A model generated the notes under the pieces. The model was given only the letters and a program-made list of their open reading frames with translations. It was not told where the DNA came from and made no database searches. A stretch of DNA of 64,000 nucleotides, taken from an uncultured Clostridia bacterium (GTDB lineage: Bacteria; Bacillota; Clostridia; Christensenellales; CAG-917). Positions within the stretch are counted from its first letter, which is position 1. Each line of letters starts with the position of its first letter. A program made the position numbers and the translations under genes. Positions 1 to 64,000 of the stretch are shown one piece after another. The DNA is taken from the NCBI GenBank assembly GCA_944363035.1, contig CALVTS010000001.1:691-64690 (forward strand), in the 5' to 3' direction.

Positions 1-3000
1 TCATAATTGTTCTCTGAGGAGACATGATAGTCGAACTTCACATTGCAGGTCCTTCTGACGCGCACAGTGAAAGTGGCGGTGCTACTATCCAATTTGTTTG
101 TGGAAGTGAGCTCAAACGTCGACGAGTCGAACGCGAAGGGATATCTGCTGTCGTTGGTGTACGACAGATAGTAGCTCAGGTTCTGACTGTTGACGACTCT
201 GTTGTAGAAGACATCGAAATCGGGGATATAGCCGAGCCATTCGCTTCTTGATCTAGTCTCCGAAGTACTATTCGTGCCCGTGGCGTTGGGACGATCGTAG
301 CTGAATGCGATCGTATAATAGTTCCCGTTCTGCGAGACGGAAGTGACATTGACTTCCTGAAGCTCTTTGACAAAGCTGTGATTCCCGTTGTCGTTCGTAT
401 CGCCGTTGTAATTGCGGATCGCCGCGATCATGAGCCGATCGTCGTCGAACACGTCGTCCCTGTCATTCGGGAGGAGAGTCGCGCTGTACGAACTGCCCCC
501 GTTGAAACGATCGGGATCCGTCGCGTGATACTCGATCTTGGTCACGTAGCGGTCGCTGCCGGAGGAGGAGAAGGTGACATAGACCACGTCCTCATCAATG
601 GGGCTCGTGCTGTACGCCTTTGCGTAGGTGTAGGTGTTGCCGCTATACGAGTGATAGCTCCCGAGGAGGTCAGTCACCTCGTTGTAGGACATCCCGAGCT
701 CTACCATTTCCGCTTTGTCGCCGATGTAGACAAACAGGAATCTGTCCTCGAAATCGGGGATGTAGGCGAGCCACCCTTCCAGGTCGTACGAGAAGCTCTT
801 GATGGTCGTGCCATAATTGCCCGGGGCAATATAAGTGCCGTCAAGCTGATATGAGTTCCCGTAGTCATAGAAATTGGTGACGTTGAACTCCTGCAATTCT
901 TTGATGAAGCTGTAATATCCGCCGCCGTTGCCGTCATAGGAATAATCCTTGGTCACGTCGATGAACAGCTCGTCGTCGGGATAGGAGTCATACTCATCGT
1001 TTTCCACAAGTTCCACTTCTGTACTGCCGTAATTGCCGCTATTGAAGTTGTCGTAATCGGCTCTATACTCGATCTTGGTCACGTAGCGGTCGCTGTACGA
1101 GGAGGAGAATGTGACGATGACGGCGTCTTCGATATAGTACATATTCTCCGACTTGGCGTAGGTGTAGGTGTTGCCGTTGCTGTCTACGAGGTATTCTCCG
1201 AGGATGGCGGACACCTCATCGTAGGACATCCCGAGCTCCACATTCTCCGCGATGCCGCCGATATAGATGTTGATATAGCGCTCCTCGAAATCGGGCATAT
1301 ACCTGCTCCACTCGCTCACGCTCATGGTGTCGGAATAGTATACGCCAGAATCCAGCGGGGTGTCGTAGTTGCCGGAGACAGTATACTCGCCGTTATAGTT
1401 TTGATCCACAGAGACGTTGCCGAGCTCGCACAGATACATCATAAAGCTGCCGTCCTCGTATGACCTCTTGTAGCCGACATAGAAAGTGTCGTCGCTGAGG
1501 CGGTCGCTCGTGCTGTTCTCGACCAGCCAATCGTCGGTCGAGTAGTAATAATAGTGATTGTTGTAGTCCGTGGGGTCGTTTTGCGCGTTGTCGATGTAGA
1601 CGACGGCGTCCACATAGCTGTCTGCGAAAGCGATGGGCGAGGAGAAGGATATCACGGCATAGGAATATTCGAGCTCCTCCAGGTCGTTCAAGAGGTCTTC
1701 GTACTCCCTCGCGAGGTCATCGATCTCCTGCGCGTCCTCTTCGAGCTGTTCCGCCTTCTTCACAATGTCGGACATCTTGTCGTATATCTTCTTGGCGTCG
1801 GAGCTGACGTAGGTGATGCTGCTGATATAGTACATATCATCCTCGTCGAATTCCCCTATTGGGTCGCCGAGGATGTCCGTCACCTCGTCATATGTCATGC
1901 CGAGTTCCACCTTGTCTATCTTGTAGAGAGGATCGGTGGTCGTGATGATGGCAGGAGTGACGGAGAGCGCCACTATGATGACGATGAAGACGATGCACAC
2001 CACAAGCTGCATGACCTTCTTGGGCTTGGCGAGCGGGAGCTTCTTGTCGTAATGCCTGCCCATGCCCTTGGCGTGGAATATGGGAGAGGTGTACCCCGCG
2101 ATGATGCCGAGCACCATATTCACCCAGAAGGAATCCGAACTCTCGAATGAGAAGATACATATGCAGATGAACCCTGCCAGGAACGCCCACCAACCGAACA
2201 TCCAGACGAGGTTTATCGGTATCCTGCCAACATTGTTCTTCACGCTGGACACCGCAAGCATCAACGCCGTAAACGGAAGCACGCACATCGGCCCCATGAT
2301 GGCGGTGGAAACATACTGCATATCACCTGTCGAAAAGCCGAAGCCCAACGCCAGGTTGATGGTGAGCGCTATGCCCGCAAGGAAAGTGATGAGAGAGGCA
2401 AGTATGCGGAAGCCCGCGTAGCCTCCGCGAACGTAGATGGACTCTATGACGTCGTCCAGAGTGAGGTCGAAGCGCGCGCTGTACGGGATGCCTCCAAGGG
2501 ACGCCGCTCCGCCGCCGCCGTAAGCTGTATAGGCGGGAGCCGTCTCTGCGAACGCGCTCGTCGAAATGACGTCGGCGTCATCGTCGTCGTCCAGAAGCTC
2601 CGCTTTGGGGAGCCCGTCGTCTGCGGGATACGCCTTCGCGACGGGGATATCCTCGCCGCCGTGGGCGGGGGAGGTCTTAGCCTCGGACTTGGCTTTCGCC
2701 GCCGCGCCGAGGGCGGAGACTTCGGCAAGCGTCTTGACCGCATACGCCTTTATGTAGGAGCTTGCGGCAGGCGCGTCCGAAGTGATGGACAGCACATATA
2801 CGAACGGGAGCGCGATCATCCACAGTATGGTGAACACCAGCGTCACTATGATGCAGTCGCCCGCATATGCATAGTCGTTCGCGCCATCGACGAGAATGCA
2901 CGCCGCGACAAAGATAGTCGCCAAAACGCACATATAACCGACATAAAACGCATACTTCAAGCTCTTGTTCGTCTTTTTGAACAGAGTCAGTACCAGTTGC

Positions 3001-4007
3001 GCGATCGCCGCCGCGAGAATTATGACCGACATCGACAACAGATATGCCGTGGAGCCGTAAGCCTCGGCGAACAAAGCATCGTCCGCATATCTTCCGGCCT
3101 CGATGATGTCATATCCCGTTACCGACTCAAAGAGGACGTCTATCACGGAGCCGCCCAAAAAGCCTATAAAGAATATGCCGAGCAATATCATGAGCGCGGG
3201 CATCATGAGCCCCATCACCTTGGTGTATATCGTCTCGGGCATGGGAGATGGCAAAAGCTGCGCGAGCGCGGCTTTCTTTTGCGCGTGGACTGTCTTTAAG
3301 GAATTGTCAGCCGCCGCGGGAGCCTCCTCTTCCTTGACGGGAGAGGCTTCTTCCTCGCTGTCTGCGGCGACCTCCTCTTCGGGGGACTCCCCTTCCGCAC
3401 CCTCCGTTGCCTCTTCGGCGACATTGTCAGAAAGAGATTCCTCGGCGGGCGCGGGAGCTTCCTCGGCGGGCGCGGGAGCTTCCTCCGCGAGTTCGGAGAC
3501 CTGCTCCTCCTCTTTCTCTTCGGGAATGGAGCTGTCCGCCTCCTCATCTGCGGGCGTCTCCTCCGCAGGGATGGGCTCCGCCGCCTCTTCCTCTTCTTCG
3601 GGGACGGCTTCCGAACTCTCTTCAAAGGAGGACTCCTCCTCGGGGACGGAAGAGACTATCTCCTCCTCATCCGCGTCCTCGACGGGCACGGACACCGCTA
3701 TTTCTTCCTCCTCTTCGGGAGCAGAGGATATCACGACATCCTCCGTCTCCTCTTCCGCGCTCTCCTCGTCGGGAGAAGGAGCGCCTTCGGAGGACACTTC
3801 CTCGGCGTCGGCGGAGGCTTCATTCACTTCGGAAGAGCCTTCATCGACGTCGGCAGGGATATCGGCTTTTTCGCTCTCCTCCTCTGCGGGCGTTTTCTCG
3901 GGAGGGGTCCCTCCCACATTGAACACCTTGCCGCAGAACAGGCACTCGAACTCGCCGTCTCCCTTATATTGGAGCGCTTCCACTCCGCAACCGGGACACT
4001 TTTTCAT
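1..4007 (-). CDS. Very large membrane protein, 3' end outside the window (>1335 aa). It has an N-terminal zinc ribbon, a ~250-aa acidic linker, a polytopic TM block, and at least 4 extracytoplasmic repeats with a GM(S/T)Y(D/N)EV..LG motif (BamE/SmpA_OmlA- or DUF3862-like).
   Basis: The minus frame is open from the ATG at 4007 (RBS aaggagga upstream) to the window edge. The ORF track omits it because no stop lies inside the window, and no other ORF is listed in that frame. Manual translation gives MKKCPGCGVEALQYKGDGEFECLFCGKVF (CxxC..CxxC), then an E/A/S/P-rich acidic region whose antisense is the spurious S-rich ORF 3103..4047. Hydrophobic helices follow (MGLMMPALMILLGIFFIGFLGG, SVIILAAAIAQLVLTLF and others), then repeated VELGMSY(D/N)EV..LG...RYVTKIEY modules. 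Confidence 0.75.
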   Translation of the reverse strand, partial: MKKCPGCGVEALQYKGDGEFECLFCGKVFNVGGTPPEKTPAEEESEKADIPADVDEGSSEVNEASADAEEVSSEGAPSPDEESAEEETEDVVISSAPEEEEEIAVSVPVEDADEEEIVSSVPEEESSFEESSEAVPEEEEEAAEPIPAEETPADEEADSSIPEEKEEEQVSELAEEAPAPAEEAPAPAEESLSDNVAEEATEGAEGESPEEEVAADSEEEASPVKEEEAPAAADNSLKTVHAQKKAALAQLLPSPMPETIYTKVMGLMMPALMILLGIFFIGFLGGSVIDVLFESVTGYDIIEAGRYADDALFAEAYGSTAYLLSMSVIILAAAIAQLVLTLFKKTNKSLKYAFYVGYMCVLATIFVAACILVDGANDYAYAGDCIIVTLVFTILWMIALPFVYVLSITSDAPAASSYIKAYAVKTLAEVSALGAAAKAKSEAKTSPAHGGEDIPVAKAYPADDGLPKAELLDDDDDADVISTSAFAETAPAYTAYGGGGAASLGGIPYSARFDLTLDDVIESIYVRGGYAGFRILASLITFLAGIALTINLALGFGFSTGDMQYVSTAIMGPMCVLPFTALMLAVSSVKNNVGRIPINLVWMFGWWAFLAGFICICIFSFESSDSFWVNMVLGIIAGYTSPIFHAKGMGRHYDKKLPLAKPKKVMQLVVCIVFIVIIVALSVTPAIITTTDPLYKIDKVELGMTYDEVTDILGDPIGEFDEDDMYYISSITYVSSDAKKIYDKMSDIVKKAEQLEEDAQEIDDLAREYEDLLNDLEELEYSYAVISFSSPIAFADSYVDAVVYIDNAQNDPTDYNNHYYYYSTDDWLVENSTSDRLSDDTFYVGYKRSYEDGSFMMYLCELGNVSVDQNYNGEYTVSGNYDTPLDSGVYYSDTMSVSEWSRYMPDFEERYINIYIGGIAENVELGMSYDEVSAILGEYLVDSNGNTYTYAKSENMYYIEDAVIVTFSSSYSDRYVTKIEYRADYDNFNSGNYGSTEVELVENDEYDSYPDDELFIDVTKDYSYDGNGGGYYSFIKELQEFNVTNFYDYGNSYQLDGTYIAPGNYGTTIKSFSYDLEGWLAYIPDFEDRFLFVYIGDKAEMVELGMSYNEVTDLLGSYHSYSGNTYTYAKAYSTSPIDEDVVYVTFSSSGSDRYVTKIEYHATDPDRFNGGSSYSATLLPNDRDDVFDDDRLMIAAIRNYNGDTNDNGNHSFVKELQEVNVTSVSQNGNYYTIAFSYDRPNATGTNSTSETRSRSEWLGYIPDFDVFYNRVVNSQNLSYYLSYTNDSRYPFAFDSSTFELTSTNKLDSSTATFTVRVRRTCNVKFDYHVSSENNY

Positions 4008-4027
4008 CTTATCCTCCTTACGCTATG

Positions 4028-4816
4028 TTATTTCGCGGTGGGCATAGCCATCCCGCACGCGGCGATGATACGCTCGAAGTTCTTCTTCCTTGTGTATCTC
4101 GTGACATAGAACAGATCCACGATGTTCCAGATCGTGGCGGTGAGAATGCCGAAGAGCCACTTGCAGACCCCGAGCGCGACATATCCAGCGTAAATGCGGT
4201 CGATGCCCGTGAGATAAAATAAGAACGCGCACACCGTCGCGCAACGGGGAGAACGCAGAGTCACGTTGAGCGCGGCGCGCGCCATGTCGATGGGCACAGT
4301 CATTATGGTCTGCTCCAACACGCGGTAGTCCTTGGGATTGCACCACGGGGCGAGCGTCGCCACGATGGCGCTCCTTTCGGCGTACTCGGCGACGGTGTTC
4401 ACGCCTGCCGAGGGACCCGCGGGCTGAGGTCTGTACATCCCCTGGGGTTGCGCCATGGGCTGAGGAGCCATGGGCGCGTACGCCTGCTGTTGAGGTTGCT
4501 GAGGCACGGGAGCATACGCCTGTTGCTGAGGCACGGGAGCATATGCCTGTTGCTGAGGCGCGGGCGCATATGCCTGCTGTTGGGGTTGAGGCGCGGGCTG
4601 GGGAACGTGCTGTGCCGCAGGTTGAGGCTGAGGCACGGGCTGGGGAACGTGCTGTGCCGCAGGTTGAGGCTGAGGCGCGGGTTGCGGCGCCTTGACGGGC
4701 GCGGGCGCGGCAGGGGCAAAACTGCACACCGTCCCGCACTTGGGACACACCGCACGCGTTGCGGAATCTTCTACGGCGGCGACTGCTCCGCACTTGTAAC
4801 ACTTGAATTTCTTCAT
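4028..4816 (-). CDS. Zinc-ribbon / PQ-rich linker / TM2-domain membrane protein
   Basis: 262-aa ORF. The N-terminus MKKFKCYKCG..CPKCG is a zinc ribbon. The low-complexity linker contains QQQAYAP x4 and PQPQPAAQHVPQPx x2. The C-terminal motif GIDRIYAGYVALGVCKWLFGILTATIWNIVDLFYV is TM2-like. The gene ends 20 nt upstream of the giant ORF on the same strand. Confidence 0.8.
   Translation of the reverse strand: MKKFKCYKCGAVAAVEDSATRAVCPKCGTVCSFAPAAPAPVKAPQPAPQPQPAAQHVPQPVPQPQPAAQHVPQPAPQPQQQAYAPAPQQQAYAPVPQQQAYAPVPQQPQQQAYAPMAPQPMAQPQGMYRPQPAGPSAGVNTVAEYAERSAIVATLAPWCNPKDYRVLEQTIMTVPIDMARAALNVTLRSPRCATVCAFLFYLTGIDRIYAGYVALGVCKWLFGILTATIWNIVDLFYVTRYTRKKNFERIIAACGMAMPTAK
4478..4680. repeat. In-frame coding tandem repeats inside the TM2 gene: a 27-bp unit about 3.5x, then a 42-bp unit 2x
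   Basis: The unit gcctgttgctgaggcacgggagcata(c/t) is repeated from about 4478 to 4585. The unit gggctggggaacgtgctgtgccgcaggttgaggctgaggc occurs at 4595 and 4637 (period 42 bp = 14 aa). Confidence 0.8.
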
Positions 4817-5033
4817 GAAAAAATCCTCCTTATATCCTCCCCGCTCGCCGTAGTTCGGTCTGCGGTAATGATCTCAACGACAAAAGGAAATGCCGCCTCC
4901 GCGCGGATCCCCTTCTTCCGCGGACAAAAACGTCCATAAAGTATATGTCGGCGTAAATATGATAACACACCATAGAAATATATACAATACAAAAAATCAT
5001 ACTCTCGGTATTTAATTTTTTTCACACTGTTCA

Positions 5034-5097
5034 CAATTTGAAAAAAAAGTGTTTGAAAAAACAAGTGTTTGAACAGATGAAAAGACAAGCGCTTGAA
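5034..5097. promoter_or_regulatory. Four direct repeats of (G)TGTTTGAA-like 9-mers in an AT-rich intergenic region upstream of the zinc-ribbon operon; possible regulator binding sites
   Basis: aatttgaa at 5035-5042, gtgtttgaa at 5049-5057, gtgtttgaa at 5065-5073, gcgcttgaa at 5089-5097, with spacing 15/16/24 bp. The same GTGTTTGAA string recurs in the 32-nt repeat family at 62.5 kb. Confidence 0.2.
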
Positions 5098-5100
5098 AAC

Positions 5101-5134
5101 GCAAAAGGAAAACCCCGCTCGTCCGAGCGGGGTC
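5101..5134 (-). terminator. Rho-independent terminator of the GDPD gene
   Basis: Hairpin ccccgctc-gtcc-gagcgggg, followed on the minus strand by ttttccttttgc. Confidence 0.7.
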
Positions 5135-5176
5135 GGATGACGCGCTTTCCTTTCCGCACGTCAATGCCGAACGGTA

Positions 5177-5213
5177 TGCCGGACCGCAACAATACGGACC
5201 GCCGGCGTCGGCA
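5177..5213. mobile_element. Mini remnant of the MITE family (two degenerate TIR tips only), TA-flanked, 2 nt from the GDPD stop codon
   Basis: ta-tgccggaccgcaacaatacggacc...gccggcgtcggca-ta. The left tip matches the TIR consensus TGCCRGAC(M)GGAATAATACGAACC with mismatches. Confidence 0.35.
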
Positions 5214-5215
5214 TA

Positions 5216-6238
5216 CTAACCTTTCAGCACGTCATAGCACATATCGGGGTCGTCGGACATCACGCAGTCCGCGCCTATCGAGCGCAGATGTTCCACGTCG
5301 TCCGCCTCGTTGATGGTCCAGTACTGCACGGCGATGTTGTACTTGTGGGCGTAATCCACGAGCTCCTTCGTGCCGAGGAAATTCAGAGTCTTGCTGTACG
5401 GGATCTGCAACGCGCAGTAGCCCACTCCCCTCTTGTCGAGGTCCGCGCCCGTGAGATAGGCGAACCAGAAGTCCAGCACTTCGCATATGGAAGAGGAACG
5501 GAGCATATCGGGATAGTTCTCGTCCACGTAGTCCGTGACGTTCTGATTGAACGTGCCGAACACCACGTCGTCAAGGAGGTCGTACTCTTTCAGGGTGTCA
5601 TAGAGGATGTCCGCGGCTTTTTCACCCAATTTGCCGCTGTTCTTGATCTCGATGATGTAGCGGAATTTGCCGTACTCCGCGGGAGCGACCGCCTTCGCCT
5701 CGGGGGACTCCATATAGTCGAGCACCTCTTCGAGGGTGCACACCCTGAGCCCTTGCGCGTTGATCTCCGCCTCCGACAGCGGACGGAAGGGATAGCTGCC
5801 ATCCCTTTCGAAATTGTAGCCCATGTTGAGGCGGCGAAGCTCTTCCAGAGTGTAGTCCTCGGGGCGCGCGTCCTTTTCCCCCAGCACCTCGCGGGAATCG
5901 GAGGTCCTGTCCAAAGTGGAGTCGTGGAGGAGTATGAGCTCGTTGTCCTTGGTGATGTGGAGGTCAAACTCCCAAATATCCACGGTATAGCCGCCCGTAG
6001 TCGCCTCGTGTATGCCGAGCTTGAACGCGTTCAGGGTGTTTTCGGGCGCGAGGATACTGCCCGCGCGATGCGCGGACACCATGGTCGCGTCCTCCGCGAT
6101 GTAGGAATTTTTCTCACCCGAAAAATAGTTCTTGTCCACGGCGCAATCCGCAATGCCGATGACGCAACAGCTCACCCCGAATATCAGGATGAAAAGCCCG
6201 AGCATCACGCCGAAAAGCACTTTATACTTTCTTATCAT
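5216..6238 (-). CDS. Glycerophosphodiester phosphodiesterase family protein, membrane-anchored
   Basis: 340 aa. It has an N-terminal TM helix, the GDPD signature VSAHRAGSILAPENTLNAF, and the later motif FDLHITKDNELILLHD. Confidence 0.85.
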   Translation of the reverse strand: MIRKYKVLFGVMLGLFILIFGVSCCVIGIADCAVDKNYFSGEKNSYIAEDATMVSAHRAGSILAPENTLNAFKLGIHEATTGGYTVDIWEFDLHITKDNELILLHDSTLDRTSDSREVLGEKDARPEDYTLEELRRLNMGYNFERDGSYPFRPLSEAEINAQGLRVCTLEEVLDYMESPEAKAVAPAEYGKFRYIIEIKNSGKLGEKAADILYDTLKEYDLLDDVVFGTFNQNVTDYVDENYPDMLRSSSICEVLDFWFAYLTGADLDKRGVGYCALQIPYSKTLNFLGTKELVDYAHKYNIAVQYWTINEADDVEHLRSIGADCVMSDDPDMCYDVLKG

Positions 6239-6305
6239 ACCATTAAACCGTCGTTTTGCGCATTTTGCGCATCTTAGTCATCCCGTCCGACGTGAGGGGA
6301 CGCTG

Positions 6306-7349
6306 TCATTCCTCCTCTGCGGGAGCGGGCGTGTAGCCCTTTTTCAGGCACTTGAAATGCTCAAAGCGGAAGATCACCGCTTCCCTTGCGAACATCATGC
6401 ACACAAAGGCTATCGTGCCGCCCATGAGCACGTCGGAGAAGAAGTGCGCGCCCACCACTATGCGGCTGATCGCGACCAGTCCCGTGAACGCCACGGGGAA
6501 TATCCAGCACAGAGCTCTCAGCCCTTTGTTTTTGGTCCCGAGCACGTCGGGGAGCATAATGAGCGCGTATGTCATGCCCGCCGCGCAGGTGTGCCCAGAG
6601 GGGAAGGACTTGAAAGCGTCCGACACACCGTACATCTCCTTGAACATATCCGACCACTCCTCGGGCTGTCCGCCTCGGGATTCATACCAATTCTGGAAAT
6701 TCGCGGTGAATCCGCCGAGCTCTTGCCCGAGCTCGCTGTTCATGGCGCGGTAACGCATCCTGCCGACGGGGTCCTTGATTATCATGATGAGCACGTTGGC
6801 TACGATCGCCATTATGACGAACGCGATGACGAACTTCATCAGCTTTTTCAGAGTCTCGTCCTTTATGCGCCAAAACGCGGCTATCGTCACCGCCGACGCC
6901 ATCAGCGCGCATATGACGGCTATAACCGTCATCACCGTCTCGACATACTCCGCACCTGTGAACTCCGTCCTCGCGTGCTCGGCGATGTAGCCGAACATAT
7001 CGTCAAAGAAGAACCAGTACGCCACCACGGATCCCGCAAGGAGCACCGCGCAGAATATCTCGCGCATGGGACGAAGTTTCAGCGTCCGCCACACGTACAG
7101 CATGAGCAGCACCACGCATATCGCCGCGATGACGTAGATGGGAGACGAACCGAATACCTCCAATGTCACGCCGAACACGTCGTGGGAAAGGTATTCCCCG
7201 TCCGCCAGGGCGTTTTCGGTGAGGATGTCGCTCACTTTCAGGTCGGTGAACGACGCCGCGATGAGCAGTCCCGCGAATATGACGACAAACAACGCCACGC
7301 CGAGGATCACCCTGCTCTTTTCGGAAAGTTTGGAAAAGATCATAATCAT
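6306..7349 (-). CDS. PAP2-family phosphatase, polytopic membrane protein
   Basis: PAP2 motifs KSFPSGHT and SRIVVGAHFFSDV are present. I moved the start from the track's 7520 to Met58 (MIMIFSKL) at 7349, which has gagaggg upstream and avoids running toward the tRNA gene. Confidence 0.8.
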   Translation of the reverse strand: MIMIFSKLSEKSRVILGVALFVVIFAGLLIAASFTDLKVSDILTENALADGEYLSHDVFGVTLEVFGSSPIYVIAAICVVLLMLYVWRTLKLRPMREIFCAVLLAGSVVAYWFFFDDMFGYIAEHARTEFTGAEYVETVMTVIAVICALMASAVTIAAFWRIKDETLKKLMKFVIAFVIMAIVANVLIMIIKDPVGRMRYRAMNSELGQELGGFTANFQNWYESRGGQPEEWSDMFKEMYGVSDAFKSFPSGHTCAAGMTYALIMLPDVLGTKNKGLRALCWIFPVAFTGLVAISRIVVGAHFFSDVLMGGTIAFVCMMFAREAVIFRFEHFKCLKKGYTPAPAEEE

Positions 7350-7546
7350 CCCTCTCGGTGCCTCTGCACCCAAATGTAAAATAGCGCAAACACGCTTTTG
7401 TATATCATAACACAAGTCGTCCGCGAGTTCAAGAGTAGTTTGAAACGCCGCGCTAGGCAAATTGTTTTGAAAAAGCGGGTCGATATGCTTGCATGGCGGT
7501 CTTTTTTGTGATATCATCACTAAGCAACGAAAGTTGAACGCGGTAC

Positions 7547-7621
7547 GCCCTCATGGTCAAGCGGTTAAGACGTCGCCCTCTCACGGCGGAATCTGGGGTT
7601 CGATTCCCCATGAGGGTACCA
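7547..7621 (+). tRNA. tRNA-Glu (anticodon CUC), CCA encoded
   Basis: Manual cloverleaf. Acceptor gccctca/tgagggt; D arm gtcaagcggttaagac; anticodon stem tcgcc/ggcgg with loop cu-CUC-ac; T arm tgggg-ttcgatt-cccca; discriminator A plus CCA. 75 nt. Confidence 0.88.
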
Positions 7622-7728
7622 ATAAAAAAACCACCGAACTAACGGTGGGTTTTTTATTTTTTCCCTCAAAAATGGGTACCAATAAAAAAACCACCGAACT
7701 AACGGTGGGTTTTTTATTTTTTCCCTCA
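7614..7728 (+). repeat. Exact 55-bp duplication (period 60 bp) of the tRNA 3' end (gggtacca) plus its intrinsic terminator
   Basis: gggtaccaataaaaaaaccaccgaactaacggtgggttttttattttttccctca occurs at 7614-7668 and again at 7674-7728. Each copy has the hairpin ccaccg-aactaa-cggtgg flanked by an A-run and a T-run. Confidence 0.9.
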
Positions 7729-7759
7729 TTCAAGGTACCGATATTGACTACAATAATAT

Positions 7760-7781
7760 ACGCGCGCGCTGGCGCGCGCGT
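7760..7781 (-). terminator. GC-only palindromic hairpin downstream of the S41 peptidase gene; possible terminator
   Basis: acgcgcgcgc-tg-gcgcgcgcgt, followed on the minus strand by atattattg. Confidence 0.35.
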
Positions 7782-7804
7782 GAGCGTCGTTTGACGCGGG
7801 AAGG

Positions 7805-9193
7805 TCATGACATATTGGCAAGGTTCGGCTGTGCAAAAGCGCCGAAAAGAATTGCTCTGAGGCCGGTTTGTATTATTCCTGTCTGGCATGCCGCGTTGCG
7901 TTCGGCAATAACGCGTGCGACGTTTTCCACCTCGGCGTTCACGGCGGAGGAGATATAGGGGGCGGGATTTGCGACACAACCGTCCTCGACGCGCAGACCT
8001 CTGCCGTGGATGGTTTCGCCCGAGGGCCAATATATGAGCGCGGTGGTGAGGTGGAGCACCTCCCCTGTCCAACGGTTGGTGAAATTCTGTTGCATACAGC
8101 CTTTGCCGTAGGAACTGCCGCTTTTGAACAAAGAGGGATCGGCGCCTATATCCTCCGCGTCGTAAGAGGAGAGGAAGATGTTGCGGCGTTCCGTGACGCC
8201 GTAGTCGATAAGACATCCTACCAGCGCTTCTGATGCGCTCGCGCTGTTGCCGTTCATCATGACGTAGACTTTTGCCGAAGATGGGATATATCTGCCCTCC
8301 TCCGCCCGATAGGCGTAATATTCCCCCTCATACGCTCTGCCGCCGTAACTCATGAACATCTTGCCCGCAGACCCCTCGAAGCAGGCGGCGATGTGGCAGG
8401 CGACGTCGATATATCCGCCGCCGTTGTTTCTTAGATCCAGAATGAGGGCATCGAGCCCGAGCTCGGTGAATCTCGCGCAGGCGAGAGCGAACTGCTCCGC
8501 CGCGTTGCCGTGGAACCCCGAGAGGGAGATATACGCCGTGCCCTCGGGAAGATAGGAGATGACGTCGTCGGGAGAGGAGGTCATCGTGAGCGCGCCACTC
8601 CCCGTAAAGCTCCATGCCTCGCTGTTTGTCGCCATCAGCACATAGCTCTGGTCGTACGCCGCCGTCCTGTACTCAAAAGTCTTTTCGCGCCCCTCTCTCT
8701 CAAAGACGAAACGCGCGATATTGCCCTCCGCAGTCTCCGAAAGCGCGGCTTCCAGACTTTCGTAGGGCGCATTGACGAAATCCAGCGTCTCGCCGTCGCG
8801 GGTCTCGGCGCGAAGCACTCTGTCCCCGACGCGAACGCCGGCCTCCCATGCGGGAGAATTGCCGTTGCACAAATACACGTACGCATACCCCGCGATGACG
8901 CCCACCGAAAAGCCCGCGTTCTGCATCTCGCCCGCGTTGGAGGCGAACACCTCGGCGTATTCCTCTGCGGTATAGTAGGCGGAAAACGCGTCGAGATATT
9001 CCTCCACTATCTCGTCGGCAGACATGGATGAAGCCCCGCTAAGGTCCACTTCCTCGTAATAATAGTCGCCGATGACAGAGATCGCCCACTCGGTGGAAGT
9101 CGGCGCGGAACAAGCCGTCAGCACGCACAAGAGGAGCGCCAACGCCGCCATGACAGATAATATCTTTCTCGAACGGATGAGTTTTTCCTTCAT
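7805..9193 (-). CDS. S41-family (C-terminal processing type) peptidase lipoprotein; its last ~27 codons are derived from a MITE fragment
   Basis: S41 motifs LRNNGGGYIDVA and NGNSASASEALVG are present. I moved the start to MKEKLIRSRKILSVMAALALLLCVLTAC (lipobox) at 9193. The C-terminus ACQTGIIQTGLRAILFGAFAQPNLANMS is the translated repeat, and the same peptide appears in the spurious ORF 13159..13362. Confidence 0.8.
   Translation of the reverse strand: MKEKLIRSRKILSVMAALALLLCVLTACSAPTSTEWAISVIGDYYYEEVDLSGASSMSADEIVEEYLDAFSAYYTAEEYAEVFASNAGEMQNAGFSVGVIAGYAYVYLCNGNSPAWEAGVRVGDRVLRAETRDGETLDFVNAPYESLEAALSETAEGNIARFVFEREGREKTFEYRTAAYDQSYVLMATNSEAWSFTGSGALTMTSSPDDVISYLPEGTAYISLSGFHGNAAEQFALACARFTELGLDALILDLRNNGGGYIDVACHIAACFEGSAGKMFMSYGGRAYEGEYYAYRAEEGRYIPSSAKVYVMMNGNSASASEALVGCLIDYGVTERRNIFLSSYDAEDIGADPSLFKSGSSYGKGCMQQNFTNRWTGEVLHLTTALIYWPSGETIHGRGLRVEDGCVANPAPYISSAVNAEVENVARVIAERNAACQTGIIQTGLRAILFGAFAQPNLANMS
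7811..7888 (+). mobile_element. Truncated MITE copy (right half only) forming the 3' end of the S41 peptidase CDS
   Basis: catattggcaaggttcggctgtgcaaaagcgccgaaaagaattgctctgaggccggtttgtattattcctgtctggca aligns with the right halves of the copies at 12479-12757 and 12903-13224. Confidence 0.8.
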
Positions 9194-9414
9194 ACCCGAT
9201 ATTTTATCACCCGACGCGCCTCCAATCAACGGTTTGCGCGATTTTGAGAAACCGCCCCTCCCGCAAGTCTTCTCGCCCGAGCTTTTTCTCAACTTGCGTA
9301 TTGACACCTTACGCGTGCGACTGTAAAATGTTTTCGGGGGGAAAGGCGAGACGGCTGTCACGTTGGGCGCGGGTCTTTCCGCTGCATATTCCCTCCGACC
9401 ATCCGGAGGGGGAT

Positions 9415-10848
9415 ATGCAAAAGCTCACACATTCTTCATCTGCGGCGACAAAGACCACTCCGCTTGGCGGCAAAGTTTGGTTTTGTCTGCTCTTTTTCGG
9501 GCTCATCGGTCAAATTGCCTGGATAGTCGAAAATATGTATTTCGCCAAGTTCATGCAGGACGAATTCGTGGACGAGGCATGGGCGACCACTCTCATGGTC
9601 GCGTTTTCCGCCGTGTTCGCGACGGCGGCAACCGTGGTGATGGGCGCGATCTGCGACAAGACGGGCAAACGTTCCGTATTCGTCTCGTGGGGGTTCATAA
9701 TCTGGGGACTGACGATAATGGTCTTCGCGCTCTTCCCCATCGACTACTCCCCCGAACAACTCAAAGGACTTGTCGCGGGCATAATCATCATGGACTGCGT
9801 GATGTCCTGGGTGGGTTCTTCCGCCAACGACGCGGCTTTCAACACCTGGCTCACCGACATGACGGACACCACAAACCGCGGCAAAGCGGATACCGTGCTC
9901 TCCATGATGCCCGTGTTCGCCATGGTGGTCGTATTCATAGGGCTGGACAGCCTCACCGCCAAGGGCACCGAAAAGTGGTGGCTCTTCTTCCTCATCCTGG
10001 GCGCCATCCCCATCGTGAGCGGCATAGTCGGGCTCTTTGTCCTGAAAGATAAGCACGGGCTCCCCAAAAACACCAACCCGAATTTCGGCAAGGAACTCAT
10101 CTACGGTTTTCGTCCCTCCGTCATAAAGAAGAACAAGATGCTGTATATCGCGCTGGCAGGCTCCGGCATCGCGGGCGCGAGTATGCAGGTGTATATGTCC
10201 TATCTCATCAACTTCGTGGAGCGCACTCTCGGGATGCAGGATTACGTCATGCCTCTCGCCGTCATCATAGTTAGCTCTGCGGTGCTGGCGGGGCTCATCG
10301 GCTTTTTGATGGACAAGTTCGGCAGGAAACACTTTTTCATCCCCCTGGTCGTCGCCGCGGTCGTGGGCACGCTGGGGATATACCTCCTCAAATTCCTCGG
10401 CACTTCGGACACCGCCGCCCTCCTCGGTATGCTCATCCCCGTAGGCATAGTCACCATGACGGCGGAACTTTCGGTGAGCGGGGTGTTCGTCTCCTCCTTC
10501 CGCGACTATATACCCAAAGGCAAGGAGGGATGTTTTCAGGGAATCAGGATGTTCCTTTTCGTGCTCCTCCCGATGATAATCGGTCCCGCGATAGGCAACG
10601 CCATAATAGACTCTTCGGGTTGGTACGGCTGGTATGAGCCCATGGGCGAAGAGGTGCTCTTCTATCCGTACGAGATGTTCCTCGGCGCGGCGATCGTGGC
10701 GCTCTTCACGCTGATACCCGCCGTCATCGTCAGGAGCAAGGACGCCGAGACCCGCGCGAGACTGCTTGCCGAACGCGACTCCGACACGAAGGCGGATGGG
10801 ACGGATATCGCAGAAAACGATGTTGTGAACGCCGAAAGCGAAATGTAA
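9415..10848 (+). CDS. MFS-type transporter (paralog 1)
   Basis: About 12 hydrophobic segments, and a clear paralog of the next gene (shared GLIGQIAW(I/V)VENM(Y/F)FAKF and SSANDAAFNTW). I moved the start to MQKLTH at 9415, which has RBS ggaggggg. Confidence 0.75.
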   Translation: MQKLTHSSSAATKTTPLGGKVWFCLLFFGLIGQIAWIVENMYFAKFMQDEFVDEAWATTLMVAFSAVFATAATVVMGAICDKTGKRSVFVSWGFIIWGLTIMVFALFPIDYSPEQLKGLVAGIIIMDCVMSWVGSSANDAAFNTWLTDMTDTTNRGKADTVLSMMPVFAMVVVFIGLDSLTAKGTEKWWLFFLILGAIPIVSGIVGLFVLKDKHGLPKNTNPNFGKELIYGFRPSVIKKNKMLYIALAGSGIAGASMQVYMSYLINFVERTLGMQDYVMPLAVIIVSSAVLAGLIGFLMDKFGRKHFFIPLVVAAVVGTLGIYLLKFLGTSDTAALLGMLIPVGIVTMTAELSVSGVFVSSFRDYIPKGKEGCFQGIRMFLFVLLPMIIGPAIGNAIIDSSGWYGWYEPMGEEVLFYPYEMFLGAAIVALFTLIPAVIVRSKDAETRARLLAERDSDTKADGTDIAENDVVNAESEM

Positions 10849-10894
10849 ACGTCTGTTTTGAGAATTATCGTCCGCAAAGGACGCGAGGTGAAAC

Positions 10895-12340
10895 ATGGAA
10901 AACACAGGCATCAACACCAAACAAGGCGCGGCATTCGGCAAAAAGCTGTGGGCGTGCGCGATAATCTTCGGGCTAATCGGTCAGATAGCCTGGGTGGTGG
11001 AGAATATGTTCTTCGCCAAATTCGGGCAGGACCTCTTCGACACCCGAGGGGAACTTTACTACACCGTCACCACCCTCATGGTCATACTCTCCGCCGTGAC
11101 CGCCACGGTCACCACCATATTCGCGGGCGGGCTCATCGACAAGACGGGCAAACGCAAGCCTTTCATCACGGTGGGATATCTCCTTTGGGGCGTGACAATC
11201 ATGCTGTTTGCCGTCATCCCCATCGACTTTTCGGATGACAAAAACTGGGGCATAATCGCCGCTCTGGTCATCCTGGACTGCGTGATGACCTTCTTCGGCT
11301 CCACCGCCAACGACGCGGCTTTCAACACCTGGGTGGCGGACGTCACCAACGTCAAGAACCGCGGGCTCGTCAACACCATCCTCTCCGTCATGCCCGTCAT
11401 CGCCACGGTGCTGGTGTTCGGCATAGGGATGTTCACCTATGACAGCGGCTCCATGGTGGACGGGGTCAAAGTCCCCATCGCGATGCGCGATCCCCTCAAC
11501 ATCAAACTCTTCTTCATCATCATGGGCATATTCCCCATGGTGGGCGGCGTGCTCTCCGCGTTCATGATGAAGGACGCGCCCGGCATAATCAAAAATTCCA
11601 ACCCCGAATATCTCAAAGAGACATTCTACGGCTTCCGTCCCTCTGTCATAAAGCAGAACAAGATGATGTACGTCACTCTCGGGACGGTGTGCCTCCTTGG
11701 CATAGCTCAACAGATATTCATGTCCTATCTCATCAACTTCATCCAGAATACGCTGGGCATAAACGACTACATCATTCCCCTCGCCGTCATCATCGTGGTG
11801 GGCGCGATAATCACCGGGGTGCTTGGCGCGCTCTTTGACAAATTCGGCAGGAAAAACTTCTACTTCCCCCTGCTTGCGATACTCGTCGCGGGAGCTATCG
11901 TCGTCTATTGCATGGATTTCATGGACAGCTCGGCATACCTCCCCATCCTCATAGCGGGCGGCTCCATACTTCTCGGCGCGATACTCGCGCTTGGCGGCGC
12001 GCTGACCGCCTCCTTCCAGGACTATATCCCGAAGGGCGCGGAGGGCAGGTTCCAGGGCGTGAGGATGTGCTTCACCGTGCTCATACCCATGGCGCTGGGC
12101 ATCGGCATCGCGCAGGCGGTGGGCGTGGATTCCATGAACGTGCACGACGCGGGGCAGGTCTCCCCTCCCTTCAAGCTCTTCCTTGCCGCCGGCATAGTCG
12201 CCGCGATCGCCGCCATCCCCCTCATCTGGGTGGTGAAAGATTCCGACAGGCTCCGCCGCGACCTCATCGCGCGCAAGGCGGGAGAAGAGGAAGCGGACGC
12301 GACTCCCGAAGAGGAAAGGGCGGCGTCCGACGCGGAATGA
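10895..12340 (+). CDS. MFS-type transporter (paralog 2)
   Basis: 481 aa, with the same architecture and motifs as 9415..10848 and an acidic C-terminal tail. Confidence 0.75.
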   Translation: MENTGINTKQGAAFGKKLWACAIIFGLIGQIAWVVENMFFAKFGQDLFDTRGELYYTVTTLMVILSAVTATVTTIFAGGLIDKTGKRKPFITVGYLLWGVTIMLFAVIPIDFSDDKNWGIIAALVILDCVMTFFGSTANDAAFNTWVADVTNVKNRGLVNTILSVMPVIATVLVFGIGMFTYDSGSMVDGVKVPIAMRDPLNIKLFFIIMGIFPMVGGVLSAFMMKDAPGIIKNSNPEYLKETFYGFRPSVIKQNKMMYVTLGTVCLLGIAQQIFMSYLINFIQNTLGINDYIIPLAVIIVVGAIITGVLGALFDKFGRKNFYFPLLAILVAGAIVVYCMDFMDSSAYLPILIAGGSILLGAILALGGALTASFQDYIPKGAEGRFQGVRMCFTVLIPMALGIGIAQAVGVDSMNVHDAGQVSPPFKLFLAAGIVAAIAAIPLIWVVKDSDRLRRDLIARKAGEEEADATPEEERAASDAE

Positions 12341-12379
12341 CCTTCCGACACCTACCGAAACACACATCCGTGATAAAAA

Positions 12380-12409
12380 CGCACCGCGACCGCGGTGTGT
12401 TTTTTTTTG
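12380..12409 (+). terminator. Rho-independent terminator after the MFS pair
   Basis: caccgcg-ac-cgcggtg followed by a 9-T run. Confidence 0.8.
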
Positions 12410-12478
12410 AGACGCTATACTTTTTTTATATACAGTATCGGGTGATATCCGCCCTGTTCATCCCTCTCCGAGCGATTA

Positions 12479-12757
12479 TGCCGGAACGGAGTAATACGAA
12501 CAGGGTCCGGCGCCGCCGATTTCCGCCTGAACCGCGTCATTCGCCTTGCTAATACAGTCAAGTATTAGCTACGGCGACTTCCTTGTTCAGCCAAAAATCG
12601 GTTGGCGCGGAACTGCTCGCACCTCAGAGCAAGAGATTTTCGGATGATGTTGCACGGGCGGAACGTAGGCAATAGTATACATATTGGCAAGGTTCGGCTG
12701 TGCAAAAGCGCCGAAAAGAATTGCTCCGAGGCCGGTTCGTATTATTCCGTTCCGGCA
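12479..12757 (+). mobile_element. MITE copy 1 (279 bp), TA-flanked, no ORF
   Basis: TIRs are tgccggaacggagtaatacgaac and gttcgtattattccgttccggca, with TA at 12477-78 and 12758-59. Internal hairpins are ggttcag..ctgaacc and gctaatac-agtcaa-gtattagc. The 21-nt core lies at 12671-12691. Confidence 0.8.
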
Positions 12758-12902
12758 TATGGTTGAAACCCCATATGCTCGTAAAAGCCCACCGCGACGC
12801 GCGCCTTCCTGCCCCTTACGGCAGGGAAAAAGAGGGCGAAGAATATCGCCGCATAGTATCCCAGCGCATACGGCAGAAGTTTTGCCAGTTCTCTGCCCGC
12901 TA

Positions 12903-13224
12903 TGCCAGACAGGAATAATACGAACCAGGTTCAGCGCCGCCGATTTCCGCCTGAACCGCGTCATTCGCCTTGCTAATACAGTCAAGTATTAGCTACAGCG
13001 ACTTTTACCCCAACTGAAAATCATAGATTTTCACTCGGGGACCCCGAAATTGCTCAGCCAAAAATCGGTTGGCGCGGAACTGCTCGCACCTCAGAGCAAA
13101 AGATTTTCGGATGATGTTGCACGGGCGGAACGCAGACAATAGTATACATATTGTCAAGTTACGGCTGTGCAAAAGCGCCGAAAAGAATTGCTCCGAGGCC
13201 GGTTTGTATTATTCCGGTCTGGCA
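12903..13224 (+). mobile_element. MITE copy 2 (322 bp, carries a ~43-bp internal insertion), TA-flanked
   Basis: TIRs are tgccagacaggaataatacgaacc and ggtttgtattattccggtctggca, with TA at 12901-02 and 13225-26. It is collinear with copy 1. The core variant aatagtatacatattgtcaag lies at 13138-13158. Confidence 0.8.
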
Positions 13225-13429
13225 TAGTAAAGCAAGGGCACGAACGCCGCCACGACCGCCTCTGCGGCGAGAGTCGCGCGATGGGTCATAAATTCCGAAA
13301 ATGAAAGTCTGCGAGCCATTTTCCCCCTCCGTTTGCCGACAAGATGCGACAAATGTCGGCAAGAGGATTATAGCCCGCAGTCTACCCTTTCGTCGAGACC
13401 GCCCGACGCGTCTGCGTCGGGCGGGAAAC

Positions 13430-14860
13430 TCATTTCAGTCTGCCGAGCCCCAATGAATAGGGCTGGGATCTGCCTATCTCCTTGCGGGTCATGCCGTCGA
13501 GGATCTCTATGCACCTGACAAAGGTGTGCAACTGCTCGTACATCAACCCGAGGTCGAATTTGTCCATATGCGCCTTCCCCGTCCTGTCCACGGAACACAG
13601 ATAATCGGGCGCGGTGACGAGAGCTATCTCGGGGATATGCTTTTTGGAAAGGGGCTGTCCCTCGCCGAAGTGCATGGTGTTGTGCCCGCGCAGAGTCATG
13701 GTGCGGATGCGATCCCTTTCCTTCGCCGCCTTGTAATATACCTCGTCCATGCGCTTGTTGCCCGTATAGACCAACTCTGTGTCTATGTCGTTGGTCTTGG
13801 TATAAACGCCGTCGACATCCTTCCATTCCGTGCAACCGAGGTGCTCCACCGAACATCCCGCGACCGCTTTCAGGCGTTTCCCGTTCCAAAGCTCCGGGAA
13901 ATCTTTGAGCCACCTGCCCGTCGCCTGATTGGAGGTCATGAGCCCCACGCGGAAGACGGGGAGACGGAAGTGTCCCGTAACAAAGACGAACACAAGGTCT
14001 CTCACGGGAGGATGCGCCTTGAACCAGCGCATGATCTCCAACATCCCGACGCCGCCGTTCTCTTCGGAGAAATTGCACCCGTCGGTGTGCGTGTTGACGA
14101 TGATGCACTCCCCCGTGTTTCCCGTGCCCTTTATCACGGCGTGGAAGGACTGCGTCCTTGCGTCCTTTTCCGTCTCGCCCACGAGGCGCAGGGTCGCGCT
14201 CTTTTTCGCCTTCGCGGCGGCGAGCACCTTTTTGCCCTCCGTCTCGTTCACCCACAGCACGGGGACTTTGAGATATCCGAGTATGAAATTGAGGCATTGC
14301 CCGTCCACCATCGCGTCGGACATATCCTCCCATATGCACACCATGCCCTTCACCCCGGTGAGTTTGAGGGACCAGAACGTGAGCAAAGTCTTGACGAAAG
14401 AGGTGCTCACCGGACCGCGGTAGCTCTTCTCCACCTCGAGGTCGGCGGGGATGGATCTCCTCTTGTTGAACGCCACCCTGCTGCTTATCGCAGAGAGGTT
14501 CTTTATGCGGCACACCGCTATCTTCCCGCGGGCGCGTTGGAAATCCAAGGGGTTGTTGCACACTTTCACGAGCCTGCCGCTCACCCCCTCCTCCCCGGTG
14601 AGCCCGCTGTAATGGAAGGGGGATGACACCTCTATGTTTTCGCCGTCCACGGTGAGAGACCATTCCTTTGCGCCCCACCTGTCAAAGCGATACACCTTTG
14701 TGGTGACGGGGATGCCCATCGCCTTGATCTCGCTTTTCAGCCATTCGCAGAACTCCCACTGCCCGCGTGTGCCCGTGAGACGGTCGCCGAAGGAATTCAT
14801 CTTGTTCATGTTTTGCATCACCCTTTCGGCGGAGGTGACTTCGTTGAGAAACAGTTGCAT
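13430..14860 (-). CDS. Conserved hypothetical protein, possibly an M28/PA-domain-like metallopeptidase relative
   Basis: The long ORF has ordinary amino-acid composition. NTHTDGCNFSEENGGVGMLE and VTGHF resemble the metal-ligand motifs of M28/M20 peptidases, which is a weak assignment. I moved the start to Met18 (MQLFLNEV) at 14860, after gggggg. Confidence 0.45.
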   Translation of the reverse strand: MQLFLNEVTSAERVMQNMNKMNSFGDRLTGTRGQWEFCEWLKSEIKAMGIPVTTKVYRFDRWGAKEWSLTVDGENIEVSSPFHYSGLTGEEGVSGRLVKVCNNPLDFQRARGKIAVCRIKNLSAISSRVAFNKRRSIPADLEVEKSYRGPVSTSFVKTLLTFWSLKLTGVKGMVCIWEDMSDAMVDGQCLNFILGYLKVPVLWVNETEGKKVLAAAKAKKSATLRLVGETEKDARTQSFHAVIKGTGNTGECIIVNTHTDGCNFSEENGGVGMLEIMRWFKAHPPVRDLVFVFVTGHFRLPVFRVGLMTSNQATGRWLKDFPELWNGKRLKAVAGCSVEHLGCTEWKDVDGVYTKTNDIDTELVYTGNKRMDEVYYKAAKERDRIRTMTLRGHNTMHFGEGQPLSKKHIPEIALVTAPDYLCSVDRTGKAHMDKFDLGLMYEQLHTFVRCIEILDGMTRKEIGRSQPYSLGLGRLK

Positions 14861-15011
14861 CGTTTTCCCCCCTGTTGAGCGTTTATTTATATTATACTCC
14901 CGCAGCACCATAAGTCAATATGCGGCGATATTTACGCCGAAAATAAACTTTCTCTGTCAAAAACGGATATATCAACATACGGAACGTGCAAATATATACG
15001 GAGCGAGGAGA

Positions 15012-15040
15012 GAAAAAAACGGAGCGGCTCCAGCCGCTCC
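15012..15040 (-). terminator. Rho-independent terminator after metA
   Basis: ggagcggct-cc-agccgctcc, with a T-run on the minus strand (the plus strand reads gaaaaaaac). Confidence 0.75.
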
Positions 15041-15056
15041 GCCGTGTTTCTTCCTG

Positions 15057-15977
15057 TCAGCCAATGCCCACTTCGTGTATCTTGAAGGGCGTGACCTGAT
15101 AGACGTAATAGTTGAGCCAGTTGTAAAACAGCAGATTCGCCGTAGAGCGCCATTTCATATCCACTATGCCCAGCTCTTCGTTGACGAAATAGTTCTTGGG
15201 AGGGTCTATGGCGAGCCCTCTCTCGCGGTCGCGGTCGTACTCCTTTTTCAGGGTGAAACGGTCGTATTCGGCGTGCCCCGTGAAGAAGAACATCCTATTA
15301 TCGTGCGTCTTGGCGATGGAGATGCCCGCCTCCGGCGAGAATGCCAGCACCTTGATGTCGGGACAGGCGCGCACCGCGTCCTCGTCCACTCTGGTGTGGC
15401 GGGAGTGCGGGATATAGAATGTGTCGTCCATGCCTTTGAGGAGCATATCGTTCTCCTGCATGGCGTGGGTGGCGAACACCCCGAAGAGCTTTTTGTCCAA
15501 AAGCTGTTTGCCTATCCCCCAAAAGTGGTACATCGCCGCCTGCGCCCCCCAGCAGATATATATGGTGCTGGTGACGTTCTCGCGGGCAAATTCCATGATC
15601 TCCACCAATTCGTTCCAGTACTTGACGTCCTCGAATGGTATGGTCTCGACGGGCGCGCCCGTCACTATCATGCCGTCGAACTTCATCTTTTTGACTTCCG
15701 AGAGGGTGCGGTAGAACTTCTGCATATGCGCCTCCGAGACGTGCGTGCTCTTGTAGCTCGCCGTCCCGATGAGGTGGATGTTCACCTGCAACGGCGTATT
15801 GCCGAGAAGACGCATGAGCTGCGTCTCGGTCACCTCTTTGGTGGGCATGAGATTGACTATCGCCACTTCCAGCGGACGGATATCCTGCGTGACGGCGCGT
15901 ACGGAATCCATCACGAATATCTTTTCGCTCCGCAGATTGGCGTAAGCCGGGATGTCTTTGGGGATGATGATGGGCAT
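15057..15977 (-). CDS. metA: Homoserine O-acyltransferase (MetA family)
   Basis: 306 aa. MPIIIPKDIPAYANLRSEKIFVM...IRPLEVAIVNLMPTK is the typical MetA N-terminus. Confidence 0.9.
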   Translation of the reverse strand: MPIIIPKDIPAYANLRSEKIFVMDSVRAVTQDIRPLEVAIVNLMPTKEVTETQLMRLLGNTPLQVNIHLIGTASYKSTHVSEAHMQKFYRTLSEVKKMKFDGMIVTGAPVETIPFEDVKYWNELVEIMEFARENVTSTIYICWGAQAAMYHFWGIGKQLLDKKLFGVFATHAMQENDMLLKGMDDTFYIPHSRHTRVDEDAVRACPDIKVLAFSPEAGISIAKTHDNRMFFFTGHAEYDRFTLKKEYDRDRERGLAIDPPKNYFVNEELGIVDMKWRSTANLLFYNWLNYYVYQVTPFKIHEVGIG

Positions 15978-16012
15978 TTTGCCTCCTGTATCCGCCCGAA
16001 GCGGACGGGGTC

Positions 16013-17299
16013 TTACGCCTTGTGCGCGGCTTCGAGAGCCTGTTTCACGTCGGCGATGAGGTCGTCTGCGTTCTCGATGCCGCAGGACAGCCTGACGAGG
16101 TCGGGCGACACGCCGCAGGCGGCGAGCTCGGCGTCCGTCATCTGACGGTGGGTGGAGCTTGCGGGATGCAGACAGCAGGATCTGGCGTCCGCGACATGGG
16201 TCTCTATCGCGATGAGACGGAGATGCTTCATGAACTCTTCAGCCGCTTTGCGCCCTCCTTTGACGGTGAAGCTCACCACGCCGCAGGAGCCGTTCGGCAG
16301 ATATTTTTTTGCCACTTCGTGATATTTGTCCCCCGGCAGGTCGCAGTAAGTGACGTGGGAGACGTGCTCGCTTTCCGAAAGGAAACGCGCCATGGCAAGC
16401 CCGTTTTCGCAATGCCTCTTCATGCGGACGTGCAGGCTCTCCAAACCGAGGTTGAGCAAAAACGCGTTCTGCGGGGACTGTATCGCCCCGAAATCGCGCA
16501 TGAGCTGAGCGGTGGCTTTGGTGATGAAAGCGCCCTCGAGCCCGAACCTCTCGGTGTAAGTCACGCCGTGATAGCTCTCATCGGGGGTGCAAAGCCCGGG
16601 ATACTTGTCGGGATACTTTGTCCAGTCGAACTTGCCGCTGTCCACGATACAGCCGCCCACCGCCGCGCCGTGCCCGTCCATATACTTGGTGGTGGAATGG
16701 GTCACGATGTCCGCGCCCCATTCGAAGGGACGGCAGTTGACGGGAGTGGCAAAAGTGTTGTCCACGATGAGGGGCACTCCGTGGGAATGCGCCGCTTTTG
16801 CGAACTTCTCGATGTCCAGCACCGTGAGCGCGGGATTGGCGATGGTCTCGCCGAACACCGCCTTGGTGTTGGGACGGAAGGCGGCGTCGAGCTCCTCTTC
16901 GCTCGCGTCGGGCGCGACGAAAGTGAAATCTATCCCCATGCGCTTCATGGTGACGGAAAAGAGGTTGAAGGTGCCTCCGTATATGGTGGAGCTTGCGACG
17001 ACGTGATCGCCCGCGCTCGCTATATTGAACACCGCAAAGAAGTTGGCGGCTTGCCCCGAGGAGGTGAGCATGGCGGCGGTGCCTCCTTCGAGGGCGCATA
17101 TCTTTGCCGCCACCGTATCGTTGGTGGGGTTCTGCAATCTGGTGTAGAAATAGCCCGACGCTTCCAGATCGAAGAGCTTCGCCATGGCTTCGCTGGTCTC
17201 GTAACGGAAGGTCGTGCTCTGCACGATGGGTATCTGCCTGGGCTCACCGTTTGCGGGGGTGTAGCCGCCTTGTACGCATAAAGTCTCGATCTTGCTCAT
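16013..17299 (-). CDS. metY: O-acetylhomoserine aminocarboxypropyltransferase / sulfhydrylase (PLP-dependent)
   Basis: 428 aa, with FYTRLQNPTNDTV and the PLP-lysine motif HSTTKYMDGHG. Confidence 0.9.
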   Translation of the reverse strand: MSKIETLCVQGGYTPANGEPRQIPIVQSTTFRYETSEAMAKLFDLEASGYFYTRLQNPTNDTVAAKICALEGGTAAMLTSSGQAANFFAVFNIASAGDHVVASSTIYGGTFNLFSVTMKRMGIDFTFVAPDASEEELDAAFRPNTKAVFGETIANPALTVLDIEKFAKAAHSHGVPLIVDNTFATPVNCRPFEWGADIVTHSTTKYMDGHGAAVGGCIVDSGKFDWTKYPDKYPGLCTPDESYHGVTYTERFGLEGAFITKATAQLMRDFGAIQSPQNAFLLNLGLESLHVRMKRHCENGLAMARFLSESEHVSHVTYCDLPGDKYHEVAKKYLPNGSCGVVSFTVKGGRKAAEEFMKHLRLIAIETHVADARSCCLHPASSTHRQMTDAELAACGVSPDLVRLSCGIENADDLIADVKQALEAAHKA

Positions 17300-17327
17300 A
17301 TAAAACTCCTTTTCCGCAGATCACGGA

Positions 17328-17780
17328 TCATCCGGCGTTGAATTCCTTTTTTATCCTGTCCAGCCTGCGCGCCTCTTCGCGGCGTTTCAGGGTCTCGCGT
17401 TTGTCGTAAAGGTCCTTGCCCTTGCAAAGCCCGATCTCCAGCTTGACCAGACTGTCCTTGAAATATATCCTGAGGGGGACGACCGTGTACCCTTTCTGCT
17501 CCGTGCGCGCTTTGAGACGAAGTATCTCGCTCTTGTGCAAAAGCAGTTTGCGGGCGCGCAGAGGATCCACGTTGAAATAGCTCCCCTTCTCGTACGGCGA
17601 TATGTGCATCCCCGTGACAAAGGCTTCCCCGCTTTTCAGGGAGACGTAACTGTCGCGGAGATTGACCTTGCCGAGACGCACGGATTTCACCTCCGTGCCC
17701 ACGAGCTCGATGCCCGCCTCGTAAGTCTCCTCCACGAAATAATCGTGATATGCCTTTTTGTTTGTCGCAACGATCTTCAT
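17328..17780 (-). CDS. smpB: SsrA-binding protein SmpB
   Basis: 150 aa. NKKAYHDYFVEETYEAGIELVGTEVKS and RKLLLHKSEI are canonical SmpB. Confidence 0.92.
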   Translation of the reverse strand: MKIVATNKKAYHDYFVEETYEAGIELVGTEVKSVRLGKVNLRDSYVSLKSGEAFVTGMHISPYEKGSYFNVDPLRARKLLLHKSEILRLKARTEQKGYTVVPLRIYFKDSLVKLEIGLCKGKDLYDKRETLKRREEARRLDRIKKEFNAG

Positions 17781-17913
17781 TCCGCCTCACGCGCACACGC
17801 GCCTCATTTTTATATGATATAACTATTTCCGCATTATTTCAAGTTTATTTACGCGCGTATGCGCTACGCATATCCGCGCTCTCCGCTCCCCTCCCGCAAA
17901 ACGGGTCGGCGGA

Positions 17914-17944
17914 ATAAAAAAAGCGACCCCCGAAAGGGAGCCGC
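17914..17944 (-). terminator. Rho-independent terminator after the SecG-like gene
   Basis: The minus strand reads gcggctccc-tttc-gggggtcgc followed by ttttttt. Confidence 0.7.
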
Positions 17945-17960
17945 CTCTGATGACGTACTG

Positions 17961-18353
17961 TCATTCCCCGATGGGCCTACCCACCATACCGACCACAAAG
18001 CAGATGATGGAGCAGATAAGGATGAACGCGAAGAGGAAGAAAGTTATCTTTTTCAGCACGCTCTCCTTGCCCTTTTCCTTGTTCCTGCCGTAGTAGGTGT
18101 CGGAAGCTCCCGAGATGACTCCCACGTTGTCGTTGGTGCCCTTCTGCATCATGACAACGACTATTAGCGCGATGCCCGCCACCAACATCAGGATGACGAA
18201 CGCGAGAGCGACGTCCTGCCTGACGTCGTAATCTATTGCGCCCGCGGGACCGTTGTTGTCGGCGTCGGCGGACTCGTTGCACGCGGCGAGCACGACTCCG
18301 AGCACTGCGATGAGCGCGATGAGCGCGATGAGGATCATAAGTTTCTTTTTCAT
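17961..18353 (-). CDS. secG: SecG-like preprotein translocase subunit with an extra N-terminal lipobox/TM extension
   Basis: 130 aa. The core VALAFVILMLVAGIALIVVVMMQKGTNDNVGVISGAS...VLKKITFFLFAFILI matches the SecG pattern (TM, Gly-rich loop, TM). The N-terminus MKKKLMILIALIALIAVLGVVLAAC is an added lipoprotein-like signal. The position near smpB matches the Bacillus gene order. Confidence 0.55.
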   Translation of the reverse strand: MKKKLMILIALIALIAVLGVVLAACNESADADNNGPAGAIDYDVRQDVALAFVILMLVAGIALIVVVMMQKGTNDNVGVISGASDTYYGRNKEKGKESVLKKITFFLFAFILICSIICFVVGMVGRPIGE

Positions 18354-18537
18354 ATATCCGACCTCACAGAATGTGCGCGTGCGCGCACTCTTCCGTTCAT
18401 AAGCCAGTAGATTCTATCATAGAGGAAAATTTTTTGCAAGCGGATTGACGCATTTTCCCCAATAAGGCTCCGTTGCCCTCCCTTCGTCCTCACCCATCCG
18501 CCCTACTGTTCATATAATGAGGCACAAGGAGGAGACC

Positions 18538-19020
18538 ATGTCCGACGCTCTCTACGCTTCAGAACTCCCGTATCCCGAACTCGAATGCGCCGAAAACCTG
18601 GCGGACGCCAAACTGCTGATGCCGAGCTACGGCGGACCATCCGGGGAACTGACCGCCGTCGCCACCTACTGCTTCCAGAACTACGTCACGACGCGGCGAC
18701 GTGAGATAGCCGAGGCGCTCATGGGCATAGCGAGGACGGAGATGCGCCATCACGAGCTCCTGGGCAAGGCGATAGTGCGCCTGGGAGGATATCCCGTCAT
18801 GGGCGGGAGGACGTATTGGAGCGGCAGTTTCGTGAATTATACCCTGGACCCCAAAAAATTCCTGCGAGAAAACATATCCGCCGAGGAGACAGCCATACTC
18901 AACTACGAACGCACCGTGCTCGCTCTGCGCACGGAGTGCGTAAAGACGTTGCTGGAACGCATAATACTTGACGAGGAGATACACATCAAAGTGTTCAAGG
19001 AACTGCTCTCCGCCCTGTGA
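18538..19020 (+). CDS. CotJC-like / manganese-catalase (ferritin-like) family spore coat protein
   Basis: YPELECAENLADAKLLMPSYGGPSGELTAVATYCFQ and EMRHHELLG are CotJC-type motifs. I placed the start at MSDALY, which has RBS aaggagg. Confidence 0.7.
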   Translation: MSDALYASELPYPELECAENLADAKLLMPSYGGPSGELTAVATYCFQNYVTTRRREIAEALMGIARTEMRHHELLGKAIVRLGGYPVMGGRTYWSGSFVNYTLDPKKFLRENISAEETAILNYERTVLALRTECVKTLLERIILDEEIHIKVFKELLSAL

Positions 19021-19080
19021 GGAGGGCGCTCATACTGTCCCGCGGGAGGAGGACGTCACGTCCTCCTCCCGCGTTGAAAG

Positions 19081-19515
19081 TCAGCTTTTTTGCGCCGTCA
19101 CATAGTCGTGCACGGCGCCCAGAATGCTCTCGAAAATGTCGGCGGTGGCGTCGTATGCCGCCTGATCCCCGCCGTAGGGATCGGGCACGTCATGCCCGAG
19201 AAAAAGTGAAAGTGAGACTATGTTCGCAGAGGGATACGCCGCTTTCAGCTCGTCGCGCTGGGCGTCCGTCATCGTGAACACGAAATCGCTTGCCGCCTCC
19301 CTCTCGCCGAACACCTTGGATACCCCCTCCCCCGCAGAGAGCCCGCGTGCGGAGAGAGCGCACACCGTCTTGGGGTTTACGGGAGACCCTCCCCCCTTCA
19401 TGCCCGCGCTGTCCGTCTCGCAGGAAAACCCCACCTTGGCGGCGTAATCCGCAAACATCCTCGCCATCATGGGAGAACGGCAGGTATTCCCCGTGCACAC
19501 GAAAAGGAGCTTCAT
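19081..19515 (-). CDS. ywlE: Low-molecular-weight protein phosphatase (YwlE-type arginine/tyrosine phosphatase)
   Basis: MKLLFVCTGNTCRSPM contains the CX5R(S) P-loop, and DPYGG is present. It lies adjacent to the ywlC/tsaC homolog as in Bacillus and overlaps it by ATGA. Confidence 0.8.
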   Translation of the reverse strand: MKLLFVCTGNTCRSPMMARMFADYAAKVGFSCETDSAGMKGGGSPVNPKTVCALSARGLSAGEGVSKVFGEREAASDFVFTMTDAQRDELKAAYPSANIVSLSLFLGHDVPDPYGGDQAAYDATADIFESILGAVHDYVTAQKS

Positions 19516-20495
19516 ATCATCTTTCCTCCCACCGCTTTCATGACCCTGTTCATGACCGACGCGGCGCGTCCGCCTCCTTCGAGAGTCTGGACGATGATGA
19601 CGTCGTGATCCCTTTCGGCAAGGCGCAGAGCGGCGTAGACGGAGCGCATGAAATCCTCCACATCACCTCCGAGGGAGATGCGCTCGCGAGCCCCCAGCTC
19701 GGCGGCGTGGACATCATCGAAAAGCAGTACGGGGCGTCTGCCCTCTGCGGCGCATTTGTCGTAAAACTCCGCCGCGGACGCGGCGTCTCTTGCCGCATAC
19801 GCCTCCGCGTTCGGAGCGTAATGCTCATATTTCATCCCCGGCGATCTGGCGATGCCGATGACCTTGCCGCTCCCAGGGACTATCCCCAAAACGGGCGCGA
19901 GCATCTCGGCGGTCACCGCGCCGGGGCGCAGTATGACCGGCGTATCCGAAGTGAGGTCGAGGACGGTGGATTCTATACCCACGCGGCATTCTCCTCCGTC
20001 CAGGATGAGCGGCACTCTGCCCTCGAGATCGTCATAGACGTGCCTTGCCGAAGTGGGAGAGACGTGCTTGCTCCTGTTCGCCGACGGAGCGGCGAGAGGG
20101 AAGGAACGGGAGATGAGCTCCCTCGCAGTCTCGTTGTCGGGCATCCTGACCGCCACCGTGTCTCCACCCGCCGTCACGACGTAGGGGACGCGCTCGGACT
20201 TTTTGAGCACCACGGTGAGCGCGCCGGGCATGAACTTTTCCGCAAGACGATAATAGCCCTCCGGGATATCCCTTGCGACCTCCCTCGCCTGAGACGCATC
20301 GGAGATGTGCACGATGAGGGGATTGTCCTGCGGTCTGCCCTTTGCCTCGAATATCTTCAAGACTGCCTCGGCGTCATAGGCGTTTGCGCCCAGCCCGTAC
20401 ACCGTCTCGGTGGGAAATACGACCAATTCGCCGTTTTTTATGAGCGAAACGGCTTCATCAAGCCCATCTTTTGCATTTACAATGCGGGTGATCAT
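19512..20495 (-). CDS. tsaC: L-threonylcarbamoyladenylate synthase (Sua5/YwlC type)
   Basis: 327 aa, with FPTETVYGLGANAYDAEAVLKIFEAKGRPQDNPLIVH and a Sua5 C-terminal domain. Confidence 0.88.
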   Translation of the reverse strand: MITRIVNAKDGLDEAVSLIKNGELVVFPTETVYGLGANAYDAEAVLKIFEAKGRPQDNPLIVHISDASQAREVARDIPEGYYRLAEKFMPGALTVVLKKSERVPYVVTAGGDTVAVRMPDNETARELISRSFPLAAPSANRSKHVSPTSARHVYDDLEGRVPLILDGGECRVGIESTVLDLTSDTPVILRPGAVTAEMLAPVLGIVPGSGKVIGIARSPGMKYEHYAPNAEAYAARDAASAAEFYDKCAAEGRRPVLLFDDVHAAELGARERISLGGDVEDFMRSVYAALRLAERDHDVIIVQTLEGGGRAASVMNRVMKAVGGKMI

Positions 20496-22495
20496 GCGTT
20501 CTCACCGCCCTTTTTGCGGGCTTTCACCGCCTTGACGACACCGAATATCACCGCCGCCGCAACGAGAGTGCAACCCGCCGCGATGAGCCCCACCGCCCAG
20601 TCGGGAAGTCCCTCGGGCGCGGTATCCGCCGCCGTATCGCGGGAGGAGAAGAGGCGATATACGCAATAGTCCCCGTCCGCGTCCGCCCCCCACAGGAAGA
20701 CCAGGCTGTTGTCCGTGGAAGGAGAATACAGCGTGGCGGAAGAGAGCGCGGCTTCGATGACCACGTCGTTGCCGTAGTCGCCGCTCATGTTCTTGACCCC
20801 GAAGACGGTGACGTCATCCTTTTTCACGCCGTAGACATAGCAACCTCTCTGCACCACGGCTTCCCCGCTGCTGCTCTTGGCGATGTCCTCGAAGTGGCTC
20901 GTCGCGCCCTCTGCGAGAGGGGCTTCCTTGCCGTCTCTGCCGAGCAACACCGCTTTTTTCCCGTCCGACTTCACGGCATAGGTATAAAAGCTCCTGAAAG
21001 GCAGGATGGAGGAATATTCGAATGGGATCACTTCCTCCCCCGTATTTATGTCGTAGGCGCCGTAGACCGTCTTGCTCCCTGATGAAACGCCCGCGATGAG
21101 GATCCCGTTCTGCAAGGTGGCGCTGACGAACTCGCGACCTTTCTTTTCCATCACGAGATCGCCCTCGGCGTTGTACACCCTGACGGCGCTGGGATACACC
21201 CTGGAATAGTAATAGCCGTCCGAGCCCTGCATCATGAGGTCGTAGATGCTCACCTCGTCTCTCTCCTGCGCCCCCTCGGGAGAAATGCCGAAGTTGGTGG
21301 TGAGGGAGTAGACGATGTTGAGGTCCTCGTCAAGTATGAACTGGTCGTACTGAGCCTCCTTTTTGCTGTTGACCAAGAGCCCGAAGGAGGAATAGATGTA
21401 GCCGTCTTTCAGGAATGAGGAGGGAGCGACGACGGTGCCGTCGAGAGTCCTGTCCGTGGCGTAGTCGTAGCGCGAGCTGACGCAGCTCAGGAAGATATGG
21501 GCGGAAGAATACTGTTCCCTGTCCTCATCGTCGGGGAAGTAGAAATATCTTTCCGCGCGGTAGTACTCGCCGTCGTAGCTATAAGTGTAAGCGTCCGAGG
21601 ATGACACCGTCCACTCGGTGTGGACATAAAACTTCCCGCCACCGAGATAGAGGGATTCGGTGTAAAAGTCGTCATGGTCGGCGCGGTTGGTGAAACTGCC
21701 GAGATTGGGACAAGTGAGGACGTCACTCCCCTGCAAGGAGGCGGGTACGGTGTAGATGTATGTCTCAGACCCCGCCGAAGAGGAGGATATCTCCACGCTC
21801 AGGTATTTGCCGTCGAAACCGTAAACGCCGTTCAGTCCGCCGTCCTCTGTGCGCACGCTCCCGACCAGCTCCCCTGTGGAGATGCGGTATATCGCGGCGC
21901 GGTTGCGTCCGCCCGTGAAGAGGGGATCCGCGACGTGGGTCGAAGCCACCGCCACGAGCTCGCCGTCCAGGATGCGGATGGCGTCCGTCAGCGTGGCGCT
22001 CCCTATCTCGACGCCCGCAGAGCGGGTCTTAGCCGCGTTGACGCGCCAGTTGCCCTGTCTGTCCATGACCCCGACAAAGCCGGTACTGCTGTCTATGCGC
22101 ACCGCAAAATAGTCGCCGACGGCTTTGATGGCTTTCACGCCCACGCCGGGAGAGATGAGGAGGTCCTCCTCTGAGATGTGCTTGTCCTCTCCCTCGGGGA
22201 CGACCGCGACCGAAAGATCCCCCGCCTTGTTGACGACGATGAACGCGTTCATGCTCGCTATGTAGCCTATGTCGGAATCCGCGTGCGCCCCCGACTTTTG
22301 GGCGAGCACGCTCCACCCGTCGGGAAGCACGACGGAAAGCTCAGAGGAGTCTATCTCCGCCTGCGTCGCCGTATAGTTGCGATAGATGTCCGAAAAATCG
22401 GGCGTCGAGGTGTCGAATCTGTCGCAGCCGAACAGCGCGAACGCGAATACCGCCAAAAGCGCCGAGGCTATGATGATGAGTGCTTTCTTCTTCAT
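20492..22495 (-). CDS. Large lipoprotein with WG-repeat-like beta-propeller region and a C-terminal TM anchor
   Basis: I moved the start to MKKKALIIIASALLAVFAFALFGC (lipobox) at 22495, which overlaps the recO stop (ATGA). Repeats of the type G..GV.D..G..VIPFEY are present. The C-terminus is GLIAAGCTLVAAAVIFGVVKAVKARKK. Confidence 0.6.
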   Translation of the reverse strand: MKKKALIIIASALLAVFAFALFGCDRFDTSTPDFSDIYRNYTATQAEIDSSELSVVLPDGWSVLAQKSGAHADSDIGYIASMNAFIVVNKAGDLSVAVVPEGEDKHISEEDLLISPGVGVKAIKAVGDYFAVRIDSSTGFVGVMDRQGNWRVNAAKTRSAGVEIGSATLTDAIRILDGELVAVASTHVADPLFTGGRNRAAIYRISTGELVGSVRTEDGGLNGVYGFDGKYLSVEISSSSAGSETYIYTVPASLQGSDVLTCPNLGSFTNRADHDDFYTESLYLGGGKFYVHTEWTVSSSDAYTYSYDGEYYRAERYFYFPDDEDREQYSSAHIFLSCVSSRYDYATDRTLDGTVVAPSSFLKDGYIYSSFGLLVNSKKEAQYDQFILDEDLNIVYSLTTNFGISPEGAQERDEVSIYDLMMQGSDGYYYSRVYPSAVRVYNAEGDLVMEKKGREFVSATLQNGILIAGVSSGSKTVYGAYDINTGEEVIPFEYSSILPFRSFYTYAVKSDGKKAVLLGRDGKEAPLAEGATSHFEDIAKSSSGEAVVQRGCYVYGVKKDDVTVFGVKNMSGDYGNDVVIEAALSSATLYSPSTDNSLVFLWGADADGDYCVYRLFSSRDTAADTAPEGLPDWAVGLIAAGCTLVAAAVIFGVVKAVKARKKGGENA

Positions 22496-23187
22496 TCCCG
22501 CTCCTTGAAATAACTGCCGTCCGGACGCACGCCCAGCGTGCGGTAAAGAATGTCCGCAAGCAGTCTTTTTGCCCTTAGTTTTATGCCTTCGGGGAGCGTC
22601 CTGTCCTCCCCCGCTATATAAGCGCGCGTGAGAGCGTCCACTTTGATGCCGTCCCACGTCGCGCAATGCGCGCACACTATACCGCCGCTCTCAGAAAAGA
22701 CGGCGTCCCCGTCCAACACGGCGCCGCAATCCGCACACACCGAAAAGTCGAGCCCTATCCCTCCCTCTTTCAGAGCGGCGAGCATGAAGTCGCAGGCGGA
22801 AGCATATCCGTCCTTGCCCTCGTAGGCAAGCGCTTTGAGTTCCCTCACCGCCGCGAGGAAGAGCTCGGGCTGGGGCTCGGGAGAGAGTTTGGAGAGCAAT
22901 TCCAGGATCATGCAAGCGGAATAGAAGTTGTCGATATCCGCCGTGACGGGAGAAAAGGAATCGTACTGCACGCAGTCCGTGACTATGTATCTGTCCCCCT
23001 TTCCCGCGAGCATATACTCCCCGAAATTCATGGGTTCGGCGGCATAGCGGAGCTTGGCGCGGGGTTTGAGACATCCCCTCGCCGAAGCGGTGAGCCTCCC
23101 CTCTTCGAGGGAGACCAGAGTGAGCACCATGTCGGAATCCCTATACGGCACCGCCCTTGTCACTATCGCCTTGACCTTTTTGTCCAT
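22492..23187 (-). CDS. recO: DNA repair protein RecO
   Basis: 231 aa. It has an N-terminal OB-fold pattern (KAIVTRAVPYRDSDMVLTLVSLEEGRLTASARG) and the zinc motif CADCG...CAHC. Confidence 0.88.
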   Translation of the reverse strand: MDKKVKAIVTRAVPYRDSDMVLTLVSLEEGRLTASARGCLKPRAKLRYAAEPMNFGEYMLAGKGDRYIVTDCVQYDSFSPVTADIDNFYSACMILELLSKLSPEPQPELFLAAVRELKALAYEGKDGYASACDFMLAALKEGGIGLDFSVCADCGAVLDGDAVFSESGGIVCAHCATWDGIKVDALTRAYIAGEDRTLPEGIKLRAKRLLADILYRTLGVRPDGSYFKERE

Positions 23188-23278
23188 TCTCCTCCTCGCC
23201 GAGAGCTCGGTACGCGTTGTAAAATTCTATCCTTCCGCTCAGACGGAAGAGTTGCCACCAGTCATGCGTTCTCATCAT
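23141..23278 (-). CDS. yqzL: YqzL-family small protein
   Basis: 45 aa, MMRTHDWWQLFRLSGRIEFYNAYRALGEEE. This matches the YqzL pattern (W..F..tG.Ie.Y) and the conserved position between era and recO. It overlaps the recO start by 47 nt. Confidence 0.6.
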   Translation of the reverse strand: MMRTHDWWQLFRLSGRIEFYNAYRALGEEENGQKGQGDSDKGGAV

Positions 23279-23456
23279 GACGATAGTTTTTTTCCGCGCG
23301 CGGTTTCTATGCCGGACCGGAAGCACATCGTCACGTCCGCACATGGTTCCATGCCTCACCGGAAACGTATCGCTCTCGCTCGCGCGCCCGCGTCGATGTC
23401 GCTTATGCGACAAAACGCACGGTTTATCTGTTCGTTTGCCCGCATCAACGCCCGTT

Positions 23457-24353
23457 TCAGTCTTTAAGGTCTTTCACGTCATATCCCAGCTCGCGCATGA
23501 GATAGTCGGAATCACGCCATTCGTTCTTGACCCTGACATAGAGGGTGAGAAAGACTTTGCACCCCACTAGTTCCTCGATGTCCTCCCTCGCCGCGGTGGA
23601 TATCTTTTTCAGCGTCCCGCCCCCCTTTCCTATGACGATGGCTTTGTGGGACTGCTTTTCGCACACCACGTCCGCGTCGATATCGCAGATGGGTTTGTCC
23701 TTGCGGAACTCGAATTTGTTGATGTGCACTCCTATGCCGTAAGGCACCTCTTTGTCCAGAAGATACAGGGCTTTCTCGCGGATTATCTCCGCCGCCATGA
23801 AACGGAGGGTCCTGTCCGTATACATATCCTCGGGATACATCCGGTCTCCCTCGGGCAGGAATTTTTCCGCCTCGGCGAGGAGGGGTGCGAGATTCTCCCC
23901 CTTTTTGGCGGATATGGGCACGACCGCTTTCACGTCCTTGAAGGAATTCACCTTTTCCAGCACGGCGAAGAGGGTGTCGCGGGTGACCGCGTCCTCCTTG
24001 TTGACCGCGACCGCGACGTTGAGGGAGGCGGGTTTGGAGGAAAGGAACTCTTCGTCCTCTTCCCTGACCCCCTTTGCCGCGTCGACGACGTATATCACGC
24101 CGTCCACATCCTTCAAGCCGCTCGCGACGGACTTCATCATATAATTGCCCAGTTTGTTGCGCGCGCGGTGTATGCCCGGCGTGTCAATGAACACCATCTG
24201 CGCGTCCTCGGTGTTGACCACGCCGAGGATCTTGTTGCGCGTGGTCTGCGGACGCCAGGAAACTATGGCGACCTTCTCGCCCACGAGCGCGTTGATGAGC
24301 GTGGATTTGCCCGCGTTTGGCAATCCGGCTATGCAGATGAAACCCGATCTCAT
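23457..24353 (-). CDS. era: GTPase Era
   Basis: GFICIAGLPNAGKSTLINALVG, DTPG and a KH domain at the C-terminus. I chose the ATG at 24353, preceded by aaggag, over the TTG at 24392. Confidence 0.92.
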   Translation of the reverse strand: MRSGFICIAGLPNAGKSTLINALVGEKVAIVSWRPQTTRNKILGVVNTEDAQMVFIDTPGIHRARNKLGNYMMKSVASGLKDVDGVIYVVDAAKGVREEDEEFLSSKPASLNVAVAVNKEDAVTRDTLFAVLEKVNSFKDVKAVVPISAKKGENLAPLLAEAEKFLPEGDRMYPEDMYTDRTLRFMAAEIIREKALYLLDKEVPYGIGVHINKFEFRKDKPICDIDADVVCEKQSHKAIVIGKGGGTLKKISTAAREDIEELVGCKVFLTLYVRVKNEWRDSDYLMRELGYDVKDLKD

Positions 24354-24388
24354 ATTGAGCTTCTCCTTCTGTATCCCGAAAGGCTCCC

Positions 24389-24856
24389 TCAACGGGGGAG
24401 CCCCGCTTTTTTCATTATCCTGTCCGCAAGAGAGGTCATCTCCCTCTCCCCCTCTTCGGTCACATGGTCAAACCCGAGCAGGTGCAACAGCCCGTGGCAG
24501 GAGAGGAAACCGAGCTCCCTCTCGTAGGAGTGCCCGAAGTCCTCCGCCTGTTTGTGCGCGCGCTCGGAGGAGATCATGATGCTCCCCAGCGCGACTCGCT
24601 TGCCGTCGAACGCCTCGTCCGAGAAATCCGCCTCCGTCACGGGGAGGACGAGTCCGTCGAAATAGGGGAAGGAGAGGACGTCCGTCTCGGAGTCCACTCC
24701 CCTGGTCTCGCGGTTGAACTGACGCACCGTCTCGCCGTCCGTCACGGCGAGATCGACGGTGAAGATGTCCTGCTGTCCCAAAACGGCGTAGACCGCGCTC
24801 TCCACCCTTCTTATCAGTCTGCGCTCGAAAAAGCGCGCTCCTGTGAACTCTATCAT
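24389..24856 (-). CDS. ybeY: rRNA maturation endoribonuclease YbeY
   Basis: The zinc motif HGLLHLLGFDH is present. The start MIEFTG at 24856 overlaps the upstream stop (ATGA). Confidence 0.9.
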   Translation of the reverse strand: MIEFTGARFFERRLIRRVESAVYAVLGQQDIFTVDLAVTDGETVRQFNRETRGVDSETDVLSFPYFDGLVLPVTEADFSDEAFDGKRVALGSIMISSERAHKQAEDFGHSYERELGFLSCHGLLHLLGFDHVTEEGEREMTSLADRIMKKAGLPR

Positions 24857-26325
24857 GCCTTCTTCTTCTCGTAGGACACTCTGCCGTGCTGCACCTGGGG
24901 CAGAGTCTCTATGATGGTGGTCTTGATGGTCGCAAGATCCTGCATGGTGACGGGGCACTCGTCAAACTGACCGAGGGTGAGTTTTTCGTCCACGAGCTTG
25001 TTGACTCTCTCCTCGAAGCCCTCCCGCGTATCCGGCATATACGCGCGGCACGCCGCCTCCACGGTGTCCGCTATCATGACAATGGCGGCGATCTTGGTCT
25101 GCGGCTTGGGACCGGGATAGGTATAGTTGCTCACCGAAAGGTCTCCCTCCTCTTTGAGGTTGAGCGCCTTGCGGTAGAAATAGCTCACGGGCGAAGTGCC
25201 GTGGTGCTCCCTGCACACCGCGACTATCTCGGGAGGCAGGCGGTACTGCTTGGCGAGGATCTCGCCGAACACCGTATGCGAGGTTATCATGCTCACGCTC
25301 ACCTCGGGGATGAGCTCGTCATGAGGATTGTAAGTGGACTGGTTCTCCGAAAAGTAAACGGGGGCTTTGAGCTTGCCTATGTCGTGATAGTAAGCCGCCG
25401 CTCTCGCCATATGCGGATTTTCGCCTATCGCGCCCGCGCAAGCCTCGGCGAGATTCCCCACCACCAAAGAATGGTTGAATGTGCCGGGAGCCTCGCTCGC
25501 GAGACGTTTCAGAAGAGGCTGGTTGAGATTGGTGAGCTCGTTCAGTCTGAAATCGTCCGCGATGTTGAACACACCTTCCAAAATGGCGACTATGGGCATG
25601 AACACCAGGACCGCCGCCACCGACGCGCCGTAGGACCACAGCGCATTGTAAAGCAGATTGAGGTTGAACTCCCCCATCACGAGAGTGCCCGCGACCACCA
25701 CCAGCACGCCGAGAGCAGTCGCGCCGAGAGCCGCCAGGATGTAAGGGAGCCTCGCAAGGTGCTTGTTCACCAGCATGGTGACGGCGAGCGCCGCCGTGAA
25801 GTTGCCCACTATGCTGAGGATGACCTCGGGGAGGACGTTGTCGGGATAATATTCGCCGTGTATGAACACCACCGAAAGCATCGCCGCAAGCGTGAGCGAG
25901 ATGATGGTGGAAGTCTTGCGCTCCGAAAGCTCGGTGGTCACGAGAGAGGCAATGCACATGGGCAGGGCGAATACGTTCAAAAACCTGCTCGTAGTGAGGC
26001 AGGCGATGTATGTTATCGCCATCATCACGAATGCGAGGACGGTGTTGCGCACCGCAAATCTGCTCTCCTCGGCGGAAGAATGCGCCGAGGCGACCAGGAA
26101 CGCCACCAGCACCTCGTTGATGACAAAGACTCCCACAGTCGCCGCCGCGCGTTCGGCTGAGAACGCGTGATAAAAATCCCCCGTCATGTATATCGCAAAC
26201 AGCGTGAGCAGACCCGTCGCGACAAAACAGCCGGGATACACCTTGGCAAAATCCAGCGCGAGCCTGCGTCTGCGCGCCAGTTTTGCCTTTTCGGCAGTGG
26301 TCAAATACTCCGTTTTCTTTCTCAT
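24853..26325 (-). CDS. pgpH: 7TM-HD membrane phosphohydrolase (PgpH/YqfF family)
   Basis: Multiple TM helices are followed by an HD domain (AAYYHDIGK, HHG). The start at 26325 has RBS aaaggag. Confidence 0.85.
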   Translation of the reverse strand: MRKKTEYLTTAEKAKLARRRRLALDFAKVYPGCFVATGLLTLFAIYMTGDFYHAFSAERAAATVGVFVINEVLVAFLVASAHSSAEESRFAVRNTVLAFVMMAITYIACLTTSRFLNVFALPMCIASLVTTELSERKTSTIISLTLAAMLSVVFIHGEYYPDNVLPEVILSIVGNFTAALAVTMLVNKHLARLPYILAALGATALGVLVVVAGTLVMGEFNLNLLYNALWSYGASVAAVLVFMPIVAILEGVFNIADDFRLNELTNLNQPLLKRLASEAPGTFNHSLVVGNLAEACAGAIGENPHMARAAAYYHDIGKLKAPVYFSENQSTYNPHDELIPEVSVSMITSHTVFGEILAKQYRLPPEIVAVCREHHGTSPVSYFYRKALNLKEEGDLSVSNYTYPGPKPQTKIAAIVMIADTVEAACRAYMPDTREGFEERVNKLVDEKLTLGQFDECPVTMQDLATIKTTIIETLPQVQHGRVSYEKKKA

Positions 26326-26326
26326 A

Positions 26327-27346
26327 TCACTCCTTTTCGGATGTGTCTTTCGCACTTCCGCTCCGCGCGTCTTCTTCGCGGGCTCTCTTTTCCGCTTCCG
26401 CGCGCGCCGCCGCGTCGTACGCCCGTATTATACGGCTGACGAGTTCGTGGCGCACCACGTCGCAATATTCCAGCCTCACCACCGCGATGTCCTTGACTCC
26501 TTTCAGGACTCTCTCTGCATGAGTGAGCCCGCTTATCACGTTGTGAGGGAGGTCGATTTGGGTGTCGTCCCCCGTCACCACCATCTTGCTCCCCTCCCCG
26601 AGACGGGTGAGGAACATCTTCATCTGCTCTTTGGTGGTGTTCTGCGCCTCGTCGAGGATGATGAAACTGCGGTTGAGAGTCCTGCCGCGCATATACGCGA
26701 GAGGCGCTATCTCCACCAAACCTCTCTCAATGTTTTTGAGATAGCTCTCCGCGCCTCCCATCAGTTCCTCGAGAGCGTCGTAAAGAGGACGGAGATAGGG
26801 GTCCACCTTGTCCGCGAGATCGCCGGGGAGAAAGCCTAGTTTCTCCCCCGCCTCCACGGCGGGACGGGTGAGGATGATCTTGTCCACTTCGCGGTTTTTG
26901 AGGGCGTCCACCGCGAGCGCCACCGCAAGATAGGTCTTGCCCGTGCCCGCAGGCCCTATCCCGAAAGTCACGGGGTTTTGGCGTATCGCGTCGCAATACA
27001 GCTTTTGCCCTATGCTCTTGGGATACACCGTCTTCCCCCTGCCCACCGTGACGGAGGACATCAGGTCTTTGACGCCGTGAGCCTTTCCCCTGCGCACCAT
27101 GTCCACGACTGCGGAGATCTGCTGTCTGCCGAGGGGCTCCTTGCGGGTGAGCGCGATGAGCGCGTCTATCGCCTCCGCCGCGCTCTCGACATCCCCCTTT
27201 TCGCCCGTTATCTTCAAGGATTCCGCCCCCGTGAACACGGTCACGCCGAACTCCTCTTCCAACAAACGCACATTTTCGTCCAAACCGCCGAAGAGCTGTT
27301 GGAACGCCGCATAATCATCTATCTTCTTCTCTTTTGAGATTTTCAT
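26327..27346 (-). CDS. phoH: PhoH-family ATPase
   Basis: Walker A GPAGTGKTYLAVA and the motif ILDEAQN are present. The start MKISKEK at 27346 overlaps the yqfD stop. Confidence 0.9.
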   Translation of the reverse strand: MKISKEKKIDDYAAFQQLFGGLDENVRLLEEEFGVTVFTGAESLKITGEKGDVESAAEAIDALIALTRKEPLGRQQISAVVDMVRRGKAHGVKDLMSSVTVGRGKTVYPKSIGQKLYCDAIRQNPVTFGIGPAGTGKTYLAVALAVDALKNREVDKIILTRPAVEAGEKLGFLPGDLADKVDPYLRPLYDALEELMGGAESYLKNIERGLVEIAPLAYMRGRTLNRSFIILDEAQNTTKEQMKMFLTRLGEGSKMVVTGDDTQIDLPHNVISGLTHAERVLKGVKDIAVVRLEYCDVVRHELVSRIIRAYDAAARAEAEKRAREEDARSGSAKDTSEKE

Positions 27347-28497
27347 CCGCTTATCCTTTCTTCCGTCTGCGCCTTGAGCTCGACATAGACTCCGCCCTCC
27401 CCTCTTGTGCACTTGGTCTCAAGTGAGAGTATCTCGGCGTCCGAGGGCAGTCCCGCAAGGAAGCTCCCCTCCGTCTCTCCCGCCATCTCCTCCTCGGAAA
27501 GCGCGTTCGCTCTCTCGACATATGAGACTTCGCGGAAGACGTAGGTGTACAGCTCGTAGCCCAGCAAAAACTCATTCCTGCTCACGCTCACTTCGAGGAT
27601 GTGATCCTCAAAAGGGCTCTCGGGCGGGACGGGCGCGTCCCCGTTGAAGGACAGCCTGGCCTCGCGGTGCACCCTGCCGTATTCCCGCACTATCTCTGTG
27701 TCCGGGAAAAACCGCGTCACGGTGCGGGAGACCAGCCCGAAGACCTCCCCGTCCGCAGGACAGGGCACCTTCTCCTCCCCCGACATGACGTATGCGCCGA
27801 TGAGCACGTCCCCGGGCTTCACCACGTCGCCGTAGCTCACCTCGGCGGTGCCCGACCTCACCACGACCCTAGTGACGGACGAGGCGACGGACGCCTTGAC
27901 CTCTCCCGACGGGATGTCCACAAAACCCGGACCCTCCCTTTCTGCGTGCACGTCCACGTATACGCGCGTGCCCTGCTTGGTCACCGAAGCGAACGCCACT
28001 CCGTCCAACGCGAGCAATCTGCGTTCCAGCTCTCCGCCGTCGAACGCGGGCAGGAAAGCCCATTCGCGCACCCCGCTCTCCTCCACCGCCCTGCGGACGG
28101 AGGGTATCTCGTCCCCGGAATACTCCACCTCGATGACGAACATCGGGTAAAGGATAAGGAGCGCGAGGGAGAGCAATGCGCCCAAAACCACTCCCGCGCG
28201 CCCGAGTGCGCGCACAAAAAAGAGAGCTATCCCTCTTTCTTTTATTATTTTATAATTGTAGCATAAGCATTCGCAGATTGCAACAACCTTTGCCGCGTCG
28301 CGGGAGGGCACCGAAAACCTCGGTCCCTTCCCTCCCCTTTCCGAACGCACATCCGTCTCCCTGCCTATCCGCGTGAGCAACCTCCCGAGATTGAGCCGCT
28401 CCGTCTCGAACACGGTGCGGGAAAAGGGTATGCGGGCTCGAAGCGCGCCGCTTTTTCTTTCGGCGCTTCCGTTTTTCTCTTTCCGTCTAGCCGTCAA
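27343..28497 (-). CDS. yqfD: Sporulation protein YqfD
   Basis: The size, a single central TM helix (AGVVLGALLSLALLILYPMFVI) and the position between yqfC and phoH all fit. The start is uncertain: the track start at 28497 is a TTG. Confidence 0.7.
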   Translation of the reverse strand: MTARRKEKNGSAERKSGALRARIPFSRTVFETERLNLGRLLTRIGRETDVRSERGGKGPRFSVPSRDAAKVVAICECLCYNYKIIKERGIALFFVRALGRAGVVLGALLSLALLILYPMFVIEVEYSGDEIPSVRRAVEESGVREWAFLPAFDGGELERRLLALDGVAFASVTKQGTRVYVDVHAEREGPGFVDIPSGEVKASVASSVTRVVVRSGTAEVSYGDVVKPGDVLIGAYVMSGEEKVPCPADGEVFGLVSRTVTRFFPDTEIVREYGRVHREARLSFNGDAPVPPESPFEDHILEVSVSRNEFLLGYELYTYVFREVSYVERANALSEEEMAGETEGSFLAGLPSDAEILSLETKCTRGEGGVYVELKAQTEERISG

Positions 28498-28762
28498 ACG
28501 TCACCTCGCTCACCTTGCCTTTGAGCAACACATCCCCTCCGCCTATCTCGGCGACCTCCAGTCCTTCGCCCTTGACAAGAAGAAAATTTTTTCGCAATCC
28601 GACTTTTATCTCATCGGATGAGATATATAAAATCTCTTTTACGCCGCTTATCGAGACCCCCGCCCTTCCGAGCAAAGTTATGACGAAAGGAAGAAAAGGC
28701 TCCTCGAGTTTCAGCTTTGACAACGCCTCGTCAGGAAACATACTAAATCTTATGCCCGTCAC
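28487..28762 (-). CDS. yqfC: Sporulation protein YqfC
   Basis: 91 aa. The motifs SISGVKEILYISSDEIKV and LLVKGEGLEVAEI match the YqfC family, and the synteny fits. Confidence 0.75.
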   Translation of the reverse strand: MTGIRFSMFPDEALSKLKLEEPFLPFVITLLGRAGVSISGVKEILYISSDEIKVGLRKNFLLVKGEGLEVAEIGGGDVLLKGKVSEVTFDG

Positions 28763-28776
28763 GAAAAATTATTTTG

Positions 28777-28862
28777 TGCCGGACCGGAATAATACGAACC
28801 AGCCTCAGAACAATTCTTTTCGGCGCTTTTGCGCGGGCGACACATAGACGATAGTAGACATA
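28777..28862 (-). mobile_element. MITE arm fragment fused to a separate core-bearing hairpin module
   Basis: tgccggaccggaataatacgaaccagcctcagaacaattcttttcggcgcttttgcg is followed by ...atagtagacatattggcaa (the core variant, which runs on to 28869). Confidence 0.6.
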
Positions 28863-29353
28863 TTGGCAAATCGCCGCCGTCGCGGAAATATACGAACCCT
28901 TTTTTATAAGCGTCAGAAAAGGCAAGCGTCCGAGGGGGTAAAGCGCGCCCGAGAGCAAGAGATTTTTGTTCGAGTTGCGGACGGCGGAGTCTCAAATCGG
29001 TGCAGAGATATTGGCATACTGCCGCCGCGAACATATATGAACCCTTTTTTTATAAGTGTCAGAAAGGCAAGCGCCCGGGAGGGTAAAGCACGCCCGAGAG
29101 CAAGAGATTTTCGGATGATGTTGCACGGGCGGAGGGTCGAATCGGCGCAGGGATATTACATACCGCCGCCGCGAACATATATGAACCCTCTTTTTATAAG
29201 TGTCATAAAGGCAAGCGCCCGAGAGGGTAAAGCGCGCCCGAGAGCAAGAGATTTTGTTCGAGTTGCGGACGGCGGAGGGTCGAATCGGCGCAGGGATATT
29301 ACATACCGCCGCCGAGGATATATACGAATCCCTTTTTATAACTGTCAGAAAAG
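28863..29353. repeat. Tandem array of a ~144-bp unit (about 3.4 copies, periods 148/144/143 bp)
   Basis: The reference word ccgccg(c/t)(c)g..atat(a/g)(t/c)gaaccc occurs at 28874, 29022, 29166 and 29309. Units alternate between two internal variants, gttcgagttgcggacggcgga and cggatgatgttgcacgggcgga. Confidence 0.85.
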
Positions 29354-29518
29354 GCAAGCGCCCGGGAGGGTAAAAATACGCCCGAGAGCAAGAGATTTTC
29401 GGATGATTTCGGAGGATAGCTCCGCCGCTAATAGTATACATATTAGCAAGGAGCTATCCTTTGAAAGCGCCGAAAAGAATTGCTCTCGGGCGTGTTTGTT
29501 ACCCTCTCGGGCGCTTGC
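29354..29518. repeat. 165-bp near-perfect long hairpin with the 21-nt core at its apex, starting 2 nt after the dnaB stop
   Basis: The left arm gcaagcgcccgggagggtaaaaatacgcccgagagcaa pairs with the right arm ttgctctcgggcgtgtttgttaccctctcgggcgcttgc. The inner stem is ggatagctcc/ggagctatcc. The apex aatagtatacatattagcaag lies at 29430-29450. On the minus strand the hairpin is followed by ttttctg. Confidence 0.85.
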
Positions 29519-29520
29519 TC

Positions 29521-31194
29521 CTAAAAAGGTAGGTCTCCCTCTTCCGGCGCCTCGTCCTCGAAAGCGTCGTCGTAGTCGTCCACGAATTCGTCTTCTTCGT
29601 CCTCTTCCTCCTCTTCGGGCTCGGAGGGGGAGGCGGAATATTCCTCGTCGGAGAGTTGCTCTGAGGCTTGGGTGAGACCGTCGTCGAGGTCGAAGGGCGG
29701 GACGTCCTCTGCCGCTTCGGCAAAGGGGAGCAAGCCGTTGTCCGTCTCGGGGATGTCTACAAATTCCTCCTCGTCCTCTGCGGAGGGCGCCTTTTCCTCG
29801 GGAGGGGCGCTTTGCTCATGATGAGGCGCGGGCGCGGGGCTCTCCCCCGCTCCGCCGTGGACGCACTCGCGGAATGTGGTGGTCTCGCCCTCCCATTGCA
29901 GATCCACTTCCCCTACGGGACCGTTTCGGTTCTTGCGTATGATGAGCTTGATGAGGTCCTCGGGGACGGCGGGATTGAACTGGCTCTCCTTGTGCAGGAA
30001 CATGACCATATCCGCGTCCTGCTCTATCGCGCCGGATTCTCTGAGGTCGCTGAGCTTGGGGACGTGGTCGTTGCGCTGTTCCACGCCGCGGGACATCTGG
30101 GAAAGCAGGAGAATGGGCACGCCGAGTTCCTTGGCATAAATCTTCATGCTTCTGGACATCTCGCTGACCTCCACCTGTCTGCTCTCGCCCGAACGGCCCG
30201 TACCGCCCGCCGTCATGAGTTGGAGATAGTCGATGATGACAAGATCCAGCCCCTGATCGCGTTTGAGCCTGCGGCACTTCGAGAGCACGTCGGAGGGAGA
30301 GTTCATGGAATAGTCGTCGATGTAAAGATTCGCGCCCAAAAGGCGGCGATAGGCGTCATACAGCTTGCCCGTGCCGGCGTTGGACAGCCCTCCCGTGGAG
30401 TCCATCGCAGAGAGGGAACACCCCGAAACGTGCGCGAGCATACGCTTCACCAGAAGTTGCGCGGGCATTTCCAGCGAAAATACCGCCACCGTCTTGTTGT
30501 GTTTCAGGCAGGCGTTTGCGGCTATGTTGAGCGCGAACGCCGTCTTGCCAACAGAGGGACGTGCGGCGACCAGGATGAGTTCGCCCGGTTTCAGACCGTG
30601 GGACATCCTGTCCAGAGAGGGGAAATCGGTGTACACGGCGTCGTTGGTGACCACGCCCGCCTGTACGTCCTGGATGCTCTTCATCGCCTCGCCGAGGGCT
30701 TCGCCCGCGTGCACGAGATCCTTCTCGCTGAGGTCCTCCGAGATGGAGTACACCTCCCTTTCCGCATTGAGGAGGGCGTCCGTACCGCTCACCGACTTAT
30801 ATCCCTCTTTCGCGATATTGTTGCCCGCCGTGATGACGCGGCGTATCAGAGAATCGCGCTTTACTATGTCCGCATAGTTGTCCGCGCCCGCAGAGGAAGG
30901 GATACACTCGGCAAGGGAGGTGAGATAATCTATGCCGCCCACGTCGTCCAGCTTGCCTTCCAGCATGAGCCTGTCTGCCACCGACACCGTGTCCACCACC
31001 GAAGAGGCGTCCAGAAGCGCGCGCATGGCGGCGAATACCGTGCGGTTCGCGGTGACGTAAAAGTCCTCGGCGCGCAGGGTGGGGATGAGCTGATCCGCAG
31101 TGCGGTTGTCAATGAGGATGGAGCCGAGCAATGCTTGCTCCGCCTCTGTGTTGTGCGGCATGACGCGATAGATCTCTTTGGGTTTCTCCGGCAT
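29521..31194 (-). CDS. dnaB: Replicative DNA helicase DnaB with a ~105-aa acidic C-terminal extension ending in DLPF
   Basis: PHNTEAEQALLGSILIDN, Walker A ARPSVGKTAFALN and RNGPVGEVDLQWEGETTTF are present, followed by HGGAGESPAPAP...EEEEEDEEDEFVDDYDDAFEDEAPEEGDLPF. I moved the start to MPEKPKE at 31194. Confidence 0.9.
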   Translation of the reverse strand: MPEKPKEIYRVMPHNTEAEQALLGSILIDNRTADQLIPTLRAEDFYVTANRTVFAAMRALLDASSVVDTVSVADRLMLEGKLDDVGGIDYLTSLAECIPSSAGADNYADIVKRDSLIRRVITAGNNIAKEGYKSVSGTDALLNAEREVYSISEDLSEKDLVHAGEALGEAMKSIQDVQAGVVTNDAVYTDFPSLDRMSHGLKPGELILVAARPSVGKTAFALNIAANACLKHNKTVAVFSLEMPAQLLVKRMLAHVSGCSLSAMDSTGGLSNAGTGKLYDAYRRLLGANLYIDDYSMNSPSDVLSKCRRLKRDQGLDLVIIDYLQLMTAGGTGRSGESRQVEVSEMSRSMKIYAKELGVPILLLSQMSRGVEQRNDHVPKLSDLRESGAIEQDADMVMFLHKESQFNPAVPEDLIKLIIRKNRNGPVGEVDLQWEGETTTFRECVHGGAGESPAPAPHHEQSAPPEEKAPSAEDEEEFVDIPETDNGLLPFAEAAEDVPPFDLDDGLTQASEQLSDEEYSASPSEPEEEEEDEEDEFVDDYDDAFEDEAPEEGDLPF

Positions 31195-31499
31195 TTCTGG
31201 CTCCTTGTCGCAACGCGCCGAAGGGCGCGCCGTGCGTCCGCGCTCCGTCGCGCGGGCGAGCGTTTGATATATTGTATCATAGGGCGGAAGAATTTTCAAG
31301 TTTTGTCTCGCCGCATCGGGAATATCCCCCGCCGACCGCATTTTCGGCGTCATCTCCCCCGCCCGAAGGGTGCGGCGCGTCCCGTACGCGAAGTCTCCCT
31401 CGCCGAAAACCAACGCTCTCGTCATAAAACAAAGAGCAAAAAAAGAGGCGGCATTCGCCGCCCCGACGTCGATCGTATCCCGAGGATACGGATGGACGT

Positions 31500-33296
31500 T
31501 TACTTCGCGCTCTTTTCAAACTCCTTTTCGAGAGCGGAAAGAGTCTCGGCAAATTCCTTCATCGCGCGCTCGTAAGGCGCGTCCGTCTCGAGGTCCACCT
31601 CTGCGAGGCGCAGGATGTCGAGAGGAGGCAGGCTCCCGCCCGCAGAGAGGAATTTCTTGTATTTCTCGAAATACTCCCCGCCGCGAGAAAGGATGTTGTC
31701 CGCGATGGTGACCGCCGCGGTCAGACCCGTTGCGTACTTGTAGACATAGAACGAGTTGTAAAAATGAGGTATGCGCGCCCATTCGTAGCGTATCTCGTCA
31801 TTGTGCTTCACCGCCCTGCCGTAGTACTTCTTGTTGAGAGCGTAATATATTGTCGAAAGCGCTTCCGCCGTGAGGGGCTCTCCCTTTTCGGCAAGGGAAT
31901 GCGCCTCCGCCTCGAACTCGGCGAACATGGTCTGACGGAAGAGCGTGGTGCGGAACATATCGAGATAGTAGCCGAGAAGATAGGTCCTGACCTTGCCCGT
32001 CGCGCTTTTCAGGAGATACTTCAAAAGGAGCACCTCGTTGACGGTGGAAGCGATCTCGGCGACGAATATCTCATAGCCCGCCTTTTCCTCGGGCTGGGAG
32101 GCGTCGGAATAATAGGAGTGTATCGCGTGACCGAGCTCGTGCGCGATCGTGAACACGTCGTGAGAGGTCTCGGTGTAGTTGAGGAGGACGAAAGGATGCA
32201 CTCCGTAGCACCCCCAGCTGTATGCGCCGCTGCGCTTCCCCCTGTTCTCGTACACGTCGATCCACCCGTCCGCGAAGGCGGAGGCGAGGATGTCGGAATA
32301 TTCCTTACCCAGCACTTTAAGCGCCGATTTGACCGTTTCAACCGCCTTTTCGTACGGCATTGCAAGTTTTGCCTCCTCCACGAGAGGGACGTGCAGGTCG
32401 TACATATTCAGGTCTTTCACCCCCAGCATCCTGCGGCGGAGAGCGATGTAGCGGTGCAGGGATCTTGTGCCTTTGCCTACCGCCTCCAACAGTTTTTTGT
32501 AGCAGGTGGGAGGGACGTTTTCGGCAAACATACTGCGCTCCATGGAGGAAGTGAAACCGCGTATCTTTGCAAAAAACCAGTCCTTTTTGACATTGCCCGC
32601 ATAGTTTGCCGCAAGGGTGTTGATGTGGTCACGGTAGGCGCCGAACATACTTTCGAACGCCGCACGGCGCACCTCCTGCGAGGGGTTTTGAAGGAGAAGG
32701 GAATATGTGCCGTGGCTCATCTCCACCTCCCTGCCCTTGTCGTCTGCGACGGGCGCGAATCTCACATCCGCGTTGTCGAACATGGAAAAGACTTCCTCTG
32801 CGTTGTCAGCGAATATGCCCGCCTCCCTGAGCAGCTTTTCCTCCTTGTCCGAGAGGATGATGGCCTTGTTGCGCAGTATCTCGCCGAGCATCACGGAGTG
32901 ATCGGAAAATCTCTTCTTCACCGCAAGCTCGGTGAGTTTTTCGGCGGGGAACGCCGCAAGTTCGGGAGTGATGAAAGAACTCAGCGAAGACAGCCTCACC
33001 GCAAGAGAATCCGCTCTGTCCGTCATGCCCTGATAGAGGGCGACGCGGGAGTCCTCGTCGCGGCGCATACGCGCGTACTGATACAATTTGCCGAGGTCGT
33101 GAGAAAGAGAGGACGACAGAGCGAGACACTCCGCAAGCGCGACCTCGTCTCCCAGCCTGCCCTTGTATGAGGCGATCCTCCCCATGCGCTCGGAGAGCGC
33201 GAAGAAGCACTCCTCCCACGCGTCGTCCGAGGGGAAGATGTCTTCCAACCTCCACTTGTACTCTTTCGGGATATCCTTTCTGTTTTTGAGTTTCAT
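31500..33296 (-). CDS. pepF: Oligoendopeptidase F (M3B family)
   Basis: 598 aa, with the zinc motif HELGHAIH and M3B-typical length and N-terminus. Confidence 0.88.
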   Translation of the reverse strand: MKLKNRKDIPKEYKWRLEDIFPSDDAWEECFFALSERMGRIASYKGRLGDEVALAECLALSSSLSHDLGKLYQYARMRRDEDSRVALYQGMTDRADSLAVRLSSLSSFITPELAAFPAEKLTELAVKKRFSDHSVMLGEILRNKAIILSDKEEKLLREAGIFADNAEEVFSMFDNADVRFAPVADDKGREVEMSHGTYSLLLQNPSQEVRRAAFESMFGAYRDHINTLAANYAGNVKKDWFFAKIRGFTSSMERSMFAENVPPTCYKKLLEAVGKGTRSLHRYIALRRRMLGVKDLNMYDLHVPLVEEAKLAMPYEKAVETVKSALKVLGKEYSDILASAFADGWIDVYENRGKRSGAYSWGCYGVHPFVLLNYTETSHDVFTIAHELGHAIHSYYSDASQPEEKAGYEIFVAEIASTVNEVLLLKYLLKSATGKVRTYLLGYYLDMFRTTLFRQTMFAEFEAEAHSLAEKGEPLTAEALSTIYYALNKKYYGRAVKHNDEIRYEWARIPHFYNSFYVYKYATGLTAAVTIADNILSRGGEYFEKYKKFLSAGGSLPPLDILRLAEVDLETDAPYERAMKEFAETLSALEKEFEKSAK

Positions 33297-33375
33297 TTCT
33301 GTCTCCTGCCGAAGCGTCGCGTCGGATGCGTTGCGCTTGAAAGCCGCAGAACGCCTCCACGGGATGTTGTTCCCA

Positions 33376-33437
33376 TGCCGAAGCGGAATAATACGAACCG
33401 ACCTCGGAGCAATTCTTTTCGGCGCTTTTGCACAGCC
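33376..33437 (-). mobile_element. MITE arm fragment (one TIR arm, 62 bp)
   Basis: tgccgaagcggaataatacgaaccgacctcggagcaattcttttcggcgcttttgcacagcc. Confidence 0.7.
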
Positions 33438-33448
33438 GCAAATTCAAA

Positions 33449-33474
33449 GCATCTCCGCACGCGTGCGGAGATGC
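33449..33474 (-). terminator. Terminator hairpin after the metallophosphoesterase gene
   Basis: gcatctccgcacgcgtgcggagatgc is a perfect 26-nt palindrome (13-bp arms). tttgaattt follows on the minus strand. Confidence 0.6.
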
Positions 33475-33496
33475 TCTGTCGTGAGTTTACGTTTGC

Positions 33497-35068
33497 TCAT
33501 TCGAATTCGGCAAGCCCTTCGAACTCCTGCCACTCGAGCGCTTTGCCCGCGTCGTCACCCTGATACACCCAGTGACGGGTGGCGAAACCGCCGTCGGCGT
33601 CTATCCTGATCTCCTGACCGCCGCGCTGTTCGATATCGCTCGCGATGCCGACATAGGCGAGATAGTCTATGCTCATGCCGTAGCTCAGCCTGATGGCGCC
33701 CGTCTGAGTGTTGCCGTCCGCGTCGGTATATTCCGCCTTGATGTCGAGCGCGAAAGTGTTGTAGTGGTCGTGTCCGCAGAAGGTGCCCTGTCCGCCGTGC
33801 GCGAGCATGGTCTCGAACATCAGGCAGTTGTTGACGCCGGGGAAGGATTTCTCTCCGCTCTCTCCCGCCTGTCCGTGGACGTAATGCACGTTTTCGGTGT
33901 CCTTGTGCCCGTTGTTCTTATACTCGTCCCAATAGTAGCCGTACTCGGTGAGCGGGATGTGGAAGAAGACGAGGTTCTTGACCTCAATGCCGCCGTTGAG
34001 CTCGGTGAGCTCGTCCATCGCATCGGCGTACCAGTCTATCTGCACCTGATGGATGTTGTCGTACTTCCACGCGATGCCGAAGTAGTCGCCGTCCGTATAG
34101 GAGTGGGAGTCGATGGTGACCAGAGCCTGGGATATCTTGGTGGAATCGACGTTCAGGTCGTAACTCTCTTTGTCGGTTATCTCCACTCCCTCGGCGGTCG
34201 GATGCCTGACCACTATGACGGAGTTGCCCTTGCCGCTGTCGTCGGAGTTGTTGCCGAGCGCGGGACCTTCCAGGAAGAGGCAGTGAGGATATTTCTCCTT
34301 GTTCATATACACCTGCGCAGAGATCTCGTCGCGGTCGTAGAGGCTGTATATCTCGGTGTCATGGTTGCCGAAGGTGATGGTCCAATAAACGCCGAGCTGT
34401 TCCATGAGCGCGGCAAACATCTCTGCCTCGCGCTTGTTGTTGAAAGTGCCCGCCTGGAAGGGCACGGGATAAGCCATATCCCCCGTCACGATGACGAGAT
34501 CAGGCTTTACGCGGTTGACGGTCTCGGTGACGGCTTGGATCGCCCATTTGTCCTTCTCGGCAGAGAACGCGCCCGCGCCGATGTGGATGTCCGTGAGATG
34601 CAACACGCGGAACTCCGTCTTCTCGTCGGGAGCGACAAACTCATAATAGCCCGTTTTGCTGTCATCATAGTCGATGAGGGTGAACGGGGTCTCGTAATCC
34701 ACCGCCTCTATGGTGCCGATATAGTCGAAGTTGCCGGTGTAGCCCACCCAGCTGCACAGCGCGCAAATGGCGAAAAATACGAGCACGAGCCCGCACACCG
34801 TGCCGGTGATGATGAGCGCGCGGATGTTGTAGCGGCGCCTCTGCTCAGGCGTCATGTCTTTCAGGCGCACTCTCTTTTTGCGCTTGGGCGGTTCCACCGA
34901 GTCGAAATATTTCTCCTCGTTCTCGACGGCGTCGGATGTCGTCTCGTCGGCATTTGCCGCGCCTTCCTCAAACGCCTTGTCGTCCGCCGCCCTCTCCTCT
35001 TCGGAGACGGCGTTCTCCTGCGAGCTCTCCTGTCCTATCGGTTTGCTCTTTTCGTCTTCAGGTCTCAT
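33497..35068 (-). CDS. Membrane-anchored calcineurin-like metallophosphoesterase
   Basis: An acidic N-terminus and one TM helix are followed by LHLTDIHIG, TGDMAY, GNHD and GHDH motifs. The start overlaps the CDF stop (ATGA). Confidence 0.8.
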   Translation of the reverse strand: MRPEDEKSKPIGQESSQENAVSEEERAADDKAFEEGAANADETTSDAVENEEKYFDSVEPPKRKKRVRLKDMTPEQRRRYNIRALIITGTVCGLVLVFFAICALCSWVGYTGNFDYIGTIEAVDYETPFTLIDYDDSKTGYYEFVAPDEKTEFRVLHLTDIHIGAGAFSAEKDKWAIQAVTETVNRVKPDLVIVTGDMAYPVPFQAGTFNNKREAEMFAALMEQLGVYWTITFGNHDTEIYSLYDRDEISAQVYMNKEKYPHCLFLEGPALGNNSDDSGKGNSVIVVRHPTAEGVEITDKESYDLNVDSTKISQALVTIDSHSYTDGDYFGIAWKYDNIHQVQIDWYADAMDELTELNGGIEVKNLVFFHIPLTEYGYYWDEYKNNGHKDTENVHYVHGQAGESGEKSFPGVNNCLMFETMLAHGGQGTFCGHDHYNTFALDIKAEYTDADGNTQTGAIRLSYGMSIDYLAYVGIASDIEQRGGQEIRIDADGGFATRHWVYQGDDAGKALEWQEFEGLAEFE

Positions 35069-36018
35069 TGTCCCTCCTTATGCCGCTCTTCGGCGGCGAT
35101 CGTTGTTCCGTATCCGTCGGAGCGCGCAAAGGTCACGGAGATGCCTTTTCTCCGCGCCGCATCCGCGATCCTGCGTTCCGCGACTGCCCTTATCTCATCC
35201 TCGGAGCCGTCTTCCCATACGAGTTCCACCGTCGCTTCGGCATACTTTGTGCCGAAATCATACACTCTTACGCGCGCGTCCGTCACGCCTTTCTGCGAAA
35301 TACACAGATTTTTAATCCCGCTCACGCGCGCAATGTCCGCCGCGCCCGCCAGTTTCATGAACGCGCCGACGGCGAGCTTGACCCCCGACGCTATCATCAC
35401 CGCGCTGATGACTATGCCTATCACCGCGTCGATCGGGAAGGAGATGTAGCGGGAAAGAAAGAGCCCCAATAGCGCGAATGTCGTGATGCACGCGTCCATG
35501 ACGCTGTCCGTGATCTGCGCTTTGAGCACGTCGGACGGGGCTTTCTTCCACGCGAGGCGGAACATGACGGCAAGCCCTATCTTGACGACAATGGTCGCCG
35601 CGACTATGCCGAACTGCACCCACGCGAAAGTGACTATCGGATGATAAAATATCCTGTCCAACGCGGAATACGCAAAGCCGCCGCCCACAGCCATTATTAT
35701 TATCGCCATCACGAACGCGACGACGTATTCCACCCTGCCGAACCCTCCCGGGAAACGGCGGGTCGGGGGCTTGGTTGCGACTGCGAAGCCCGCCGCCGCG
35801 CCCGCGTTGGAAAGCACGTCTCCGAAGTTGTTCACTCCGTCCGTCAGGATGCTGAGGCTGTTGGTGTATACGCCCGTCATCACCTTGACCACGCCCAACA
35901 CAAAGTTCACGCCGCTCGCGGAAGAGGCGACGGCGATCTTCATGCCGCGCTCGTCAAGTCTCTTCCCGACCTTTCCGCCGTCGGCGGCGTTCTGCTTCGT
36001 CTTTGCACCAAAAGGCAT
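35065..36018 (-). CDS. Cation diffusion facilitator (CDF) family transporter
   Basis: Six TM segments, the motif SLSILTDGVNNFGDV, and a C-terminal cytoplasmic domain. The start MPFGAK at 36018 has RBS gggagga. Confidence 0.75.
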   Translation of the reverse strand: MPFGAKTKQNAADGGKVGKRLDERGMKIAVASSASGVNFVLGVVKVMTGVYTNSLSILTDGVNNFGDVLSNAGAAAGFAVATKPPTRRFPGGFGRVEYVVAFVMAIIIMAVGGGFAYSALDRIFYHPIVTFAWVQFGIVAATIVVKIGLAVMFRLAWKKAPSDVLKAQITDSVMDACITTFALLGLFLSRYISFPIDAVIGIVISAVMIASGVKLAVGAFMKLAGAADIARVSGIKNLCISQKGVTDARVRVYDFGTKYAEATVELVWEDGSEDEIRAVAERRIADAARRKGISVTFARSDGYGTTIAAEERHKEGQ

Positions 36019-36047
36019 TTTATCCTCCCGTTTCCGCAATGAAAACG

Positions 36048-37535
36048 TCAGTTGCTGTAAAGATGATTGTCCAAAAACTCGGGGTCGCAAGTGAGGTTCA
36101 CGCCGAGTTTTCTGAAAGGATCCTCATCTGCTTTGATGAGCATATGAGAGGAGTGCGCCTCTGAATCGCGAAGCTCTGAGAGCTTCTCGGTGGCGCGCGC
36201 CGCTTTGGGATCGGTGGCGGCGCATATGGAGAGCGCGAGCAGAGCCTCGTCCAATGTGAGGGGGTTCTCTCTCTCGTTGAGTATCTTTGTCTTCAAGTCG
36301 AGGATGGGCCCTATGACATACGGAGAGATGAGCTTGACTCTGTCCTCTATCCCTGCCAGCACCTTGACGGCGTTGAACACCGCCGCGGCGGAAGCGGACA
36401 TCATCTCGGTGTTTTTGCCCGTCACCGTCCTGCCGTCGGGAAGCTCTATCGCGACTGCGCCGTGCCCCGCGTTGAGAGCGTCCTTTTCCCTCGCCGCCGC
36501 GACCACCTTTCTGTCCGAGGGAGAGATGCCGAGCCCTGACATCAAAAATTCCAGCCTCTGGACGGTGGAGGGTTTCGCCGTACCGTTTTTGTAATCCACG
36601 AGCGCCTTGAAATAGCGGCGGATGACTTCCTGTTTGCTCGCCTCCACGCACGCCTCGTCGTCGGTTATGCAGTACCCCGCCATATTGACCCCCATATCCG
36701 TGGGCGAGCGATAGACCAGCTCGGTGCCCGAGATCTTGGTGAGGATGCTCCTCACCACGGGGAAGACGTCGATGTCGCGGTTGTAATTGACCGCCATCTT
36801 GCCGTACGCTTCAAGGTGGAAGTTGTCCACCTTGTTGACGTCTTTGAGGTCCGCGGTCGCCGCCTCGTACGCCACGTTGACGGCGTGTCCGAGGGGCAGG
36901 TTCCAGATGGGGAAAGTCTCGAACTTGGCATACCCCGCCTTTATGCCCCGCTTGTACTCGTGATAGAGCTGGCTGAGGCAGGTGGCGAGCTTGCCGCTCC
37001 CGGGACCGGGCGCGGTCGCCACGACGAGAGGACGCGTGGTCTCTATGTAAGGATTCGCGCCGTAGCCCTCGTCAGACACTATGGTGTCTATCTCGTGGGG
37101 ATACCCCTTGGTGGGACGGTGCAGATACACCTTTATCCCCCTGTTTTCCAGCTTGTATTTGTATGCGAGCGCCGCCTGCTGATCGCAGTACATTGTGATG
37201 ACCACGCAGTTGATGTATATCCCCATGCCCGAGATGTTGTCTATCATGCGCTCCACTTCGCTGCCGTAGGTGATGCCGTAATCCGCGCGGACCTTGTTTT
37301 TCTCGATGTCCCCCGCATTGACGCAGATGATGAGCTCGGACTTGTCTTTGAGCTTTTGCAGGAGCTTTATCTTCGCCGCTTTGTCAAAGCCCGGGAGCAC
37401 CCTCGCCGCATGGAGGTCGTCAAAGAGCTTGCCTCCGAATTCCAGATACAGCTTGTCAAAGCCGGAGATGCGTTCCAATATCTTCTCCGACTGCTTGCGC
37501 ATATACATTTCGCTGTCAAAACCTATCTTTTTCAT
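36048..37535 (-). CDS. DUF1846 / UPF0371 family protein
   Basis: KIGFDSEMYMRKQSEKILERI..KLYLEFGGKLFDDLHAARVLPGF is the characteristic UPF0371 N-terminus. The start at 37535 has RBS gaggag. Confidence 0.8.
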   Translation of the reverse strand: MKKIGFDSEMYMRKQSEKILERISGFDKLYLEFGGKLFDDLHAARVLPGFDKAAKIKLLQKLKDKSELIICVNAGDIEKNKVRADYGITYGSEVERMIDNISGMGIYINCVVITMYCDQQAALAYKYKLENRGIKVYLHRPTKGYPHEIDTIVSDEGYGANPYIETTRPLVVATAPGPGSGKLATCLSQLYHEYKRGIKAGYAKFETFPIWNLPLGHAVNVAYEAATADLKDVNKVDNFHLEAYGKMAVNYNRDIDVFPVVRSILTKISGTELVYRSPTDMGVNMAGYCITDDEACVEASKQEVIRRYFKALVDYKNGTAKPSTVQRLEFLMSGLGISPSDRKVVAAAREKDALNAGHGAVAIELPDGRTVTGKNTEMMSASAAAVFNAVKVLAGIEDRVKLISPYVIGPILDLKTKILNERENPLTLDEALLALSICAATDPKAARATEKLSELRDSEAHSSHMLIKADEDPFRKLGVNLTCDPEFLDNHLYSN

Positions 37536-37550
37536 ACACACTCCTCTTCC

Positions 37551-39971
37551 TCACTCCGGGAATCTTGCCGCCCCCGTGATGCCTGCCTTGAACATCCACT
37601 TGCCCTTGGTGGTGCGGGTGTCCAACCTGATGTCCTCGGTGTTTACGGTGAAGGTGTCCCCTCCCGAATTGACCGCCATATCGTAAGGCATCTTGACGGT
37701 GCCGATATACACAACTTTGCTCTTGTCCAATTCCGCTATCTTCACGCCTTTGAGATAGCGCGCGCCCGGGTCTATGGTGGAGGCGATGACCCTCTTGACA
37801 TAGCCGGTATCCGTCATGACGATGATCTCGCCCTCGTCGTCTATCTGTCCGCCGAAAGCGATCCTGTCTCCCTCGCCCAGTTTGACGCCGCGCACGCCCG
37901 CCGCCTTCCTGCCCTGGACGGGGATCTCCGTCACGCGGTAGACGAGGCAGAGCCCGCCCTCGGTCACTTCGAGGACGTTCATGTCGTCGTTGACGTTTTC
38001 GGCGTTGATGAGCTCGTCCCCCTCGCCGAGTATTATGGCGCTGCCGGGAGCGCGCATGGAGGTGAAATCGTTCCAGTCGCTCCTCTTCACCATGCCTCCG
38101 CGGGTGAAGAACACCAGCTCGCCCACGGGCGTGGAGGGGAAGAACATGAGCTTGACCGCCTTTTCGTCGGGATGGAGCTCGTGATTGAACTGGGAAAGAT
38201 TCATCCCCTTGTCCTTCCACTTGCGCTCGGCGATGTCCGTGACGTCCAGCCTTGCGATGTTGCCCCTGTCCGTGAATACGTAGATCCAGCCCTTATTGTT
38301 GACCGCGACCGCCTCCTTGGGGAGCTCCCCTTTTACGGACGTCATGTCTTTCACGAGGGCGGAATAATTCTTCTGCGACATGAAGCGGAGGGTACCCTCC
38401 GAGCCGCGCACGAGCACTCCGTCGCGGTAGCTCACCGCCTCCTCTGCGGTGGGGAGTTCCACCTTTTCCCCCTCTCCGCCGTCCAGGATGACGGAGACCC
38501 TGGCGGAGTTCATCGCCTTTTTTATCTGCAATATCTCGTCCTTTATCACCCCGTACTGTCTGCGCGGAGAGGCGAGCACGGCGGAAAGATACGCGATGCG
38601 TTTTTCAAGCTCGGCAAGTTCCTCTTCGAGCCTCCCGACTTCGAGATGAGTGAGCGCTTTGAGGCGCATATCCACGATGGCTTGCGCCTGATCCTCCGTG
38701 AGGTCGAACCTTTCGCGGAGGGCGAGTTTTGCTTTCGGAGTGGATTCCGAAGACTTGATTATCCTTATCACCTCGTCTATGTTGCGGATGGCTATCAGGA
38801 GCCCTCGCACTATCTCGGCGCGCTGTTTGGCGGCTTTGAGATCGAACGCGGTGCGGCGCACGATGACGTCCCTCTGATAGGCGACATAATAAGTCAGGAT
38901 GTCCTTCAAGCCCATCTGCTCCGGCTTTCCGCCCGCTATCGCCACCATATTGACGGAGTAGCCGAGCTCGAGATTGGTCTTCTTCATCAAAAATGAAACT
39001 ATCTTGCCCGCGTCGGTATCCCTTTTGAGCTTGATGACTGCGCGCATACCCGTCTTGTCGCTCTCGTCCACTATCTCGCTTATGCCGCCGAGGAGCTCCT
39101 TGTTTTCGTCGCGGAGCTTCGCGATGGATCTGAGCACGTCCGCCTTGGAGACCTGATAGGGCATCTCGGTGATGACGATGTTCTTCCTGCCGCCCTCCTC
39201 TTCGACGTGCAGACGGGCGCGCAGTTTGAGCTTGCCCTTGCCCGTCTCGTAGATGCTCTCCATGCTGTCCACGGGAATGATGAACCCGCCCGTCGGGAAA
39301 TCGGGACCGTGTATCACTTTGAGGAGTTCCGCCGTGGTGATCTTCGGGTCGTCGATGACAGCCACCACCGCGTCAATCGCCTCCCCCATGTTGTGGGGAG
39401 GGATGTTGGTGGCAAGCCCTACGGCTATGCCGCTCGCCCCGTTGACCAGCAGATTGGGGAATCTCCCGGGGAGCATATTGGGCTCCTCCATGCTGTCGTC
39501 GAAGTTGGGGCTCCATGTGACCGTGTCCTTGTCCAGGTCGCGCAGAAGTTCGAGCGCGAGAGGGCTCATGCGCGCCTCGGTGTACCTCATCGCCGCGGGG
39601 GGATCCCCGTCCGCCGAACCGAAGTTGCCGTGTCCGTCCACCAGCTTCATGCGCATGGAGAAGGGCTGAGCCATCCTCACCATCGCGCCGTAAACGGAAC
39701 TGTCGCCGTGGGGATGATATTTGCCCAGGCAGTCCCCTACTATGCGCGCGGACTTCTTGTAGGGCTTGTCGGGAGTGAGCCCCATCTCGTGCATGGCGTA
39801 GAGTATCCTCCTCTGCACGGGTTTGAGCCCGTCCTCGACGCGCGGAAGGGCGCGGTCCAGGATGACGTTTTCGGAATACGGCAACATACTGTTGTGCATG
39901 ACCTCTTCAAACACAACGTCATACACCGCCGCCGTATATTTGATCTCCTCATTCTTCTTGTGTCTCGGCAT
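37551..39971 (-). CDS. parC: Type IIA topoisomerase A subunit, ParC/GrlA-like (topoisomerase IV A)
   Basis: [22 protein letters not shown] carries the PVQRR form typical of ParC, where GyrA has PVHRR. HPHGD and the catalytic region are present. I could not find a GyrA-box (QRRGGKG) in the C-terminal domain. Confidence 0.7.
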
Positions 39972-39983
39972 GATGCTCTCCCG

Positions 39984-41951
39984 CTAGTTCTCCTCGCTCA
40001 CGGCGAAATCGTCCGTGCGGTTGAAATCCGCATACTTGTAGATATATTCCTTCCTCACCGTGCTGTCGTCGCCCATGAGGATGGTGATGCGCTTGTCCGC
40101 CGCCGCCGCGTCCTCCACCGTGACGCGGGTGAGCGCGCGATGGGCGGGATCCATGGTGGTGTCCCAAAGCTGTTCGGGATTCATCTCGCCCAATCCTTTG
40201 AAGCGTTGCAGGAGAGCGGACTTGCCCATCTCCTTCCTGCCCTCTTCGAGCGCGGCGTCGTCGTAGAAATATTTCACCTCGTCCTTCTTTTGCATCTTGT
40301 AAAGGGGAGGCATACCGATATAGACGTGCCCCTCCGTGATGAGCGGACGCATATAGCGGAAAAAGAATGTCAGCAGCAGAGCGCGGATATGCGCGCCGTC
40401 CTGGTCGGCGTCCGCGAGAATGATGACCTTGTCGTATTTCAGGTCCTCGATGTCGAAATCGGGCTCTATGCCCGTCCCGAGCGCGCTGATTATCGTGGAT
40501 ATCTCCTCGTTGGCGAGGATCTTTTCAAGAGGCGCCTTTTCCACATTGAGGGGTTTGCCTCTCAGCGGGAGTATGGCTTGGAAGCTCCTGTCCCTCGCCT
40601 GCTTTGCGCTCCCGCCGGCGGAATCCCCTTCAACGATGAAGAGCTCGTTGACGGCGGCGTTCCTGCCCGTACAGCTGCTCAGTTTGCCGATGAGATTCGC
40701 GCCGTTGAGTTTGTTTTGCTGTCTTGCGATGTCCTTGGCGCGCTTTGCCGCCTCGCGGGACTTCGCCGCGCCCATGGCTTTGGAGATTATCTTTTCGGCA
40801 GAGCTCTTGAACCCCCTCATGCCTATGAGAGCCTCCAGCTTTTCCGAGACGAGGTTCTCCACCTTGCTCTTGACTTCGGGATTGCCGAGCTTGCCCTTGG
40901 TCTGCCCTTCGAACTGCACGTTCTGCATCTTGACGGTGATGACCGCCACCATGCCCTCCCTGAAATCCTCGCCGAGCAGATTCGCCTGCTTGTCTTTCAG
41001 GATATTGTTCTTTCTCGCGAACTCGTTGAAAACTTTTGTGACAGCGGATTTGAAACCTGCCTCGTGGGTGCCGCCGTCCGGGGTGGGGATGTTGTTGACG
41101 TAGGAGTGGATGAACTCGGCGTAACCGTCGGTGTGCTGTATCGCCACCGCGACCTCGAATTTGTCCTCCTTCGCCTCAACGTACAAAGGCTTGTCGTAAA
41201 GAGGGGTCCTGCCCTCGTTGAGGTACTGCACATAGTCCGCGATACCACCCTTATAGCAGAACACGTCCCGCCGCGAGGAACCGCCCGCGAGAGGCAGACG
41301 CTTGTCCTCCACGACTATGGTCACCCCCCTGTTGAGATACGCCACTTCGCGCATCCTCTCGGTCACGTCGTCGTATTTGAACTCCTCGTTGCCGAACACG
41401 CGTTCGTCGGGTTTGAATGTGACGGTGGTGCCCTTTTCCTTGGTCTTGCCCACCAGGGTGAGCGGGGTCTTGACCACGCCGCTCTTTATCTTGCCGCCTA
41501 TCTGAGGAGAATAAAATTCCGCACGGTAGAGGTTGCCGTCCCTCTTCACTTCCACGGTGAGCCACTCAGAGAGCGCGTTGGTCACCGAGGCGCCCACGCC
41601 GTGCAGACCGCCGGAATAGGCATACTGTCCGCTGTCGAACTTCGCGCCCGCATGGAGCTGGGTGAACACCACCTCCACGCCGCTCACCTTGAGCTTGGGA
41701 TGCTTGTCCACGGGGATGCCGCGGCCGTTGTCGCTCACCCTCGCCACGTTGCCGTCCAGAAGCTCTATCGTGACGGTGTCGCCGTAGCCGTTGGCGACCT
41801 CGTCCACGCTGTTGTCGATGATCTCCCAAAGGATGTGATGCATCCCTTTGGAGCCCGTCGTACCGATGTACATCCCGGGACGTTTGCGCACCGCGTCCAG
41901 CCCTTCCAGGACGCGTATGTCACCGGCTTTGTAAGTTTGATCCTGAGCCAT
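39984..41951 (-). CDS. parE: Type IIA topoisomerase B subunit, ParE/GrlB-like (topoisomerase IV B)
   Basis: 655 aa, with VLEGLDAVRKRPGMYIG, DNGRGIP and the EGDSAGG Toprim motif. It is paired with the ParC-like gene. Confidence 0.7.
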   Translation of the reverse strand: MAQDQTYKAGDIRVLEGLDAVRKRPGMYIGTTGSKGMHHILWEIIDNSVDEVANGYGDTVTIELLDGNVARVSDNGRGIPVDKHPKLKVSGVEVVFTQLHAGAKFDSGQYAYSGGLHGVGASVTNALSEWLTVEVKRDGNLYRAEFYSPQIGGKIKSGVVKTPLTLVGKTKEKGTTVTFKPDERVFGNEEFKYDDVTERMREVAYLNRGVTIVVEDKRLPLAGGSSRRDVFCYKGGIADYVQYLNEGRTPLYDKPLYVEAKEDKFEVAVAIQHTDGYAEFIHSYVNNIPTPDGGTHEAGFKSAVTKVFNEFARKNNILKDKQANLLGEDFREGMVAVITVKMQNVQFEGQTKGKLGNPEVKSKVENLVSEKLEALIGMRGFKSSAEKIISKAMGAAKSREAAKRAKDIARQQNKLNGANLIGKLSSCTGRNAAVNELFIVEGDSAGGSAKQARDRSFQAILPLRGKPLNVEKAPLEKILANEEISTIISALGTGIEPDFDIEDLKYDKVIILADADQDGAHIRALLLTFFFRYMRPLITEGHVYIGMPPLYKMQKKDEVKYFYDDAALEEGRKEMGKSALLQRFKGLGEMNPEQLWDTTMDPAHRALTRVTVEDAAAADKRITILMGDDSTVRKEYIYKYADFNRTDDFAVSEEN

Positions 41952-42175
41952 CCCAACTCCCGGATTCCCGCAAGAACGGGCGCAACGTGCGCGCGCCCGT
42001 GTTACGCGAAAACCTAAAATATAGAATTATAAGAAGATTATACCACAATATCTTGGGATACAAAAGCGTTTTTCACAACTTAATGACAAATATCGCAACA
42101 ATTCTCAAAGCCGCGAGCGGGGTGGACGCAAAGCGGAGTTTTCCCTGAAACCGCCCCGCCCGAAAGAGGTCGGGA

Positions 42176-42213
42176 ATAAAGAAAAACGCCGCCCGACTCG
42201 GAGTCGGACGGCG
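42176..42213 (-). terminator. Rho-independent terminator after the hydrolase gene
   Basis: cgccgcccgactc-gga-gtcggacggcg, with a T-run on the minus strand (the plus strand reads aagaaaaa). Confidence 0.7.
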
Positions 42214-42229
42214 GAAGTCTCATGCGGCT

Positions 42230-43156
42230 TTACGCCTTGGCGGTCATCTTGTCTATCGTCGCCAAAAAGTCGGCGAACACTTCGTCGCGGCAGATCTCGT
42301 TGAGTATCTCGTGACGCGCGTCGGCATAGAGCTTGATGCTGACGTCTTTCACCCCGAGATCGACATATTGTTTGTACAGCTTCTCCACCAGCTTGCCCGC
42401 GCCGCCCACGGGATCCAGCGCGCCGCTGAATATCGCGATGGGCTTGTTTTTGTCTATGCCATCCAAATTCTCCTTTTTGTAGGAATCCTTCAACCCGTTG
42501 AAGAAGAACTTGAAGAAGGCGATGGACATCACGCCGCCGCACTGCTCGTCGAAGATGTATTTGCGCACCTGCTCCTTGTCGCGGGAGAGCCAGGCATATT
42601 CCGTCTTATCCTTTTTGAATTTGGCGTTATAGGAGCCGAAGCTGAGGGAATTGAGCAACTTGCCCTCCTTCTCGCCGCCGAGAAGTTTGTACTGCATATT
42701 CGCAACGGCGCAACCGACGCCGAGGAGCGCGCCCTTCATGCACGCCGAACCGCAGAGTATCGCGCCGCAGGAGTCGTTCTTCATCTCGATGTATCTCTGC
42801 CCCAGCATACTGCCGTAGCTGTGCCCGAGATAGACCACGGGCAGCCCGAAACGCTCTTTGAGGTGTGCGGTGATGGCGATCTCGTCGCGGACGGTGTCAT
42901 TGTAGATGTCCCCTTTGTGATAGCCGTACACGCCCTTCTTGCTCTGTTTGGTGGAGGTCATGCCGTGCGCGCGGTGATCGTCGGCGTACACTATGTATCC
43001 GTTGGCGTTGAGGAATTGGGCAAACGCGTCGTAACGTCTGGCGTGCTCCGCCATGCCGTGGGAGATCTGCACCACCCCTTTGGGGTTTTTCACATCGTTC
43101 CACAGATAGCATTGCAGGATGGTCTTGTCAAAACTTTCAAACTTTTCAGGTCTCAT
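42230..43156 (-). CDS. Alpha/beta hydrolase (lysophospholipase / monoacylglycerol lipase-like)
   Basis: 308 aa, with HGMAEHARRYDAFA, the nucleophile elbow GHSYGS and a C-terminal DARHE. Confidence 0.8.
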   Translation of the reverse strand: MRPEKFESFDKTILQCYLWNDVKNPKGVVQISHGMAEHARRYDAFAQFLNANGYIVYADDHRAHGMTSTKQSKKGVYGYHKGDIYNDTVRDEIAITAHLKERFGLPVVYLGHSYGSMLGQRYIEMKNDSCGAILCGSACMKGALLGVGCAVANMQYKLLGGEKEGKLLNSLSFGSYNAKFKKDKTEYAWLSRDKEQVRKYIFDEQCGGVMSIAFFKFFFNGLKDSYKKENLDGIDKNKPIAIFSGALDPVGGAGKLVEKLYKQYVDLGVKDVSIKLYADARHEILNEICRDEVFADFLATIDKMTAKA

Positions 43157-43290
43157 AATTCCGCCTCTCTTGTATGTTGAGTTGACCCGAATATCTTAAC
43201 ATAAGTCTATACGGATTGCAAACTAAATTTCTTCCCGCGCATACTATGTAAAACCGAAATTGCGCGCGCCGCGCTCCGAAGGAGGTCGTC

Positions 43291-44373
43291 ATGGGAAAGA
43301 TATTGCTCGCGGGAGGAGGGACGGGAGGACACATCTACCCCAATCTTGCCCTCCTTCCCGCCCTGGAAAGGCTGGGGATAGAGGCGGTGTACGGAGGAGG
43401 AGAGGGAGAGTGCGCCGAAGCGCGCGCCGCCGCCCTTGCGGGACTGGGATACTTCGGTGTCCCCGTCGTGAAATTCCGTCGCTCTCCCACCCCGAAAGCC
43501 ATGCTGGAAAACCTTGCGATCCCCTCCGTCCTGCGTCGCGGCACCCGCGCCGCCATGGAGGTCCTCATCCGCGAAAACGTGGAGCTCGTGTTCTCAAAAG
43601 GAGGGTTCGCCGCCCTCCCGTACGCACTGGCGGCGGCGAAACTCGGCATACCCCTCATCTGTCATGAATCGGACTCAACAGCGGGTTTATCAAACAAAAT
43701 AGCCGCATTAAAGGGTGGGATAGCGCTGACTGCGTATCCCGGGTCAAAGTTCGGAAAATTCGTGGGGATGCCCGTCCGCGAAGAGCTTTTCTGCCGAGAC
43801 CGTGAAAGAGCCGCCCGCGCTCTCGGCATCCCGCAAGGAGAAAAAGTGCTCCTCGTCGCGGGAGGGAGCAGCGGCGCGAAAGCGCTCAACGACGCCGTTT
43901 GCCGCCTCCTCCCCCACCTTGCCGACAAGTGGACGGTGATACACCTCACAGGCAGAGGCAAGGCGCAGGACGCCCCGCCGAAAAGCGAGCGCTATATCCC
44001 CCTGGAATACTCCGACGACATGGGGGCGCTCTATGCCGCGAGCGACGTCGTGCTCTCGCGGGCGGGGGCGACGGCGGTCGCGGAACTCGCCGCTCTCGGG
44101 AAGCGCGCAGTCCTCGTCCCTCTGCCCAAAGGCGCGTCTCGAGGGGATCAGATCCCCAATGCGGAACTCGCGCGCAGACACGGCGCGTTGGTCGTCATGC
44201 AGGACAAATACTTTCTCCACCGCCTCTATCCCACCCTCCTCAGAGCGTTTTCCTCCCCGCCGATGAACAGGATATCCTCCGACGCAAACGGAAAAATTGC
44301 GTCCGTGATAGATGTTACAATGCGGCGAGGTGTGAAATGCAAAGACAAAAAACCATCGCCAAATGGCTTGTGA
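43291..44373 (+). CDS. murG: Undecaprenyldiphospho-muramoylpentapeptide beta-N-acetylglucosaminyltransferase MurG
   Basis: GGGTGGHIYPNLAL and RAGATAVAELAALGKRAVLVP are present. Confidence 0.88.
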   Translation: MGKILLAGGGTGGHIYPNLALLPALERLGIEAVYGGGEGECAEARAAALAGLGYFGVPVVKFRRSPTPKAMLENLAIPSVLRRGTRAAMEVLIRENVELVFSKGGFAALPYALAAAKLGIPLICHESDSTAGLSNKIAALKGGIALTAYPGSKFGKFVGMPVREELFCRDRERAARALGIPQGEKVLLVAGGSSGAKALNDAVCRLLPHLADKWTVIHLTGRGKAQDAPPKSERYIPLEYSDDMGALYAASDVVLSRAGATAVAELAALGKRAVLVPLPKGASRGDQIPNAELARRHGALVVMQDKYFLHRLYPTLLRAFSSPPMNRISSDANGKIASVIDVTMRRGVKCKDKKPSPNGL

Positions 44374-45680
44374 TCATCCTGCTCCTGACGGTCGCCGTGG
44401 GAGCATACATAATCTACGACGCCGTATATGAAGGGGCAAGCGGCGGCGCGGCGGCGGACGACACGCGACCTCCCTCCTCGGACGCGGGAGAGACGCCCCT
44501 GCCCTCCGACCCCGACGACGAAGAGGAGGAGACGCCTCCGAGCCCGCCCTACTACACCGTCCTCCCCCGCCCCACGCAAAATTACGCGGGGATAGAGGTA
44601 GCCCACGCGGGCGGCGAAGGGGACGAGACCGTCCTGGGCGCGGTGTTCACCGCAGACGCGCGATACATATTTTTCTCCTCTACCTCTGAGGAATACGACT
44701 GTCGAGGAGGAGGGTTATACGCCGCGGTCATAACGGACGGAAAACTCATCGCCGTGACGCGGTTCGCTGACGCGGACTGCACTTTCGGAGGAGCGAAACT
44801 CACTTCCGGAGGAGTCGCGGTCGCGGTCTCGGACAATGAAAAAGGGAGTCTGTTGCTGTTCGCGGCAAACGGCACCGTAAAGGGGGAGACGGAGCTCCCC
44901 GCCTTTCGGAACGCCTTCCTCCTGCTCTCGGGCAAAGACCTCGAGATATTCCTCTCGGACGGGAGCGCGCTTATGAGTTGCAGTGTGGACGCTTCCCTTT
45001 CCGTCACCCGATCCCCCTTCCGTCACGCGGGTGCATACGCCGTGAAAGAGGGCTTCTCGGCAGGAGGGTCTTTCACCCTGATAGCCGAAGACGAAAGAGA
45101 TACCGTGGTGCTATCATATTCTCACGAACGAGGGTTTATAAGCAAAAAAGTATATGAAAAAACGCGTTTTATGCAGATAGTCCCCCTCGCGGGAGAGGAT
45201 GGCGCGGCGCTGTGTATGCTGGGCGACAGAGAGGACGGAGTCATCCTGTCCGTGCTCGGTCTCGACGGAGAGGAAGAGGCGGCGACCGTGGTGGAGGGCT
45301 CCTCCGAAGCCGCGCTTTTCGGGGACGGCGTCTCGGTGACACTCGTGCGCACGGGACTCACCGAGACCTATTGCAGACATCTCGACCTCATCTCATCCGA
45401 ACCCACAGACCTTGCCGTCGGGGAGATACTCGCCGTGAAGGAGAGCGGCGATGACCGCGTCATACTTTCGGTCGACGGCGAGGACAGAATGGACATACTC
45501 CTCTCCTCGAAGGGCGGCGGCTTCCTTTCGGTGGCGGAATGCGACTACGCGGAATGCAACGCGGTCTGCGAACTCATAGGCGGAGAGCTCGTCACGGTGT
45601 TCTCCACCACCTCAGACGAGGGCATATTTTTCGAGAGGTTCGGGGGCGCGGACGCATACTCCGTGAGCATACCTTTATGA
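44337..45680 (+). CDS. Membrane-anchored hypothetical protein (N-terminal TM helix, acidic/Pro linker, large extracytoplasmic domain)
   Basis: I chose the in-frame ATG at 44337 (MQRQKTIAKWLVIILLLTVAVGAYIIY), because the track's upstream extension from 43899 is Pro/Arg-rich junk overlapping murG. I recognise no family. Confidence 0.55.
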   Translation: MQRQKTIAKWLVIILLLTVAVGAYIIYDAVYEGASGGAAADDTRPPSSDAGETPLPSDPDDEEEETPPSPPYYTVLPRPTQNYAGIEVAHAGGEGDETVLGAVFTADARYIFFSSTSEEYDCRGGGLYAAVITDGKLIAVTRFADADCTFGGAKLTSGGVAVAVSDNEKGSLLLFAANGTVKGETELPAFRNAFLLLSGKDLEIFLSDGSALMSCSVDASLSVTRSPFRHAGAYAVKEGFSAGGSFTLIAEDERDTVVLSYSHERGFISKKVYEKTRFMQIVPLAGEDGAALCMLGDREDGVILSVLGLDGEEEAATVVEGSSEAALFGDGVSVTLVRTGLTETYCRHLDLISSEPTDLAVGEILAVKESGDDRVILSVDGEDRMDILLSSKGGGFLSVAECDYAECNAVCELIGGELVTVFSTTSDEGIFFERFGGADAYSVSIPL

Positions 45681-45736
45681 GCGCGCGCTCTTTCTTGACT
45701 GTTGACACACCGACGTTTTCGTAGTAAAATGCAAAT

Positions 45737-46093
45737 ATGGAAGTCAACATGAACGCCGATGTGAAAAAGGAAAACAAAGTCCTGCTCTTCGTAGGGCTGG
45801 GTTTTTCGATCGCGTCCTTCATCATGACGTTGGTGCCGTTGCTCCTCTTCTTCATCCCCGGAGGCGCAAACGGCGATTCTTCCTCCCCTCTTGTCGTGGC
45901 GGGGATATACGTCAACGCATTCGCCGTGGCGGCAAGCATAACCGGGGTGGTGCTCACCGCGCTCTGTCATCCCAAGTCAGGCGTGGCGAGGCTCAATCTG
46001 CTCTTCGCGGCGCTGGGTTTCGTCATCGGGCTTGCCTGTTTCATACTGAGTCTGATATTCGGTGTGGTGATACCCCTGCACGCAATGGGCTGA
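45737..46093 (+). CDS. Small membrane protein (3-4 TM helices), hypothetical
   Basis: 118 aa, hydrophobic segments, followed by a terminator. Confidence 0.5.
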   Translation: MEVNMNADVKKENKVLLFVGLGFSIASFIMTLVPLLLFFIPGGANGDSSSPLVVAGIYVNAFAVAASITGVVLTALCHPKSGVARLNLLFAALGFVIGLACFILSLIFGVVIPLHAMG

Positions 46094-46099
46094 AATTTC

Positions 46100-46126
46100 A
46101 CGGCGGCGATACGCCGCCGTTTTTTG
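46100..46126 (+). terminator. Rho-independent terminator
   Basis: ggcggcg-ata-cgccgcc followed by gtttttt. Confidence 0.8.
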
Positions 46127-46130
46127 TAAG

Positions 46131-46161
46131 CAAAACCCCTCGGGCGACCCGAGGGGTTTTC
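46131..46161 (-). terminator. Bidirectional terminator hairpin serving the Gx-transporter operon
   Basis: aaaa-cccctcggg-cga-cccgagggg-tttt. Confidence 0.75.
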
Positions 46162-46177
46162 TGTTAAAAAGAGGAGG

Positions 46178-46750
46178 TCATCCCTCCTCTTCTTCTTTTT
46201 CTGCATCCGCGCGCGGCAGACGGACGTAAACCTCCTTTCTTGTGAGGGTGAGCGAATTGCGCTCGGCAAAAGCCACGACAAAGTGGCATATCACCCCCGT
46301 CGCCAGACCTGCCACCCCTCCCGCCAGGATCATGTAAGGCAAATATGCCGCCACCGCCTTTCCCACCACGGCGAGAGAGACCAGTATCTGAACGGTGTTG
46401 TGCACCATCCCTCCCGCGACGGAGAGCCCCGTCACCGAAAAGAGACGGGTGCGGGCAAGGAGCACCATGACGGCGTAGGCGCACGCCGCCGACGGCAGGG
46501 ACCATATCAGCATTGAGAGGTTGCCCGAAAACAGCGCGGCGAAAAAACATTTGAGCAGGAGCACCGCGCATCCCTCGCGCACCCCCACCAGCAAAAAACA
46601 GGCGAGGAGCACCACATTCCCCAGCCCGAGCTTTGCGTAAGGCAGAGCGGGCACTATGGGCGGGATGAGGTTCTCCAAAAGGGACACTATGAGCGCGAGC
46701 GCGAGGAAGAGCCCCGAAAGCGCGAGTTTTTTTGTGAGGCGGCTTTTCAT
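46178..46750 (-). CDS. Gx transporter family protein (Hpre_diP_synt_I-like membrane protein)
   Basis: LALSGLFLALALIVSLLENLIPP..PYAKLGLGNVVLL is typical of the family. The start MKSRL at 46750 overlaps the upstream stop. Confidence 0.7.
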   Translation of the reverse strand: MKSRLTKKLALSGLFLALALIVSLLENLIPPIVPALPYAKLGLGNVVLLACFLLVGVREGCAVLLLKCFFAALFSGNLSMLIWSLPSAACAYAVMVLLARTRLFSVTGLSVAGGMVHNTVQILVSLAVVGKAVAAYLPYMILAGGVAGLATGVICHFVVAFAERNSLTLTRKEVYVRLPRADAEKEEEEG

Positions 46751-47142
46751 GTTATCGCATCCACCTCCCTTTCCCCTATCTCGATGACTACGTGATTGGG
46801 GAGGCAGACTATCATGCTCCCCTCGGCGGAACAGGGTGCGGAATGCACGCACAGTTGCTCCTCGCAGTCGGAGGCGACCACAGAGACCGCCCCGTCCCTG
46901 ACGGCAATGGTCATCCTTCCGTCAAGTATGACATACTCGCCGTCCTCCGCAAGGGAAAAGGTGTAACGAAGCTCCCCGTCCCGATACACCCTGACCTCTC
47001 CTCCGTCCTCCCGCAACGCGAAGAGCACGGACAGCACGGCGGCGACGAGCACCACGGCAATGAGAAGCATATCCCACTTTTTGAAGAGGGAGCAAAACGC
47101 CGCTTTCGCACGCTCTCTGCCATTGCCGCTTTCCGTCCGCAT
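46747..47142 (-). CDS. NusG domain II-containing small membrane protein
   Basis: The pattern KKWDMLLIAVVLV plus a beta-rich domain with EQLCVH..C is present, and the usual neighbours (Gx transporter, ApbE) flank it. Confidence 0.65.
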   Translation of the reverse strand: MRTESGNGRERAKAAFCSLFKKWDMLLIAVVLVAAVLSVLFALREDGGEVRVYRDGELRYTFSLAEDGEYVILDGRMTIAVRDGAVSVVASDCEEQLCVHSAPCSAEGSMIVCLPNHVVIEIGEREVDAIT

Positions 47143-47206
47143 ACGCCGAAACCTCGCCGTAAAACCACTTTATCCCGTTATATCTTGTGATAAAACCTAT
47201 TTTCCG

Positions 47207-48214
47207 TCAATTAGGCTTGAATTCTCTGCCCCATGACGAAGTGAGGATGTTGCCCTCATCGTCCACCCGGACGAACACCGCCGCAAGCTCCGAATGATCG
47301 GCGGAGAGCATCTCCAACCACTCTCTTCCCCTCTCCTCGCCCGCCACCATGATGGCGGTGGACAGCGCGTCGCCGAGGGCTCCGTCACGGCTTATCACGG
47401 TGACCGAGACCAAACCGCTCGCCGCAGATCTGCCCGTGGACGGATCTATGATGTGGTGATATCTTTTGCCCGCTATCTCGTAATATCTCTCGTAATCCCC
47501 GCTTGTGGAAACGCACTCCCCCGAATGCAGGGTGACCGTGCCGATATAGGAGGAGGGATATTCCCTCGGAGCGCCTATCCCTATGGTGAAGTCCCGTCCC
47601 GAACAGGAGATGTTCCCGCCCAGATTGACCAACGCTTCGCCGGAAAAAGCCCCCAATGCCTTTTCCGCCTCCATGCCTTTGGTTATGCCGCCGAGGTCCA
47701 GTTTCGCACCCTCAACGAGTTTGGTCACGGTGTTATTCTCCTCGTCCAGCCTGAACGCTCCGTCGAACCCGACAAGGGAGAGCGCGGCGGAGATCTCTTC
47801 CTCTGTCGGGAGCTCTTCGGGAGCCGTCCCCTGCACAAATTCCCCGGGAGCGAATCCCCACAGCTCGACCAGCGGGTATACCGACGGGTCGTAGGCGCCG
47901 TCCGTGAGACGGTATATCTCCCGCGCTTTCAGAAGCAGACTCATGGTGAGCTCGTCCACATGGACGGGTTCGTGCGCGCGCGCGGCATTTATCCTGTAAA
48001 CGTCGCTCCCCTCCACGGAGGCGGAGAGCAACAGTTCATCCTCCATCATCCTTTCCGCCACGCTCCCGCCGTCCGACTCCGAACGGATATACAGCGTGGT
48101 GCCGAACACATCAAAATACTCCTCCCTCACCTCGGCATTGCACGCGGTGAAAGAGAGGAGCATGGCTGCGGCGACAAGGATGACTGCCGCCGCTCTTTTC
48201 GCCGACGTCCTCAT
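47207..48214 (-). CDS. apbE: FAD:protein FMN transferase (ApbE family) lipoprotein
   Basis: The start MRTSAKRAAAVILVAAAMLLSFTAC carries a lipobox. YDPSVYPLVELWGF and SGDYERYY..GKRYHHIIDPSTG are ApbE motifs. Confidence 0.85.
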   Translation of the reverse strand: MRTSAKRAAAVILVAAAMLLSFTACNAEVREEYFDVFGTTLYIRSESDGGSVAERMMEDELLLSASVEGSDVYRINAARAHEPVHVDELTMSLLLKAREIYRLTDGAYDPSVYPLVELWGFAPGEFVQGTAPEELPTEEEISAALSLVGFDGAFRLDEENNTVTKLVEGAKLDLGGITKGMEAEKALGAFSGEALVNLGGNISCSGRDFTIGIGAPREYPSSYIGTVTLHSGECVSTSGDYERYYEIAGKRYHHIIDPSTGRSAASGLVSVTVISRDGALGDALSTAIMVAGEERGREWLEMLSADHSELAAVFVRVDDEGNILTSSWGREFKPN

Positions 48215-48219
48215 CGGGA

Positions 48220-49086
48220 TTATCTGGACGCGGAGGTGAAGATGATGCCGTACGTCCCGGGACCGCAATGCGCTCCTATGACGGGACCCACGGGCTGGGT
48301 GATGAACTCCGCGTGAGGGGCTATCGCCTGCGCACGGGACTTCAATTCCTCCACAGCGGCGTCGTTGTCCGCGCCCACCACTACGACGGGCGCGCCGTCT
48401 ATCGCGCGGTAGTTGCTCTCAAACACGGAAAGGATATAGCTCATCGCCTTTTTGGAACCTTTCTGTTTGGTGCGCACGTCTATCTCGCCCTCCTTGTTGA
48501 CGCAAAGGACGGGTTTAAGTTGCAACACGCTGCCGATCGCCGCCTTCGCGGGAGAGAGCCTCCCTCCCCTGGCGAGATATTTGAGGTCGTCCACCGCAAA
48601 GAGCACCGCTACGTTTTGCACCAAAGTGTCGAGATAGGCGCAAGTAGCGTCGATGTCCCCTCCGTGCGCGTTGAAGTACTTCGCCGCCATATAAACCATA
48701 AGCCCCGCGCCCATGCAGATGTTGAGCGTGTCATAGCGGCGGTATTTGACGTCGGGATATTTGGCTTTGAGCTCCTTTATCGCAAGCTCGAGATAGCTGA
48801 AAGTGTTGGACATCTTGGAGGAGAACGCGATATAAAGGATGTCCTCGCCCGCCTTGAAATATGGCTCGAAGATCTCGATGTAAGTCTCGGGATTGAGCCC
48901 AGCCGTGCTCACGGAAGCGCCGGCGCGCATCTTATCGTAAAACGCCTTGAAATCCGTGTTCTCGCCGAGGTCGTAGAGCTTCTCCTCGCCGTCCACGGTG
49001 TAAGGCATGGGGATGACTTTGATGCCAAGCTCGCGCGCGGTGGTGTACCACAGCTCGCAATCGGTGTCACAGAACAAAACTGCCAT
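48220..49086 (-). CDS. DegV family fatty-acid-binding protein
   Basis: The start is MAVLFCDTDCELW. The motif VSTAGLNP and the DegV length and pattern fit. Confidence 0.8.
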   Translation of the reverse strand: MAVLFCDTDCELWYTTARELGIKVIPMPYTVDGEEKLYDLGENTDFKAFYDKMRAGASVSTAGLNPETYIEIFEPYFKAGEDILYIAFSSKMSNTFSYLELAIKELKAKYPDVKYRRYDTLNICMGAGLMVYMAAKYFNAHGGDIDATCAYLDTLVQNVAVLFAVDDLKYLARGGRLSPAKAAIGSVLQLKPVLCVNKEGEIDVRTKQKGSKKAMSYILSVFESNYRAIDGAPVVVVGADNDAAVEELKSRAQAIAPHAEFITQPVGPVIGAHCGPGTYGIIFTSASR

Positions 49087-49229
49087 TTTCTTCTCCGGTA
49101 ACGCGGCTATGCCGCTTGATGAGCAGGAAAACCCGCCATGAATCATTCTAATATACGAAACGTGTCATGTCAAGAATGGCGGAAAATAAACCCGCGCTTC
49201 AGGTGAACATAGGGACGTAGAGTTCAAGC

Positions 49230-49305
49230 CATGCTCAGAATGAGTGTGCGTGGGAGTCAAACACGTCTCCGAATAAGTGTGCGGCGTGTTCGAAGTAATT
49301 TAAAT
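49230..49305 (-). repeat. Two degenerate 32-33 nt units (family D), inverted orientation
   Basis: cagaatgagtgtgcgtgggagtcaaacacgtct and ccgaataagtgtgcggcgtgttcgaag are reverse complements of the cccacgNNNNctcattcgg...gtttgaa units at 62528-62690. Confidence 0.7.
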
Positions 49306-49659
49306 GGGGGGAGCGTCCCCTGACATGGTAATATTGTACCCCCTCCTCCCCTTCGGGACTCCTCCCCCACTCGGAATAGAGGACTGTCCTCCTAAAATGC
49401 GGGATATACTTTTTCATAAAGGCGCGAACTGCGCCTTTATGAAAACACCTCTTGAAAAAGGTTTGAGTCTCGCACTTGCATAATCAAGCGGATACAAGTA
49501 CCCACTTAACGGCGCTCGCGGGGCGAGGAGGGCGACTCGACGCGCACCGAGCCCGTGTCTACTTAATAGCCGTCTGGCTTGCGAGATCGCAGATACGCGC
49601 CGCGACTTGCAAGAGCGGGCGCAAACGCCCGCTGTGCAAGTTTGAGTGAGCGGCGCGTG
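49306..49659 (+). repeat. Family X element, copy A (354 bp, non-coding, hairpin-rich)
   Basis: It aligns end to end with 49738-50090 and 63068-63422. See the findings. Confidence 0.85.
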
Positions 49660-49737
49660 GTTTCGTCTTCGAATGAGAGATGCGAGGTTCAGGCTCCACT
49701 CCAAATAAGTTCACGTGGGAGTCAGGCTAATTCAATT
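49660..49737 (-). repeat. Family D units between the X copies
   Basis: tcttcgaatgagagatgcgaggttcaggc and tccactccaaataagttcacgtgggagtcaggc. Confidence 0.65.
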
Positions 49738-50090
49738 GGGGTTTACGCCCCCTAACATGGAAGTATTGCACCCCCTCCTCCCCTTCGGGACTCCTCCCCC
49801 ACTCGGAATAGAGTTCATTCCTCCTAAAATGCGGGATATGCTTTTTCATAAAGGCGCGAACTGCGCCTTTATGAAAACACCTCTTGAAAAAGTTTGAGTC
49901 TCGCACTCACATAATCAAGCGGATACCAGTATAGACTTAACGTCGCTCGCGGGGCGAGGAGGGCGACTCGACGCGCACCGAGCCCGTGTCTACTTAATAG
50001 CCGTCTGGCTTGCGAGATCGCAGATACGCGCCGCGACTTGCAAGAGCGGGCGCAAACGCCCGCTGTGCAAGTTTGGGTGAGCGGCGCGTG
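49738..50090 (+). repeat. Family X element, copy B (353 bp)
   Basis: It lies 432 bp downstream of copy A. It contains the invariant hairpin tttcataaaggcgc-gaact-gcgcctttatgaaa at 49844-49876. Confidence 0.85.
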
Positions 50091-50194
50091 AGACCGTCTC
50101 CGAATAGGTATAGGTGGGAGTCAGGCTCCACTCTGAATGAGTGTACGTGGAATTCAAACACGCTCCGAATAAGTATACGTGGGGTTCAGGCACA
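50091..50194 (-). repeat. Three to four family D units
   Basis: gtctccgaataggtataggtgggagtcaggc, tccactctgaatgagtgtacgtggaattcaaacacg and ctccgaataagtatacgtggggttcaggc. Confidence 0.65.
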
Positions 50195-50725
50195 GTCACC
50201 CAGGTGACGGGCAAAGCGGGTGAGGAATGTGTTTCGGGCGAGGAGATTTGCGTTTGGGCAAGAAACTAAAAGAGTGACGTGCAAAGCGGGTGAGGAGTCG
50301 CCTGCGGGAGTTCCCTCCCGCAGGTGCTTGCAGTTTTGAACAGCCGATTTTTGTCTGAGCGCGAAAGCGCGCGCAGGCAATAGTATACATATTGGCAAGC
50401 GCGCTGACAAAGCTCAGGCGGAAATACATTAAACCCAAACTTGAAATACACCGTCACCCAGGTGACGGGCAAAGCGGGTGAGGAATGTGTTTCGGGCGAG
50501 GAGATTTGCGTTTGGGCAAGAAACTAAAAGAGTGACGTGCAAAGCGGGTGAGGAGTCGCCTGCGGGAGTTCCCTCCCGCAGGTGCTTGCAGTTTTGAACA
50601 GCCGATTTTTGTCTGAGCGCGAAAGCGCGCGCAGGCAATAGTATACATATTGGCAAGCGCGCTGACAAAGCTCAGGCGGAAATCGGCAGTTCAAAACCGA
50701 CTCCAAACCCGCTTTGCACGTCACC
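50195..50725. repeat. Family C element: a 231-bp segment perfectly duplicated at a 258-bp period, bounded by inverted termini GGTGACG(G/T)GCAAAGCGGGT. The right terminus overlaps the mrr stop codon.
   Basis: 50195-50425 equals 50453-50683 with no difference that I can see, and the track ORFs 50186..50410 and 50429..50668 give identical peptides. Internal hairpins include gtcacc-cag-gtgac and cctgcgggag-ttcc-ctcccgcagg. The 21-nt cores lie at 50379-50399 and 50637-50657. The right terminus ccaaacccgctttgcacgtcacc lies at 50703-50725. Confidence 0.85.
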
Positions 50726-51635
50726 CCAAAAACAACTCGTCGTCGATGTGCCAAACGCCGTCCGAGGAGCGCACGCCCACTTCGTTGGCGAACATCATGT
50801 CGAGGAGCGTGGTGCAATCGATGAGGAGGAGTTCGGCGCGTTTTGCGGCGAAGGTCCTGGTCTCGCGGTGGAAACGGGAGTTGGTGATGAGGATGCCTTT
50901 GGTCGCGCCCCATGCGACCATGACGCCCAGAAACTCGCGCACCACTTTGACTGAGACATAAGCCTTTTCGTTGAGCTTGGTCTTGGACTGGAAAAAGATG
51001 AGTTCCTTGAAACCGGCGGGGTCTTCGATATAGAGTTTGCCGTCGATGCCGTTGTCATCGGGACCTGCGGTGAGCTCGTTGCGCTTGACGGTGCTGCCGT
51101 AGACGGCGAGGAGGAGCTTCATGCTGAGCTCCTCAAAGAATTCTCCGCCCGCCTCGCTTATCGCCCGCGAAAGGGAACGGCGGAGGGCGGCGAGATATTT
51201 GTCCTTCTGAAGCTTGCCCGCCTTGTATTCCTGAAATTTTTTGTCCGCGCTCTCCAAGGTGCGCCCGAGGGGGGAATCGGGATACTTGGGGACTTTTGCG
51301 GCGCGTTCGGCGGCGCGTTTGCGCTGGGCGCGGCGGCGTTGCGTCCTGGTGAGCCCGCTCTTTTGTTCCTGCACGGGTTTCGGAGGCGCAAGCCTGCCGT
51401 CCTCGGTGGTGACGAGGCTCCCCGCCGCCAACATCTCGTTGAGCACCACGCCCGTGAGACTTTTCAGCTTGGTGTTGAGGGACTCGCAACTGCGGTCCTT
51501 GAGCTCCGCCGCGGAATATCCGTAGCGGGTGAGCGAACGCTCGATGAGGAGCTTGCGCTCGGTGCCTTCTTTATCCAGCACGGCTTTTACCGCGCTCTCT
51601 ATCTCCTGTTTGGAGGGAAAATCTCTCTTTGCCAT
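50721..51635 (-). CDS. Mrr-like type IV restriction endonuclease (Mrr_N winged-helix plus Mrr_cat PD-(D/E)xK domain)
   Basis: 304 aa. The N-terminus is Mrr_N-like (KQEIESAVKAVLDKEG..SLTRYGYSAAEL...SLTGVVLNEMLAAGSLV), followed by a basic linker. The C-terminal part reads FEELSMKLL..GPDDNGIDG..IFFQSKTK..VVREFLGVM..ATKGILITNSRF. Confidence 0.7.
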   Translation of the reverse strand: MAKRDFPSKQEIESAVKAVLDKEGTERKLLIERSLTRYGYSAAELKDRSCESLNTKLKSLTGVVLNEMLAAGSLVTTEDGRLAPPKPVQEQKSGLTRTQRRRAQRKRAAERAAKVPKYPDSPLGRTLESADKKFQEYKAGKLQKDKYLAALRRSLSRAISEAGGEFFEELSMKLLLAVYGSTVKRNELTAGPDDNGIDGKLYIEDPAGFKELIFFQSKTKLNEKAYVSVKVVREFLGVMVAWGATKGILITNSRFHRETRTFAAKRAELLLIDCTTLLDMMFANEVGVRSSDGVWHIDDELFLG

Positions 51636-51801
51636 AAAACTCCTTTTTTTTACTATAACACATGATCCCGCGTCGCAGGTGATTTCAAAGGCAAATTTTA
51701 AGGTCCGCTACGCGAAAAAATTAAAAAGTTCGTTTTAATTGTCGTTTAACTTAATAAAAATAAGATGTGCGTATAAATAACGCAAGCGCACGGAGAGCCT
51801 C

Positions 51802-52929
51802 ATGGACAATTACGACAACTTCTTCAACGGTATCAACGACCCCTCGGGACATACCCCCGTCTATCATACTCCGGAAAATTCGGGCGGCGGCAACGGAAGA
51901 AACAAAAAGACGACCCTGATCGGCGCTCTGCTCATCGTGATCGCGGTCATCATGTGCATCGCGGTGGTCGCCAACGTCATTGTGCTTGCAAGCATGAAAA
52001 AACAGGTCGCGCAGGAATACGCCGACGGGATGACGGAAGCCGTGCGAGAGGAATATCTCAACGCCATCGCGGAATATCTGGACGGAAAGGAGATTTCGGA
52101 CGACATCCTCGCGCAGATAGAAAAGGACGTCATCGATTCCCTCAACACCTCCGCCGCGGCGGTGGCGGGCACCGAGACGGTCTACTCCACCGTGCAGATC
52201 GTGGCAACGGGCGAGAGCGACCGTTCTTACGGCTCGGGATTCCTCATCACAGCGAAGGACGAGACGACGGGCAAGACAAAACGCTACGTCATCACCAACG
52301 CGCACGTCGTGTTGGAAACAGTCTCGGAGACCACGTCCACAGGAAGCGGCTGGCCCTTCGGCGGCACGACCACGACATACTCCTTCCGCGTGAGAGAGAA
52401 CATCGTCTGCTCGCTGATGAACGGCGAAAGCGGCACTTACGAACTGGAAGAGGTGAAAGTAGGCTCCTATCTCGAAGTCATCGGAAGCTCCGTCATCGTG
52501 GACAAAAACTACACCACCCTGCCCGACCTTGCGATCCTCACCTTCAAAGACGACGCCCCCGACGAGGAGAAATATCCCTCACTCAACATCTCCACCGAGG
52601 AAGCGGATTACGGCGAAAGCATCGCGATAGTGGGCTATCCCGCTCCCGGCAGCGACCCGAAGGACGCCATACTCAGCCTGTCCACGGGCATAATCTCCGC
52701 CACGGCGCACGAACTCGACGACTGGGGCGCAGGCACCTTCTATCAGACGGACAGCGCGATAAACGGCGGCAACTCGGGCGGCCCCATGGTCAACAACAAG
52801 GGAGAAGTCGTCGGCATAGTGGAATCCAAGATCACATACACCAACATCGAAAACATAGGATATGCGGTGACCTCCATGACCCTCATCGACTTCATGAAGA
52901 GCGCGGGGCTCACCCCCGTCAGAGTGTAG
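51802..52929 (+). CDS. Membrane-anchored trypsin-like serine protease (S1C/HtrA-like, no obvious PDZ domain)
   Basis: An N-terminal TM helix is present. The catalytic triad contexts are VITNAHVV, LPDLAIL and INGGNSGGPMVNNKGEVVGIV. Confidence 0.8.
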   Translation: MDNYDNFFNGINDPSGHTPVYHTPENSGGGNGRNKKTTLIGALLIVIAVIMCIAVVANVIVLASMKKQVAQEYADGMTEAVREEYLNAIAEYLDGKEISDDILAQIEKDVIDSLNTSAAAVAGTETVYSTVQIVATGESDRSYGSGFLITAKDETTGKTKRYVITNAHVVLETVSETTSTGSGWPFGGTTTTYSFRVRENIVCSLMNGESGTYELEEVKVGSYLEVIGSSVIVDKNYTTLPDLAILTFKDDAPDEEKYPSLNISTEEADYGESIAIVGYPAPGSDPKDAILSLSTGIISATAHELDDWGAGTFYQTDSAINGGNSGGPMVNNKGEVVGIVESKITYTNIENIGYAVTSMTLIDFMKSAGLTPVRV

Positions 52930-53001
52930 ATCCAACCCCTGAAAAGCCGCGCAAAAAAAGAGAACGGCGTCGGATACACTCTGCTCCGATCGCGTTCGGG
53001 A

Positions 53002-53279
53002 TGCCAGACAGGAATAATACGAACCAGCCTCGGAGCAATTCTTTTCGGCGCTTTTGCACAGCCGAAACTTGCCAATATGTATATATTGCCTGCGTTCCGC
53101 CAGAGCAAAATCATCCGAAAATCTCTTTCTCTGAGGTGCGAGCAGTTCCGCGCCAACCGATTTTTGGCTGAGCAAGGAAGTTGCCGTCGCTAATACTTGA
53201 CTGTATTAGCAAGGCGAGTGACGCGGTTCAGGCGGAAATCGGCGGCGCTGAACCTGGTTCGTATTATTCCTGTCTGGCA
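53002..53279 (-). mobile_element. MITE copy 3 (278 bp), inverted relative to copies 1 and 2
   Basis: TIRs are tgccagacaggaataatacgaacc and ggttcgtattattcctgtctggca. TA is present on the right (53280-81) and GA on the left. It is collinear with the reverse complement of copy 1. The core variant lies at 53068-53088. Confidence 0.8.
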
Positions 53280-53284
53280 TACAT

Positions 53285-53316
53285 AAAAACGGAGAGCACC
53301 CACTCTCCGTTTTTTG
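53285..53316. terminator. Bidirectional rho-independent terminator
   Basis: aaaaa-cggagag-cacccac-ctctccg-ttttt. Confidence 0.75.
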
Positions 53317-53339
53317 GTGTTTTCATTTCCGTGTTTTTC

Positions 53340-53474
53340 TCAATCCAGCACGTCTTCCAGCTTGTGGAGCAAGGCTTTCTTGGTGCGTTTCAAAAGGTTG
53401 TGGTTGCTTGCCGAATAGATCGCCGTCGCGGTGACAACACCCAACATGGCGCCGAACAAAACTGCGTTTTTCAT
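53340..53474 (-). CDS. Small (44 aa) hypothetical protein with one hydrophobic helix
   Basis: It is below the ORF-track size cutoff. The sequence is MKNAVLFGAMLGVVTATAIYSASNHNLLKRTKKALLHKLEDVLD. It has a strong RBS (aaggagg, ~7 nt spacing) and a terminator directly downstream. Confidence 0.45.
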   Translation of the reverse strand: MKNAVLFGAMLGVVTATAIYSASNHNLLKRTKKALLHKLEDVLD

Positions 53475-53559
53475 GGTCGTCCTCCTTGCCGCTAGTTTGT
53501 CCGAAAACCCTCATAATATGCAAAAATGCGGCTTGACGCCGCACTTTCATGGGATAAAC

Positions 53560-54699
53560 TCACATTTTGCGCAATCTGTTTACAGCCGCGAAGAGCGCGT
53601 CATACGCCGACGACACATCCTCCTCCGTATTCACGCGCCCGAAAGAAAAGCGCACCGCTCCCTTCGACTCTGAGGGCGACACCCCCATCGCGACAAGGGT
53701 GCGACTGGGTTCGGAAGAGCCCGCCGAACACGCGCTCCCGTTGGACGCCGATATCCCCGAAAGATCCAAAGAAAAGAGAAGCTCCTCCCCCGTGATTCCG
53801 TCAAAGAGGAAATTGACTATCCCGGGAAGACTGCTCTCTTTGTCAAGAGTGCCGTTGAGCCTCGCGCCCGAGATCCCGCCGAGCACCCGTCTTGCGAATC
53901 CCTCTTTCAGACCGCGCACTCTCGCGCTCTCGGAGCTCATGCACCGCACCGCCTCGCAAAGCGCCGCCGCAGTCCCGACCGCGCCCGCAACGTCGGATGT
54001 GCCCCCTCTCCTTCCCCTCTCCTGCTCGCCGCCCGAGAGCAACGCTTCCGTCCTGACGCCATTTTTGATATAGAGCACGCCGAAGCCCTTGGGGCCTCCG
54101 AACTTGTGAGCGGAAAGTGAAAGCATATCGACGTCGAGTTCCCTGACGTCAAGCGGAAGACAACCCGCCGCCTGCACCGCGTCGGTGTGGAAGAGGACGC
54201 CGTGCGACCTGCAAAGCCGCGCTATCTCGCGCACGGGCTGTATCCTGCCCGTCTCGTTGTTGGCTGTCATGACGCTCACCAAAAACGCGTCCCTACAAGC
54301 CTCCTCGACCGCACGCATATCCACCGCGCACTCCCCGTCCACGGGGATGACCGTAAGCCCGTACCCCAGCCTTTCGAGCTGTTTCGCGCTTTCGAACACG
54401 GCGGGATGCTCCACCGCAGAGACCGCGAGCCTGCCCCTGCCGTGGCGGAGCGCCGCGCCCTTCAACGCCCAATTGTCGGACTCCGTGCCGCCCGAAGTGA
54501 AATATATCTCCTCAAAAGAGGCGTTGAGGCAATGCGCTATCCTCTCCCGCGCGGAAGAGAGCGCCGCCGCGGCGGCGCGTCCGTCGGCATGACGGGAGTC
54601 GGCATTGCCGAACTCCTCAGAGAAATATTTCGCCATCGCGCTCTCGGCTTCTTTTGAAAGCGGAGTGGTGGCGGCGTTGTCAAGATACACTCTTTTCAT
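53560..54699 (-). CDS. nifS: Cysteine desulfurase (NifS/IscS class V aminotransferase)
   Basis: MKRVYLDNAATTP, the PLP-lysine motif SAHKFGGPKG and SNGSACS are present. Confidence 0.88.
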   Translation of the reverse strand: MKRVYLDNAATTPLSKEAESAMAKYFSEEFGNADSRHADGRAAAAALSSARERIAHCLNASFEEIYFTSGGTESDNWALKGAALRHGRGRLAVSAVEHPAVFESAKQLERLGYGLTVIPVDGECAVDMRAVEEACRDAFLVSVMTANNETGRIQPVREIARLCRSHGVLFHTDAVQAAGCLPLDVRELDVDMLSLSAHKFGGPKGFGVLYIKNGVRTEALLSGGEQERGRRGGTSDVAGAVGTAAALCEAVRCMSSESARVRGLKEGFARRVLGGISGARLNGTLDKESSLPGIVNFLFDGITGEELLFSLDLSGISASNGSACSAGSSEPSRTLVAMGVSPSESKGAVRFSFGRVNTEEDVSSAYDALFAAVNRLRKM

Positions 54700-54732
54700 G
54701 TCAAAAGGCGGACGTTGCCGTCCGCCGCGAAC

Positions 54733-55986
54733 TCATTTTCTCGTCTGCCCGTCTCCCACGATGACGTACTTCACCGAAGTCAGCTCTTTGAGCGCTATCG
54801 GTCCGCGCGCGTGCAGTTTCTGGGTGGATATGCCCATCTCTGCCCCAAGCCCGAACTCGAACCCGTCCGTAAAACGCGTTGACGCGTTGACGTATACTGC
54901 GGCGGAGTCCACTCTGTCTGTGAAATATTTCACCGCGTCCTTATCGCGGGAAAGTATGGCGTCGGAGTGATTGGTGCTGTGCGAGTTGATGAAAGCGACA
55001 GCCTCCTCGACGCCGTCAACGAGCATAAACGTGATCTTATAGCCCGAAAACTCCGTATAAAAGTCCTGTTCGGTCGCAAGCTCCACCTCCGGGAGTATCT
55101 CGCGCACCTCCTCGGTACCCAGCACGGCGACGCCTTCTGCTTTGAGCGCGGAATAGAGCGCGGGCAAAAACTCGCGTGCTATCGCGCGATCGACGATGAC
55201 GTGTTCCAGCGCGTTGCAGGTGGAGGGACGCTGGACTTTGGCGTTGACGATGACGGGCACCGCCTTTTCGAGATCCGCCGTCCTCTCCACATAGGTGTGG
55301 CAGTTGCCGCCCGCAGACGCGATGACGGGCATGGCGGCGTTGTCCAGCACGAAGTGTTTCAGTCCCTCACCCCCTCTGGGGATGATGACGTCCACATACG
55401 CTTCCTGTTCCAACATGACCTTGCTCGCCTCGCGGGAGGGATCGTCGATGAATCCCACCACGTCGCCGTTGCCGCCCGCGGACGCTATCGCGTCGCGCAT
55501 GATGTTGTACAGCACGCGGTTGGAATTTATCGCGTCCTTACCTCCCCTCAGCACGACGGAATTGCCCGATTTGAGGCAGAGAGCCGCCGCGTCCACGGTG
55601 ACGTTGGGGCGCGCTTCGTAAATTATGCCGATGACTCCGAGGGGCACGCGCACGCGTTTGAGATCGAGCCCGTTTGGCAGGACTCTGCTTTCCACGATCT
55701 CGCCCACGGGATCGGGGAGAGACTGCACCTGCTTCAACCCCTCGATCATTGTCGCGATACGCTTGTCGTTGAGGGTGAGCCTGTCGATGAAAGGCTCTTC
55801 TCTGCCGTTGCGTCTCGCCGCTTCCACGTCTGCGGCGTTCGCCTCGGCGAGCCGCGCGAGGTTTGCGTCCTCGGTGAGAGCGCTCGCTATCGCGGCGAGC
55901 ATGGCGTTCTTTTTTTCCGCAGATGTCGCCGCGAGTTCATAAGACGCCTGTTTCGCCCTTTTGCAGATATCCTTGACGTCGATCAT
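54733..55986 (-). CDS. proA: Glutamate-5-semialdehyde dehydrogenase
   Basis: 417 aa, with IYEARPNVTVDAA, CNALE and STRFTDGFEFG. Confidence 0.9.
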   Translation of the reverse strand: MIDVKDICKRAKQASYELAATSAEKKNAMLAAIASALTEDANLARLAEANAADVEAARRNGREEPFIDRLTLNDKRIATMIEGLKQVQSLPDPVGEIVESRVLPNGLDLKRVRVPLGVIGIIYEARPNVTVDAAALCLKSGNSVVLRGGKDAINSNRVLYNIMRDAIASAGGNGDVVGFIDDPSREASKVMLEQEAYVDVIIPRGGEGLKHFVLDNAAMPVIASAGGNCHTYVERTADLEKAVPVIVNAKVQRPSTCNALEHVIVDRAIAREFLPALYSALKAEGVAVLGTEEVREILPEVELATEQDFYTEFSGYKITFMLVDGVEEAVAFINSHSTNHSDAILSRDKDAVKYFTDRVDSAAVYVNASTRFTDGFEFGLGAEMGISTQKLHARGPIALKELTSVKYVIVGDGQTRK

Positions 55987-56732
55987 TATTCCTCTTCCTC
56001 GTCGAGCACGGTTATGACCGCATTGTGATAGACGTTCTGCACGTCGTCGAGTTCCTCGAGTTTGTCTATCATTTTGAGGAGGGTCTCCTGCTGTCCCTCA
56101 TCGGGATTGACCATGTTTTCGGGGATCATGTCCACTTCGGCTGAGAGGAGCTTGACTCCGTTTTTCTCCAACTCGTCGCGCACCGCGCCGAGATCTGCGG
56201 GAGCGGTGAGCACCTCGAACACCTCGTCGTCATCGGTGAGGATGTCCTCTGCGCCCGCTTCCAGCGCGAACATCATGAGGTCGTCCTCCGCGATGTCGGC
56301 TTTGGAGACGGCGATGACGCCCTTGCGCTTGAACATGAAGGAGACGCACCCCGTGGCGCCCATGGAACCGCCGTACTTGTCAAAGAGGTGTCTGACGTCG
56401 CCTGCGGTGCGGTTTTTGTTGTCGGTGAGAGCTTCCACGATGAAAGCGGTGCCGCCCACACCGTACCCTTCGTAGGTCATATCCTCATAGTTTATGCTGC
56501 CCAGTTCCCCGCTCGCCTTCTTGATGCTGCGGGAGATGTTGTCGTTGGGCATATTGTTCGCCTTGGCTTTTGCGATGGCGTCGCGCAGTTTGCTGTTGGA
56601 GTTGGGGTCGGGACCGCCCTGCTTGACGGCGACCGCTATCTCGCGACCTATCTTGGTGAAGACATTGGCGCGCGCGGCGTCGCTCTTACCCTTTTTCTGC
56701 TGAATATTGTGCCATTTGCTATGTCCGCTCAT
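55986..56732 (-). CDS. yebC: YebC/PmpR family DNA-binding transcriptional regulator
   Basis: The sequence begins [32 protein letters not shown]. Confidence 0.92.
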
Positions 56733-56747
56733 AAAGCCTCCGTTTGT

Positions 56748-57497
56748 TTAATGAAAGTGAATGGCGGCGTACATCGCGACGCTTGCCGCGACAGCCACGT
56801 TGAGTGATTCCATCCCGTCGGTCATGGGGAGAGCCCGCACCCCTGCGCAGGCGGAAAGGAGACTTTCCCTGACGCCGTGCGCCTCGCTCCCCGCAACGAG
56901 GAGACAGGGGTTTGAAAGAGGGACGGAAAAGATGTCCTCCCCCGCCATGTCCAAGGCATAGGAGTTCGTGGCGCGCACGAGGCTCAAAGCCTCCTCCTCG
57001 GACGCCTCGAAGACGCGCGCGCGGAATATCCCGCCCATGCTAGCGCGCACCGCTTTGGGGGCATATGCGTCCGTGCATCCAAGCAGATACACGTCGCCGA
57101 ACCCCGTCGCCGCCGCCGTACGAAGAAGGGTCCCGAGATTGCCCGGGTCGGACACGCCGTCCAGAAGCAACGCATTGCCCTGCGGCGCCGAAAACCCTTT
57201 CTTCGGGAGCCCGACAGCCGCCGCCAACCCGTAAGGGGTGACGGTGTCGGACACGCTCTTCATCACATCGTCCGAGACCACGAAGACCTGCGTCCCGCTC
57301 CCCGCGAACCTCGCGCGCGCCTCCTCCTCCCTTTCGGGAGTGGCGAGCACGAAACGCACGTCGGCGGAGGACGGGATATCTTTCAGGATATTGCCGCCCT
57401 CGACGGGGAAAAGCCCTTCGCTCTTGCGGAACTTCTTGTCCGAAAGGGATCTGAAGAGCTTGACCGTGCCGTTGCGAGTCGATGTGATGACGTCCAT
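56748..57497 (-). CDS. TrmH/SpoU-family RNA 2'-O-methyltransferase
   Basis: The start is MDVITSTRNGTVKLFRSL at 57497. GNLGTLLRTA and the C-terminal SLNVAVAASVAMY knot motif are present. Confidence 0.8.
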   Translation of the reverse strand: MDVITSTRNGTVKLFRSLSDKKFRKSEGLFPVEGGNILKDIPSSADVRFVLATPEREEEARARFAGSGTQVFVVSDDVMKSVSDTVTPYGLAAAVGLPKKGFSAPQGNALLLDGVSDPGNLGTLLRTAAATGFGDVYLLGCTDAYAPKAVRASMGGIFRARVFEASEEEALSLVRATNSYALDMAGEDIFSVPLSNPCLLVAGSEAHGVRESLLSACAGVRALPMTDGMESLNVAVAASVAMYAAIHFH

Positions 57498-57535
57498 GAC
57501 CTTTGAAAAGAGGCGCACGAAGCGCCTCCATACGT

Positions 57536-57889
57536 TTACGCGAGTTTCGCTTTTGCCTGATCGCACAGAGCGGAGAACGCTTTGGGATCGGACACCGCGA
57601 TGTCGGCGAGGACCTTGCGGTTGAGGTCGATGCCCGCCAGTTTGAGACCGTGCATGAACTTGGAATAGCTCAGGTCGTTGAGGCGCGCCGCCGCGTTGAT
57701 ACGCGCTATCCACAGCTTTCTGAAATCACGCTTCTTCTGCTTTCTGCCGACGTAGGCATAGTAGCCGCTGCGCATGACCTGCTGTTTCGCGATGCGGTAA
57801 AGACGGCTCTTCCCGCCGTAATAGCCCTTGGCTTGCTTCATTATTTTTCTGCGCTTCTTGACAGCGCTTACTGCTCTTTTAATTCTCAT
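57536..57889 (-). CDS. rplT: 50S ribosomal protein L20
   Basis: 117 aa, with [21 protein letters not shown]. Confidence 0.95.
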
Positions 57890-57901
57890 ATCTCGGTCTC
57901 C

Positions 57902-58099
57902 TTACTGATAGGGCAACAGTCTCTTGAGTTCGGCTTCTTTGGTCTTGTCGATGTACTGGTCCTGCCTCAAGGAACGCTTCCTCTTGGTGGTCTTCTTGGT
58001 CAGGATGTGATCGTGACCGCTGTGATCGCACTTATAGTGGCCGTTCGCGCTCTTTCTGAAACGCTTTTTTGCTCCGCTATGGGTTTTCTGCTTTGGCAT
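57902..58099 (-). CDS. rpmI: 50S ribosomal protein L35
   Basis: 65 aa, beginning [14 protein letters not shown]. Confidence 0.95.
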
Positions 58100-58154
58100 A
58101 AGAGCCTCCTGTTTGATTATTTGCCTGCGGCGGGATGCCCCGCCCGTAAACTTG

Positions 58155-58670
58155 CTATTTCCTGTTCTGGGGAGCGAGGATGGTGAAGATCATCCTGCCC
58201 TCCTGCACGGGCGCCTTTTCCACTACCGCGCCCTCGCCGACCATCTCGATGTAATCCTTGATGATGCCGATGGCGATGTCGGGATGCGCCTGCTGTCTGC
58301 CTTTGAGACGGATGGACGCCTTGACTTTGTTGCCCTCCGAGATGAACTTCGCCGTCTGCGCCGCGAGCCTCTTCGTGTCGCCCACGTCTATCGTCGCCGA
58401 AAGGCGCACCTCTTTGAGCTCGACTATGCGCTGATTTTTGCGCTGTTCCTTCTCCCTCTTCTGCTGGTCGTAGCGGTACTTGCCGTAGTCCATCAGCTTG
58501 CAGGTGGCGGGAGTTACGTCGGGGGGAGAGACCTTGCAGATGTCCAGCCCCTTCTCCTCGGCTATCCTCCTCGCCTCGGAAATGGACAGGATGCCGTACT
58601 GCGTGCCGTCCTCGCCGATGAGCCTGACCTCGCGGTCGCGAATCCTCTCGTTGATGATTAACTCTTTCAA
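58155..58670 (-). CDS. infC: Translation initiation factor IF-3, probable TTG start
   Basis: [34 protein letters not shown] is present. I placed the start at the TTG (L44 of the track ORF), 6 nt after ggagg. IF-3 genes classically use non-AUG starts. Confidence 0.85.
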
Positions 58671-58795
58671 AAGAGCCCTCCGAATGAAAAAAGTCGGCAG
58701 ACAAAAGTCTCCGACACTCCGCCCCGCGATGCGGGAAAACTCTCTGTGACGACCACTTGGCAGGACCGGTGGTGAAAGGAAACCTTTGCTTGCTC
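58671..58795 (-). promoter_or_regulatory. infC-rpmI-rplT leader with an intrinsic terminator just before the RBS (L20-leader-type attenuator candidate)
   Basis: The ~120-nt leader lies downstream of the predicted promoter. The hairpin gtcggagac-tttt-gtctgccgac plus tttttt (plus-strand 58686-58715) ends about 10 nt before the infC RBS. Confidence 0.45.
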
Positions 58796-58799
58796 TCAC

Positions 58800-58828
58800 A
58801 CTATATCAGCCCCTCCCCTCTGTGTCAA
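58800..58828 (-). promoter_or_regulatory. Sigma-70/SigA-type promoter of the infC operon
   Basis: The minus strand reads TTGACA, a 17-nt spacer, then TATAGT. Confidence 0.6.
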
Positions 58829-58971
58829 GCGATTTCGCCCCTCAAATAAAGGCGTTTTCGCCACGCGTCGAGAAGTATGCGGAGGATCGCGCGAAGAGAC
58901 CCCTCCTCCGCCCTCATCGGTAAATCCGTCACATATTCTCTACGTCGTGGAATATCTTCCCCGTCCCCGCC

Positions 58972-59010
58972 GTGAGAAAGAACGGACGCTCCCCTTGAGG
59001 AGAGCGTCCG
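58972..59010 (-). terminator. Rho-independent terminator after thrS
   Basis: cggacgctc(t)cc-tcaa-gg(g)gagcgtccg followed by ttctttct on the minus strand. Confidence 0.7.
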
Positions 59011-59035
59011 CTTGCTTCATACCCGTGCGGGTATC

Positions 59036-60973
59036 TCACTTTCTTGCTTTGCTGTCTATCTCGGCACGCGCCATGGCGAGGAATTCCGCCGCGGTCATGA
59101 CTCCGAGGTCGCCCTCAGCGCGATGGCGCACCGCGACCACTCCGTCCTCCGCCTCCTTGTCGCCGATGACGAGGACGTAAGGCACCTTTTCAAGCTGTGC
59201 TTCGCGTATCTTTTTGCCCAATTTCTCACTGCGGACGTCCGCCTCGGCACGCAGTCCCGCGGCGACGAGCTCCTTCGCGACCGCCTTTGCCTCGGACGCG
59301 GTGCGGTCGGTGAGAGAGAGCACTCTTACCTGTTCGGGCGCGAGCCACATGGGGAATGCGCCGTTGTATTTCTCGATGAGCATCGCGAGAGTGCGCTCAT
59401 AGCACCCGATGGAACTGCGGTGTATGATGAGGGGACGCGCCTTTTCGCCGTTTTCGTCGATGTACATCATGTCGAAACGCTCCGCGAGGGCGAAGTCCAG
59501 CTGAACGGTGAACAGCGTGTCCTCCTTGCCGTGGACGTTGGTGCCCTGCACGTCGAGTTTGGGACCGTAGAACGCCGCCTCGCCCCACTCTTCGGTATAG
59601 TCGATGCCGAGGTCGTCGAGGATGGTCTTCATCGCGCCTTCACTGCGCTCCCAGTCCGCGGCGTCGCCGACATACTTGTCCGCATTCTTGGGATCCCAGC
59701 GGGAGAAACGATAGGTGACGTCATTTTCGAGGTCGAAGGTCTTCAACATGAATTTGATGAGATCCACCGCTCCCGCGAATTCATCCTCGAGCTGGTCGGG
59801 AGTGCACACGATGTGCCCGTCCGCGAGGGTGAACTGGCGTATGCGGGTGAGCCCGTGCATCTCGCCGCTGGCTTCCTTGCGGAACTCTATCGCCGTCTCT
59901 GCGTAACGGATGGGCAGATCGCGATAGGATTTCAGCCCGTTTTTGTAGATGGTGAATTGGAAAGGACAGGTCATGGGACGCAGACAGAGTATCTCGTCGT
60001 CCACATCCTCCTCGCCGATGTAGAACATCTTGTCCTTGTAATGATCCCAGTGCCCCGAGGTGATGAAGAGGTTGTTCTTGGACATTATGGGCGTCTTGGT
60101 GAGCAGATATCCGCGGCGCTGTTCCTCATCCTCGACAAAACGCTGCATGATCTGGATGATACGCGCGCCCTTGGGCATGATGAGGGGAAGCCCCTGCCCT
60201 ATGTTTTCGTCCGTCATGAAGATGCCGAGCTCTCTGCCCAGTTTGTTGTGATCCCGCTTTTTCGCCTCTTCGAGCTTGGCGAGATACTCGTCCATATCCG
60301 ACTTTTTGTCAAAGGCGGTGCCGTATATCCTGGTCAGCATCTTGTTTTTCTCGTTGCCGCGCCAGTACGCCCCCGTGAGCGAGGTCAGCTTGAAGCACTT
60401 CACCTTGCCCGTGGACGCGAGATGAGGACCCGCGCACAGATCGGTGAAATCCCCCTGGGTGTAAAAACTTATCTCCTCCCCCTCGGGGATGTCGGCAAGC
60501 AGTTCCATCTTGTAGCTCTGCTTGGACTTTTTGATGAGCTTTTCGGCGTCCTTGCGGGAAAGGGTGCTGCGCACAATGGGCATATCCGCCTTGATGATGC
60601 TCTTCATCTCGGACTCTATCTTTTCGAAATCCGCCTGAGTGATGGGGGTCTTGAAATCGAAGTCGTAGTAAAATCCGTCCTTGACAGCGGGACCTATGGC
60701 GAGCTGTACGGTGGGATAGATGTTCTTCACCGCCTGTGCCAGGATGTGCGAACAGGTGTGACGGTATGCCAGCCTGCCCTCCTCGTCCTTGAACGTGAAA
60801 ACTTCGAAGGAGCAATCGCCGTCGATGGTCTCGTTCATGGACACGAACCTGCCGTCCGCCTTCGCCACGAGCGCCGCGCGTGCGAGCCCTTCGCTGATGT
60901 GCTTGGTCACTTCGAGAGCGGTCAACCCGTTTTCGAGCTCCGTTTTGCTTCCGTCTTTGAGAGTGATGATCAT
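59036..60973 (-). CDS. thrS: Threonine--tRNA ligase
   Basis: 645 aa. It has a TGS domain N-terminus (MIITLKDGSKTELENG), HTCSHILAQA, class II motifs and an anticodon-binding C-terminus. Confidence 0.93.
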   Translation of the reverse strand: MIITLKDGSKTELENGLTALEVTKHISEGLARAALVAKADGRFVSMNETIDGDCSFEVFTFKDEEGRLAYRHTCSHILAQAVKNIYPTVQLAIGPAVKDGFYYDFDFKTPITQADFEKIESEMKSIIKADMPIVRSTLSRKDAEKLIKKSKQSYKMELLADIPEGEEISFYTQGDFTDLCAGPHLASTGKVKCFKLTSLTGAYWRGNEKNKMLTRIYGTAFDKKSDMDEYLAKLEEAKKRDHNKLGRELGIFMTDENIGQGLPLIMPKGARIIQIMQRFVEDEEQRRGYLLTKTPIMSKNNLFITSGHWDHYKDKMFYIGEEDVDDEILCLRPMTCPFQFTIYKNGLKSYRDLPIRYAETAIEFRKEASGEMHGLTRIRQFTLADGHIVCTPDQLEDEFAGAVDLIKFMLKTFDLENDVTYRFSRWDPKNADKYVGDAADWERSEGAMKTILDDLGIDYTEEWGEAAFYGPKLDVQGTNVHGKEDTLFTVQLDFALAERFDMMYIDENGEKARPLIIHRSSIGCYERTLAMLIEKYNGAFPMWLAPEQVRVLSLTDRTASEAKAVAKELVAAGLRAEADVRSEKLGKKIREAQLEKVPYVLVIGDKEAEDGVVAVRHRAEGDLGVMTAAEFLAMARAEIDSKARK

Positions 60974-61031
60974 AAAAACTCCTTCGCAATCGGCCCTACG
61001 AACGGCCGTGCATTTTTTTATAGCAAGAACT

Positions 61032-61059
61032 ATTATAATTCCCTCTGAAATATAGTCAA
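61032..61059 (-). promoter_or_regulatory. SigA-type promoter of thrS
   Basis: The minus strand reads TTGACT, a 16-nt spacer, then TATAAT, about 55 nt upstream of the ATG. The leader is too short for a T-box. Confidence 0.55.
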
Positions 61060-61142
61060 CCTTAATACGCGAATTTCTTTGTTGAAAGTTTGCCCGACGA
61101 GTGCTAACATGATATCAGGGTATCATAAGGGGGTATATTTTT

Positions 61143-62483
61143 ATGAAACGCTCGCGTTTTTCATCCGTCTTACTGCTCGCTCTCATCCTGCTCGCGGCGG
61201 CGCTCTTCTTCGTCGCGTGCGACGAACCCTCTCCGTACACGCCGTACACGTTCCTCAAAGCGTCCGAAAGCGAGGACGGCTACGCCACCGTCTTCATCCC
61301 CGACGGCGGCGACCTCGACATCATGGTGCTCTCGGACCCGCAGACGGACTATTACGAGAAATACAAGGTGGTGGGCAGTCCCGGCAACGACAAGACGTAT
61401 GAGTTCATCGAGGACTTCGTCAAAGAGACCGACCCCGACCTCGTGGTGATAAACGGCGACTTGGTCATGATGGACGTCGCAGTCTCGCAGGTCCCCTACT
61501 TCGAGCGTTACGCCAAGATATTCGAAAGGCTGGAAACGCCCTGGACATTCGCATTCGGCAACCACGACTGCGACGCGCTCTATTCGACGACCGACGATGC
61601 GGAAGACCCCGACAGCCAATGCACCAAAGCCGCTCTCGTAAGCTATCTTGCGGGAAAATATCCCCATTGCCTCATGAATTCCGACCCCGCGTGCGAGGAC
61701 GGCGACGGCAACCACTTCGTCAACGTGCGCACCGAGACGGGCAAACTGGTCTACACACTCTGCCTCTTCGATTGCGTCTATACCTCCCGCTTCGCCGAGC
61801 CTCAGGACGTGCCCACCGCGGGACAGGTCAAATGGTACGCCGACACGATAAACGCGCTCTCGGACGGCGAATACGGCGAGGATAGGAACTCGGACGAGGT
61901 CGTCCCCTCCGTCATCTTCAACCACATCGGCATCCCCGAGTTCAAGACCGCCTGGGAGGAAGCCTGGAATGACGGCGACCCCACCGAAGCCTACCATTAC
62001 GGACATTGGCTCCAAGGCAACTACACCTCCAATTACGGCAACAGACCCGAAAGCGAACAGATATTCGCAGTCGCGAAAGAGCTCGGGAGCACAAAAGCCA
62101 TCTTCATATGCCACCACCACGACAACGACTTCTCGGTGGACTATGAGGGCATCCGTCTGACCTTCGGTCAGCACTCGGGCTACTCCCACAGCTACCGCAC
62201 CACGCAGAGCGCAAACGGCGGCTTCGGCGACCATTCGGTAGGCAAATGGAAGGACGTGGACTTCTCCCGCATAGACGACTACGGCGACGAACGCGGCGGC
62301 ACCCGCCTCATCCTGCGCGCGGACGGAACATTCGACATCACGCCCGTCTACGCCCGCGATACCCTCCCGAATTACGCCGAGAAATACTACATCGACTATG
62401 ACGCGGTCGCACAAGCCCTTGAAAGCGACCCCGATTTCACCTCCACGGTCACCCGCGGCACCAAACGCGCATGGAAACTTTGA
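61143..62483 (+). CDS. Secreted/lipoprotein calcineurin-like metallophosphoesterase
   Basis: MKRSRFSSVLLLALILLAAALFFVAC carries a lipobox. IMVLSDPQ, INGDLV, GNHDCD and CHHHDNDF are present. Confidence 0.8.
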   Translation: MKRSRFSSVLLLALILLAAALFFVACDEPSPYTPYTFLKASESEDGYATVFIPDGGDLDIMVLSDPQTDYYEKYKVVGSPGNDKTYEFIEDFVKETDPDLVVINGDLVMMDVAVSQVPYFERYAKIFERLETPWTFAFGNHDCDALYSTTDDAEDPDSQCTKAALVSYLAGKYPHCLMNSDPACEDGDGNHFVNVRTETGKLVYTLCLFDCVYTSRFAEPQDVPTAGQVKWYADTINALSDGEYGEDRNSDEVVPSVIFNHIGIPEFKTAWEEAWNDGDPTEAYHYGHWLQGNYTSNYGNRPESEQIFAVAKELGSTKAIFICHHHDNDFSVDYEGIRLTFGQHSGYSHSYRTTQSANGGFGDHSVGKWKDVDFSRIDDYGDERGGTRLILRADGTFDITPVYARDTLPNYAEKYYIDYDAVAQALESDPDFTSTVTRGTKRAWKL

Positions 62484-62527
62484 AGGGATGAGTGAAAGCC
62501 TCTGACATGAAATAGGGCGTTTGCCCC

Positions 62528-62690
62528 CCCACGCACACTCATTCGGAGGGTTCTTGAACTCCCACGCACGCTCATTCAGGGTGTGTTTGAATCCCACGTA
62601 TACTTATTCGGGGTGTGTTTGAACTTTACGTTTCTTCTTCGGAGCGTCCTTGAACACGACGTGCACTTATTCGGAGTGGAGCCGCCTAGC
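62528..62690 (+). repeat. Five head-to-tail degenerate 32-33 nt units (family D)
   Basis: Units start at 62528, 62561, 62593, 62626 and 62659. The pattern is cccacg-N5-ct(c/t)attc(g/a)g(g/a)g-N-gt(g/t)tttgaa(c/t)t, with no unique spacers. Confidence 0.8.
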
Positions 62691-62975
62691 CAAACTTGCA
62701 CAGGGCGTAGCCCTCTTGCAAGTCGGCGGCGACGAAGTGAGTGCCGAGGGCGAGACGAAAAGTGCGTCGGCAATGCGCCATTCTCTTCGCGAAGCGGGCG
62801 CATTGCAAGCGGCATAACATGGCGGCGCCGCAGAGGCGCCGTCCTCGGTAGCCCTCATGCCCGAGCGCCGAAGGTTTCCCCCAAAATGGTGGGTTCCCTT
62901 TTAAGGGGGAACGATTTTGGGGGAAACCCGCAGGAAGGGGGCAAAAATATTTCCCTGTCGCGGGAACGTAACCCC
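62690..62975 (-). repeat. Diverged, inverted relative of the family X element (conserved termini, different hairpin-rich interior)
   Basis: Its reverse complement starts ggggttacgttccc and ends acttgcaagagggc-tac-gccctgtgcaagtttgg. The interior has its own strong hairpins, for example ggtttcccccaaaat...attttgggggaaacc (15 bp) and gcaatgcgcc...ggcgcattgc. Confidence 0.7.
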
Positions 62976-63067
62976 TCAAATTAAATTAGACTGGGCACGC
63001 CGCACACTTATTCGTCGTGTTCGGGGACGCTCTGAATAAGTTCACGTCGTATTCAGGCTGGTTTAAT

Positions 63068-63422
63068 GGGGTATACGTCCCCTAACATGGGAGTATTGTA
63101 CCCCCTCCTCCCCTTCGGGACTCCTCCCCCACTCGGAATAGAGAACTGTCCTCCTAAAATGCGGGACTTACTTTTTCATAAAGGCGCGAACTGCGCCTTT
63201 ATGAAAACACCTCTTGAAAAAGGTTTAAGTCTCGCACTTGCATAATCAAGCGGATACCAGTATAGACTGAACGTCGCTCGCGGGGCGAGGAGGGCGACTC
63301 GACGCGCACCGAGCCCGTGTCTACTTAATTTCTCGTCTAGCTTGCGAGGTCGCAGATACGCGCCGCGACTTGCAAGAGCGGGCGTAAACGCCCGCTGTGC
63401 AAGTTTGGCTGAGCGGCGCGTG
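63068..63422 (+). repeat. Family X element, copy C
   Basis: It is collinear with copies A and B, at an offset of 13332 bp from copy B at the 3' end. Substitutions are scattered (for example tacttaatttctcgtctagcttgcgaggtcgc against tacttaatagccgtctggcttgcgagatcgc). Confidence 0.85.
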
Positions 63423-63459
63423 AGACCGTCTTCGAATGGGTTTTCATCGTGCTCAAACG

Positions 63460-63652
63460 CAGTTGTTCGCGAAATAGCGCGGGATAGAGGCGGAAACTGC
63501 GACCTATCCTACACTAAGATAAACACGGGTGAGACCGCGATATTTCGATGAAGTGCGCGAAAGCGCCCCTGTCGAGAGGCGGAGCTTACCAAATCGTAAG
63601 TGAGCATCTACGGCAGGGGCGCTGACAAAGCAATTCGCGAAATAGCGCGGTC
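63460..63652. repeat. Hairpin module related to family C but with a different apex, bounded by a direct repeat of ttcgcgaaatagcgcgg; it abuts the ABC-transporter stop codon
   Basis: ttcgcgaaatagcgcgg occurs at 63466-63482 and 63634-63650. The stem gcgaaa-gcgcccctg...caggggcgc-tgacaaagc (63563-63622) parallels gcgaaagcgcgcgc..gcgcgcgctgacaaagc of family C. Confidence 0.6.
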
Positions 63653-64000
63653 TCACTCCAGTTCGAAGGCGCCCGTATACAACTGATAATACCTCCCCTG
63701 TTTTGCGAGGAGCTCGTCGTGGGAGCCGCGTTCGATGATCTCGCCGTGCTCGAGGACGAGGATGACGTCGGCGTTGCGGACGGTGGAGAGACGGTGAGCG
63801 ATGATGAAGACCGTCCTGCCGTTCATGATCCTGTCCATACCCTTCTCGATGAGTTTTTCGGTGCGGGTGTCGATGGAACTCGTCGCCTCGTCCAGGATGA
63901 GGACGGGGGGATTGGCGACCGCCGCGCGCGCGATGGACAAAAGCTGACGCTGTCCCTGAGAGAGGTTGCTCCCGTCCCCCGAGATGACGGTGTCGTAGCC
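63653..64000 (-). CDS. ABC transporter ATP-binding domain (C-terminal part of an exporter-type permease/ATPase fusion); 5' end outside the window
   Basis: The frame is open to the window edge. It contains the signature and Walker B region [32 protein letters not shown], the H-loop IIAHRL, and a C-terminus ending in [10 protein letters not shown]. Confidence 0.85.

Follow-up and report, generated by a model that had tools for sequence, protein, structure and literature searches.

A mobile, MITE-like hairpin repeat of Christensenellales with a nearly constant tip on covarying stems

Hairpin modules in the window

The window, by which we mean the whole 64-kb stretch of DNA (64,000 nucleotides) analysed here, has a G+C content of 57% and encodes the sporulation proteins YqfC and YqfD, which places its host among the Clostridia. 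Between dnaB and yqfC/yqfD lies an array of hairpin repeats, whose orientation is opposite to that of yqfC/yqfD. The final array unit, at 29354..29518 (+), is a complete hairpin of the stem family that we call A. A preliminary description of the DNA had placed this unit 2 nt from the dnaB stop and had proposed that it forms a hairpin with a 21-nt core at its tip. Both points were confirmed: the minus-strand ORF 29521-31425 carries the Pfam domains DnaB and DnaB_C, and the unit adopts a single near-perfect 165-nt fold, with an energy of -121.8 kcal/mol as RNA (z = -17.5) and -70 kcal/mol as DNA (z = -15.1). Covariance model R1 gave it 114 bits on the plus strand and 32 bits on the minus strand. 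Its 28-nt apical motif occupies 29423-29450 (+), with the 21-nt core at 29430-29450.

Immediately before this hairpin, about 3.4 units of 144 bp form a tandem array at 28871..29353 (+), recognized by Tandem Repeats Finder, by repeat families D3 and D15 and in the sequence. Each unit consists of a 5' outer arm, a short inner hairpin, a degenerate tip (..gcagGGATATTACATAC..) and a linker, and has no 3' outer arm. The array adjoins a half MITE at 28776..28870 (+; repeat family D10), in which a terminal inverted repeat and the reverse complement of the 3' arm are joined to a core variant at 28850-28870 with three mismatches, the tip being inverted relative to the arm.

All eight core sites listed earlier for the window were found again. 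The copies at 12671, 50379 and 50637 are exact, and those at 13138 and 29430 have one mismatch each, both at variable NN positions of the core. The copy at 53068, on the minus strand, is one base short and thus fell outside the mismatch search, and that at 7810-7822 starts within the core, at ACATATTGGCAAG. Dinucleotide-preserving shuffles of the window gave no match at up to three mismatches, compared with the six found. The stem pairs quoted before (ggatagctcc/ggagctatcc, gcacgggcggaac/gttcggctgtgc, gagattttcgg/ccgaaaag and gagcaa/ttgctc) are also present. A covariance-model search revealed no cryptic copies besides those known.

Three of these copies belong to MITE-like elements with two modules each. 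The first, at 12479..12757 (+), is 279 bp long and bounded by TGCC...GGCA. Its right module (family A) spans 12623-12739, with the core at 12671-12691, and its left module (family B), at 12498-12611, is sense on the minus strand and carries a variant tip, GCTAATAC-N6-GTATTAGC. The second, at 12903..13224 (+; 120 bits with the covariance model), is a 322-bp version with the right module at 13090-13206, the core at 13138-13158 and an extra 43-nt mini-hairpin insert. The third, at 53002..53279 (-; 278 bp, 102 bits), lies in inverted orientation; its module at 53020-53135 (-) contains the core 53068-53088 with the one-base deletion. The first two elements appear to interrupt a short minus-strand frame at 12760-13290 (start ATGACCCATCGC.. 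near 13290), which may be a small membrane-protein gene split by insertions or a chance ORF.

Family B also occurs outside the MITEs. A 3'-truncated unit at 50191..50425 (+; repeat family D4), with its core at 50379-50399, is 100% identical over 235 nt to the next one, a complete hairpin unit at 50449..50725 (+; 43 bits; core 50637-50657) whose 3' arm continues and pairs with the 5' arm. Directly after these hairpins stands a gene for an Mrr-type restriction endonuclease (50721-51635). Two further half elements were detected: one at 7810..7889 (+; repeat family D2) starts within the core and continues with the 3' arm and the terminal repeat, and the other, at 33375..33444 (-; repeat family D10, 16.8 bits), consists of the terminal repeat and 3' arm and ends about 4 nt short of the expected core. 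Finally, inspection of the sequence revealed a 39-nt remnant at 5177..5215, without assigned strand, that has nothing except terminal-repeat-like ends (TGCCGGACCGCAACAATACGGACC...GCCGGCGTCGGCA), with TA on either side. It may have arisen from a MITE by internal deletion or be an excision scar.

Other features of the window were noted in passing. The half MITE at 7810 lies about 80 nt beyond a segment (7547-7728) that contains tRNA-Glu(CTC) followed by a perfect 60-bp tandem duplication (7614-7728) including a terminator hairpin. A second, unrelated set of non-coding repeats occupies 49238-50190 and 62528-63441. Its units of about 430 bp (49300-49678, 49731-50109 and 63062-63441; 62-94% identity) each contain the perfect hairpin tttttcataaaggcgcgaactgcgcctttatgaaaa and are bordered by 32-nt tandem motifs (CTCCGAATAAGTGTGCG.. 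at 62528-62625); neither an ORF nor an Rfam match was found in this set. The palindrome CTGCAG does not occur in the window (0 observed, about 9 expected by a Markov estimate), and CTATAG and ACATGT are likewise absent, which hints at restriction-site avoidance, as judged from these counts. GTATAC, with 16 observed and 16.8 expected, gave no sign of such avoidance.

A nearly constant tip on covarying stems

To survey other genomes, one reference genome per species was scanned with the pattern ATAGTATACATATTNNCAAG, which yielded at least 95 loci. Among the matches listed, 82 loci, all from Christensenellales or unnamed Clostridia MAGs, held at least about 107 copies, and 13 were isolated chance matches in unrelated taxa. 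Many of the copies sit at contig ends of MAGs. In about ten Christensenellales genomes, among the matches listed, 81 copies had at least 110 nt on each side, and in all 81 the core lies at a hairpin tip, enclosed in the minimum-energy fold by 20-74 flank-to-flank base pairs. The objection that the core might lie mostly outside inverted repeats therefore fails. The other objection, that the palindromes might be simple derivatives of one master copy, fails as well, because the stems fall into several unrelated sequence families. A phage or plasmid origin was rejected, since the IMG/VR phage collection gave one chance match only and blastn found no match among the 72,556 plasmids of PLSDB.

We aligned 33 mutually divergent copies over 117 nt, nearly without gaps; mean column identity was 69%. 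The module is an imperfect hairpin of 100-190 nt with a fixed architecture of five helices, two of which are U4/A4 tracts. It is capped by the 28-nt apical motif C-GCA-G-NN-AAUA-GUAUACA-UAUU-NN-C-AA-G, of which the 21-nt core, AATAGTATACATATTGGCAAG, forms the centre. This motif folds into a 7-bp A/U mini-stem with a 7-nt loop and a 3x2 internal loop beneath. In alignment columns, the mini-stem pairs are G46-C66, 47-65 and 48-64, followed by AAUA with UAUU around the loop GUAUACA, and the internal loop is GCA/AA, closed by C42-G69. Below it come a 6-bp helix and an 8-bp helix that opens with the U-tract paired to the A-tract; further out follow a 2-bp step, a 6-bp AUUUUNN/NNAAAAG helix and outer stems that vary in length.

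The tip and its 5' flank are nearly constant across carriers that have no common stem sequence. Eighteen positions were forced to match by the search pattern, so their constancy is partly a matter of ascertainment. Columns 42-46 and 49 (C, GCA, G and A) are 90-100% conserved although they lie outside the pattern, and a match at 18 of 18 positions would be essentially impossible had the tip drifted at the rate of the stems. Some secondary copies have changes in the tip: the loop is altered in loci L034, L060 and L063 and at 28850 in the window, the mini-stem is broken in L014, L021 and L035, and the internal array units of the window have degenerate tips. Thus, the motif is strongly constrained and not absolutely fixed.

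The variant tip of the MITE left module, CGCAG-CTAATAC-N6-GTATTAG-CAAGG, was informative about which part is constrained. Its 6-nt loop is free to vary, with 7 versions in 24 copies, whereas the mini-stem GCTAATAC/GTATTAGC is fixed and the flanks CGCAG and CAAGG are constant in the same 24 copies. The constrained part therefore looks like the mini-stem together with the internal loop, not the loop alone, and the earlier idea that the hairpin is recognized through its loop was not borne out. The two tip variants also differ in the spacing of their half-sites (7 nt versus 8 nt).

Under the explicit structure, 88.5% of cells in the 33 divergent copies form standard pairs, compared with only 39-48% after a shift of the 3' partners by 1-3 columns. 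Double changes were found in 24 of 33 pairs, amounting to 185 compensatory cells, and none of 500 shuffles reached the observed values of pairing or compensation. Covariation extends to the NN positions of the core, which change together with the two bases immediately 5' of it (columns 47 and 48); CG, UA, AU, GU and GC pairs were all observed. Compensatory changes span the whole stem, beyond the terminal repeats. These values support the proposal of a conserved tip on covarying stems, which may change so long as pairing persists.

Pairing is also specific to one strand. When the copies were clustered at <85% identity, giving 41 clusters, RNA of the core strand was more stable than that of its complement in 38, by a mean difference of -13 kcal/mol (Wilcoxon p = 1e-7), and contained 223 G·U pairs, against 111 on the opposite strand. 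The aligned helices hold 93 G·U or U·G and 18 A·C or C·A combinations, and the covariance model built from the alignment scored the same copies at 102-120 bits in sense and 25-32 bits in antisense. For the left module of the MITEs, the opposite strand was the more stable one in 8 of 8 representatives. A general mutational strand bias does not explain the G·U excess, because the flanks have no matching G excess: their GC skew on the core strand averages -0.012, with 28 loci positive and 42 negative. Selection thus preserves pairing within the hairpin on the strand reading AATAGTATACATATT and acts on a single-stranded form of defined polarity, in agreement with the suggestion that the hairpin works as a single strand. 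Since G·T wobbles are tolerated in ssDNA hairpins too, the asymmetry alone cannot separate RNA from ssDNA.

Carriers, insertion sites and neighbouring genes

The same tip occurs in MITE-like elements, tandem arrays and stand-alone hairpins, which supports the modular, mosaic design proposed before. Family A has stems of the form agagcaagagattttcgg...ccgaaaagaattgctc, and family B, represented in the window at 50.2-50.7 kb, has ccgatttttgnctgagc...gctcaggcggaaatcgg. Family C, in lower-GC relatives, reads gacaaggcaaa-stem-CGMAGNY-core-stem'-ttaac, with stems such as aaagtc/gacttt, aacaccg/cggtgtt, aatccc/gggttt and aaaacc/ggtttt. In several array families the stems share little sequence with the window copies, and the hairpin feet differ by carrier (TGCC.., TCGG.., CCTG.. 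and GCAAGCG..).

Three size classes (187, 279 and 322 bp) were found among the MITE-like carriers, whose terminal inverted repeats measure about 24-25 nt; in 35 complete elements both ends carry TGCCAGACAGGAATAATACGAACC. The 279-bp form (window 12479, 12903 and 53002) combines a family-A module with a family-B module of opposite polarity. The mini-hairpin in the 322-bp element (window 13000-13050), ccccaactgaaaatcatagattttcactcgggg, recurs in loci L006, L027 and L049, that is, in other genomes, and therefore behaves as a third movable sub-module.

Tandem arrays have a period of 144-165 bp, or 258 bp in family B. The 3' outer arm is missing from their internal units, and the full hairpin is closed by the last unit alone. 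Arrays of this kind include window 28871-29518 and 50191-50725 and loci L022, L046, L041/L075, L077/L018, L078, L050 and L093; the array of L022 starts at a core. In half elements the break lies at the tip or next to it (7810, 33375-33444 and 28776-28870 in the window, and L053 and L063). As origins of the arrays, we considered nested insertion and simple tandem duplication, and neither fits the family-B pair, in which trailing arm remnants are missing and the 23-nt spacer differs from the upstream flank.

Several observations indicated mobility. MITE copies within the window are 91-94% identical, and one site is filled in L070 and L095 and empty at the orthologous position of the window (~17.83-18.06 kb), beside a terminator. 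Insertions lie in intergenic, T-rich/A-rich sites. The base adjoining TGCC (position -1) is A at 91 of 92 ends, and position -2 is T in only 67%. TA stands on both sides of 11 of the 35 complete elements, the number expected from independent preferences of the two flanks. Carriers with other termini (TCGGA.., CCTGCCCG..) are likewise placed between A and T, and GGCA|TGCC junctions, in which two ends directly abut, are frequent. Insertion at A^T without duplication is possible. These data identify the module as a non-coding, MITE-like mobile repeat that is present in high copy number in Christensenellales and spreads by MITE-like elements and by tandem amplification.

We looked for a partner protein by all-against-all clustering of 462 ORFs from 83 loci together with a Pfam sample. 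Only housekeeping families recur near the copies (sigma factors, ABC, MatE, SmpB and others), and no recurring small ORF adjoins them. The cognate protein that had been expected near the copies did not emerge from this search: no transposase, HUH or RAYT-type gene is linked to them, and the window itself contains no transposase, HUH, Rep or Y1 gene. Modules are flanked by no conserved promoter or terminator. After removal of duplicates, the downstream gene is opposite to the module in 23 cases and co-oriented with it in 13. This difference is not significant and depends on crude gene calls, two callers often disagreeing; an orientation bias was thus rejected. In two species whose SigK proteins are 89% identical, module arrays lie upstream of sigK. 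Here (L041:1-440 and L046:1-540), 2-3 hairpin modules in the same orientation are located 100-125 nt upstream of the gene.

Known repeat classes and possible roles

The hairpins were compared with known RNA families. With Rfam 15 at gathering thresholds, the window and eight loci gave only tRNA and tmRNA elsewhere, and at E values up to 10 the two main regions gave, at the hairpins, sub-threshold matches to spurious miRNA models (E >=0.16). A known RNA family was therefore rejected. A hammerhead-like reading of CGGATGA...GAAA was rejected by eye, as this string is unconserved in other families and part of a helix. We know of no convincing match to the dif/Xer site or to LexA, NrdR or CodY boxes. 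Literature searches on the exact core string, on Christensenellaceae MITEs and on repeats with compensatory changes returned nothing relevant.

Among described repeats, the pneumococcal BOX (boxA-boxB(n)-boxC), RUP and the bcr1-type repeats of Bacillus cereus are Firmicute mosaic repeats that fold as RNA. They share with our module that they are short, non-coding, intergenic and multi-copy, with a modular build and tandem internal units, terminal inverted repeats, a hairpin fold with compensatory changes and MITE-like mobility. The module differs from them in that a single 28-nt tip, its most conserved part, is common to dissimilar stem families and several species, and in that the double element carries one module per strand. 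We file it as a variant of the structured interspersed repeats (BOX, RUP, bcr1, Correia and REP) with the constraint at the tip instead of the ends. In most bacterial MITE- and REP-type repeats the conserved, protein-recognized part is the ends or the hairpin foot. In the present repeat, it is the tip that stays invariant between carriers and species; the ends and stems vary in sequence and covary, and pairing is selected on one strand only, a combination that points to a function beyond simple recognition by a transposase.

The module looks like an undescribed single-strand module, probably RNA, with the tip as a putative docking site for a protein. Tentatively, and short of real confidence, we favour the reading that it is a new mobile structured RNA whose tip docks such a protein. 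The module would be transcribed within or beside whatever locus receives the insertion and would work as RNA, and the invariant mini-hairpin with its internal loop would be the docking site for a conserved protein. Candidates would be a host RNA-binding protein, a host RNase or a factor of the element itself, and adjoining genes might be affected through processing, stability or antisense. Because the double MITE has one module per polarity, transcription in either direction would yield one sense module. The tip position in 81 of 81 copies, the covariation, the strand-specific pairing and the arrays upstream of sigK in two species speak for this reading. Against it stand the missing promoter and terminator signals around the modules, gene orientations that show no bias towards co-transcription, the copies with altered tips and the degenerate tips of the internal array units. 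The apical loop contains UACAU, the MazF/EndoA cleavage pentad of Firmicutes, which we mention as a lead only; the variant tip has neither UACAU nor TAGTATAC.

The main rival holds that the hairpin folds as DNA when its strand becomes single-stranded, either at a replication fork or in the course of transfer or transposition as an intermediate, and that the tip is recognized by an ssDNA enzyme. We consider this a possible account, on balance rather unlikely. Strand-specific pairing agrees with it, and so do the lack of a consistent target duplication at MITE ends (TA on both flanks in 11 of 35), the frequent direct GGCA|TGCC junctions, the half elements with breaks at the tip or next to it (7810, 33444, L053 and L063), the L022 array that starts at a core and the completeness of the last array unit alone. 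On the other side, the flank GC skew does not mark the core strand as lagging-strand template, the phage and plasmid collections hold no match, and the loop of the variant tip, the expected nick site, varies freely.

In one form of this rival the enzyme would mobilize the element by HUH or Y1-type nicking, as at IS200/IS605 ends, in REP/RAYT systems or at viral Rep origins. ORF clustering and the Pfam sample found no HUH, Rep or Y1 gene near the approximately 105 copies or in the window. IS200/IS605-derived elements have two distinct subterminal hairpins, one at the left and one at the right end, lack terminal inverted repeats and insert 3' of a fixed tetra- or pentanucleotide. The module does not belong to them, as it forms one hairpin from end to end, carries terminal inverted repeats and has a left flank of only ..(T)A. 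REP and REPIN sequences are more similar, being high-copy palindromic intergenic hairpins with covarying stems that occur in clusters or mosaics (BIMEs) and are recognized as ssDNA by the single-copy HUH enzyme RAYT (TnpA-REP). They differ in that the determinant is GTAG at the hairpin foot; our module is conserved at the tip instead and has no GTAG-like foot, and no RAYT gene was found near its copies, which places it outside this class.

Origins of circoviruses, geminiviruses and other CRESS-DNA Rep systems present an invariant loop, NANTATTAC, on a variable paired stem, where Rep nicks ssDNA. The module loop TAGTATAC is one base short of the circovirus-type TAGTATTAC, a resemblance that we mention as no more than a lead in favour of nicking. 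Those origins have stems of 9-11 bp and are single-copy beside rep; the module forms long hairpins in hundreds of chromosomal copies with no rep gene present. Integron attC sites carry R''/R' boxes (RYYYAAC ... GTTRRRY) at the hairpin base, have a variable centre and stand in cassette arrays. The module was not assigned to them, as the pattern is reversed, with the tip conserved and the bases varying, and periods of 144-165 bp are too short for cassettes.

In the other form, the tip would prime complementary-strand synthesis, as RNA polymerase does at ssoA origins of plasmids, the nearest architectural analogue of the module. The ssoA is an imperfect hairpin of ~160 nt, functional on one strand only and recognized by host RNA polymerase, with the motif CS-6 (TAGCGT) in the terminal loop, RSB (TTATGCCGAGAAAATTT) near the base and stems that otherwise vary in sequence with conserved structure (PMC5703833, PMC4598088). 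The likeness of a ~160-nt hairpin with a loop motif and a basal motif argues for priming. CS-6 is absent from the module, and the RSB match, TTATGCCG or ATGCCGAG at element ends, covers 8 nt only; the ends in question read TTATGCCG.. (window 12475) and ATGCCGAGCGGAAAG (L046). The ssoA is single-copy on plasmids, in contrast to our chromosomal, multi-copy module, which has no blastn match to the 72,556 plasmids, and membership was rejected.

An ordinary dsDNA palindromic MITE, moved by a DDE transposase that acts on the terminal repeats and with a centre that is a host-factor site or merely inherited, is improbable. Terminal inverted repeats of ~25 bp, discrete sizes (187, 279 and 322 bp), T-rich/A-rich intergenic insertion, the filled (L070, L095) and empty (window 17.8-18.1 kb) site and many copies >90% identical are all expected of such an element. 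The centre could then serve a DNA-bending or accessory factor that joins the ends, like the IHF site of the Correia element, and bending would be favoured by the phased T4/A4 tracts and the AT-rich centre. This account fits the covariation and the G·U bias poorly: compensatory changes run along the whole stem and not the terminal repeats only, a 5:1 asymmetry of G·U to A·C is unexpected for a dsDNA site, and the tip half-sites covary without a fixed sequence, at a spacing of 7 nt in one variant and 8 nt in the other. Moreover, the terminal repeats vary by carrier around a constant centre, the reverse of what a MITE derived by deletion would show.

Of the features that define MITEs of the IS630/Tc1-mariner type, terminal inverted repeats were found in the 35 complete elements, and the obligate TA duplication was not, as both flanks are TA in 11 of 35. 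Because the flanks do not behave as a TA duplication, the IS630/Tc1 assignment suggested in the preliminary description is not established. The Correia element of Neisseria (CREE/NEMIS) is a 100-155-bp MITE with 26-bp terminal repeats, TA ends and a central IHF site, and its transcript forms a hairpin that is cleaved by RNase III. It resembles the module as a MITE with terminal repeats, TA at the ends and a functional central site. Its centre is a protein site in dsDNA, whereas that of the module is a covarying mini-hairpin; to our knowledge, neither a strand-biased G·U excess nor a tip common to unrelated stems has been described for it.

An internal sigma-70-type promoter, with -10 TAGTAT in the tip and -35 TTGnnn in the 5' helix strand and directed outward through the 3' arm, is suggested by TTGTCA-16-TAGTAT in all three L077 units and TTGCAC-17-TAGTAT in the MITE, and is very improbable, as the spacing drifts between 15 and 17 nt among families, TTG is absent in L046, L022 and family C, far fewer than 28 invariant bases would be needed, the T-run has an equally conserved counterpart, an A-run, in the other arm, orientation to downstream genes is inconsistent, and covariation and the G·U bias are left unexplained.

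If the module is RNA, as we tentatively favour, Christensenellales, a health-associated and poorly studied gut lineage, would carry hundreds of copies of one protein-docking RNA hairpin adjoining housekeeping and sporulation genes (dnaB, yqfC/D and sigK). As ssDNA, it may represent a novel mode of mobilizing or priming DNA. A still broader reading is doubtful at present: the modules would form a new single-strand class, RNA or ssDNA, with the invariant apical mini-hairpin as a portable docking site on many unrelated covarying stems, spread by MITE-like vehicles and arrays through the genomes of an order of gut Clostridia, with hundreds of sites in each, and would amount to a genome-wide RNA-protein network or to mobilization directed by the hairpin tip without target duplication.

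The repeats also have a practical consequence, as they break MAG assemblies, and the array beside dnaB assembles differently between samples. Assemblies with identical DnaB and MFS proteins have the same MITE content or differ in array length or junction only, and none of them offered a clean empty site. Compared with window 28400-29530, L098:4268-4800 has an identical DnaB, another number of array units and another downstream junction, leading to other genes and then gyrB; either the array was rearranged or the repeats gave rise to an assembly chimera.

Follow-up and report, generated by a model that had tools for sequence, protein, structure and literature searches.

A lineage-specific family of modular, strongly folding intergenic repeats in uncultured gut Clostridia

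The 64,000-nt stretch of clostridial DNA that we analyzed (hereafter, the window) carries three copies of a non-coding repeat, X1, in a neighborhood that includes degV, an mrr-like gene, and genes for a metallophosphoesterase and an ABC ATPase. Copies A (49300-49680) and B (49733-50110) lie in tandem, 431-432 nt from start to start, and copy C lies at 63062-63442. All three are described here along their minus strand—i.e. the F strand of the element. They are placed by nhmmer at 49300-49678 (E = 6.6e-144; F-oriented HMM match 49316-49678), 49733-50110, and 63062-63442, and by the repeat search at 49300-49567, 49731-49998, and 63062-63329, plus 3' parts, with supporting alignments. Together with BLAST, these searches recover the three copies of the original prediction. 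Its by-eye identity of about 90-95% also holds, as BLAST gives 90.4% for A vs B and 89.8% for A vs C (approximately 410 nt, flanks included), and A and B are 95.6% identical over the core (49339-49659). The window copies measure approximately 355-380 nt, and elements across the family range from 310 to 380 nt.

Alignment and fold identify a fourth relative, X2, at 62665-62995 on the plus strand, opposite to A, B, and C, with a partial nhmmer match at 62665-62761. X2 belongs to a divergent sister family with conserved relatives elsewhere (L071, L075, L028, L055, and L145). It resembles X1 in its P1 hairpin (pattern match 62694-62722), in the short units on its 5' side, and in having the pyrimidine tract, the purine arm, and its mirror in that sequence, and differs in its body. 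The observation behind the original prediction is real, and is amended here by the addition of X2, by the restriction of one hairpin to a subfamily, and by arrays of 31-33-nt units around the copies that it had not mentioned.

In agreement with the original prediction, none of these repeats corresponds to a recognized RNA family. Specifically, cmscan of the whole window against Rfam 15 at the gathering threshold returns only a tRNA (7547-7618), and at E ≤ 10 the interval 49150-50750 yields five noise matches of 10-19 bits vs thresholds of 38-49. No gathering-threshold score was obtained for tmRNA, RNase P, SRP, group II intron, HEARO, or IS605-orfB, nor for the Rfam 15 covariance models of OLE, GOLLD, ROOL, and raiA. 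A literature search by sequence strings likewise found no match to six conserved 16-18-mers. These are previously undescribed, non-coding, strongly folding intergenic repeats, which we call family X.

Read along the F strand, an element begins with 1-5 units of 31-33 nt, followed by P1, a variable body, and a purine mirror repeat. P1 is a long three-part hairpin (ACGCGCCGC, ACTTGCA, and GCGGGCG-loop) defined by sequence and covariation; it lies at 49595-49658 (minus strand) in copy A, and the same structure is found in B (50026-50089) and C (63358-63421). Its pattern occurs 4 times in the window vs 0.02 expected, and the terminal hairpin noted previously proves to be this conserved, covariation-supported structure. 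The body is a series of small hairpins, including several inserted modules that are interchangeable, and is closed by a long-range helix between a pyrimidine tract and a purine arm. The 5' strand of this helix is the tract Y (F-strand sequence CCCUCCUCGCCCC; 49520-49532 in A, minus strand, 49951-49963 in B, and 63282-63294 in C). On the same strand, the purine mirror repeat comprises the tract R (GGGGGAGGAG), a spacer hairpin (UCCCGAAGGG), and the tract RH (GAGGAGGGGG), at 49339-49368 in A (minus strand), 49771-49800 in B, and 63101-63130 in C. The two ends of the element are unlike, with P1 on one side and the purine module or a G4/C4 hairpin on the opposite side, and copies A, C, and X2 have no terminal inverted repeats, only internal hairpins and the long-range helix. 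An IS200/IS605-type palindrome-associated element, or a REP with its RAYT, would be expected to have matching subterminal hairpins left and right and a genomic Y1 (HUH) transposase; in the flanking DNA of the copies, no transposase-like neighbor recurs.

The inserted modules give the family a mosaic character. For example, an inverted-repeat search recovers a perfect 15-bp hairpin (TTTTCATAAAGGCGC/GCGCCTTTATGAAAA) in the window copies, within a module at 49411-49445 in A, 49843-49877 in B, and 63173-63207 in C. The original prediction described it as an invariant 14-bp hairpin; the perfect pairing stands and the invariance does not, because the hairpin is a 31-nt inserted module of one subfamily that is confined to the window copies plus L032 and L041 and is missing in 55 of 60 aligned copies. 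Copies without it carry a short or different hairpin at that site, such as TTACCAAAATTTTGGTAA in the orthologous copy L054. Identical small hairpin modules also sit at differing positions in different copies, which makes the element a mosaic.

The short units (repeat family D9) are degenerate, with an F-strand core of the form ..CTYATTCGGAG... One array occupies 49215-49299 on the minus strand, and others lie at 49660-49732, 50091-50195, 62996-63061, and 63423-63460. A further array of 4-5 units precedes X2 at 62528-62664 on the plus strand (Tandem Repeats Finder period 32, 3 copies), oriented with respect to its element just as the X1 arrays are. At least one unit core is found immediately 5' of P1 in 105 of 122 copies, with a unit spacing of 31-33 nt, and the 260 nt on the 5' side of a copy hold 0-4 cores. 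We considered whether these units represent a CRISPR array or the repeat of a ToxI-like type III toxin-antitoxin system, and rejected both since the units are head-to-tail, degenerate, and free of spacers, and their neighbors are degV, the mrr-like gene, the metallophosphoesterase, and the ABC ATPase. Being intergenic and multicopy, and composed of sub-modules with a short unit in variable tandem number, the repeats have the properties of BIME/BOX-type mosaics.

A genome scan located 63 true loci, spread over at least 5 MAGs of uncultured Clostridia, and a metagenome scan located 66 from human gut; nhmmer returns 188 matches, of which 116 are near full length. The tandem pair that was the original focus, with its third copy, belongs to a family with more than 100 dispersed members, whose known occurrence is limited to a group of uncultured gut Clostridia. 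Plasmid and phage collections gave no match with blastn, and of the 4 matches from a pattern scan of viral contigs, L008, L009, and L011 are unrelated coding sequence (L010 was left out). Partial matches consist of P1, the purine module, or units alone, or represent copies interrupted by internal insertions; they do not form a split LE/RE arrangement around an ORF.

All copies are intergenic, including 36 between convergent genes and 7 between divergent genes. Clustering of 358, then 747, crudely called ORFs revealed no linked protein family, with only ABC ATPases and orthologs recurring, and representative neighbors are presumably housekeeping proteins (e.g. P-type ATPase, TypA, AsnRS, and a sigma factor). 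Among approximately 116 copies, none has a nuclease, recombinase, or reverse-transcriptase ORF beside it, no HUH, RAYT, or recombinase gene adjoins the copies, and RAYT is absent from about 1.2 Mb of flanking DNA. No transposase or autonomous partner was found, and the family is not an autonomous transposon. No reading frame is conserved, as first proposed, because the copies differ by indels whose lengths are not divisible by three, and a small protein gene was rejected as no frame is common to the copies. The frame MKK(Y/H)IPHFRR begins within the subfamily-specific inserted hairpin. One metagenome gene caller predicted a 60-aa ORF at this frame. The GGAGG tracts were also considered as ribosome-binding sites and rejected, as most copies have no following ORF and the purine arms of X2 lack GGAGG. 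We found no convincing promoter or intrinsic terminator of the element. At several loci, the upstream gene is separated from the element by a strong terminator-like hairpin.

What is conserved is structure. Compared with shuffled sequences, both strands fold far more stably (z = -6.2, plus strand; z = -8.25, minus strand). The consensus fold of 102 distinct copies has 76 pairs, 92.2% of them canonical and 22 with double-sided changes. The covariation score is 0.163 in this set of phylogenetically related copies. Sliding the partners gives 0.03-0.07 (at most 0.067), and no shuffle out of 300 attains the observed score; in these related copies, compensatory substitutions thus exceed controls, as expected of a structured RNA. 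Specifically, P1b is paired in 100% of copies with compensatory changes at 39:75, 41:73, and 43:71, the inner stem of P1 covaries too, and the P1 outer stem swaps ACTTGCA/TGCAAGT for GCGTTCA/TGAACGC in 28 copies. The long-range CCUCC/GGAGG pairing suggested previously (CCCTCCTCCCC/GGCGAGGAGGG) reappears in the inverted-repeat search, with arms 170 nt apart and 91% matching, and also covaries. The stretches AUUAAGUAG, CCGCUCGAUUAUGU, and CCCGCAUUUUAGGAGGAC are conserved and predicted to be unpaired. The fold is real and conserved by compensatory change; the view that structure rather than reading frame is conserved gains from covariation that emerges once many copies are aligned.

Given this fold, we asked which strand forms it. 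The 41 pairs predicted on both strands include 106 G.U and 61 A.C appositions, a test confined to such common pairs, strand-specific alifold being circular (G.U greatly exceeds A.C on either strand). The RNA folding energy is lower for the F strand in 74 of 101 copies (P = 9e-7), while both strands fold equally well with DNA energy parameters. The F strand also runs along the majority gene strand at 55 vs 34 loci, the same site from several samples being included so that counts are not independent, and is co-oriented with tandem genes in 27 vs 12 similarly non-independent loci. Pair counts, energies, and gene orientation agree in modestly favoring the F strand, which is the complement of the plus strand of the original prediction. 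As these lines of evidence point to the opposite strand, a plus-strand sRNA with C-rich seeds, as suggested there, is unlikely.

Orthologous copies are kept between species whose genes are about 75% identical. For example, L054 occupies the same degV/mrr spacer as copies A and B and is 78-79% identical to them, with a block of approximately 55 nt fully identical, compared with 73-77% for the flanking genes and 65% for the remaining spacer (shuffle expectation 56%). This coding-like identity, with a conserved block beside a near-random spacer, argues against neutral decay and indicates that individual copies are, judging from these alignments, under purifying selection. Copy number does vary between species at orthologous sites; the ortholog of copy C in MAG CASDRL01 (L056), for instance, is a locus with two tandem copies.

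The family exists, its fold is conserved by compensatory change, and it is retained at orthologous sites between species; its function we infer by likeness to REP/BIME and BOX elements. The reading we prefer, with a probability of roughly 0.4, is that the locus belongs to a lineage-specific, modular, BIME/BOX-like family of structured repeats whose copies work in cis as folded single strands, being co-transcribed and protecting or insulating transcript ends. A copy would most likely be passively co-transcribed with the upstream gene and would then fold into a compact, exonuclease-resistant block, which may insulate or protect transcript ends as is thought for REP/BIME and BOX. Copies would multiply through duplication and recombination in the unit arrays, with no encoded transposase. 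The terminator-like hairpins that precede the element at several loci count against this reading, as they would limit read-through transcription. The modest orientation bias, the strand-equal folding with DNA parameters, the want of a convincing promoter or terminator, and a triplex code stated not to form in RNA (PMC4666352) also count against a role as cis-acting RNA.

This code concerns the purine mirror repeat. Three sequence variants have RH as the exact mirror image of R (GGGGGAGGAA/AAGGAGGGGG, GGGGGAGGAG/GAGGAGGGGG, and, in X2, GGGGGAAA/AAGGGGG), and Y changes in step with each of them, resulting in three-strand covariation. In seven copies, a U in RH stands exactly opposite an A-U pair, as the purine-motif code permits (PMC4666352). 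Within the window, purine mirror repeats whose arms reach 9 nt or more occur at the X copies only, and 40 shuffles produced none. Pyrimidine tract, complementary purine tract, and mirror purine tract follow one another on one strand in class II order, so that Y, R, and RH covary as a class II purine-motif triplex would demand. The intervening distances (Y to R, approximately 130 nt for X1 and approximately 45 nt for X2; R to RH, 8-12 nt) exceed the short loops of about 1-6 nt of that class. Since the purine-motif code is stated not to form in RNA (PMC4666352), the covariation of the three tracts would point to single-stranded DNA over RNA. We regard it as unlikely that the 3' domain is a selected three-strand structure, in which Y would pair with R across 45-130 nt and RH would lie in the major groove, capping the multi-hairpin fold, with the element selected as folded single-stranded DNA or as the first natural R.R-Y triplex RNA. 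If true, the repeats would represent a large, complex, multicopy class of structured DNA or RNA beyond a simple palindromic repeat.

The foremost rival, which we rather doubt, is that family X acts as single-stranded DNA—i.e. that an exposed F strand, such as the lagging-strand template, folds into hairpins and a class II triplex and either is recognized by an enzyme whose gene lies elsewhere (an HUH/RAYT-like protein or another recombinase) or acts as replication-pausing, rearrangement-promoting non-B DNA. Besides the covarying variants in class II order and the code-permitted U, it would explain mirror repeats that are confined to X within the window and cannot arise by inversion or ordinary duplication. 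The polarity expected of a lagging template is seen in the non-independent 55 vs 34 loci, and the loci are rearrangement-prone, with copy-number change at orthologous sites and, within one species (L088/L089), an internal deletion in which the body is lost and P1 kept. However, Y and R are far more distant than the 3-6 nt of described triplex motifs, the energy asymmetry obtained with RNA parameters vanishes with DNA parameters, and the candidate enzymes are missing beside the copies. The mirror could also be partly a by-product of two GGAGG tracts, as GGAGG is its own mirror image.

A second rival, in our view quite improbable, supposes that each copy encodes a trans-acting structured RNA, with many such genes per family, which would guide or scaffold a protein whose gene lies elsewhere in the genome, comparable to orphan HEARO/omega-RNA or the IS110 bridge RNA. 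Known partners of HEARO/omega-RNA and bridge RNA are IscB, TnpB, or IS110 recombinases. The complex multi-helix covarying fold with conserved, predicted-unpaired stretches would suit such a gene, as would purifying selection on single copies of a multicopy, one-lineage family and the deletion derivatives L093 and L102, which keep both P1 and the 3' purine module. By contrast, Rfam 15 gives no match, HEARO and IS605-orfB included, no relevant ORF adjoins the approximately 116 copies, no promoter is conserved, and semi-conserved units flank the copies where a guide would call for variable sequence. Equally hard to credit are decaying, MITE-like non-autonomous relics with no host function, whose structure would reflect past transposition needs. 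In their favor, the family is dispersed and multicopy with subfamilies, contigs often break inside copies, and repeat blocks are present or absent between species at the same junction (L065/L090 and L052/L085), but these filled/empty pairs replace entire intergenic blocks, the compared sites have no clean junction or target-site duplication, terminal inverted repeats and an autonomous partner are missing, and orthologs retain coding-like identity and an intact 55-nt block beside near-random spacer. When L041 was compared with the window for an empty site, synteny ended.

Interspersed structured repeats have been well studied in a few model bacteria (e.g. REP/BIME, BOX, Correia, and bcr) whereas, to our knowledge, hardly any have been described from those uncultured Clostridia that predominate in gut metagenomes. 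There, family X takes up a sizeable share of the intergenic DNA of its carrier genomes and breaks short-read assemblies, many contigs terminating inside copies. Purifying selection on individual copies would imply that the family probably does something for the cell. Whether triplexes are biologically selected has been an open question since BoxC/PIT were described, and the three-way covariation of Y, R, and RH offers a testable case within a large fold. The family alignment is also a ready seed for a new Rfam or Dfam-like entry.

Among known systems, HEARO/omega-RNA is likewise a multicopy, structured non-coding element of about 300 nt with many ORF-less copies, and X differs in having no Rfam match, no adjoining IscB, TnpB, or TnpA ORF, and flanks of repeat units rather than guide-like unique sequence. 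REP/BIME elements are, like X, intergenic mosaics of palindromic and non-palindromic motifs, mostly at gene 3' ends, often clustered and present across species. REP units are palindromes of 20-40 nt linked to RAYT transposases, whereas X is tenfold longer, with non-palindromic units and no RAYT in approximately 1.2 Mb of flanking DNA. The bcr repeats of the Bacillus cereus group (PMC3184786) are also Firmicutes chromosomal elements of 100-400 nt that form structure-conserving groups with compensatory changes, and some members are stable at orthologous sites; they belong to another lineage, lack sequence similarity to X and, in bcr1-3, have the terminal inverted repeats and target duplications that X does not. 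TMECO and BoxC/PIT share with X the one-strand order of pyrimidine, purine, and mirror purine tracts, a G/C-rich composition with interspersed A(T), and multicopy intergenic occurrence at variable loci (PMC4666352). TMECO is, however, a compact motif of about 35 nt with loops of 3-6 nt (PMC4666352), whereas in X the tract Y lies 45-130 nt upstream with hairpins in between, the motif forms the 3' domain only, and the triplex is predicted from sequence. Finally, BOX of Streptococcus pneumoniae has the arrangement boxA-boxB(n)-boxC (PMC3049150). It is AT-richer, with MITE-like inverted terminal modules, whereas X has no terminal inverted repeats, no sequence similarity to BOX, a larger size (310-380 nt), and a long-range helix closing a multi-hairpin domain together with the purine mirror. 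In other respects the two are alike, as both are interspersed, intergenic, non-coding, modular repeats that encode no transposase, carry a short sub-unit in variable tandem number, and have a stable predicted RNA fold.

We conclude with high confidence that the repeat family X is a new, lineage-specific family of modular, structured, interspersed intergenic repeats, and that it comprises two sister families, X1 and X2. This supports the general reading of an undescribed structured non-coding repeat. For X1, a repeat search of the window returned two repeat families of 268 and 108 nt, starting at 49300/49731/63062 and 49571/50002/63334, respectively, and a profile built from the three copies matches 49300-49678, 49733-50110, and 63062-63442, confirming copies A, B, and C where the original prediction placed them. 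BLAST identity over ~410 nt, flanks included, is 90.4% between A and B and 89.8% between A and C; A-B identity rises to 95.6% within the core (49339-49659). As predicted, no reading frame is conserved, with indels between copies disrupting every frame, and an Rfam 15 scan gave no match to a known RNA family, even at E<=10. Both strands fold far better than dinucleotide shuffles (z = -6.2 for the plus and -8.25 for the minus strand). The G4/C4 hairpin with differing loops, the terminal hairpin (4 occurrences in the window vs 0.02 expected), and the long-range pairing (49341-49351 with 49522-49532) are all present. The hairpin described as invariant is indeed perfect (15 bp at 49411-49445), but it is not invariant: it is a 31-nt subfamily insertion that sits on the tip of one of the internal hairpins and is confined to the window copies and loci L032 and L041, and the orthologous copy at locus L054 carries an unrelated hairpin, TTACCAAAATTTTGGTAA, at this site. 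The same locus is identical in sequence in further samples of the species from which the window comes, and contig ends frequently fall inside the repeat.

Two features had escaped the original prediction. One is X2 (62665-62995), which lies on the opposite strand and upstream of copy C. This divergent relative shares with X1 the terminal hairpin, its flanks, and the order of parts, and differs in its body. The other is that all copies are embedded in degenerate, head-to-tail 31-33-nt units (plus-strand core CTCCGAATAAG) whose orientation is fixed relative to the element. Neighboring genes are ordinary, i.e. degV, apbE, an Mrr-like nuclease, a trypsin-like protease, a metallophosphoesterase, and an ABC ATPase. 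The degV ORF was mechanically called from 49146; the ATG near 49086, which has GGAGAAG before it, is a better choice of start. Because a promoter close to consensus, TTGACA-17-TAGAAT (49173-49145), lies between copy A and degV, the gene probably possesses a promoter of its own on the downstream side of the repeat. Directly adjoining the X array, a 258-bp unit is perfectly duplicated in tandem (50191-50683; 99-100% identical), which could reflect recent duplication or an assembly artefact; on the minus strand, each unit has a TTGTCA-17-TATACT that resembles a promoter (50668-50640 and 50410-50382) and is aimed at copies B and A, and each also has an internal ~100-nt sub-repeat, CCTCACCCGCTTTGC[A/C]CGTCAC.

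Read 5' to 3' on the F strand, i.e. the complement of the plus strand used in the original prediction, the element begins with one to five units followed by ...TTCGGAGACGG and 4 variable nucleotides. Next comes P1, a three-part hairpin (ACGCGCCGC, ACTTGCA, and an inner stem with a CUUG or UUUG loop), and a linker 3' of it bearing the conserved AUUAAGUAG. A long-range domain follows, in which a pyrimidine tract, Y (UUCCUCC-G-CCCG or CUCCUC-G-CCCC), pairs with a purine arm, R (GGGGGAGGAA or GGGGGAGGAG), closing three to four small hairpins. A short CCC-GAA-GGG hairpin separates R from a second purine arm, RH (AAGGAGGGGG or GAGGAGGGGG), and some subfamilies end in two further small hairpins. Small hairpin modules, such as GGGGTCCCCGCCGAAAG..TTTCGGTGGGG and ACCGAAGGTCCAGCGATTG..CAATCGCGTCG, vary in position between copies, and derivatives consist of P1 only, the purine module only, or P1 with the 3' end immediately following it; the element is thus a mosaic. 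A ~35-45-nt hairpin module, GGGGTCCCCGCCGAAA..TTTCGGTGGGG, is inserted at varying positions in the X copies of L052 (7310), L034 (7663), L078, and L060, forms tandem arrays of its own (L083, ~6950-7200; L088, ~560-650), and in L089 borders the internal deletion that an X copy shows in L088. This module has the look of a small palindromic repeat in its own right.

Covariation was assessed on an HMM-based alignment of 102 distinct copies, made without reference to any structure. On this alignment, RNAalifold gives a consensus of 76 pairs, with 92.2% of cells canonical and both-sided changes at 22 pairs. For example, the middle stem of P1 switches from ACUUGCA/UGCAAGU to GCGUUCA/UGAACGC in 28 copies while remaining 100% paired, the inner stem has at least five sequence types, and the Y-R helix also covaries. 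None of 300 column shuffles reached the observed values, although the copies are related and such shuffles ignore phylogeny. Sliding the 3' partners by 1-3 columns is a fairer control, and it too supports the predicted fold (covariation score 0.163 vs 0.030-0.067).

A terminal-hairpin pattern with the inner stem left free matched 69 loci among the collected species-representative genomes, 63 of them real and all from uncultured Clostridia MAGs. Copy numbers range from ~30 in SI.A15 bin145, ~20 in BRZ_BI bin75, and ~11 in HGM11451 to 7 in Candidatus Limadaptatus stercoravium and 1 in BRZ_MP bin75. Scanning metagenome contigs with a degenerate pattern gave 66 loci, all or nearly all of human-gut origin, and single contigs of up to 406 kb bear several copies. 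Over the collected sequence, a profile HMM gave 188 matches (116 near full length); copies are 68-90% identical to copy A, and different species share subfamilies. Plasmid and phage collections yielded no relative of X, and of 4 matches in viral contigs the 3 inspected are each unrelated coding sequence.

Which strand folds is less obvious. A first count using the F structure (653 G.U vs 160 A.C) was rejected as circular, because the opposite strand's own predicted structure gives an equal excess. At the 41 pairs predicted on both strands, G.U still outnumbers A.C (106 vs 61; 11 pairs vs 4 in reverse). With RNA parameters F is more stable in 74 of 101 copies (mean -4.5 kcal/mol, P = 9e-7), while DNA parameters make the strands equal. 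F runs along the majority gene strand at 55 loci and against it at 34 (27 vs 12 in tandem gene contexts), although these loci are not independent samples; for A, B, and C, F is the minus strand, as are 36 of the 43 window genes. The evidence that F folds is modest but consistent, and favors the strand opposite to that originally proposed. The analogy with C-rich sRNA seeds is accordingly not supported; the conspicuous tracts on F are GGAGG-like rather than CCUCC-like. Copies are all intergenic, with 36 between convergent genes and only 7 between divergent genes. Position, orientation bias, and the RNA-specific energy asymmetry favor passive co-transcription with the upstream gene, after which the fold may serve as a barrier or insulator at transcript ends. 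We hold this cis-acting folded strand with low to moderate confidence.

A role as single-stranded DNA is rather unlikely, though the terminator-like hairpins that often precede the element and a triplex code in Y, R, and RH argue for it. R and RH mirror each other exactly and are not inverted repeats; within the window, purine mirror repeats whose arms reach 9 nt or more are confined to the three X1 copies, and 40 shuffles gave none. Across the family the three parts change together: UUCCUCC(G)CCC with GGGGGAGGAA and AAGGAGGGGG, CUCCUC(G)CCCC with GGGGGAGGAG and GAGGAGGGGG, and, in X2, UUUCCCCC with GGGGGAAA and AAGGGGG. In seven copies RH is AAGGUGGGGG, its U exactly opposite the A-U pair of the Y-R helix. 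This order and code are those of a class II purine-motif intrastrand triplex, as in E. coli BoxC/PIT/TMECO (pyrimidine, purine, and reverse-Hoogsteen strands, with G.G-C and A/T.A-T triplets; PMC4666352). RNA does not form such triplexes according to the same source, and a real one would point to folded single-stranded DNA. X differs greatly from TMECO, however, with Y lying 45-130 nt from R and hairpins between them, and since GGAGG mirrors itself, it could account for part of the symmetry. We treat the triplex as a possible but unlikely reading, not as our main conclusion. That the copies give an RNA acting in trans, as scaffold or guide for some protein encoded at another site, is more doubtful still, having no positive evidence; apart from ABC ATPases, no recurrent protein family lies beside the copies, whose neighbors look housekeeping.

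The element is kept at orthologous sites across species. The degV/mrr spacer holds one copy in L054 vs two in the window, and at the site of X2 and C in the window, L056 bears two copies. L054 genes are 73-77% identical to those of the window; its X copy is 78-79% identical to A/B with a ~55-nt block unchanged, and the rest of the spacer is 65% identical (~56% for shuffled sequence), which indicates purifying selection or homogenisation on individual copies rather than neutral decay. At two gene junctions, one species has a ~600-nt block of terminator hairpins, units, and X, and the other a spacer that is short and unrelated. Within one species, some samples have lost the body but kept P1. Turnover thus seems to proceed by duplication, deletion, and block replacement rather than by cut-and-paste transposition. 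A relic non-autonomous transposon is improbable: it has no positive evidence, terminal inverted repeats were not found, and it fits poorly with conserved orthologous copies. An example of block-wise gain or loss including the repeat is L057 (860-3725), where an otherwise syntenic site has ~2.9 kb of extra DNA, with two ORFs, an X copy, and two long palindromes, against a 277-nt spacer in the window (58793-59070).

The intergenic DNA of this genome is unusually repeat-rich. A separate ~135-nt long-palindrome family (..ATTTCGATGAAGTGCGCGAAAGCGCCCCTG ... CAGGGGCGCTGACAAAG..CGAAAT..) often adjoins X copies in several species (window 63520-63655; L054 3700-3830; L057 ~930-1050 and ~1290-1345; L065, L029, and L018). 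Further intergenic families lie at 7810, 12679, 13146, 29438, and 53201; at 28776, 33375, and 53001; and at 28870-29400, the last a 145-nt unit in four tandem repeats. One ~80-nt family contains AATAGTATACATATTGGCAAG and GAATAATACGAACC..TTTTCGGCGCTTTTGC. A tRNA (Rfam, 60.5 bits) within 7547-7728 is followed by two exact copies of a 55-nt terminator-like hairpin (GGGTACCAATAAAAAAACCACCGAACTAACGGTGGGTTTTTTATTTTTTCCCTCA; 7614-7668 and 7674-7728), and a 42-nt tandem repeat of 3 units (4579-4704) within a long minus-strand ORF suggests a repetitive protein segment.

Among known systems, the nearest kinds to X are BIME/REP elements, pneumococcal BOX, and the bcr repeats of B. cereus (PMC3049150, PMC3184786).
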